Part shown: positions 1-8,110 of the stretch, one piece after another
How positions within the stretch are numbered: the stretch's first letter is position 1
How the letters are laid out: each line of letters begins with the position of its first letter
Source: a virus
Lineage: Duplodnaviria > Heunggongvirae > Uroviricota > Caudoviricetes
DNA length: 8,110 nucleotides
Direction: 5' to 3' (one strand)
IMG/VR virus record: IMGVR_UViG_2740892369_000015
The notes under the pieces: model-generated
What the model saw: only the letters and a program-made list of their open reading frames with translations
The model's database searches: none
What the model was told of the DNA's origin: nothing
Translations under genes and position numbers: made by a program

Positions 1-136
1 AACCGAAAGTCAGTGCTGGCTGTTTTTTTCCTTAATAAGGCATCTGTAACTGAAACAATCCGCATATTGATAATATATTGACAGGCATCATTGCTGTCTG
101 TGAAAAATAAGTCTCTACAAACATATAAGGCCTTTT

Positions 137-177
137 AGCCAGCGTCTTCTTTTTCAGGTCAGTCGCTGGCTTTTTTT
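137..177 (+). terminator. Candidate plus-strand intrinsic terminator (8-bp stem, long loop, T7 run)
   Basis: AGCCAGCG (137-144) pairs with CGCTGGCT (164-171), followed directly by TTTTTTT (171-177). The 19-nt loop is long for a canonical terminator. A similar CTGGCTG+T7 motif at 17-30 looks like the 3' half of a second such hairpin cut by the window edge. Confidence 0.3.
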
Positions 178-178
178 A

Positions 179-2044
179 TTATGCTGCCGGTGCATTTATC
201 TCCAGCATCAGACTTTCTATCTCAACGCCATACGCTGCATTTTTTGTAACATCCGTCAGCGTCAGCGCATTCAGTCCCAGTGTCAGACTGTCTTTTATAA
301 CCTGGAATGCCGGGCCAGCCACTCCATTCAGTTTCGGAGTAACCGTGGCACTGCCGGCGGTGAACACCAGCTCCAGCGTCTGCCAGTCGTTACCGTAATC
401 GCCGAACTCCCCCAGCTTCGTGTTTCCGGCTTTCCTGTGATGCATCAGATTCACTCTGCCGTCAGTGGTCTGAGTGAAGTACGACATCAGGAACGGATTA
501 CCGGTACCCGTCATCGCCACACCATCAGGAACGGGAGCATCCGTATACAGATAAATCCCCAGCCCGAACTGATTGTTGGTCAGCGCGCCTGACAGGCGGA
601 ACTTACAGGTCAGTCTGCCGCCCTGTGTCAGCAGGGTAATTGCGTCATCCACCGGATGCGTCAGGGACCAGGTTTTATTGCTCTGCTTGGCGATCTTAAA
701 TACACCACCCGACAACTGAATTCCGCCGTCCTTAATGGTCCAGCCCTGCGCAGCAGCCTCTCCGGCTGTCGGCAGCAGGGAGATTGTGCGAACGGACGTA
801 TCTGCAGACGGACCCGATGGCGTGTCGCCGCCGGGCGAGGGTTTGATTTCCGGTGCCTTACCACTGATGAAAGCTGAGGTGCGCCCGGCTGCGTTCAGAA
901 TAGCGGTTGCCATACGATCCGGAATAATGCTCCTGCGCGCCCATGAACTGAAATGTGTCGGGCGGTTTGATGATACCTGGTTTCCATTCGTTCTCGATGC
1001 CGCACCGTAATATCCTGATGCCGGAATATCCGGATCTTCTGCCGGTGCGTTAGTGGCGGTATTGACGCCGTTACCGTCTGTCATGAAGGGCACAAAATAA
1101 ACGCCCTCACTCTCCCTGTTTTTATACCCGCCGTACACGGTGTCGTACTGGGTAGCGTATGTATTTTTCCAGTAATACGTCGTGTCACCACAAATCCACG
1201 GCACATTTACAGCACTGCCACCATGACACTGCGCGTTAAACACAGTGAGGTCAGCACGAAACTGCTTCAGCATGGCTGTAAACAGCGCAGGTTGCTGTGC
1301 GTAGGTGGCGGCGCTCATGTCAAACTCTCCCTGCATCCAGCACACCGCCAGCAACACATTTTTCGGGTTCTTCTGTAATGCAGCTTTAGTGCGCGCAATC
1401 AGGTCCTGATATAACGGTTTACCCACACCCCAGCGTGCCGAATCCTGGCTGGCCCCCGTGTCCGCACTGAATGTCCCCTCCGCGCCCTGGGTGAATGCCG
1501 AACCACCACGACAGCATGGTGCCAGCAGGATCCCCGCGTTATTCGGGATATACGGAAGCAGTTTTTTGGCAATATGTAAGCCCTGGCCGACACAGCCGTA
1601 CTGCCCTTTGCTCAGGTCTGCCTTCGGATGATTCAGCGTACTCATATCCTGCACATCATGCAGGCAGTGGTCGGCCGGAATAATATCGTTATATCTGCAG
1701 GCAGCCCCACCCGGCGTCACTGTACTGCGGCGCGCCAGCTGTTTAATGCGCGGATCCGGAGCATCGTATGAATCCGGCAGCGGAAGCCCTTCACCGTAAG
1801 CCATGGCATTGGACTGCCCGGCCAGTACGATGACGTAGTACCAATCCGGCTCAGTTGCACCACTGACCACCACATCACCTTCTGCTGTAATCGCCTGCAT
1901 CAGAGTATAAGGGGTTATGGCCACCGGACTACCAAACGGCTGCCAGCCCTCTTTCAGTTTATGTGTCAGCTTTTCCGCAAGATCTGACGGCGACGCAGCC
2001 CTGACAACATCATAGTGTTTAAATGCCATGGTTCTTTCCACCAT
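179..2044 (-). CDS. nanS: Prophage NanS-p-type sialate (9-O-acetyl-Neu5Ac) O-acetylesterase, SGNH-hydrolase family
   Basis: 621-codon ORF with the SGNH block-I motif GQSN (VLAGQSNAMAYGEG) and the size and position (immediately downstream of the stx-equivalent slot) typical of NanS-p esterases of EHEC prophages. The true start is probably the second Met (ATG 2027-2029, MAFKHYDVV), which is preceded by GGTGGAAAG; the first Met at 2044 has no Shine-Dalgarno. Confidence 0.8.
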   Translation of the reverse strand: MVERTMAFKHYDVVRAASPSDLAEKLTHKLKEGWQPFGSPVAITPYTLMQAITAEGDVVVSGATEPDWYYVIVLAGQSNAMAYGEGLPLPDSYDAPDPRIKQLARRSTVTPGGAACRYNDIIPADHCLHDVQDMSTLNHPKADLSKGQYGCVGQGLHIAKKLLPYIPNNAGILLAPCCRGGSAFTQGAEGTFSADTGASQDSARWGVGKPLYQDLIARTKAALQKNPKNVLLAVCWMQGEFDMSAATYAQQPALFTAMLKQFRADLTVFNAQCHGGSAVNVPWICGDTTYYWKNTYATQYDTVYGGYKNRESEGVYFVPFMTDGNGVNTATNAPAEDPDIPASGYYGAASRTNGNQVSSNRPTHFSSWARRSIIPDRMATAILNAAGRTSAFISGKAPEIKPSPGGDTPSGPSADTSVRTISLLPTAGEAAAQGWTIKDGGIQLSGGVFKIAKQSNKTWSLTHPVDDAITLLTQGGRLTCKFRLSGALTNNQFGLGIYLYTDAPVPDGVAMTGTGNPFLMSYFTQTTDGRVNLMHHRKAGNTKLGEFGDYGNDWQTLELVFTAGSATVTPKLNGVAGPAFQVIKDSLTLGLNALTLTDVTKNAAYGVEIESLMLEINAPAA

Positions 2045-2288
2045 CTGAAAAATAATTCTTTAAAATACCTGACATGTAATACAGAAAAAACACAAAACCA
2101 TACCTTAAATAAAAACCTGATTATCAAGCAGATATGCATGGATAAACTACAAGACGAGATATAAACCACCCTGTATTTAAATAAACAATAAACAACATCA
2201 GAAAAATAATTCTGCTCTATGGTTTAATTCAAAAATATCATTTATACTTTTCAGAACATTACCAGCAAGGCATAAACAAGGAAAGTAA

Positions 2289-2624
2289 ATGAAGTGGATT
2301 GTGATTGATACAGTTATCCAGCCATCATGCGGAATATCTTTTTCAGTCATATGGAGTAAAATAAAATTAATAATCTGGTATCAATCGGATGCTTTCTTAC
2401 CTCCTGAAAGTATATTTACACTGACTCACACAGGCATCATGCTCAATAACAAAGTGCTACCTGTAACCATTTACAACGTAGTACCATTCAATAAAACATT
2501 CTGGAATTTAATCAAAAACAGCCAGGAATGCCCTACAAATACAGATAACGTATTGAATGAATGCTTTAATAACCGTTGCACTCTGCAAATATGTCCTTAT
2601 GGACTAAAACAACAAAGTCCATAA
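2289..2624 (+). CDS. Hypothetical Cys-containing protein (111 aa) in an AT-rich islet, oriented against late transcription
   Basis: ATG preceded by AAGGAAAG at appropriate spacing. A 336-nt open frame is unlikely by chance in such AT-rich DNA. A perfect 12-bp inverted repeat (2594-2605 / 2616-2627, 10-nt loop) spans its stop codon and is followed by GTTTACTC. No homolog recognised by eye. Confidence 0.4.
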
Positions 2625-2642
2625 GGAGTTTACTCACATCTG

Positions 2643-2678
2643 ACAAAATCAATATAAACAGCCCCTCCGGAGAGGGGC
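2643..2678 (-). terminator. Rho-independent terminator for minus-strand transcripts
   Basis: On the minus strand GCCCCTC-TCCG-GAGGGGC (7-bp GC-rich stem, 4-nt loop; plus coordinates 2661-2678) is followed by TGTTTATATTGATTTTGT. The plus strand has no T-tract after the hairpin. Confidence 0.5.
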
Positions 2679-3071
2679 TGGAGAGTGGCGCTATGTGCCA
2701 TTGCATGGTGCCGGGTGCCTCCCGGTGAATTCAGTACCAGCACCTGAATCCGCGATTATCCCATATACCTACTCGCTGATTGCCCCTCCGCACAGGGGGA
2801 TTCACCATGCCAGTTTCTTTTAACAAACTCCCCGCAAACCAGACAACAGTCAACCGCCTGAATTGTGAAGTATTTAAAAATTTCTCCCGCTAACTGATAC
2901 CCGGCTAACAGTCTGGCGTTTTCTTTTTCAGCAACGGGAAAGCAACAACCACCACACCCGCCACCAGTACACAGTCAGCCAGCACTGACATTATCCGGCT
3001 GCTGCAATGCCATTCACAAAAACAGTAAGCAATCACTTTTTACCGTAACAGGTGATAATCCAGATATGTAT

Positions 3072-3398
3072 CTACCCCAGATGAGTAATCCGAAGTTCAT
3101 CCATACCACAGGTCCTGGCTATTCTGTTGTACTCCTGAACAAGAGCAAATAATTCTGAATTAGCAACCATGAACTCATCGCAAACCCTCTGTATAGCATC
3201 ACTATTCAGAAGAATAACGTCTCTTCCCGAAAGACGATCAGGAGTACAGAACAAAACTGTCAAACGGCTGAAGGCCTTTGCTCGTGCTGCATTGACTATA
3301 TCAATACGCTGCCTAAGGATGAAACACCCCGACGCCTCATCAATATTCACTCTACCCACACCATATGAATGATAAATATTTAATACTGAAAAAACCAT
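3072..3398 (-). CDS. Hypothetical protein (108 aa from ATG 3398; the ORF track extends it to a TTG at 3425) in the stx-equivalent cargo position
   Basis: Open frame co-oriented with the late operon, with protein-like composition. There is no strong Shine-Dalgarno. A weak sigma70-like promoter can be drawn upstream on the minus strand (TTGTCA at 3453-3448, 17-nt spacer, AAGTAT at 3430-3425). Not recognisably similar to Stx A or B subunits. Confidence 0.35.
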   Translation of the reverse strand: MVFSVLNIYHSYGVGRVNIDEASGCFILRQRIDIVNAARAKAFSRLTVLFCTPDRLSGRDVILLNSDAIQRVCDEFMVANSELFALVQEYNRIARTCGMDELRITHLG

Positions 3399-3535
3399 TA
3401 GACCGTATAACAAACACTCAATCAATACTTAACAGAACTTTTATTTTTGACAAACATATAATATTTTCAACAATATCCTGAGCCAGGTATATTCCAGTAT
3501 AAGGCTCTGCCGGAAGAAATCTGGAAGAATGAATA

Positions 3536-3612
3536 TGGCGCGTTGTACTGGATTCGAACCAGTGACCGATTGCTTAGAAGGCAATTGCTCTGTCCGGCTG
3601 AGCTAACAACGC
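3536..3612 (-). tRNA. tRNA-Arg (anticodon UCU)
   Basis: Reverse complement is GCGTTGTTAGCTCAGCCGGACAGAGCAATTGCCTTCTAAGCAATCGGTCACTGGTTCGAATCCAGTACAACGCGCCA. It has a 7-bp acceptor stem, D-arm GCTC/GAGC, anticodon stem ATTGC/GCAAT with loop CTTCTAA, T-arm ACTGG-TTCGAAT-CCAGT and an encoded CCA; 77 nt. Confidence 0.85.
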
Positions 3613-3625
3613 ATAATGCAGATAA

Positions 3626-3702
3626 TGGATTGCCATCGGGGACCCGGGCCCCACACAGCCAGTTTCGAAAGCTGACGCTCTCTGCCGATGAGCTAATGGC
3701 GG
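3626..3702 (-). tRNA. Degenerate tRNA-Arg-like gene (anticodon loop TTTCGAA, i.e. UCG), possibly a pseudo-tRNA
   Basis: Reverse complement is CCGCCATTAGCTCATCGGCAGAGAGCGTCAGCTTTCGAAACTGGCTGTGTGGGGCCCGGGTCCCCGATGGCAATCCA, exactly 77 nt in canonical tRNA layout with a good D-arm. The acceptor stem has 2 mismatches, the anticodon stem is weak, and the T-loop CCCGGGT lacks the TTC motif. Confidence 0.5.
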
Positions 3703-3709
3703 TATGTGA

Positions 3710-3785
3710 TGGTGGCCCTTGCTGGATTTGAACCAGCGACCTGGCGATTATGAGTCGCTCGCTCTCACCACTGAGCTAAAGGGCC
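3710..3785 (-). tRNA. tRNA with CAU anticodon (Ile2-lysidine type or Met; ileX/ileZ-like)
   Basis: Reverse complement is GGCCCTTTAGCTCAGTGGTGAGAGCGAGCGACTCATAATCGCCAGGTCGCTGGTTCAAATCCAGCAAGGGCCACCA. Acceptor GGCCCTT/AAGGGCC, anticodon loop CTCATAA, T-loop TTCAAAT, encoded CCA. It closely resembles E. coli ileX as recalled from memory. Confidence 0.85.
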
Positions 3786-3834
3786 GGTAGCAGAATAATA
3801 ATGGTGCGTAATTAATTCTGCAATCCCATCCGTT

Positions 3835-4884
3835 TCAAACGATTAAATCCTGAACTTCCCTGACTGTCTGTTCAAAACGTCCTGTCTCCAGCTCAACACC
3901 AATCGCACAACGCCCCAGTGCCATCGCCGCTTTTACCGTTGAACCTGAACCCATAAAAAAATCTGCAACCAGGTCTCCCGGACGACTGCTCGCGTTGATT
4001 ATCTGCTGCAGCATTTCTGCCGGTTTTTCGCACGGATGTTTCCCTGGATAGTACTGCACCGGTTTATGCGTCCAGACATCGGTGTACGGAACCTGCGCCG
4101 TCACACCGAAATACCGCCGCAAATTTTTATATTCACTCAGCAGTTCCGTATACTGCCGGTTCAGCCCACTGTATGTGCTGACCAGCTGGTGGTGTGGCTT
4201 TTCCAGTTCCCCGCGCTGATGTTTTTCTGCCGCAACACGCGCAAACAACGCCTGCAATTTGTTGTAATTACCCTCGTTCGGTAACTGCCACTGACTGGTA
4301 CCAAACCAGTGCGAAGCCATGTTTTTCTTTCCGGTGGCTTCCGCTATCTGTTTTGACGTTATTCCCAGTGATTTACGCGCATCACGAAAGTAAGAAATCA
4401 GCGGGGCCATGACGTGCTGTTTTAGCTCGCGCCCCTGTGCCACATAGCCATCATCTTTCGGGCGATACGGTCCCTGATAATGTTCTGCAAACAGAATGCG
4501 CTCTGTTGCCGGAAAATACGCCCGCAGACTTTCCTTATTGCACCCGTTCCAGCGTCCGGACGGCTTCGCCCAGATAATATGGTTCAGCACATTAAAGCGC
4601 TCACGCATCATGATTTCGGTGTCAGATGCCAGGCGATGACCAAAGAACAGGTAAAGACTTCCGGCAGGCTTCAGTACCCGCCAGAACTGCGCCAGACACT
4701 GGTCCAGCCATTTCAGGTAATCATCGTCGCCCTCCCACTGGTTATCCCAGCCCTCGGGCTTCACTTTAAAGTATGGCGGGTCTGTGACTATCAGATCGAC
4801 AGAGTTTTCCGGTAAGGTCTGGATAAATTCCAGGCAATCAGCGTTGATTAACTCACAACTGGATATTTTTACAGTATTAATCAT
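3835..4884 (-). CDS. Beta-class DNA methyltransferase (N6-adenine or N4-cytosine), apparently orphan
   Basis: 349 aa with catalytic motif IV DPPY (LIVTDPPYF) near the N-terminus and AdoMet motif I FxGxG (FFMGSGST) near the C-terminus, the order typical of beta-class amino-MTases. No restriction endonuclease ORF is adjacent. The ATG at 4882-4884 overlaps the stop of an upstream frame as ATGA. Confidence 0.85.
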   Translation of the reverse strand: MINTVKISSCELINADCLEFIQTLPENSVDLIVTDPPYFKVKPEGWDNQWEGDDDYLKWLDQCLAQFWRVLKPAGSLYLFFGHRLASDTEIMMRERFNVLNHIIWAKPSGRWNGCNKESLRAYFPATERILFAEHYQGPYRPKDDGYVAQGRELKQHVMAPLISYFRDARKSLGITSKQIAEATGKKNMASHWFGTSQWQLPNEGNYNKLQALFARVAAEKHQRGELEKPHHQLVSTYSGLNRQYTELLSEYKNLRRYFGVTAQVPYTDVWTHKPVQYYPGKHPCEKPAEMLQQIINASSRPGDLVADFFMGSGSTVKAAMALGRCAIGVELETGRFEQTVREVQDLIV

Positions 4885-5034
4885 AGATCAATAAGCACTT
4901 CTCTGATAGGCTCATACCGCTTTTGCGCAAAGCAGATGGGCCTGAGGTTTGCTTGTGACCCCAACGCATGAGCAGATGGCTGGCAGGTGCCGCTAACACC
5001 CACCAGCCGCCCATTACCACAAATTAAAAAGCCT

Positions 5035-5232
5035 TCACTGCGGAAGGCGTCTGTAACAACCGAACTGATAATCTGCCAGACCCGCCATAACAAGCTGAGT
5101 CAGTATTAACTGGCAGCGTTCGCGTGAAAGGTAAGTATTCTGCGCAATTTCCCCGACGGTCGCCGGTTCGGTGACGCTTAATTCATTAAACACCACTCTG
5201 GCGGTTTCGGTCATATCCTGCTGTTTTAGCAT
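5035..5232 (-). CDS. Hypothetical small protein (65 aa from ATG 5232; the ORF track extends it to 5355), possible winged-helix fold
   Basis: First gene after the tR'-like terminator. Internal ATG at 5230-5232 is preceded by AAGGGAAAAAAGC. The extended start at 5355 would lie inside the terminator, so it is unlikely. Function unknown. Confidence 0.4.
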   Translation of the reverse strand: MLKQQDMTETARVVFNELSVTEPATVGEIAQNTYLSRERCQLILTQLVMAGLADYQFGCYRRLPQ

Positions 5233-5351
5233 GCTTTTTTCCCTTTTCCGGTTAACGTGACATACCAATACCTCTTGTCGAAAAAGCCAGCAAGCTGAAA
5301 GACCAGTATTCACAACTACCAGCGCGTTTAATGTTCTGTGCCGTTTTTCAG

Positions 5352-5380
5352 ACATAAAAAAACCCGCATAAAGCGGGTTC
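5352..5380 (-). terminator. Rho-independent terminator immediately downstream of the Q-like gene (tR'-like)
   Basis: On the minus strand AACCCGC-TTTA-TGCGGGTT (plus 5361-5379) is followed by TTTTTTTATG. Position is analogous to lambda tR', which ends the short pR' transcript unless Q-modified. Confidence 0.6.
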
Positions 5381-5463
5381 TTTCAGGTGTCCATGTCTGC
5401 TATTCGCCTCGCGGTATAGCTTTGCGAAGCGTAGCTGGATTGAAACAGTTTATGCGTAAAAAA

Positions 5464-6018
5464 TCAAGACATTTTTTGAGCAAACGATTCTCGCATAGGG
5501 ATGTATAGCGCATATTCAGCAACAGCCAACCAATTAGCAATTCGCTTTTCGCATGTACTAAAACACCATTCCGGGTGCACCTCATTCAACAATTCAGCCA
5601 TTTTGCGTTTACTCATCCCCCGCCCTTCGTACCTTTGCCGCAGGATATCAATCAATCCAGGATAACGTGCAAGCGCTTTACTTATCACCCCATCAATGCG
5701 TAACGCCTCTGCATCAGTACAGTGAGACAACCAGCTCTTCTGTCTGCCAGCGATCATCTCTCGCAAGAATGCTTCCAGCTCTGGTTTATCAATCCCTGAC
5801 TCCCTGATTCTACGCAGGGCTTCATTGATTGCGGTTTTTGTCAGTTTTTTGGATGCCAGCAACTGATTGAACATATTTCCTGGTTTGCCACCACCTATAT
5901 ACGACCAACGCCCCCACATCCGTAATTTCCCCTGGATCCAGACGGCTTCCAGCGTTTTTAGACGTAAATGCTCGCCGCTTTTGCCTGTAATTTCCGGGTA
6001 TATCATATTTACGATCAC
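5464..6018 (-). CDS. Putative late-gene antiterminator (Q-like), assigned mainly by synteny
   Basis: 180-184 aa ORF directly after rusA and directly before a tR'-like terminator and the tRNA cluster, the canonical slot of Q in lambdoid phages. The GTG start at 6018 overlaps the rusA stop; an ATG 12 nt downstream (6004-6006) is an alternative. No lambda-Q zinc-finger signature is seen, so the family is uncertain. Confidence 0.5.
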   Translation of the reverse strand: MIVNMIYPEITGKSGEHLRLKTLEAVWIQGKLRMWGRWSYIGGGKPGNMFNQLLASKKLTKTAINEALRRIRESGIDKPELEAFLREMIAGRQKSWLSHCTDAEALRIDGVISKALARYPGLIDILRQRYEGRGMSKRKMAELLNEVHPEWCFSTCEKRIANWLAVAEYALYIPMRESFAQKMS

Positions 6019-6380
6019 TCACTCTCAATTTTGTAAATCTTCACGCCCAGCCGTCCCCCAGGAACGCGCTGACCGCGCACAATATTGATTTCATCAAACT
6101 GCTCGTCGTCTATGAGAAGTCCGGCATGCGTCAGCGCATCCAGTGGTGCTTTCAGGATATTGTCCAGGTCACGACGACGTTTATCCGGTGGCTCTGCAAT
6201 AATCTTTATCGCCAGCCTTCCGGACAGGTTTAATTTCAGCCGCTGCTGGCGAACAATAAGCGCCACATCACGGCGATAACGCTCACCGGCTTTTGATACA
6301 AAATATGTGCTGCCACGACGTCGCCAGTAAGTGTTCACCGTTGGCGGGTAAGGCAAAACAAATTCTATGCGTTCAGTCAT
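6015..6380 (-). CDS. rusA: Crossover junction endodeoxyribonuclease RusA (Holliday junction resolvase)
   Basis: 121 aa with the RusA hallmarks RRRDLDN, DALT.AGL..DD.Q and GGRL. Size and nin-region position match prophage rusA. Confidence 0.9.
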   Translation of the reverse strand: MTERIEFVLPYPPTVNTYWRRRGSTYFVSKAGERYRRDVALIVRQQRLKLNLSGRLAIKIIAEPPDKRRRDLDNILKAPLDALTHAGLLIDDEQFDEINIVRGQRVPGGRLGVKIYKIESE

Positions 6381-7508
6381 TCATGCTTTCCACTTCAGGA
6401 CACCCGAATTTCTCGCGTGCATTAAAAAACGAATCAGCAACAACAGCTGGCTGCCGTGTTTTTCTTCAAAATCTTTTACCCCGGCGTGTAGTTCGCTATG
6501 GCATTTACGGCACAGCGGAATAACAAACAAATCATCAGCCTTTGTTCCCATCCCTCCCAGTCCATGACCAATGATGTGATGCGGATCATCTGCCTGATTA
6601 CCACACGTCATGCATTTCTGCGTTTTTACCCAACGCGTGTATACAGGCATCTCTTCCCGTCGTGGTTTCTGGCGCTGGAGATACTGAGCCGGTGACTCCG
6701 GATCAACGGCAATGCTTACCACCGTCTTTTCCTGTGGCGGGTTTTGCTGGTGGGCGTGAGGCAGTAGCGCAATATTTTTTGTGCGCTGCTTCAGCATGCT
6801 GGTGGCGGTCTGCTCTCCCGGCACGATGTCGCTCTCGCGGTATACTGAGCGAATTTTTTCCGCGCGTAATCCCAGTGAACGACGTAACACCGTCTCCGGT
6901 AGTGCGTCCGCTACGTTATTTATGGTTGCCCACCAGGATAATTCAGCCAGCGATAATTCCCGCTCCTGCGTGCCATTCATTGCGTGGCGGATGACATCAA
7001 TCATCCATGCTGACAGGTTTTGGTGAGCAAGCTGCCCGAGTGATTCGGAAGTCTGGTTACGCAGCTGGTTGTCGCAGTGCCAGCACAACACCATCGCGCC
7101 GGTACCGTAACGATGTATGACGGTTTCACTGTGATGGTAGTCACCATGAGGCCACTGGCAGGATTTAATGTGGCGTAACAGCCAGTCAGACAATGCACCA
7201 GCACCACCAGCAGCACGAATCACCCGCTCATCGCTGAAAAATGGCAGTAATGATTTATCCTCCGCCAGCGGCTGGCGAACAGCAGGAACGACTCCGGACG
7301 GCAGACCGCGCATGCTTTTCGGTTCCGGCTCCACCAGAACTCGAGGGTTATGAAATACCTGCATGGATTCACGGCCCGGTTTTAGCACCACCAGCCCAAG
7401 TTCCGGTACCGGAACAGGTCGAAGTAATACCCGCACGTTACCTCCAGATGCGTTGCTGGAATGTGCGGGACGGACGCGGTGGGCGTTCGGAATAAGGGAG
7501 CCTGACAT
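6381..7508 (-). CDS. DUF968 family protein (YdfU-like) with C-terminal HNH/zinc-binding-like motif
   Basis: C-terminal HHIIGHGLGG...PLCRKCHSELH signature of DUF968 prophage proteins, and typical position upstream of rusA. The annotated start overlaps the upstream ORF by 71 nt; the real start may be an internal Met (for example ATG 7362-7364). Confidence 0.8.
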   Translation of the reverse strand: MSGSLIPNAHRVRPAHSSNASGGNVRVLLRPVPVPELGLVVLKPGRESMQVFHNPRVLVEPEPKSMRGLPSGVVPAVRQPLAEDKSLLPFFSDERVIRAAGGAGALSDWLLRHIKSCQWPHGDYHHSETVIHRYGTGAMVLCWHCDNQLRNQTSESLGQLAHQNLSAWMIDVIRHAMNGTQERELSLAELSWWATINNVADALPETVLRRSLGLRAEKIRSVYRESDIVPGEQTATSMLKQRTKNIALLPHAHQQNPPQEKTVVSIAVDPESPAQYLQRQKPRREEMPVYTRWVKTQKCMTCGNQADDPHHIIGHGLGGMGTKADDLFVIPLCRKCHSELHAGVKDFEEKHGSQLLLLIRFLMHARNSGVLKWKA

Positions 7509-7710
7509 AGATTATCCAGTGACGATAATCGAGGCTGAGGGCTTTCTTAATCTCGTATCCGCGTCTGCGGTAGTTATGAATTAGCCATTCGGCCTGTTCT
7601 TCAGTACATGGTGGGTGTTGGTACCAGTCGGTTTTAAATGCGTGTGAACGCCGCCCATGCCGGATGGCAAGGTCGGTATCAGAATTGTGAAATTTGGTTT
7701 TGTGCACCAT
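7438..7710 (-). CDS. Hypothetical protein (90 aa), first gene downstream of the hok terminator
   Basis: ATG start at 7708-7710 with protein-like composition, co-oriented with the operon. Weak RBS. Its position relative to hokD and DUF968 mirrors rem in the K-12 Qin prophage, but sequence identity could not be verified. Confidence 0.45.
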   Translation of the reverse strand: MVHKTKFHNSDTDLAIRHGRRSHAFKTDWYQHPPCTEEQAEWLIHNYRRRGYEIKKALSLDYRHWIIYVRLPYSERPPRPSRTFQQRIWR

Positions 7711-7780
7711 CTGTTTTCTCTGCTGGCGCAGCAGGTGTCAGGTGTTCAGGCTGACGTGCGAATTGTAAACCAGAATGCCA

Positions 7781-7809
7781 GGAAAAAACAAAACCCGCCG
7801 AAGCGGGTT
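7781..7809 (-). terminator. Rho-independent terminator downstream of hokD
   Basis: On the minus strand AACCCGC-TTCG-GCGGGTT (plus 7792-7809) is followed by TTGTTTTTTCC. Confidence 0.55.
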
Positions 7810-7877
7810 AAGTGCGGGTGCGTTGAGGATGCCTGACTCATCAGAGGTGGCGAGGGATTTCTCCCTCGCCTGGTCTC

Positions 7878-8033
7878 TTACTCCTCAGGTTCGTAAGCTG
7901 TGAAGACAGCGACCTCCGTCTGGCCGGTTCGGATTCGTACCTCGCAGAGGTCTTTCCTCGTTACCAGTGCCGTCACTATGACGGTTAAACAGATGACGAT
8001 CAGGGCGATTAACATCGCCTTTTGCTGCTTCAT
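7878..8033 (-). CDS. hokD: Hok-family type I toxin, HokD/RelF-like (51 aa)
   Basis: Translation MKQQKAMLIALIVICLTVIVTALVTRKDLCEVRIRTGQTEVAVFTAYEPEE has the Hok/Gef transmembrane and LTRK..LCE.R....EVA.F.AYE signature. ATG at 8031-8033 is preceded by AAGGAG with a 9-nt spacer. The ORF-track extension to GTG 8072 is probably not used. Confidence 0.9.
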   Translation of the reverse strand: MKQQKAMLIALIVICLTVIVTALVTRKDLCEVRIRTGQTEVAVFTAYEPEE

Positions 8034-8110
8034 AGCCTGCTTCTCCTTGTCAACGCAAAGCAGAAGTGTCACCTTCGGTGCGAAACAGAGATGTCATGCT
8101 TTGGTTCAGA

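Follow-up and report, generated by a model that had tools for sequence, protein, structure and literature searches.

IraL was demonstrated in UPEC CFT073 and in S. sonnei to be an RssB anti-adaptor that stabilises RpoS, and the promoter of iraL, its transcription start site (TSS) and the 5'-RACE end of its mRNA have already been published (PMC4045071). In Stx phages, convergent sRNAs lie 3' of stx2B, and stx-negative prophages were found to be organised alike; the region was described as a moron site carrying sRNA genes both in Sp5 and in stx-negative Sakai prophages (Tree et al. 2014, PMC4104026). STnc100 lies 75 nt past stx2B and overlaps the Hfq-bound EcOnc27 (PMC12370729, PMC12711010), and homologues that bind Hfq have been described in EHEC and EPEC (PMC12711010, PMC8550237).

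Here we analysed the equivalent position in a stretch of 8,110 nucleotides of caudoviral DNA (IMG/VR record IMGVR_UViG_2740892369_000015), referred to below as the window. Its phage late operon lies on the minus strand, and the slot between the late-leader tRNAs and nanS-p occupies 2045-3535. An initial annotation of this slot, made from the letters alone, had recognised it as a moron site, in agreement with the published description, and had regarded it as holding uncharacterised content instead of stxAB. With a probability of about 0.85, the slot is the known iraL locus of Qin/lambdoid-type prophages, with three self-contained moron units arranged between the late-leader tRNAs and nanS-p. 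We document below the identities, architecture and frequency of its parts.

Layout and frequency of the slot

Upstream of the slot, the late operon contains a DUF1133/Q-like gene (5464-6018; Pfam), a DNA methylase gene (3835-4884) and the late-leader tRNAs, all on the minus strand. The first tRNA (3710-3785) has the anticodon CAT and was assigned as tRNA-Ile2 (tRNA-Ile in RefSeq; ARAGORN; Rfam 72.5 bits), the middle one is degenerate, and tRNA-Arg (TCT; 3536-3612; ARAGORN; Rfam tRNA 70 bits) forms the upstream boundary of the slot. The downstream boundary is a minus-strand gene (179-2044) for a NanS-p type sialate O-acetylesterase with DUF1737, SASA and DUF6645 (Pfam), the product of which is named 'SASA family carbohydrate esterase' in RefSeq. 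The Q-like gene, the tRNAs and the esterase gene are the flanks that the initial annotation had described. Its view of the slot as the stx-equivalent position was also borne out, in that Stx1 phage 75/02 has stxAB between Q and the same STnc100 sRNA, followed by nanS-p. In line with the initial annotation, none of the five slot ORFs of 42-117 aa matched a toxin family in Pfam, NCBIfam or PHROGs, and the window's ORF list contains no stxA/stxB-type ORF between the tRNAs and the sRNA.

The description of the content as uncharacterised was mostly wrong, however: the 111-aa ORF corresponds to IraL, and the hairpin-rich segment contains a member of a curated Rfam sRNA family. The STnc100-family sRNA also follows stxB in the Stx1 phage and is shared backbone, not an stx replacement. 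The slot is 100% identical to that of E. coli 97-3250. Of 5426 complete E. coli genomes, 863 carry at least 80% of it, and it is largely annotated in RefSeq (IraM, DUF3927 and hypothetical protein). For the most part, it is thus the common, annotated segment that the initial annotation had set against its own proposal. Because iraL, a known sRNA family, a tiny membrane-protein gene and one widespread unannotated gene of 92 residues fill the slot, it is mostly ordinary and explained; only DUF3927 and the 92-residue gene (orf92) remain uncharacterised, and orf92 is the sole, modest novelty in content that is mostly already known. The available annotation nevertheless contains errors: PGAP labels IraL as 'IraM' (placing that name on the 111-aa ORF and not on the 117-aa ORF), skips orf92, and calls a pseudo-ORF antisense to the STnc100-family sRNA, which is spurious.

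Decayed remnants of cargo may persist between conserved phage modules without present function, and signs of decay near the slot, such as the degenerate middle tRNA, the truncated nanS-p of the CFT073 and 640R1 versions, the PGAP pseudo-ORF and a deletion in the iraL promoter box read as -35, would suit such an inert filler. We regard this as very unlikely, given that IraL is intact and identical to a protein that stabilises RpoS, that purifying selection acts on orf92 between clades that are 60% identical, that the sRNA is full length against its family model, and that hundreds of genomes retain the slot with at least 95% identity. Anti-phage defence or superinfection exclusion is more improbable still. 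Lysogen-expressed morons are known from this hotspot, DUF3927 and orf92 are small and have no known function, and the PHROGs family of DUF3927 (phrog_1470) is labelled 'TciB-like inhibition of cell division or resistance to colicin'. Against this, PADLOC defence models gave no match for orf92 or IraL and only a chance-level match for DUF3927 (E 0.025), and the slot has no enzymatic or sensor domain. Of the fitness, defence or regulatory cargo envisaged initially, the regulatory and fitness parts stand, and the defence part is very unlikely. The known iraL locus remains the preferred reading, with IraL, a characterised RpoS stabiliser, accounting for a third of the slot and a curated sRNA family that is also found behind stx accounting for another part.

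The convergent iraL gene

The AT-rich convergent ORF of 111 aa noted initially was confirmed at 2289-2624 on the plus strand (GC 0.345), where it converges with the late operon. Its translation is 100% identical to IraL of UPEC CFT073 (WP_000871291.1), matches NCBIfam NF007393 with 162 bits (cutoff 121) over residues 1-110 of 111, and matches the solved IraM structure PDB 8twd (E 9e-32). Judged by sequence, this ORF is IraL, a member of the IraM/IraL family of RssB anti-adaptors and the same as the characterised CFT073 protein, and its RssB/RpoS function would be the one described for that protein (PMC4045071).

The putative iraL promoter and 5' untranslated region (2220-2288, plus strand) include a -10 element TATACT (2243-2248), a TSS-equivalent A at 2256 and the Shine-Dalgarno sequence AAGGAAAG. 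The published 5'-RACE end (PMC4045071) aligns with the window from 2256 onward. The region from -100 to +33 is identical to that of CFT073 at 127 of 133 positions and TATACT is kept; the TTTACA box, read as a putative -35, is 1 bp shorter in the window than in CFT073. Together with its promoter, iraL was found in 1446 of 5426 complete E. coli genomes. A perfect 12-bp inverted repeat, TCCTTATGGACT-N10-AGTCCATAAGGA (2594-2627), was read from the sequence across the iraL stop codon.

In K-12, iraM is reported to be PhoP-dependent. A K-12-type iraM promoter was rejected for iraL on the ground that the K-12 homology is confined to the coding sequence, and the TAAACA-A-TAAACA repeat seen upstream of iraL has the wrong spacing for a canonical PhoP box. 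Similarity between K-12 iraM and iraL ends at the borders of the coding sequence, and promoter and regulation therefore differ.

An STnc100-family sRNA as shared backbone

The initial annotation had described a segment of about 430 bp, poor in ORFs and rich in hairpins, that ends in a minus-strand terminator. Both the segment and the terminator (2680-2659) were found, but the segment is not empty: it holds the DUF3927 gene and an sRNA gene of 160-190 nt. The latter was placed at 2650-2839 on the minus strand on the basis of Rfam, alignment, consensus structure and terminator. It matches the STnc100 family (Rfam RF02076) with 132.4 bits (gathering 47; E 8.8e-30) over model positions 1-206 of 206, and its minimum free energy is -69.5 kcal/mol (z -2.96). 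The mature sRNA probably spans 2810 to about 2650, or some 160-190 nt. By alignment, it consists of a conserved body (2810-2702) shut by the stem GCAUGGUG...CACCAUGC, a hypervariable part (2701-2681), and a terminator stem (2680-2659) with its T-tract. Seven of the 9 bp in the terminator stem are G-C pairs, and TTTATATTGA comes directly after it. Its T-tract is interrupted (CTGTTTATATTG) compared with other copies, and termination and Hfq binding to the 3' end could therefore be weaker here than in those copies. Most stems are invariant, so the structure has modest support from covariation.

The sRNA appears to have a weak extended -10 promoter of its own. The candidate (2817-2846, minus strand) combines TTGTCT (2846-2841), an 18-nt spacer and TGn-TAAAAG (2825-2817). 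A consensus promoter scan did not pick up this proposed promoter; its boxes are kept across divergent copies, and the RNA-seq 5' end of PasD2 aligns to window position 2810. The seed of the sRNA is probably a single-stranded, hypervariable part some 25 nt long.

STnc100 copies were present in every slot version examined and occupy the same late-region position in eight other loci, including an Stx1 phage; in phage 75/02, the sRNA directly follows stxB and converges on an AgvB-type RNA. When the window was searched with the covariance models of AgvB and AsxR (RF02702/RF02703), nothing matched up to an E of 1, whereas the Stx1 phage locus has a match of 56.6 bits. The sRNA has a relative in PasD, which is abundant in EPEC, depends on Hfq and adjoins an esterase gene. 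Identity with PasD itself was rejected: the 5' body alone aligns, the 3' half and the UGUGAG seed differ, and the PasD2 locus falls below the STnc100 gathering level.

By analogy with EcOnc27/sRNA103 and PasD, the sRNA may be made abundantly in the lysogen, make contact with Hfq and pair with mRNAs of both host and island. It could instead be a cis element of the late operon (a terminator or insulator, or a processing or stability structure between cargo and nanS-p), which we consider unlikely. The segment always lies within the late transcript between cargo and nanS-p, its body is near-invariant with little covariation, pairing of its variable region with the translation-initiation regions of iraL, orf92, DUF3927 and nanS-p did not exceed that of shuffled controls, and no function has been proven for STnc100 itself (PMC12370729), all of which would be compatible with a role in cis. 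Its homologues, on the other hand, accumulate to high levels in uninduced cells as discrete RNAs about 170 nt long; PasD occurs in Hfq-mediated chimeras with many mRNAs; EcOnc27 is crosslinked to Hfq, and its overexpression alters fimZ and espA transcript levels; and a seed would be expected to show just such a hypervariable stretch next to the terminator. These points argue for a trans-acting sRNA.

The overlooked orf92 and the DUF3927 gene

The minus-strand ORF of 108-117 aa named initially is present at 3072-3425 (108 aa from ATG 3398 and 117 aa from TTG 3425), but these longer forms are mechanical, and the most likely start is GTG 3350, which yields a gene of 92 aa (orf92; 3072-3350, minus strand). 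The ORF matches phrog_2873 over profile positions 1-108 of 108 (E 1.8e-69); no family was found for it in Pfam or NCBIfam, and a sequence search against solved structures gave nothing. The GTG at 3350 is conserved, whereas the 25 N-terminal codons of the 117-aa ORF are not and contain stop codons in a homologous locus. Within clades, copies of orf92 differ too little for their polymorphism to be informative. Of 5426 complete E. coli genomes, 1185 contain orf92.

The sequence comparisons indicate that orf92 is a real gene, which probably starts at GTG 3350. It is quite unlikely that the frame is incidental and that its conservation reflects a non-coding role, for instance as leader, processing site or RNA element past the tRNAs. 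PGAP leaves the position blank in 24 of 25 sampled RefSeq records, and the missing families, the lack of a clear Shine-Dalgarno sequence before GTG 3350 and the tiny size of the protein family (20 representatives among 1.84 billion proteins) would all agree with such a role. However, this frame is the only one open in both clades, the other five having 2-11 stops; the core is 68% identical and gapless over 279 nt, while its flanks are about 47% identical or unalignable; differences by codon position are 23/23/43 (third-position bias, p = 0.011); and dN/dS is 0.26 in the core versus 0.75 in the 24 codons upstream. Remote relatives (91-106 aa) begin at the core, those in other hosts keep length and start at 21-39% identity, and AF2 gave a confident model, a helical hairpin with pLDDT 88. 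A protein-coding orf92 is accordingly retained.

The DUF3927 gene (2905-3036, minus strand) encodes a small single-pass membrane protein of 43 aa from GTG 3036; the RefSeq form has 28 aa (2905-2991). It matches Pfam PF13064 with 90.2 bits (cutoff 25) over profile positions 7-53 of 53. A universal linkage of orf92 with DUF3927 found no support, since the 45-aa ORF past a divergent orf92 in L009 is not DUF3927 and a Citrobacter locus lacks DUF3927. Two anti-adaptor relationships of orf92 were rejected as well: hhalign gave 0.06% with 2 aligned columns against K-12 IraP, a coiled-coil anti-adaptor, and a probability below 1% against IraL.

More speculatively, and with low expectation, orf92 might be a lysogen-expressed small protein, overlooked by annotation in about one-fifth of E. 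coli genomes, whose family is confined to the moron slot before the lysis genes of enterobacterial prophages. Its predicted rigid two-helix hairpin, with conserved loop and flanking residues AFSRLTVLFCTPDR, might bind and modulate a host protein, and orf92 could then regulate proteolysis or stress signalling in a new way, together with IraL and the sRNA.

Proposed operation and comparison with known systems

In the model that we propose, the first moron unit would be orf92 with the DUF3927 mini membrane protein, on the minus strand in the sense of the late operon; the second, also on the minus strand, would be the structured STnc100-family sRNA with its own weak promoter and Rho-independent terminator; and the third would be the convergent plus-strand iraL, whose own sigma-70 promoter would drive its transcription in the lysogen. 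[quoted passage not shown] Upon induction, Q-modified RNA polymerase starting at PR' would pass through the tRNAs, orf92, DUF3927 and the sRNA terminator, and the same read-through would continue antisense over iraL into nanS-p and the lysis genes. The conserved sRNA body may serve as a homology anchor, with a recombination junction at the CACCGGGAGGCACCCGGCACCATGC core, and the cargo region would comprise two sub-slots: one upstream of the sRNA, holding stxAB in Stx phages and orf92-DUF3927 here, and a convergent one downstream, holding AgvB/AsxR-type anti-sRNAs in Stx phages and iraL here. Such a map would describe the stx-equivalent cargo region cleanly and make the sRNA body the anchor at which prophages exchange cargo.

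The lambdoid prophage of the CFT073 potB island (Hryckowian et al. 2014, PMC4045071) has the same order as the window, with tRNAs, orf92, DUF3927, STnc100, inverted iraL, nanS-p and holin, and is 97.6% identical to it in nucleotides across 3824..1810. It differs in that all three tRNAs are intact, an IS200 follows Q and nanS-p is truncated, as it also is in the 640R1 version; in the window, the middle tRNA is degenerate, a methylase gene is present and nanS-p is full length.

K-12 IraM (b1160; 8twd) belongs to the same family as IraL, with 60% identity and 66 of 107 identical residues, and both are RssB anti-adaptors that adjoin prophage DNA.

The EPEC E2348/69 prophage PP2, with its PasD2/PasA region (Pearl Mizrahi et al. 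2021; Zhu, Shabalina and Storz 2026 preprint), shares the order Q, cargo, DUF3927, structured sRNA and esterase. Window 2..2022 matches its esterase region with 95% identity, and the 5' end of PasD2 aligns with GCATGG at window 2810. PasD2, however, stays under the STnc100 gathering score and has a distinct 3' half and seed (UGUGAG), and PP2 lacks iraL and orf92 and carries a gene for a hypothetical protein of 247 aa in the cargo position.

Stx phages of the Sp5/933W type, for which Stx1 phage 75/02 was compared, share with the window a backbone of Q, cargo, STnc100/EcOnc27, a convergent gene, nanS-p and lysis genes. In a phage search, the sRNA segment was the only part of the slot that Stx phages share, and the sRNA body of phage 75/02 shows 86% identity across window 2877..2702, while the 3' variable stretch and the terminator diverge past the junction at 2702. 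The window has orf92-DUF3927 where these phages have stxAB, and the protein gene iraL where they have an AgvB/AsxR-type anti-sRNA.

Contents and frequency of the slot

The window is the late region of a Qin/lambdoid-type prophage read on the minus strand, with hokD (7878-8072), a DUF968 gene (6381-7508), rusA (6015-6380), a Q-like gene encoding a DUF1133 protein with a Phage_antitermQ match (5464-6018), a DNA methylase gene (3835-4884), tRNA-Ile2(CAT) (3710-3785), tRNA-Arg(TCT) (3536-3612) and the gene for the NanS-p esterase (DUF1737-SASA-DUF6645, 179-2044). In the 1.5-kb slot between the tRNAs and nanS-p (2045-3535), where Stx phages carry stxAB, the initial annotation had listed a 108/117-aa minus-strand ORF, a terminator-ended structured stretch and a convergent AT-rich 111-aa ORF. 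All of these features are present, and the ORF list and family scans confirmed that no slot ORF is toxin-like. The idea of regulatory cargo proved right, as the slot holds IraL and an STnc100-family sRNA; the description of the content as uncharacterised was mostly wrong, because IraL and the STnc100 sRNA are already known. The observation is thus confirmed and the interpretation partly supported: the slot content is mostly known already. The remaining interest lies in the minus-strand gene that we call orf92 and in the targets of the window sRNA variant, orf92 being a widespread small gene that annotation pipelines have missed.

By Megablast, the slot was 100% identical in E. coli strain 97-3250, at least 80% covered in 863 of 5426 complete E. 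coli genomes, and represented in some part in 2860 of them. With this frequency and a known gene, iraL, among its ORFs, the segment largely is what would have spoken against novel cargo, namely a common and annotated one. RefSeq labels in the slot are "anti-adapter protein IraM", "DUF3927 family protein" and a pseudo "hypothetical protein". No record among the deposited phages covers at least 80% of the slot, and sharing with Stx phages was limited to query ~650-880 (window 2654-2884).

Several RNA-like elements were observed in the flanks. A third, degenerate tRNA, not called by ARAGORN, sits between the two that were called (3629-3702, minus; Rfam tRNA 22 bits, threshold 29). It aligns with an intact tRNA annotated as tRNA-Arg (anticodon read as UCG) in the prophage of the uropathogenic strain CFT073 and so has the look of a decayed version of it. 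IsrK, a Salmonella Gifsy-1 sRNA with a gathering score of 50 bits, gave two weak sub-threshold matches: one directly downstream of the Q-like gene (5357-5430, minus, 21.6 bits), where a PR'-tR' leader RNA (6S/StxS-like) is expected, and one just downstream of hokD (7788-7869, minus, 27.8 bits).

IraL and the STnc100-family sRNA

The 111-aa ORF (2289-2624, plus strand, GC 0.345), convergent with the late operon, is IraL. It matched NCBIfam NF007393 (162 bits, cutoff 121) and the solved IraM structure 8twd (E 9e-32), and shares 66 of 107 residues with K-12 IraM, the nucleotide similarity ending at the CDS borders. IraL was described from CFT073 by Hryckowian et al. 2014 as a paralogue of IraM (58.9% identity) with its own sigma-70 promoter and a TSS mapped by 5' RACE (PMC4045071). 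The CFT073 "IraM" accession, WP_000871291.1, is the one annotated in 97-3250, and its translation is identical to the window ORF. RefSeq therefore names as IraM a protein identical to a separately characterised paralogue, and the shared name masks the distinction between the two in regulation and RssB binding.

From window 2256 on, the sequence matches the published 5' end of iraL mRNA (ACATCACCAGCAAGGCATAAACAAGGAAACCA), the -10 box TATACT (2243-2248) lies before it, and positions -100 to +33 are 127/133 identical to CFT073. Relative to CFT073, one base is missing from the TTTACA box, read as the -35 element; expression from iraL alleles with a -35 mutation was reported as not known (PMC4045071). 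iraL with its promoter occurs in 1446 of the 5426 genomes. From the literature on the identical protein, IraL would sequester RssB and so stabilise RpoS in growing cells, with the promoter deletion as a caveat for this allele. A perfect 12-bp inverted repeat, TCCTTATGGACT-N10-AGTCCATAAGGA (2594-2627), spans the iraL stop codon. No T-tract terminator belongs to iraL on the plus strand, and its transcripts may therefore run on antisense into the sRNA gene.

The segment called ORF-poor and hairpin-rich consists of two parts; it is indeed structured and ends in a terminator (2680-2659, minus), but a DUF3927 mini-gene lies within it (2905-3036, minus; 43 aa from GTG, 28 aa in one RefSeq call), matching Pfam DUF3927 at 90 bits and also phrog_1470 ("TciB-like"). 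The second part (2650-2839, minus) matches Rfam STnc100 over the full model length (132.4 bits, gathering score 47, E 8.8e-30). Its predicted fold has a closing stem, GCAUGGUG...CACCAUGC, around three hairpins, followed by a single-stranded stretch and the terminator (MFE -69.5 kcal/mol, z -2.96). Alignment of eight versions showed a nearly invariant body and a hypervariable segment of ~25 nt (2701-2681) before the terminator. Upstream of 2810, the conserved TTGTCT-N18-TGn-TAAAAG, which a consensus promoter scan did not list, is a candidate promoter from which the sRNA would be fired.

STnc100 sits 75 nt past stx2B (PMC12370729) and overlaps the Hfq-crosslinked sRNA EcOnc27/sRNA103, overexpression of which raised fimZ and espA transcripts (PMC12711010). 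Its structure relates it to PasD, an sRNA abundant in EPEC that adjoins an esterase gene and forms Hfq-mediated chimeras with many mRNAs (preprint 10.64898/2026.05.13.724894; PMC8550237). In the alignment, the 5' end of PasD2 as seen by RNA-seq falls on the G of GCATGG, at window 2810. Identification of the window sRNA as PasD was rejected, as its 3' half and seed differ and the PasD2 locus falls below the STnc100 threshold. By homology, the window sRNA would be expressed in the lysogen, contact Hfq and base-pair through its variable stretch, with the interrupted T-tract of this copy as a caveat. Several related prophage loci carry two STnc100 copies per late region, their variable stretches differing (L003, 1344-1556 and 4650-4839; L007, 4569-4764 and 4829-4935; L011, 3665-3858 and 4134-4322). 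PGAP/RefSeq places a partial pseudo "hypothetical protein" at 2695-2820 (plus), with calls at the corresponding position in CFT073 and EPEC E2348/69; it has no family support and lies antisense to the sRNA body, so that a false call, prompted by the lack of an sRNA annotation, is likely.

The unannotated gene orf92

The long minus-strand ORF (3072-3398, 108 aa, or 3072-3425, 117 aa) is a real, unannotated gene, which most probably spans 3072-3350 (92 aa from GTG). It matched phrog_2873 over its full length (E 1.8e-69); in a large protein database its relatives made up only 23 clusters, which are confined to E. coli and Shigella and fall into two clades ~60% identical. The 279-nt core aligned between clades without gaps at 68% identity, whereas the flanks aligned at ~47% with gaps. 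Frame +0 is the only one open in both clades, interclade differences by codon position were 23/23/43 (p = 0.011), and dN/dS was 0.26 in the core versus 0.75 in the 24 codons upstream. The GTG at 3350 is conserved between clades, and the upstream part of the frame contains stop codons in L007.

When 1.84 billion representatives were searched exhaustively with a profile, only 20 proteins belonged to the family. Remote relatives (91-106 aa) begin at the core, and one is encoded in a prophage of Citrobacter braakii, with tRNAs on one side and TerB-like/holin/M15 endolysin/HNH genes on the other. At 95% identity or more, orf92 occurs in 1185 of the 5426 genomes; its position was without annotation in 24 of 25 sampled RefSeq records, the 25th, a partial match, listing a "hypothetical protein". 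Among deposited phages it was found in mEp460_ev081 only, there too without annotation. In the divergent clade, which occupies the same slot in other prophages, the orf92 homologue follows an AraC-family regulator gene (HTH_18, 241 aa; L007 3186-3911, L009 164-889, L003 1933-2658), presumably resembling the prophage-encoded PatE/Psr regulators of EHEC.

With a wider alignment, AF2 gave a confident model (pLDDT 88, pTM 0.75) of an antiparallel two-helix hairpin (H3-33, H50-81) with a conserved TPDR loop between the helices. Fold and profile comparison of orf92 returned generic hairpins only and did not connect it with IraP, IraL or any defence protein. A small modulator binding a host protein is the most plausible guess, and only a guess.

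Relation to Stx and other prophages

Pairwise BLAST revealed mosaic relationships that change abruptly at window ~2702, within the sRNA body. In phage mEp460 the match covers 3824..2702 (96%) and gives way to a TolA-like gene; in Stx1 phage 75/02 it covers 2877..2702, beginning 45 nt past stxB, and the sRNA there is convergent with an AgvB-type anti-sRNA ahead of nanS-p; in phage 640R1 it covers 2868..1810, that is, the sRNA, iraL and the nanS-p start. From these alignments, the Stx-equivalent slot, correctly positioned in the initial annotation as 75/02 illustrates, is therefore two sub-slots around a conserved sRNA rather than one. The breakpoint is common to several phages and adjoins a 28-nt core (2729-2702) whose conservation is 100% even where the rest of the locus is ~70% identical, which suggests that the sRNA body may be an anchor at which recombination exchanges the cargo downstream (iraL, the TolA-like gene or AgvB). 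After induction, Q-modified polymerase would cross the whole slot into nanS-p, and this read-through would hence run antisense over iraL.

The CFT073 prophage is likewise lambdoid and aligns with window 3824..1810 at 97.6%, in the order Q, IS200, three tRNAs, DUF3927, pseudo-ORF, inverted "IraM", truncated DUF1737 gene and holin. The E2348/69 prophage PP2 has Q, a hypothetical gene, DUF3927, PasD2, esterase and PasA. PasA-type sRNA lies there antisense between the esterase and holin genes, in a region 95% identical to the window; ~29 nt at window 1-29 (plus) match the 3' end of such an sRNA (EcOnc51/52 homologue), the remainder falling outside the window. Convergent sRNAs at the moron site were already described in Sp5 and stx-negative Sakai prophages (Tree et al. 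2014); AgvB/AsxR had no match anywhere in the window. The upstream sub-slot holds stxAB in Stx phages, which share with the slot only the sRNA segment, orf92-DUF3927 in the window, and an AraC-type regulator with an orf92 homologue in L007 and L009, whereas the downstream, convergent sub-slot holds AgvB/AsxR in Stx phages and iraL in the window.

Follow-up and report, generated by a model that had tools for sequence, protein, structure and literature searches.

The closest described relative of the gene considered here is iraL of the uropathogenic E. coli strain CFT073 (YcgW, c1429; Hryckowian et al. 2014, mBio, PMC4045071; c1429 is also equated with iraL in PMC12890032). [quoted passage not shown] Deletion of iraL in CFT073 halves the log-phase half-life of sigma-S, and a fragment carrying the gene with its native promoter raises sigma-S in K-12 (PMC4045071). 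The iraL mRNA is reported to increase when cells are moved to 37 C (PMC12890032) and when fur is mutated (PMC7157518). The K-12 protein IraM (YcgW/ElbA, b1160; PhoP-induced; structure 8TWD, PMC10844676) belongs to the same family and has the same fold as IraL, with a published identity of 58.9% between the two (PMC4045071). Their regulation differs: iraM responds to Mg2+ starvation through PhoP, whereas iraL is a log-phase gene (PMC10948607), for which the original study reports no PhoP control (PMC4045071).

Two other systems are relevant for comparison. PmrD, the PhoP-PmrA connector (PDB 4HN7, 2JSO), shares with IraL a beta-barrel plus helix fold, and both are small proteins that bind a partner of the response-regulator type. 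However, the target is PmrA-P for PmrD and RssB for IraL, and PmrD is devoid of the Cys-rich C-terminal tail present in IraL. The second comparison is with phage morons and with the cargo of the stx slot, which, like iraL, are independently transcribed, compositionally distinct and located between Q or the tRNAs and the lysis genes. As for iraL, morons benefit the lysogen and are absent from otherwise similar phages. In contrast, stx runs in the direction of late transcription, on which it depends, while iraL is antisense, has its own promoter and is expressed during normal growth.

The window analysed here (8,110 nucleotides from a virus of the class Caudoviricetes, IMG/VR record IMGVR_UViG_2740892369_000015) carries an open reading frame of 111 codons with an ATG start and a TAA stop:

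2289-2624, + strand: iraL CDS, RssB anti-adaptor IraL (336/336 nt match, NCBIfam, PDB and Foldseek)

This ORF is identical to CFT073 iraL (c1429, WP_000871291.1) over 336/336 nt and 111/111 aa. An earlier note on this DNA, made from the letters alone, had found no recognisable domain in the product. This does not hold, since the product is IraL, a member of the IraM family of RssB anti-adaptors. It scores 162 bits against the curated NCBIfam model NF007393 (anti-adapter protein IraM; cut-off 121, E = 4.7e-48, residues 1-110), above the cut-off for the IraM/IraL/RssC family. It also matches the IraM chain bound to RssB (PDB 8twd_A, residues 1-78) with E = 9e-32, and K-12 IraM with 59.5% identity. 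RefSeq labels the product of the identical stretch in E. coli 97-3250 'anti-adapter protein IraM' (WP_000871291.1), an accession that is also annotated in the potB prophage of CFT073. The Pfam scan of the product returned nothing, even at E <= 10, and thus no significant sequence match to PmrD; precomputed tables nevertheless give PF11183 (PmrD) to relatives. The family assignment therefore rests on NCBIfam, PDB and the fold search. In PHROGs the family corresponds to phrog_4407 (E = 3e-73), which is labelled 'unknown function': for iraL, phage annotation resources trail the experimental literature. In the species scan of genomes, relatives of IraL were restricted to Escherichia/Shigella and one Citrobacter, and Salmonella rssC was not recovered. 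The 111-aa ORF is thus iraL, an already known prophage-carried gene of E. coli, in its usual prophage setting.

The surroundings of the CFT073 gene resemble those of the window. In both, iraL diverges from a DUF1737/nanS-p gene and converges on the STnc100 terminator in a lambdoid late region, with the same -10, transcription start region and inverted repeat. The esterase neighbour is truncated in CFT073 but intact in the window. The resemblance to K-12 iraM is more limited. IraM and IraL share a CX10CX4CX4C tail, but IraM ends at K107 and has no equivalent of the QQSP extension of IraL. Its gene carries no 12-bp repeat spanning the stop and has a canonical terminator approximately 60 nt downstream, and no similarity between the iraM and iraL upstream regions is evident by eye. 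It is noteworthy that K-12 iraM (L002 4414-5004; K-12 1211413-1212003) lies beyond the icdC pseudogene, 268 bp outside e14 as annotated, and adjoins ycgX (DUF1398), a gene typical of lambdoid late regions. The literature assigns iraM to e14 proper, but from this position it seems to belong to a flanking prophage remnant.

The AF2 model of IraL has a pLDDT of 70-86 over residues 1-79, where a series of strands is followed by a helix (69-77). Foldseek aligns this model with 8twd_A (TM 0.88, rmsd 1.5 A) and with PmrD 4hn7 (TM 0.74, 15% identity). On the model, residues 1-78 form a PmrD-like antiparallel beta-barrel with a flanking helix. The RssB contacts listed for IraM are I4, I6, W22, K26 and I42; T13, C14, F18, W30 and L75; and I61, Y62, H63 and I64 (PMC10844676). 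In the alignment, ten of these 14 residues are identical in the IraL of the window and the remaining four are conservative (T13S, L75I, H63N and I64V). Since the protein is identical to the CFT073 IraL tested previously (PMC4045071), it is expected to bind RssB and to stabilise RpoS.

IraL contains five cysteines (positions 14, 81, 92, 97 and 102), one fewer than had been counted in the earlier note. The four of the tail (C81, C92, C97 and C102; residues 81-102, window 2529-2594) are conserved without exception in 14 family members (53-100% identity) and follow the pattern CPx9Cx4Cx4CP. This region was cut off in the structural study of IraM as less conserved and flexible (PMC10844676), and pLDDT falls below 50 across it in the IraL model. 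A metal-binding or redox role of the tail is possible.

The gene is embedded in the late region of a lambdoid prophage together with the following elements:

2030-2658, + strand: iraL cassette, exchangeable block running from the esterase start codon to the STnc100 terminator (limits from the comparison with Stx2a phage L004)
2045-2640, + strand: AT-rich part of the iraL cassette (31.9% GC)
179-2044, - strand: nanS-p-like sialate O-acetylesterase gene, divergent (Pfam DUF1737 + SASA + DUF6645; RefSeq annotation in L001)
2650-2839, - strand: STnc100-family prophage sRNA gene, convergent (Rfam RF02076)
3536-3612, - strand: tRNA
3710-3785, - strand: tRNA (ARAGORN)
3835-4884, - strand: DNA methylase
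5464-6018, - strand: Q-like DUF1133 protein

All phage late-region genes of the window (Q-like, methylase, tRNAs, esterase) lie on the minus strand and, in the matching genome, are followed by holin, lysozyme and terminase genes on that same strand, while iraL is on the opposite one. The RefSeq-style start of the esterase gene is at 2029. The Rfam match to RF02076 (132 bits for a gathering score of 47) covers the full model, and the STnc100 terminator, which the terminator scan detected as the hairpin 2659-2680 with a U-tract, ends approximately 25-30 nt from the inverted repeat located at the iraL stop. Composition sets the AT-rich part apart: it has 27.5% GC upstream of the ORF and 34.5% in the iraL ORF itself. 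The esterase gene reaches 55.0%, the stretch 2641-3500 has 43.8% and the whole window 49.3%. The earlier note was right to describe an AT-rich segment carrying an antisense 111-aa ORF with a good ribosome binding site.

Comparison with the Stx2a phage L004 defines the limits of the block. The order in this phage is tRNAs, stxA, stxB, STnc100 sRNA, 231 bp and nanS-p. Homology to the window breaks off exactly at the ATG of the esterase gene and returns exactly at the sRNA terminator hairpin; in place of window 2030-2658, L004 has an unrelated 231-bp sequence (48.5% GC) with its own canonical plus-strand terminator at the end. The exact junctions and the unrelated replacement therefore show that iraL is an exchangeable antisense cassette in a slot adjoining the stx slot, and, together with the AT-rich composition, that the cassette has been exchanged horizontally. 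The separate acquisition supposed in the earlier note is thus borne out. That note had also taken absence of the ORF from otherwise similar prophages as a sign against the gene. The ORF is indeed missing from Stx phages, but this reflects cassette exchange and not a spurious ORF. The unit has the features of a phage moron, namely its own promoter and transcription start, a distinct GC content and a presence/absence polymorphism with precise junctions, its terminator being putative.

Among 5426 complete E. coli genomes, at least 1428 (~26%) include >= 80% of the 2045-2700 segment, and iraL is divergent from, and on the opposite strand to, nanS-p in all 88 iraL-family loci checked. More distant members of the family occupy similar late-region positions: between Q and nanS-p in E. 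albertii and, for a 60% variant, between the methylase and DUF1737.

Several observations concern the neighbourhood of the slot. In two E. coli genomes (L006 2501-2836, L007 2501-2836), stxB/stxA and nanS-p directly flank a gene for an iraL-like protein of 111 aa (76% aa identity); therefore some Stx phages carry a predicted RpoS-stabilising anti-adaptor adjacent to their Shiga toxin cargo. In the Stx2a phage L004, STnc100 is found at 4497-4698, just downstream of stxB. The 231 bp occupying the iraL slot there (4277-4507) include the terminator GCCCGCG...CGCGGGC followed by TTTTTTG and show no significant Rfam match; they may correspond to an unannotated small antisense-oriented transcription unit. 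Within the region of the window aligned opposite stxAB of the Stx2a phage (2869-3527), a TTG-start ORF of 117 aa (3072-3425, - strand) gave a hit to PHROG 2873 (unknown function, E = 2e-69) and none to Pfam or NCBIfam. The matching RefSeq genome carries no annotation for this ORF, which recurs beside iraL in 45 of the 88 loci. Between the two called tRNAs, a sub-threshold tRNA-like match (3629-3702, - strand; 22 bits, gathering score 29) probably represents a third, decayed tRNA of an ileZ-argN-argO-type cluster. The CAU tRNA at 3710-3785 is assigned to Met by ARAGORN and to Ile by RefSeq.

Transcription of iraL in the window would depend on a promoter located within the AT-rich part of the cassette:

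2223-2228, + strand: TTTAAT, degenerate -35 region (assignment inferred from the comparison of 85 upstream regions)
2243-2248, + strand: TATACT, sigma-70 -10 hexamer, 7 nt upstream of the mapped start (invariant in 85/85 alleles)
2256, + strand: transcription start site (homology to the CFT073 5'-RACE result)
2278-2285, + strand: AAGGAAAG, ribosome binding site (AAGGA; read from the sequence)

[quoted passage not shown] CFT073 DNA matches it exactly and the window reads ACATTACCAGCAAGG at 2256. The earlier note had pointed to TATACT as a promoter element of an ORF that would need its own promoter, and the position of the hexamer 7 nt upstream of 2256, together with its invariance in the 85 alleles, supports this. 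Plus-strand transcripts, also called for there, are reported from CFT073, whose gene is identical (PMC4045071; PMC12890032 by RNA-seq). The Shine-Dalgarno-like sequence (ACAAGGAAAG / AAGGAAAG) ends 6 nt before the iraL ATG. The bases just upstream of the ATG differ between the window (GGAAACCAA) and CFT073 (GGAAAGTAA). More generally, the bases directly before the ATG vary among loci (AACCAA, AACTAA, AAGTAA, AGCTAA; window 2220-2288 compared with L003 and L017-L098). Inspection by eye for a PhoP box upstream of iraL revealed a single GGTTTA half-site, which overlaps the -35 region.

Compared with CFT073, the window shows five differences in the promoter and 5' UTR, one of them a 1-nt deletion in the -35 region. 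Upstream of the -10, CFT073 and the commonest allele read GGTTTACA(T/A)TC, which provides a TTTACA -35-like hexamer, while the window reads GGTTTAATTC, where the loss of one C leaves TTTAAT and a 14-nt spacer. Because of this deletion, expression of the window allele may be lower than in CFT073. The allele might even be transcriptionally weak or silent, iraL being then a passenger and not an active regulator: the promoter scan of the window did not call an iraL promoter, and the iraL study, which noted a -35 mutation in some strains, gave its effect on expression as unknown (PMC4045071). We regard this as rather unlikely. The -10, start region, ribosome binding site and ORF are all intact, and the -35 variant recurs in approximately 13 of the 85 loci with an undamaged ORF (another 6 have TTTATA). 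In addition, AT-rich upstream DNA can serve as an UP element, which would favour activity of this promoter.

The 3' end of the gene carries a second feature:

2594-2627, + strand: 12-bp inverted repeat with a 10-nt loop (arms 2594-2605 and 2616-2627)

The perfect stem described in the earlier note was found again, with arms TCCTTATGGACT (2594-2605) and AGTCCATAAGGA (2616-2627) that are 100% complementary. The 5' arm codes for C-P-Y-G-L, and the 3' arm includes the TAA stop (2622-2624). The corresponding terminal RNA hairpin has a predicted energy of -17.5 kcal/mol (z = -5.8). A perfect inverted repeat of >= 12 bp with a 3-20 nt loop occurred in 6 of 300 dinucleotide-preserving shuffles of the window (~2%), so that such a repeat is uncommon in a single window but not at the scale of a genome. 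Homologs, which the earlier note proposed to check for the repeat, do not always carry it at the stop. In a survey of 85 iraL alleles (the 98-100% group), the repeat is perfect in 35 only. The commonest change, a synonymous GGA>GGG in arm 1, is found in 47 alleles; with it, the plus-strand RNA still pairs as G.U, but the DNA and the minus-strand RNA are mismatched. Nine of these 47 additionally carry GGA>GCA in arm 2, and TGT>TGC occurs in two alleles; both substitutions break outer pairs of the stem without compensation (11/85 alleles with broken outer pairs). The 89% and 76% relatives possess a QQSP-type C-terminal extension but retain 7/12 and 9/12 pairs, again without compensation. In iraM-type genes and the other family members the stop occurs four codons earlier and no hairpin spans it. 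From these comparisons, the repeat is a feature of the CFT073-type allele group and not of the gene family.

A conserved RNA element was considered and is unsupported: across 11 family members, paired cells amount to 58% against 54% in shuffles, without a shared stop-spanning hairpin. Local-fold z at the gene end ranges from +0.5 to -2.2 in the other members for -4.6 in the window. No compensatory change in the repeat supports a conserved cis-acting RNA, the sole G.U-compatible change being a single event. Rfam, which detected STnc100 next door, has no family over the repeat. No paper treating the hairpin or the late-region slot was found in the literature on 'iraL'.

The stability of the hairpin, its location at the very end of the ORF just before G-UUU and the canonical plus-strand terminator found at the equivalent place in the Stx2a phage cassette would fit an intrinsic (Rho-independent) terminator, halting RNA polymerase before it enters the STnc100 gene in antisense. 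The GC hairpin 30 nt downstream carries a U-tract on the minus strand only, consistent with a terminator for iraL being provided by the repeat itself. However, the terminator scan of the window did not call the repeat, and this reading is therefore rejected as the primary explanation. Where an intrinsic terminator has a G+C-rich stem, a 3-8 nt loop and >= 5 U in 8 nt, the repeat has 5/12 G-C pairs, a 10-nt loop and a tail (GUUUACUC) with 4 U in its first 8 nt. Moreover, since the stop codon is inside the 3' arm, a terminating ribosome would melt the stem, and the broken outer pairs and the degraded stems of the 89% and 76% relatives also argue against termination. We consider true termination at this site doubtful.

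Part of the same evidence could indicate a repeat devoid of function. The nearly self-complementary P-Y-G codons (CCN TAT GGN) may have seeded a quasi-palindrome, which drift or a template-switch mutation would have made perfect in a single allele lineage as the ORF gained four codons (QQSP) from its 3' flank. Such a history is consistent with a repeat that is perfect in a minority of alleles, decays in close relatives with no compensatory change and has an equal in some shuffles. It also agrees with the iraM-type genes, which end at K107 and whose palindromes are limited to short local ones at CCATATGG, and with L008, which keeps a partial TCCATA complement downstream of its stop. The z of -5.8 and the exact 3'-end position, on the other hand, fit a functional RNA hairpin, and the majority variant retains G.U pairing in the sense RNA. 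This origin is a serious possibility, although we hold it at somewhat less than even odds.

A role at the DNA level is highly improbable. The 12-bp arms, with centres 22 bp (about two helical turns) apart, and the location near the right end of the cassette might suggest a palindrome bound by a dimeric protein, or a recombination site mobilising the cassette. But most alleles contain a G:T mismatch as DNA and the cassette junction lies approximately 30 bp beyond the repeat, at the STnc100 hairpin, which makes either role unlikely; with the junction at that hairpin and not at the repeat, the recombination-site reading is rejected. The arm is also single-copy in the window, its matches in the fetched loci are all at the iraL 3' end, and no recombinase is associated with it. 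The repeat is probably either a weak 3'-end RNA hairpin of the plus strand or a non-functional quasi-palindrome.

A more speculative proposal, to which we attach little weight, is that the hairpin acts as a translation-sensitive insulator. If so, it would form on untranslated iraL mRNA and limit read-through or protect the 3' end, while a ribosome at the TAA would melt the stem and let RNA polymerase continue antisense through STnc100, 25-30 nt away; IraL synthesis would then be coupled to silencing of the prophage sRNA. A second possibility of the same speculative kind is a metal or redox switch formed by C81, C92, C97 and C102 and controlling the stability of IraL.

Taken together, the data are best explained, with a probability of about 0.9, by an iraL cassette of the moron type with its own promoter, encoding an RssB anti-adaptor and ending in a weak or allele-specific hairpin. 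The cassette resides in the late region of a lambdoid prophage, in the slot adjoining the stx slot of Stx phages, and would be read from its own sigma-70 promoter opposite to phage late transcription, which should make iraL expressible in the lysogen. The predicted product, composed of a PmrD-like beta-barrel N-terminal domain and a Cys-rich tail, would bind the adaptor RssB and block delivery of RpoS to ClpXP, so that RpoS would increase during growth; the RssB and RpoS steps were demonstrated experimentally for the identical CFT073 gene (PMC4045071). Any influence of the terminal hairpin on the stability of the 3' end, or on read-through into the convergent STnc100 gene, would probably be modest at most.

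The importance of iraL lies in the higher RpoS levels that it brings about in growing cells of many pathogenic E. coli, a role published in 2014 (PMC4045071). The present analysis leaves the current understanding of iraL unchanged and adds modest context to it. Within the lambdoid late region, the gene has a defined, exchangeable slot that is bounded by the STnc100 terminator and nanS-p and adjoins the stx slot; its promoter alleles differ in the -35 region, its terminal hairpin is allele-specific, and a 76% variant is found directly beside stxAB.

Follow-up and report, generated by a model that had tools for sequence, protein, structure and literature searches.

A probable STnc100-family small RNA gene, of the EcOnc05 allele, in the late region of a lambdoid prophage

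The minus-strand segment from position 2810, perhaps from further upstream, to ~2652 of the window (the whole stretch of 8,110 nucleotides of prophage DNA that was analysed) is very probably a small RNA gene of the STnc100 family, and the same allele as EcOnc05 in prophage Sp4 of O157:H7 strain Sakai. The feature is thus a previously described, curated and very common prophage sRNA, ordinary and not new. A first-pass annotation had proposed a terminator-proximal, Hfq-type prophage sRNA here, and that proposal stands, since the segment contains a full-length STnc100 member that matches the Hfq-crosslinked and Northern-detected EcOnc05. STnc100 is a Gammaproteobacterial sRNA whose name was first given in Salmonella.

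An Rfam scan of the whole window returned a single non-tRNA match at gathering threshold:

2650..2839, minus strand, STnc100 match (Rfam RF02076, model positions 1-206, the full model; 132.4 bits, E 8.8e-30)

To count as RF02076 a sequence must reach the gathering score of 47 bits across the full model, which this match exceeds. A permissive scan of positions 2200-3100 (E up to 10) gave nothing further except noise. The locus identical to the window (L001) gives the same match, the Sakai Sp4 locus (L243) scores 138 bits, and STnc100 members of Klebsiella, Enterobacter, Phytobacter and Shigella also exceed the gathering score. The layout and location are likewise those of RF02076: a closing helix surrounds a multi-hairpin junction and is followed by a GC-rich terminator hairpin, and the element sits within the late/moron region of a lambdoid prophage, with Q on one side and the esterase/lysis genes on the other. 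The real 5′ end may be downstream of the first 29 model positions. As many as 1,358 complete E. coli records contain the 301-nt region 2600-2900 at no less than 99% identity, and the whole window is ~100% identical over 98% of its length to O26:H11-type EHEC chromosomes such as that of 97-3250.

From ~2880 to 2659 the window is near-identical to the Sakai Sp4 EcOnc05 locus (alignment A3); the RNA body is identical in the two, and the sequences diverge directly after the terminator stem. EcOnc05 was found by Hfq crosslinking and Northern blotting (Tree et al. 2014; PMC4104026), with an Hfq-CRAC peak at 1179806-1179914(+) in five of five data sets; on Northern blots its band was ~222 nt (PMC4104026 Table S2). 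Mapped onto the window this peak falls at ~2778-2670, and the EcOnc05 Northern probe of Tree et al. corresponds to window 2747-2781(+) with no mismatches. Both the Hfq co-purification and the Northern species are published for the Sakai copy only and not for the window locus (PMC4104026). The probe targets the core common to the paralogues, so even the Sakai band is not locus-specific. In at least eight Sakai prophages the Hfq-crosslinked EcOnc RNAs occur as convergent pairs at a moron site that follows pR′ (PMC4104026; review PMC7873438).

The family is multi-copy in EHEC and EPEC, and in Stx phages it adjoins stx. Eleven STnc100 copies were annotated with RNA-seq reads in EDL933, one of them, STnc100_4, Northern-confirmed (PMC5331693), and RpoD ChIP-exo signal has been reported at the Salmonella LT2 copies (PMC10794520). 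STnc100 was detected in STEC vesicles with RT-qPCR primers (PMC12370729) that match the window exactly, and a 2025 machine-learning study tied SNPs in the paralogue EcOnc27/STnc100 to HUS outcome. The value of the present result is mainly one of bookkeeping. RefSeq has no ncRNA feature at this place and instead shows a spurious pseudo 'hypothetical protein' on the opposite (plus) strand, at window 2695-2820; with the locus assigned to the EcOnc05 allele, a fitting probe and 3′ segment can be chosen for experiments.

The genes that matter most for placing the sRNA gene are as follows.

5464-6018, Q-like antiterminator, ~2.6 kb upstream of the sRNA gene
2905..3036, minus strand, DUF3927 small ORF, the upstream neighbour (PF13064, E 8e-26)
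2289..2624, plus strand, iraM-like convergent gene (RefSeq: anti-adapter protein IraM)
179..2044, minus strand, DUF1737-SASA sialate O-acetylesterase (nanS-p type), the downstream neighbour

In minus-strand order the window runs from DUF968 and RusA through the DUF1133/Q-like antiterminator, a small ORF, an N6/N4 DNA methylase, a tRNA with anticodon CAT (annotated as Ile, tRNA-Ile2, in RefSeq) and tRNA-Arg(UCU) to DUF3927, the sRNA gene, the iraM-like gene on the opposite strand and the DUF1737-SASA gene; beyond the window, after the esterase, lie holin, lysozyme and Rz. Across 143 instances of the module, DUF3927 precedes it on the same strand in 68, a tRNA cluster does so in 29 and another feature in 43, and in Stx phages the upstream neighbour is stx1B or stx2B; a SASA esterase lies downstream in 109 of the 143. 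Between the tRNA and the module of Sakai Sp4 there is a hairpin that resembles a terminator and has a T8 run. A self-standing gene module is favoured over the 3′UTR of any one gene because the upstream neighbour varies, because homology starts at a conserved box (TCACAATT, below) and because of the Sp4 hairpin. The long 3′UTR that the first-pass annotation had offered as an alternative is therefore not favoured: the module is found behind DUF3927, the tRNA-Arg cluster, stx1B and stx2B, and always begins ~58 nt before the core.

At most loci a second hairpin directly follows the terminator and is the terminator of a convergent AsxR/AgvB-type RNA; in Stx2 phage II, for example, AsxR and STnc100 abut tail to tail. 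In the window the iraM-like gene occupies the slot of this convergent anti-sRNA, an arrangement with an iraM-like gene on the opposite strand that is found in 34 of the 143 instances (the window and 33 others), and the sequence change right after the terminator stem leaves a less regular U-tract. No plus-strand terminator with a U-tract was found between the iraM-like gene and the sRNA gene, so antisense read-through from iraM is conceivable. It is a speculative and quite improbable extension of this that iraM transcripts running antisense through the EcOnc05-type gene link the sRNA to the RpoS-stabilising anti-adaptor, either through interference between the two transcription units or through cleavage by RNase III. 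As a broader and equally speculative reading, the conserved junction might be a functional domain that binds a protein or RNA polymerase, rather than a passive scaffold.

The body of the RNA is predicted to form a five-way junction, in which P1 closes P2 to P5. The helices below are those of the minimum free energy (MFE) fold.

2703..2810, minus strand, five-way junction (MFE fold and homologue alignment)
2810-2803/2710-2703, minus strand, P1, closing helix
2798-2794/2787-2783, minus strand, P2
2776-2773/2755-2752, minus strand, P3
2751-2744/2734-2727, minus strand, P4
2725-2721/2715-2711, minus strand, P5

Several of these elements had been recognised at first pass. The CCGGG-AGGCA-CCCGG stem is present at 2725..2711(-) and is P5, and the stem placed at 2783-2799 corresponds to CCCCCUGUGCGGAGGGG, present at 2799..2783(-). 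A GGTG...CACC stem proposed around 2708-2745 is not part of the consensus; CACC at 2710-2707 pairs instead with GGUG at 2806-2803, in the 5′ arm of P1. The originally proposed interval, 2643-2800, thus covers a real segment but omits that arm, and the element extends at least to 2810 (to 2839 in the Rfam model). RNA folding had been named as one way to examine the segment, and the fold of 2812-2650(-) has an MFE of -69.2 kcal/mol (z = -2.5), with 1 of 200 shuffles as stable; its MFE structure coincides with the centroid and gives P1 to P5 plus the terminator. Judged by energy alone the complementary strand folds about equally well, so folding energy cannot set the strand.

Homologues were collected by a pattern scan of IMG/VR (120 prophage-type loci), together with a few enterobacterial genomes and reference loci, which gave 142 instances; these comprise 93 unique sequences, or 46 clusters when grouped at 93% identity. 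A scan of genome contigs with CATGGTGAATCC-N60-90-GGGAGGC over 596 Gb used too loose a pattern: it returned 120 loci, nearly all of them chance matches, with seven real enterobacterial loci and none from Salmonella. Covariation across homologous prophages, the other check named at first pass, bears the structure out, as compensatory changes keep P3 and P4 among 34 homologues. When the window MFE structure was projected on an alignment (A2) of 34 diverse cores, standard pairs occupied 90.2% of cells, against 37-48% when the 3′ partners were slid by one to three columns. Ten pairs have changes on both sides, and none of 500 shuffles reaches any of the observed measures. Double changes occur in seven of the eight P4 pairs (one position shows A-U, U-A and G-C) and in three of the four P3 pairs. 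P1, P2 and P5 are nearly invariant among the 34, which is partly ascertainment, as the search fixed CATGGTGAATCC and GGGAGGC; in lineage L163, P2 changes from CCCCU/AGGGG to CUUUC/GAAAG, which is compensatory but masked by an alignment gap. A conserved five-way junction is thus supported by covariation in P3 and P4. From the same alignment RNAalifold prefers a pairing of two invariant blocks, GGUGAAUCCC with GGGAGGCACC. P1, P2 and P5 cannot be separated from this GGUGAAUCCC/GGGAGGCACC pairing, as the homologue search itself required CATGGTGAATCC and GGGAGGC.

G-U pairs are found in P4 (in 26 of 34 sequences, the window included) and in P1, and on the other strand they would be C-A mismatches; because they fit the minus strand only, that is the functional strand. 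The strand assignment rests on these pairs, on the U-tail and on the Rfam model.

The 3′ end is set by an intrinsic terminator, and between it and the junction lies a segment that varies among copies.

2681..2702, minus strand, variable 3′ segment and candidate seed (AAUGGCACAUAGCGCCACUCUC), between junction and terminator and mostly unpaired
2650..2680, minus strand, intrinsic terminator (terminator scan and fold)

A minus-strand terminator had been called in the first-pass annotation, and the terminator scan recovers it as the hairpin CAGCCCCUC-UCCG-GAGGGGCUG at 2680..2659 followed by UUUAUAUUG. The stem CAGCCCCUC/GAGGGGCUG (2680-2672/2667-2659) has 9 bp, seven of them GC pairs, with the loop UCCG, and the U-rich tail UUUAUAUUG (tail UUUAUAUU) includes an interrupted U-tract. 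A Rho-independent terminator with a U-rich 3′ tail is what characterises the Hfq-sRNA class, and both are present here although the U-tract is interrupted.

The 3′ segment contains a small hairpin (2700-2697/2689-2686) and falls inside the mapped Sakai EcOnc05 Hfq-CRAC peak. In PasD of EPEC the published, experimentally inferred seed, UGUGAG, lies between junction and terminator, and by analogy of position 2702-2681 is a candidate target-pairing (seed) region, although its sequence is unrelated to that of the equivalent PasD stretch. The segment is swapped between copies, which carry 12 types of 3′ module. When upstream, middle and 3′ parts were clustered separately they gave 15, 14 and 12 types, respectively, in 34 combinations among 91 unique loci, and the middle type of the window is joined to five different 3′ modules; the terminator stem is the most uniform part of these modules. 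The likely working model is a promoter and scaffold that are conserved, joined to a seed/terminator cassette that can be exchanged. Such modularity suggests that target sets may be specific to individual alleles, and targets of PasD or sRNA103 should not be transferred to the window allele.

Upstream of the core, three elements are relevant to where transcription might begin.

2861..2868, minus strand, conserved TCACAATT box, the 5′ edge of the module common to copies with different upstream genes
2841..2853, minus strand, two overlapping -35-like hexamers (TTGACT, 2853-2848; TTGTCT, 2846-2841)
2817..2825, minus strand, extended -10-like element TGT-TAAAAG of the putative promoter, after an 18-nt spacer from TTGTCT

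Among 53 unique upstream sequences the TCACAATT box lies 57-59 nt from the G of GCATGG in 30, and TCACATTT replaces it at the same distance in two more; in the window the box is ~58 nt upstream of the putative 5′ end. The motif TAAAAR precedes the G of GCAUGG by 5-7 nt (once by 3 nt) in 42 of the 53, and in these same sequences a TTG-type hexamer is retained another 16-19 nt upstream, most often 18. TTGTCT of the window aligns with the TTGACT/TTGATT -35 of the PasD-type copies, and copies with a weak -35 (TTGTCT/TTGCCT) have the TG of an extended -10, which most copies with TTGACT/TTGATT lack. Conservation of the -10 and -35 elements gives good comparative support for a promoter here. A consensus promoter scan did not call the TTGTCT-TAAAAG promoter, and the putative -10, TAAAAG, lacks the conserved T at -7. 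A promoter using the perfect TTGACT (2853-2848) is not favoured, since 17 nt downstream of it stands GAGTTT, a hexamer whose equivalents show little conservation; CACAAT within the TCACAATT box was rejected as a -10 for want of a -35 partner.

The 5′ end of PasD2 has been estimated by RNA-seq at NC_011601:741157 (PMC8550237 Table S6), the G of GCAUGGUG, and G2810 of the window is the homologue of this start G. By that analogy our best inference is a 5′ end near G2810. An RNA from G2810 to the terminator is predicted to be ~160 nt long, ~60 nt shorter than the published ~222 nt band. In some copies the same core is joined to a PasD-like 3′ module of greater length, which would give ~205-210 nt counted from the same start, and it is plausible, if unproven, that the band is a cross-hybridising paralogue of this sort; transcription may also begin further upstream, or the RNA may be processed from a longer precursor.

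Taken together, these features would fit the following course of events. In lysogens the RNA would be made from its own sigma-70 promoter (TTGTCT, 18 nt, TGT-TAAAAG), starting near G2810 and stopping at the terminator after ~160 nt. Its structured 5′ domain may serve as a stable scaffold, while 2702-2681, the terminator and the U-tail would bind Hfq and base-pair with trans-encoded RNAs, as the similar layout of PasD1/PasD2 suggests. During lytic growth Q-modified RNA polymerase would presumably pass the terminator and go on to transcribe the esterase and lysis genes.

The position of the terminator also suits a reading in which the locus is a cis-acting late-operon element, the terminator insulating the esterase/lysis genes from moron-region transcription without Q and the RNA being a by-product. 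The site is constant, directly upstream of these genes, and SASA often begins within ~60-200 nt of the terminator (109/143); the stem is more uniform than the rest of the 3′ modules, and with a convergent AsxR-type terminator it forms a tail-to-tail double terminator. We consider this possible but unlikely: a terminator alone fails to explain the conserved, covarying 110-nt junction or the promoter-like elements, and family members such as PasD bind Hfq and form RIL-seq chimeras with many mRNAs. An insulator role may coexist with a trans-acting one. The imperfect -10 that the promoter scan did not call, and the published band that exceeds the length predicted from G2810, could instead mean that the RNA has no promoter of its own and is cut by RNase E or RNase P from a DUF3927 3′UTR, tRNA read-through or the pR′ transcript, with ~2810 as the processing site. 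DUF3927 or a tRNA does lie directly upstream on the same strand in 97 of the 143 instances, and the AU-rich UUAAAAGAAACU just 5′ of the stable helix might be a plausible RNase E context. The Sp4 hairpin with its T8 run between tRNA and module, the conserved -35 and extended -10 whose strengths compensate one another, the constant start of the module ~58 nt before the core behind varying upstream genes, and the RpoD ChIP-exo signal at the LT2 copies all argue against such an origin, which we regard as clearly unlikely.

The elaborateness of the five-way junction, unusual for an Hfq sRNA, raises the question of whether the multi-helix domain is a protein-binding or autonomous structured RNA (a CsrA sponge acting through GGA, or an element like put of HK022) for which base-pairing is secondary. 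There are five GGA motifs, several at loop-stem edges, and the mutual complementarity of the two invariant blocks suggests alternative conformers. Five GGA compare with about three expected from composition, however, which is no enrichment, and the GGA of P2 is GGC in several homologues; the CsrA-sponge reading from GGA counts was rejected on both grounds. A literature search gave no link of the family to CsrA or RNA polymerase, and Q already provides antitermination in these phages, so that a role of this kind seems very improbable. Coding capacity is the last reading to weigh. The first-pass annotation had reported no ORF; mechanical ORFs of 40-46 aa do in fact overlap the region on both strands, and the claim holds only loosely, although none of these ORFs has family support.

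2695-2823, plus strand, mechanical ORF
2731-2853, minus strand, mechanical ORF
2566-2706, minus strand, mechanical ORF

A small protein might be encoded by the RefSeq pseudo-CDS (2695-2820, plus strand) or from AUG 2706 on the minus strand, which has an SD-like GGGAGG 10 nt before it, and ribosome footprints are reported on some EDL933 STnc100 copies (PMC5331693). The idea is nonetheless scarcely credible. The plus-strand CDS is marked incomplete/pseudo in RefSeq, substitutions follow RNA pairing, and the G-U pairs fit a minus-strand RNA; coding from AUG 2706 was rejected, as the peptides it would give are entirely different from one type of 3′ module to another and continue across the terminator, in most cases without reaching a stop.

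Comparison with known prophage RNAs places the window copy more closely. The λ 6S RNA and StxS (pR′-tR′ leaders) are likewise prophage late-region RNAs that end at an intrinsic terminator through which Q-modified polymerase would read, but they start at pR′ directly downstream of Q; the window RNA is ~2.6 kb from Q, with the methylase and tRNAs between, and a leader of the 6S or StxS type was rejected for that reason. The anti-sRNAs AsxR and AgvB (RF02703 and RF02702) occupy the same lambdoid prophage moron locus as convergent partners of STnc100-type genes, but these RNAs of 51-60 nt are encoded on the opposite strand and bear no sequence relationship to the window RNA. Neither model matched in 2200-3100 at E up to 10, while the positive control, AsxR beside STnc100 in Stx2 phage II, was detected, and an AsxR/AgvB RNA on the plus strand was rejected.

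PasD1 and PasD2 of EPEC E2348/69 (Pearl Mizrahi 2021), which are structural relatives of STnc100 (2026 preprint, Zhu, Shabalina, Storz), have a promoter region, GCAUGGUGAAUCC start and junction core homologous to those of the window, the same DUF3927 - sRNA - esterase synteny, and the same arrangement, in which a structured 5′ domain is followed by a 3′ seed and then the terminator. PasD differs in falling below the Rfam STnc100 gathering score, in having no P5 hairpin, and in its 3′ half (seed UGUGAG; terminator GGCUGCGCA/UGCGCAGCC plus U8), which is not homologous to that of the window. UGUGAG is absent from the window RNA body, its sole occurrence being at 2638-2633, downstream of the terminator. 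Identity with PasD was rejected, as only the promoter and 5′ core align (A1) and the seed CCUUGUGAG and terminator are unmatched.

EcOnc27/sRNA103 (Sp5/933W), which lies downstream of stx2B and overlaps an STnc100 annotation (PMC12711010), belongs to the same family as the window RNA, has the same position relative to the esterase and is Hfq-bound. It is paired with a convergent AsxR that is absent in the window, and its reported effects (fimZ and espA up on overexpression) are not transferable, because its P3 region and 3′ module differ from those of the window copy. The EcOnc05 module of Sakai Sp4 follows tRNA-Arg (argO) and is itself followed by the convergent hairpin and the EcOnc08/21 RNAs, whereas in the window DUF3927 lies upstream and the convergent iraM-like gene downstream, and the U-tract differs (UGUUUAUAUU against UUUCUUAUGG). 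Relative to RF02076 as a whole, the P3 region is shorter in the window copy (190 nt against the 206-nt model), and the 3′ single-stranded module of this copy is unlike that of the Stx2-phage type, which scores 208 bits; the window copy shares with the family the same helices, the same type of terminator and the same prophage late-region context.

The RefSeq genomes carry no ncRNA feature at the position of the STnc100-family sRNA gene; a pseudo-CDS is annotated on the opposite strand instead, and this "hypothetical protein" is probably an annotation artefact. It is listed here with the other features considered, in window coordinates except for the last.

2289-2624 (+), iraM-like anti-adaptor gene, named IraM by RefSeq
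about 2593-2628, hairpin at the iraM-like gene
2695-2820 (+), "hypothetical protein", incomplete or pseudo, in RefSeq genomes
2714-2723 (-), conserved block GGGAGGCACC
2798-2807 (-), conserved block GGUGAAUCCC
2861-2868 (-), conserved TCACAATT box, ~58 nt upstream of the core
3072-3425 (-), 117-aa ORF between tRNA-Arg and DUF3927
3536-3612 (-), tRNA-Arg(UCU), downstream of the Q-like gene
3710-3785 (-), CAT-anticodon tRNA, likewise downstream of the Q-like gene
about 7878-8033 (-), hokD-type toxin ORF at the window edge
L243 (Sakai prophage Sp4) 3184-3212, terminator-like hairpin with a T8 run, immediately downstream of the tRNA-Arg gene argO, with the STnc100 module following closely

The GGUGAAUCCC and GGGAGGCACC blocks, the two most conserved, are mutually complementary, and RNAalifold favours a helix between them over P1/P2/P5, a preference to be read with the fact that both blocks were fixed by the homologue search pattern; the predicted helix may represent an alternative conformer. 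Two tandem STnc100-type genes, ~470 bp apart and usually of different module types, are found at loci L081, L128, L136, L137, L145, L156, L187 and L195 in other prophages.

The TCACAATT box marks where the module common to the copies begins on its 5' side, and a related form of the box (TCACATAT) is present in the Klebsiella copy too. It could be an activator or UP-like site or a portion of a longer transcript. Regarding transcription from upstream, the position of the Sakai Sp4 hairpin and T8 run between argO and STnc100 implies that tRNA-operon transcripts there mostly end before reaching the sRNA gene. The argN tRNA of Sakai Sp4 and L001 (the locus with the identical STnc100 match) is absent from the window, whose CAT-anticodon tRNA is Met according to ARAGORN but Ile (ileZ type) according to RefSeq. 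The 117-aa ORF has no Pfam match or RefSeq annotation and is probably not a gene. Rfam detects a sok antitoxin RNA in L001, and the sok partner of the hokD-type ORF would be truncated by the window end.

On the other side, the iraM-like gene converges on the sRNA terminator. Its protein matches no Pfam family, the RefSeq name notwithstanding. Since no plus-strand U-tract terminator lies between this gene and the sRNA gene in the window, read-through antisense to the latter is possible. The iraM-like gene occupies the slot that in other prophages holds a convergent anti-sRNA of the AsxR/AgvB type.

Follow-up and report, generated by a model that had tools for sequence, protein, structure and literature searches.

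The small hydrophobic open reading frame (ORF) on the minus strand of the window (the whole stretch of 8,110 nt analysed here) originated as the C-terminal half of a DUF3927/TciB-like gene. That it is the remnant of such a tciB-like gene is our firmest conclusion; to the whole reading, in which this remnant persists through its position and not as a toxin gene, we give a probability of roughly three in four. That the remnant is functionless also appears likely to us, although we hold this with less confidence than its status as a remnant; the peptide is probably either not made in meaningful amounts or without a function of its own.

The window corresponds to the late-region cargo slot of a lambdoid prophage of E. 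coli and is read here along the minus strand. The order begins with DUF968, RusA, DUF1133 (Q-like), a 65-aa hypothetical gene and a DNA methyltransferase, and continues with tRNA-Ile2 (CAT), a degenerate tRNA-like stretch, tRNA-Arg (TCT), a 117-codon ORF and the small ORF. Then follow an STnc100-family sRNA gene, an iraM-like gene on the opposite strand, a SASA-family esterase (nanS-p type) and the lysis genes. The late transcript runs on the strand of the small ORF, which makes transcription of the ORF after induction probable. The features around it are listed in Table 1.

Table 1. Features of the window at and around the small ORF, in the order of the minus strand
Feature	Position	Strand	Evidence
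117-codon ORF, TTG start, inside the 518-bp segment 3005-3522	3072..3425	-	phrog_2873, E = 1.8e-69
Trace left by the 3' end of the former TerB/tciA-like gene (TCTGGATTATCACCT vs TCTGGAGAATCATCT)	3050..3064	-	alignments
Decayed 5' part of the ancestral gene, including the GTG of the 43-aa form (3036-3034)	3005..3049	-	alignments
Last homologous in-frame ancestral codons (..S S R I)	2992..3004	-	BLASTN break; alignment A1
28-codon ORF and TAG: helix 2 and KKK tail of a DUF3927/TciB-like gene	2905..2991	-	sequence, PF13064, RefSeq, alignments
STnc100-family sRNA gene, full-length	2650..2839	-	Rfam RF02076, 132.4 bits (gathering score 47)

The frame opens with the ATG at 2991-2989, closes with the TAG at 2907-2905 and translates as MSVLADCVLVAGVVVVAFPLLKKKTPDC (28 aa), as the sequence-only reading had it. 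The in-frame GTG yields a 43-aa version (2905..3036), and a TAA at 3042-3040 shuts the frame directly upstream. The hydrophobic segment with a lysine tail described in that reading was also found: residues 7-21 form a core of 15 uncharged residues, the only hydrophobic run, which is followed by KKK and is plausible physically as a membrane anchor. The ribosome-binding site is weak, as had been noted. A GGA ends 2 nt ahead of ATG 2991, and the predicted anti-Shine-Dalgarno pairing energies of -3.3 kcal/mol (ATG 2991) and -3.0 kcal/mol (GTG 3036) are at the level of the window background (-2.9 ± 2.6). The accepted genes of the window have equally weak Shine-Dalgarno energies, so that the measure does not discriminate and a weak site at the small ORF does not exclude translation. 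As 66 ORFs of at least 40 aa lie within the window, the length of the small ORF alone is not beyond chance.

The family assignment came from profile searches. The 28 residues alone matched Pfam PF13064 (DUF3927) with E = 2.2e-14 (53.6 bits, cut-off 25), and the 43-aa form matched the same profile with E = 8e-26 (90.2 bits, cut-off 25). A further match was obtained to PHROG 1470 ('TciB-like', phrog_1470; E = 6.4e-12). The PF13064 match of the 28 residues contradicts the earlier suspicion of a chance frame from the GT-rich tract, and we discarded that explanation. Nor is the ORF unannotated, as had been believed: the family is already known, and RefSeq holds the exact 28-aa CDS as WP_000114356.1, 'DUF3927 family protein', a label present in every full-length match sampled. 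The identical protein (P0018) occurs in at least 795 contigs of the protein collection. The frame proved to be conserved in related prophages, a check that the sequence-only reading had asked for. The reason is that it encodes the C-terminal half of a member of an established family of small membrane proteins and is not a stand-alone toxin gene. NCBIfam and PADLOC gave no meaningful match for the small ORF, the intact protein or the 117-aa ORF. A literature search by the family name DUF3927 returned an incidental mention only, and one by the name tciB returned unrelated papers.

The match is confined to positions 26-53 of the 53 in the PF13064 profile. Full-length members have about 50-60 aa and two hydrophobic helices, whereas the 28-aa ORF has one hydrophobic run. 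The (V/I)DF(S/T)S motif is incomplete; its DF is gone, and only SS is left, in the frame that has no ATG. The turn motif SV(L/I)xD(G/A) reads SVLADC in the window, with Cys after the invariant Asp, a position held by Gly in six and by Ala in one of seven aligned intact proteins. This window allele, G7C within SVLxDG, is a sign of relaxed sequence.

The intact relatives (54-57 aa) read MTVKMRLAVVALLLFLVVMV(VMV)DFSSRIMSVLADGVLVAGVVVVAFPLLKKK.., or more fully MTVKMRLAVVALLLFLVVMV(VMV)DFSSRIMSVLADGVLVAGVVVVAFPLLKKKASGD, and contain two hydrophobic runs parted by a conserved (V/I)DF(S/T)S..SV(L/I)xD(G/A) segment. Eleven intact loci were sampled, starting from two intact proteins. In all 11, the last 4 nt of a 143-aa TerB gene (PF05099) are also the first 4 nt of the small gene, with the TerB gene at 3573-4004 of the locus, the small gene from 4001 and a GTGA overlap at 4001-4004. 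Because the GTG start of the small gene overlaps the TerB stop, translation of DUF3927 is presumably coupled to that of TerB. In 10 of these loci the slot of the pair is that of the window, with Q or the tRNAs on one side and the SASA-family esterase (nanS-p type) with the lysis genes on the other; the exception is L011, where tail genes come after the pair. The small gene of the intact loci lies just upstream of the STnc100 sRNA gene, in the same order as in the window.

Phage counterparts of the pair are tciA-tciB-tciC of P1 and terB-upf69.4 of P7, and the pair is annotated as tciA/tciB in phage JLK-2012. Outside E. coli, the coupling to TerB was seen in P1 and P7 only. The P1 tci genes were named for the similarity of TciA to TerB (PMC10695390). 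P1 TciB (MASKARIAIAIGFLLLSVLVDFTSTILSVLSDGALVAVAVTLVWPILKTASKDQ) aligns over its whole length with the intact relatives. A tblastn search of phage records with the intact 57-aa protein gave no matches, most likely owing to low-complexity masking of the hydrophobic sequence, and the phage relatives were found by DNA searches instead.

TciB of P1, upf69.4 of P7 and the 'tciB' of JLK-2012 are homologous to the part retained in the window, SVLxD..LVA....(F/W)P(L/I)LK, and the intact lambdoid tciB copies share with it the genomic slot and the downstream neighbours. Unlike TciB, the window ORF represents the second half only: it has neither the original start codon nor helix 1, and the VDF(S/T)S motif is lost; moreover, Cys replaces the Gly of SVLADG, and no tciA/TerB gene lies upstream. 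Whereas the intact E. coli modules (for example L003, L006 and XECs205 of Sakai) combine a 143-aa TerB gene with a complete 54-57-aa gene through the GTGA overlap, their place in the window is taken by a 117-codon ORF unrelated to TerB and by a decayed 5' region.

The boundary of the truncation was located by BLASTN against the intact loci. Homology extends through the tRNA region to window position 3523 and is followed by a non-homologous segment of 518 bp (3522-3005). High-identity homology resumes at 3004, the third base of codon 25 of the 57-aa gene, which corresponds to position 4075 in L003, L006 and L002 and to 4066 in L008. From 3004 down to 2000, the window is 93.8% identical to L003 across the 3' half of the DUF3927 gene, STnc100, the iraM-like gene and the start of the esterase gene. 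The window thus retains codons 26-57, and ATG 2991 corresponds to Met30, inside the 57-aa ancestor. In alignment A1, a block of 22 nt (CAGCAGCCGGATAATGTCAGTG) does not vary.

When aligned with the 5' coding region of the intact gene, the 45 nt upstream of 3004 scored 47.5, compared with a mean of 12.4 for shuffled sequences (z = 8.8). By this alignment they are not foreign but belong to the decayed 5' part of the ancestral gene. Here, the ancestral GTG start has become GTT (3049-3047), and the helix-1 region, compared with the 54-aa allele, is short of a net 20 nt. The frame is thereby shifted, and the original one meets a stop after 11 codons. The TerB stop TGA has become TTA, so that the former overlap with the DUF3927 start, GTGA, now reads GTTA. 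The TerB gene itself is absent from the window, and with it the overlap of an upstream TerB gene with the start of the small gene. A programmed frameshift that would restore helix 1 was considered and discarded, as net 20 nt of the helix-1 coding sequence are missing. The same decayed 5' end was present in every truncated copy sampled from IMG/VR and metagenomes, which points to one ancestral truncation event that spread afterwards.

The place of the TerB gene is occupied by the 117-codon ORF, whose product showed no similarity to TerB by BLASTP. This ORF was without RefSeq annotation in 29 of 30 E. coli genomes sampled, and in the 30th it was partially matched under a hypothetical protein. 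Its 99 copies contained 6 synonymous and 14 non-synonymous variants, a ratio not distinguishable from neutral. We also observed a weak terminator-like hairpin inside it, at 3236-3218.

The decayed 5' end also bears on the proposal that translation really starts at GTG 3036 and gives a 43-aa protein with a Cys/His-rich N-terminus (IAYCFCEWHC) fused to the membrane helix. This form is an annotated CDS in the phage record mEp460_ev081, which has the truncated arrangement too; it is among the annotated small proteins of CFT073 (PMC11188072 Table S1), and several database entries of 37-47 aa begin likewise. Nevertheless, the extension consists of the frameshifted remains of the helix-1 coding region, and the PHROG profile aligns only from residue 12 onward. 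Nor is the extension conserved, since the GTG is lost (GTT) in 6 of 95 copies and a TAA interrupts the extension in 2 of 95. The ribosome-binding site of this start is at background, and the RefSeq call for the allele is the 28-aa form. We consider a 43-aa product very improbable.

The truncated arrangement is widespread. Among 5426 complete E. coli genomes, the segment with the 117-codon ORF was found with at least 80% coverage in 1184, the query spanning its junction in 1184 and a wider 901-bp query in 1184, that is, in 22% of the genomes. The equal counts indicate that the segment and the truncated DUF3927 gene travel together. The closely related intact TerB-DUF3927 junction was found in 607 of the 5426 genomes, roughly half as many as carry the truncated form. 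Many O26:H11-type and other EHEC chromosomes contain the 901-bp stretch around the small ORF with 100% identity.

This abundance counts in favour of a new functional microprotein, a single-helix peptide of 28 aa started at the internal ATG, expressed by late transcription and retained by selection, with a possible role in interfering with, or replacing, the intact TciB-like proteins of other prophages that share the cell. Of about 138 sampled copies, essentially all have kept the 28-codon frame open, and the core with its KKK tail could serve as an anchor. Within the 84 coding nt, 127 comparable truncated copies showed 12 events, 7 synonymous and 5 non-synonymous, counted as events not placed on a tree. 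The non-synonymous share is below the neutral expectation, but with 12 events the deficit is borderline, and its one-sided binomial p value shifts with the assumed transition bias, from 0.024 at kappa 1 (no bias) to 0.074 at kappa 8. The open frame and this ratio could mean that the peptide is still under some constraint, which speaks against a relic; the abundance of the truncated form and the probable late transcription count on the same side. In addition, entries in the supplement of PMC5597208 report ribosome footprints for an intact member, XECs205 of O157 Sakai (55 aa, a predicted two-helix inner-membrane protein).

Against selection on the peptide stands, first, the start itself, since in the ancestral gene ATG 2991 coded for a methionine inside the protein, and its ribosome-binding site does not rise above background. 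At the low divergence of these copies the frame would be expected to stay open in any case, as only 2.7% of substitutions would make a stop. The ORF is polymorphic at 11 of 84 sites, compared with 12 of 163 in the downstream stretch of spacer and sRNA. Non-conservative changes are common in large lineages (G7C, the window allele; L4P, the Shigella allele; and V16A), and many rare alleles have lost 1-6 residues, in frame, from an already short helix. The synonymous bias could also have been imported. One copy (L136) is a recombinant within the ORF, with a 5' end of the truncated type and the '..KKKASGD' tail of another allele, which shows that variation can enter from the intact alleles, where purifying selection acts; in the 24 codons shared with them, the intact alleles contain 6 synonymous and 3 non-synonymous variants. 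The truncated form is not among the Sakai Ribo-seq entries listed in the same supplement, which is a weak point. The Ribo-seq study of the Enterobacteriaceae microproteome covered MG1655 and BL21 only. Taken together, we regard a functional microprotein as unlikely. We would give somewhat less credence still to its fuller version, a newborn 28-aa microprotein from a former internal Met, selected in about a fifth of E. coli genomes, which might modulate intact TciB/TerB modules of prophages in the same cell or have an effect on the membrane during induction.

We also observed that the GT-rich coding tracts (window 2940-2975; P0062, P0063, P0070, P0003-P0011) vary in length by whole codons. In helix 1 of the intact alleles, VMV occurs one to three times, giving proteins of 54, 57 and 60 aa, and helix 2 of the truncated alleles carries deletions of 1-6 residues or duplications of 4-5 residues, with occasional frameshifts (P0027, P0028). 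Variation in codon steps suggests replication slippage. In four IMG/VR copies with the G7C allele (L037, L041, L100, L114), a deletion lies in the spacer just past the stop codon.

The sequence-only reading had placed the small ORF with the type I toxins, membrane-damaging peptides whose translation is checked by an antisense or overlapping small RNA. The traits behind this proposal are present. The ORF encodes a small hydrophobic peptide with one membrane helix, alike in size, single helix and basic tail to Hok/Gef, Ldr, TisB, Ibs, ShoB and Zor, and an sRNA gene, STnc100, lies nearby. However, no sequence relationship to these toxins was found: at E ≤ 10, Pfam returned only DUF3927 and no Hok, Ldr, TisB, Ibs, ShoB, Zor or DinQ family. 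Rfam, searched at E ≤ 10 on both strands of 2600-3150, returned only STnc100 and nothing over the small ORF. The STnc100 gene begins 65 nt downstream of the stop of the small ORF on the same strand and hence is not antisense to it. The promoter scan found no plus-strand promoter-like site near the small ORF from which an antisense RNA could start. The sole minus-strand site (3019-2990) has its -10 box on ATG 2991 itself, and promoter-like matches in the region were not above chance (4 found, 2.2 expected).

The ancestry argues in the same direction. The intact family is the second gene of the TerB operon, and the small ORF descends from its two-helix, operon-encoded protein and not from a toxin/antisense pair. 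In P1, a CRISPRi screen found tciA, tciB and tciC to be non-essential, and toxicity was not reported (PMC10695390). The toxin reading did not hold up against these results, and we judge it exceedingly improbable.

The history of the tciB-like remnant is reconstructed as follows. The ancestral unit was a phage cargo module consisting of a cytoplasmic TerB-domain protein (tciA-like, 143 aa) and a two-helix membrane protein of 54-57 aa. In the lineage of the window, the unrelated 518-bp segment took the place of the TerB gene, the start of the small gene changed from GTG to GTT, and the net loss of 20 nt from the first-helix region closed the original frame. What stayed open is the part from the internal Met30 to the stop, with helix 2 and the KKK tail. 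The remnant may persist through its place between a recombination-prone junction and the STnc100 gene, while probably still recombining with intact alleles; its persistence would thus be due to location and not to toxin coding.

These findings have consequences for annotation. Homology-driven pipelines label the fragment 'DUF3927 family protein' with no partial flag, so that half a gene enters the catalogues of small proteins as if it were a gene; in E. coli, this truncated form is commoner than the intact locus. The prophage slot swaps cassettes beside a conserved sRNA. To learn the role of the family, one would do better to study the intact DUF3927 protein, which consistently comes with a TerB-domain partner. 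If the remnant were translated and selected, it would be a tidy case of a microprotein born by gene truncation, which the present evidence does not support.

The STnc100 gene, a conserved neighbour that the remnant travels with, ends in a strong terminator-like hairpin at 2680-2659. STnc100 has been related to the PasD sRNAs of EPEC in a 2026 preprint (10.64898/2026.05.13.724894), and several of its copies are expressed in EDL933 (PMC5331693). RefSeq places a partial pseudo 'hypothetical protein' CDS antisense to it (window 2695-2820, plus strand; 3596-3721 in L001), which is probably a spurious call over the RNA gene. The iraM-like anti-adaptor gene beyond it (2289-2624, plus strand; NCBIfam PRK09919, E = 4.7e-48) lies in the part of the window with the lowest GC content (0.30-0.39).

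On the other side of the 117-codon ORF, tRNA-Ile2(CAT) at 3710-3785 and tRNA-Arg(TCT) at 3536-3612 flank the degenerate tRNA-like stretch (3629-3702, minus strand), which scored 22 bits, below the gathering score of 29, and received no ARAGORN call. It is probably the decayed middle member of a prophage tRNA trio. Sub-threshold isrK-like Rfam matches (gathering score 50) were also observed on the minus strand at 7788-7869 (27.8 bits) and at 5357-5430 (21.6 bits), the latter just downstream of the Q-like DUF1133 gene.

Follow-up and report, generated by a model that had tools for sequence, protein, structure and literature searches.

The late strand of an E. coli lambdoid prophage was found to carry, directly past its tRNA cluster, an open reading frame (ORF) that, judged from its pattern of conservation, is a genuine gene under purifying selection as a protein. 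The reading that we prefer, and consider reasonably probable, is that this real gene is cargo in the slot that holds the Shiga toxin genes (stx) in other phages and is expressed mainly in a Q-dependent manner. The window, that is, the whole stretch of 8,110 nucleotides analyzed here, is the late region of the prophage and matches the chromosome of strain 97-3250 with 100% identity. The locus was present in 1,186 of 5,426 complete E. coli genomes, about one in five, at roughly 1,350 sites in all.

The late strand of the window is the '-' strand, on which all of the window features given below lie unless another strand is stated. In the direction of transcription it encodes a DUF968 protein (6381–7508), RusA (6015–6380), a Q-like DUF1133/Phage_antitermQ protein (5464–6018) and a 106-aa protein (5035–5355) whose gene ends in an intrinsic terminator. 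This terminator (5031–5048) separates the Q-like gene from the methylase-tRNA-ORF stretch and must be read through if the late transcript is to reach the ORF. An N6/N4 DNA methylase gene (3835–4884) is followed by a tRNA with a CAT anticodon (tRNA-Met/Ile2, 3710–3785; annotated as tRNA-Ile by PGAP and equivalent to ileZ), a degenerate argN-like tRNA pseudogene (3629–3702) and a tRNA-Arg with the anticodon TCT, equivalent to argO (3536–3612). The pseudogene scored 22 bits with the Rfam tRNA model, below the gathering score of 29, was not called by ARAGORN, and is mutated in its T-loop and acceptor arm relative to the argN of phage PA36. The first ORF past tRNA-Met/Ile2(CAT) and tRNA-Arg(TCT) on the same strand is the one studied here (GTG start, 92 codons plus TAG; 3072–3350).

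Located 36 nt 3' of the ORF is a truncated DUF3927 (TciB-like) gene (2905–3036; Pfam DUF3927, E = 8e-26), and beyond it an STnc100/PasD-type sRNA element (2650–2839; Rfam RF02076, 132 bits), closed by a strong intrinsic terminator (2659–2680) that is the first strong one 3' of the ORF on the late strand. The relationship of PasD and STnc100 has been described (bioRxiv 10.64898/2026.05.13.724894). An IraM-like gene on the opposite strand lies between the sRNA element and a gene for a NanS-p-type esterase (179–2044), and holin and lysozyme genes come next on the late strand in the source genome. The original prediction had placed the ORF directly after the tRNA cluster and in the orientation of the late genes, and this layout agrees with it, the Q-like, methylase, NanS-p esterase, holin and lysozyme genes all being on the same strand.

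As first delimited, the ORF runs on the '-' strand from TTG at 3425 (117 aa) or ATG at 3398 (108 aa) to a stop codon at 3072. Its length alone says nothing about coding, as several antisense ORFs of about 110 aa are found in the window, and it stands above chance only because of its conservation pattern. Three E. coli subfamilies were compared, represented by the window (subfamily 1) and by two related loci, L008 (subfamily 2) and L222 (subfamily 3). These are colinear over exactly 92 codons at 68–70% nucleotide identity, with no indels. The dN/dS ratio (Nei-Gojobori) was 0.26 against L008, which is 68% identical, and about 1 in the out-of-phase frames. Differences at the first, second and third codon positions numbered 23/22/44 between the window and L008 and 19/21/43 between the window and L222. 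The dN/dS ratio, the third-position bias and the lack of indels together indicate purifying selection on a protein and bear out the proposal that the ORF is real.

Within the close family, loci were selected from IMG/VR by a 36-nt pattern in the upstream spacer in order to avoid selecting intact proteins. The core frame was kept in 108 of the 110 usable copies (45 distinct); 105 copies were gap-free, with the frame intact and the upstream frame open as well. The remaining five consisted of two that diverge only past the stop codon, one with a 1-nt deletion just after ATG 3398 and upstream of GTG 3350 with the core intact, one in which a deletion reaching into the DUF3927 gene removed the final five or six codons, and one without the region altogether. 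Tolerated frameshifts or stops in homologous prophages had been named at the outset as evidence against a gene; they were looked for in this way, and the core reading frame came through. Among these copies, variable sites made up 4.7% of the core as against 17% of the upstream spacer, and changes segregating within the family gave a pN/pS of about 0.5. The GC content of the ORF is 0.44, compared with 0.51–0.55 in the methylase, RusA, DUF968 and esterase genes and 0.33 in the upstream spacer.

No RNA family was found over the ORF by an Rfam scan. An antisense ORF on the '+' strand (3169–3372) was rejected as a gene, since in L008 a stop codon breaks its frame and its start Met is replaced by Val; it is open in L222, and its low apparent dN/dS results from wobble positions held in common with the sense frame. 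A terminator-like hairpin inside the ORF (3218–3236) has only three G-C pairs and lies in coding sequence, and was treated as a chance occurrence. In RefSeq, PGAP gave the ORF no annotation in 29 of the 30 complete genomes sampled.

Translation probably starts at GTG 3350, giving a protein of 92 aa, in preference to ATG 3398, and the in-frame upstream extension from ATG 3398 or TTG 3425 (3351–3425) is probably a 5' leader and not coding sequence. The GTG is favored because of the N-termini of homologues, the AGGAG of a sister subfamily, and the one frameshift tolerated upstream. When homologues are aligned, the proteins of the two E. coli sister subfamilies and those of the Citrobacter/Salmonella group begin at GTG 3350 or no more than 3 residues from it. 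In subfamily 3 the same GTG stands behind a canonical AGGAG, no start codon is available farther upstream (L222), and the PGAP annotation is of the 92-aa form. In subfamily 2 (L008) the upstream stretch is out of frame in most copies. A weak Shine-Dalgarno-like sequence ahead of GTG 3350, GGTGTGGGT (3354–3362), falls where subfamily 3 has its canonical AGGAG, and L222 shows GGCAGGAGTAGAGTG at the aligned position. Predicted pairing with the anti-Shine-Dalgarno sequence was strongest for GTG 3350 (-5.4 kcal/mol), followed by ATG 3398 (-3.9 kcal/mol) and TTG 3425 (-0.9 kcal/mol).

The upstream stretch also behaves as non-coding in its substitutions. All three changes segregating between ATG 3398 and GTG 3350 are non-synonymous, and a comparison of subfamilies 1 and 3 over the 48 nt that precede the GTG gave 7/4/5 differences at the three codon positions, with no third-position bias. 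The two subfamilies are 67% identical over these 48 nt, most of the matches falling in the final ~33 nt, and identity farther upstream is 33%. The 108-aa product originally proposed is therefore less likely than one of 92 aa. Two observations run counter to the GTG start: the Shine-Dalgarno sequence in subfamily 1 is only weak, and 105 of the 110 copies keep the upstream frame open.

The 117-aa form was also considered as a membrane-anchored protein with a hydrophobic N-terminus, and was rejected because the extension is conserved in no relative. In the Morganella/Serratia/Xenorhabdus subgroup, an 11-codon N-terminal extension looks coding (differences of 10/9/24 by codon position), and the proposal that the upstream extension in the window is its homologue was rejected for lack of a convincing alignment.

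Profile searches assigned the product to phrog_2873 (PHROGs v4, 'unknown function'), with residues 10–117 of the long form matching positions 1–108 of the 108-position profile (E = 1.8e-69, 231.7 bits) and the 92-aa core alone matching over residues 1–92 (E = 9e-58). A weaker match was obtained to phrog_4827 (also 'unknown function'). Nine diverse homologues were tested, all of which matched phrog_2873 and eight of which matched phrog_4827. The profile length of 108 probably reflects the choices of gene callers. Homologues found by profile searches are 91–110 aa long and 21–43% identical, are all named 'hypothetical', and come from Citrobacter, Salmonella, Morganella, Serratia and Xenorhabdus, in addition to a plasmid-borne subfamily of E. 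coli. In a scan of one genome per species, the close family was found only in E. coli. Among 50,697 deposited phage genomes the gene was present in only one, which gives no indication of a role in lytic growth.

Searches of Pfam and NCBIfam gave no match to the ORF at E ≤ 0.1, a PDB sequence-profile search gave none below E = 0.4, and Pfam searches with ten diverse homologues returned only sub-threshold noise. No family of the PADLOC-DB 2.0 defence models matched at E ≤ 0.1, which leaves room for a defence system of an undescribed kind. Pfam, NCBIfam, PDB, the predicted fold and the N-termini of homologues gave no indication of a ribosome-inactivating (RIP) domain, a B-subunit fold or a signal peptide. 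There was no Pfam match to a toxin or an antitoxin that would point to a toxin-antitoxin module; the downstream neighbor of the gene differs among carriers, being the DUF3927 stump, a TerB-like gene, a holin gene or a pRha-like gene. The combination of a coiled-coil hairpin whose acidic tip is conserved and a GreA_GreB_N or zf-dskA_traR match, which would mark an RNA-polymerase secondary-channel binder (GreA/GreB, DksA/TraR), was not found. A literature search on STnc100 turned up work on the neighboring sRNA and nothing on the ORF, and one on tciA/tciB returned only unrelated Trypanosoma papers.

AlphaFold2 predicts the product to be a soluble, antiparallel two-helix coiled-coil hairpin, consisting of a helix at residues 3–34, a loop with a short beta-bridge, a helix at residues 50–81, and a short tail. 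The same topology was obtained with 7 aligned sequences (pLDDT 84) and with 18 (pLDDT 88.5). The best-conserved segment is the loop with its flanks, LTVLFCTPDR, which contains the conserved loop motif T-P-D-R, and in 18 diverse members of the family R23, N64 and N75 never vary. GRAVY is near 0 across the family, and homologues do not have a conserved hydrophobic N-terminus. Net charge and pI are not conserved either (pI 4.8–9.9), and on this ground roles as a DNA mimic or in nucleic acid binding were rejected. Structure searches with the predicted fold returned only generic antiparallel helical hairpins. The profile and structure searches that had been recommended for the product thus succeeded in placing it in a family, phrog_2873, and gave generic matches only at the level of fold. 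There is no sign of a toxic, enzymatic, secreted or membrane-bound product; the earlier remark that the protein has no toxin, enzyme or signal-peptide motif recognizable by eye is matched by the Pfam, NCBIfam, PADLOC, PDB and structure searches, which gave no such signature.

Comparison of the window with the Stx2 phages 933W, PA36 and others located the gene in the Shiga toxin slot. Homology covers the end of the methylase gene and the three tRNAs, stops at 3521, which is 15 nt past tRNA-Arg, and restarts at 2884. The restart falls in the STnc100-type element, and the same element succeeds stxB in Stx phages. From this stop and restart it follows that the ORF and the truncated DUF3927 gene replace stxAB. 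The segment between the common flanks is stxAB in Stx2 phages, tciAB in phage JLK-2012 and the ORF in the window, which is the insertion pattern of a moron; a moron, in the sense of Hendrix and colleagues, is a promoter-gene-terminator cargo unit of lambdoid phages. The claim that the ORF lies at the exact position of stxA holds at slot level, the flanks matching those of Stx2 phages; the candidate starts are 111, 138 and 186 nt past tRNA-Arg, and the start of stx2A in PA36 is 91 nt past argO.

Q-dependent late expression is the most likely route of transcription, an argument made from architecture. The original prediction that the ORF is reached by late read-through remains the most economical one, given the co-orientation and, in the window, a stretch free of terminators from the tRNAs to the ORF. 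Intrinsic terminators on the coding strand stand on both sides of the gene in Citrobacter (L093), Morganella (L098) and Serratia (L100), and one stands directly 3' of the gene in E. coli L222. The terminators 3' of the gene are at 6303–6320 in L222, 6328–6347 in L093, 6306–6323 in L098 and 6372–6393 in L100, and the hairpins of L222, L093 and L098 have GCTAC(G/T)GCG in common. The window copy is without the gene-proximal terminator seen in these relatives; the first terminator is the one past the sRNA, and a transcript through the ORF would cross the TciB stump and end at 2659–2680 unless antiterminated. Bracketing by terminators, the lack of a consensus promoter in the upstream spacer of five related loci, and co-orientation fit insulation of the gene in the lysogen and its transcription by antiterminated polymerase only.

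The gene was found in 12 distinct contexts, in 10 of which (the window, mEp460_ev081, L003, L008, L222, L093, L098, L100, L225 and L227) it lies on the late strand between a Q antiterminator gene and holin/lysis genes. The exceptions are the plasmid subfamily of E. coli, which adjoins a PapB-type fimbrial operon, and the copy from Xenorhabdus, which has an IS element next to it and is part of a Mu-like tail cluster. A YdeO/GadX-like AraC regulator gene lies upstream of the gene in subfamilies 2 and 3 with no terminator between them, an arrangement that could give expression in the lysogen. Counterpoints to a purely late model are the plasmid and tail-cluster copies, the AT-rich spacer (33% GC), a conserved TATCAT, and possible co-transcription with the AraC regulator gene in subfamilies 2 and 3.

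The alternative that survives best, which we nevertheless consider unlikely, is that the gene is an autonomous moron with its own sigma-70 promoter, expressed in the lysogen and conferring a lysogenic-conversion or phage-exclusion phenotype, perhaps together with TciA and TciB. The gene resembles such units in its GC content, lower than that of its neighbors (0.44 vs 0.51–0.55), in being present or absent between conserved flanks, and in the gene-proximal terminator of its relatives. It is common in resident prophages (the 1,186 of 5,426 E. coli genomes noted above) and nearly absent from isolated phages. The plasmid and tail-cluster copies indicate that it can exist outside a Q-dependent operon, where it needs a promoter other than the late one.

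For such a promoter in the window no convincing candidate was found. The sigma-70-like site originally proposed, TTGTCA (3453–3448) and AAGTAT (3430–3425) on the '-' strand with a 17-nt spacer, is present in the sequence, but its agreement with the consensus extends to no more than 8 of 12 positions, including 3 of the 6 in the -10 element, which is below the scan threshold. The region contains four promoter-like sites, not above chance as compared with 2.1 +/- 1.4 in shuffled sequences. The site is polymorphic within the close family, at 3426 (A/G, in the -10 element) and at 3431, and its geometry is not conserved: there is a 17-nt insertion in one of the sister subfamilies (L008, L222), and in the other the site is unrecognizable. 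Nor was a coding-strand consensus promoter found in the immediate upstream spacer of five related phage loci (L008, L222, L093, L098 and L100). More in keeping with a separate promoter, a -10-like TATCAT (3369–3374) is conserved in all three E. coli subfamilies (as TATAAT in L008); it sits 18–24 nt before the GTG with no recognizable -35 element, and might, at low confidence, be an alternative promoter or part of the translation-initiation region.

The proposed association with TciA (TerB-like) and TciB (DUF3927) can be judged from gene order. The order ORF-TciA-TciB recurs in E. coli and Citrobacter, the pair lying directly 3' of the gene in E. coli subfamily 3 and in Citrobacter and being intact in L222/L223 and L093/L094. 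The window, by contrast, has an intact ORF but no TciA and a truncated TciB. Only the C-terminal half aligns with intact TciB there, similarity to tciB of phage JLK-2012 setting in at 3004, and by these alignments the DUF3927 gene at 2905–3036 is a remnant of a TciA and TciB pair. JLK-2012 itself has tciA-tciB without the ORF. The state of the pair in the window, its occurrence without the ORF in JLK-2012 and the lack of a PADLOC match count against the autonomous moron; the recurring gene order counts for it.

An involvement in the timing of lysis appears improbable. A small cytoplasmic helical protein would in that case bind a holin or another lysis protein, for which RIII of phage T4 is a precedent, and its position a short way ahead of the lysis cassette would be accounted for. 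The predicted protein is soluble and helical and its gene lies on the late strand in every case; holin/lysis genes follow downstream, with no called gene between, in the metagenomic phage L227 and in Morganella (L098, L099), and in Serratia L100 two small unassigned ORFs separate it from the lysozyme gene. In E. coli, however, 1–3 kb of other cargo (the sRNA, the IraM-like gene and the esterase gene) precede the holin gene, an intrinsic terminator stands between the gene and the holin gene in L098 and L222, and no lysis genes lie close to the plasmid and tail-cluster copies. The holin families also vary among carriers (Phage_holin_2_1, _3_1 and _8), which argues against a specific partner.

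That the ORF is decaying or spurious, open only through recent near-identical copies and in reality a non-coding leader of the downstream sRNA, is the least probable reading and is largely refuted by the subfamily comparison and the distant homologues: the missing RefSeq/PGAP annotation in 29 of 30 sampled genomes, the weak Shine-Dalgarno sequence, the within-family pN/pS of only about 0.5 and the visibly degraded adjacent cassette would fit it, but the comparison of subfamilies (dN/dS 0.26, third-position bias and an alignment free of indels at 68–70% nucleotide identity), homologues down to 21% identity that keep length and motifs in five other genera, the confident structure prediction, and the lack of an Rfam family over the ORF all speak against it.

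According to the preferred reading, then, this is an accessory ('cargo') gene that occupies the variable slot between the Q/tRNA cluster and the lysis cassette, and it would be transcribed mainly as part of a Q-dependent late transcript that reads through intrinsic terminators. The product would accordingly be made after induction, as is largely the case for stx2, and not from a private sigma-70 promoter. It may act by stoichiometric binding to another protein and not by catalysis, as its size, its fold and its conserved loop and face weakly suggest; the fold matches are generic and lend this 'binder' mechanism no specific support. Its ancestral neighbors and possible partners would be the TerB-like TciA and the DUF3927 protein TciB, of which only the TciB stump survives in the window. 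A small protein-binding modulator that is made late after induction, and that perhaps once worked with TciA and TciB, is thus conceivable, and is put forward with much less confidence than the location and expression of the gene. More speculative, and rather doubtful, is a small, late-expressed, Q-dependent, terminator-insulated, tRNA-assisted coiled-coil effector, of a class not recognized before, that after induction binds and re-programs RNA polymerase, a protease adaptor or the holin, or that serves as a third component controlling a TciA/TciB exclusion module.

The sequence was already public as a hypothetical protein and in PHROGs, and the gene is one more member of the cargo genes between Q and lysis. 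This slot carries some of the most consequential cargo of lambdoid phages, Shiga toxin included, and in roughly a fifth of complete E. coli genomes it is filled by this ORF, which is nearly always unannotated in RefSeq. Annotations elsewhere probably set the wrong start, and a corrected 92-aa model is offered here. The RefSeq gap, the probably mis-set start and the terminator-bracketed arrangement in relatives are worth recording, and the gene helps to annotate Stx-like prophages that are without stx. With no sign of a toxin or a defence system its practical weight is modest until a phenotype is found; as a real, selected gene with relatives across Enterobacterales, it is a defined target for expression and interaction work.

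Of the known systems, the closest in position is the stxAB operon of 933W and PA36, with which the ORF has in common the cargo slot and its orientation, an upstream junction 14–15 nt past an argO-type tRNA-Arg, a downstream STnc100-type element and, as we infer, a likely expression logic of Q-dependent read-through. Codons read by the adjacent phage tRNAs (AGA, AGG and AUA) are similarly frequent, at 8.6 per 100 codons in the ORF and 7.2 in stx2A. In contrast to Shiga toxin, the ORF has no kinship in sequence or fold to the ribosome-inactivating A subunit or the B pentamer, and its predicted product is a single 92-aa cytoplasmic helical hairpin without a signal peptide. The phrog_2873 model differs in that its 108 positions take in the upstream extension, which our ORF comparison suggests is untranslated; as no function is described for the family, belonging to it gives no clue to mechanism. 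Neither TciA nor TciB is homologous to the ORF product; as JLK-2012 has the pair alone and phages of Morganella and Serratia have the ORF without the pair, the link between them is facultative. Like morons, the ORF is present or absent between conserved flanks, has an atypical, lower GC content and, in relatives, a gene-proximal terminator; morons have their own promoter, whereas none is convincing for the ORF and the terminator is missing in the window. Several relatives of the ORF, unlike morons, also have a terminator just upstream of the gene, an arrangement that fits insulation within a Q-dependent transcript and not autonomy.

Of 30 complete E. coli genomes sampled from RefSeq, all of which have the locus at 98-100% identity, 29 show no CDS for the ORF (3072-3425), a small prophage gene of phrog_2873 that fills the stx slot (the cargo position after tRNA-Arg); only the tRNA-Arg was listed at the locus in these 29 genomes. 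The 92-aa subfamily 3 is annotated, and the GenBank and UniRef entries represent the 108-aa form of the ORF as a hypothetical protein. While the gene is carried by 22% of complete E. coli genomes, just a single genome among 50,697 deposited phage genomes has it, mEp460_ev081 (LR597641.1, locus L001, 5299-5839). The ORF is unannotated in that record also, where the annotation instead shows a short antisense ORF.

Relatives of the ORF differ at the 5' end. Members of a Morganella/Serratia/Xenorhabdus subgroup have an 11-codon N-terminal extension, MS(I/V)QY(V/I)LKGYS, located at 5968-6000 in both the Morganella locus (L098) and the Serratia locus (L100), at 5001-5033 in the Xenorhabdus locus (L226) and at 4968-5000 in a metagenomic phage (L227). 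Differences within the extension were distributed 10/9/24 over the three codon positions, and this third-position bias means that the extension is probably translated. Most gene calls in this subgroup begin at an internal ATG and exclude it. In the E. coli subfamily 2 loci L003-L007, an IS3-family element is located directly 5' of the conserved core; the insertion replaced the native 5' region and left the 92-codon core intact, and the arrangement recurs in contigs from many samples. At the other end, two IMG/VR copies part from the downstream sequence of the window directly after the TAG stop codon of the ORF, which indicates that the gene's 3' end coincides with a recombination (module) boundary.

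The DUF3927 (TciB-like) ORF (2905-3036, minus strand), of which PGAP annotation covers just 28 aa, is truncated; no more than the C-terminal half of the ORF could be aligned with intact TciB proteins of 50 aa. The TerB-like TciA gene, which is located 5' of TciB in relatives, is missing from the window. An IraM-like anti-adaptor gene (2289-2624, plus strand), which is AT-rich (35% GC) and opposite to the late strand, occupies part of the interval from the stx slot to the esterase gene; it scored 162 bits with the IraM subfamily model NF007393 (cut-off, 121) and matches phrog_4407. Such a prophage-borne RssB anti-adaptor could alter RpoS stability in the lysogen.

On the late (minus) strand, an intrinsic terminator that follows the Q-like gene and precedes the methylase gene (5031-5048) overlaps the end of a 106-aa phrog_331 gene, and a simple scan from the Q-like gene to this terminator found no consensus late promoter. 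The first strong terminator 3' of the ORF on this strand (2659-2680) lies within an STnc100-type sRNA element (2650-2839, minus strand) that matches Rfam RF02076 strongly (132 bits; gathering score, 47), so this element may form the 3' end of a transcript that includes the ORF. A 2026 preprint (bioRxiv 10.64898/2026.05.13.724894) links the STnc100 family to the prophage sRNA PasD. In Stx phages the same type of element is present directly 3' of stxB.

The ileZ-argN-argO tRNA trio is likewise a feature of Stx phages, but its middle member is degenerate in the window (3629-3702, minus strand). This tRNA scored 22 bits against an Rfam threshold of 29, was not called by ARAGORN, and has the T-loop CCCGGGT instead of the TTCGAGT of the Stx2 phage PA36; it is a pseudogene. 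AGA, AGG and AUA, the codons decoded by the tRNAs directly 5' of the ORF, are denser in the ORF (3072-3350, minus strand) than in any other gene of the window, with these codons specifying five of ten Arg and three of eight Ile residues. Their density of 8.6 per 100 codons is comparable to that in stx2A (7.2 per 100).
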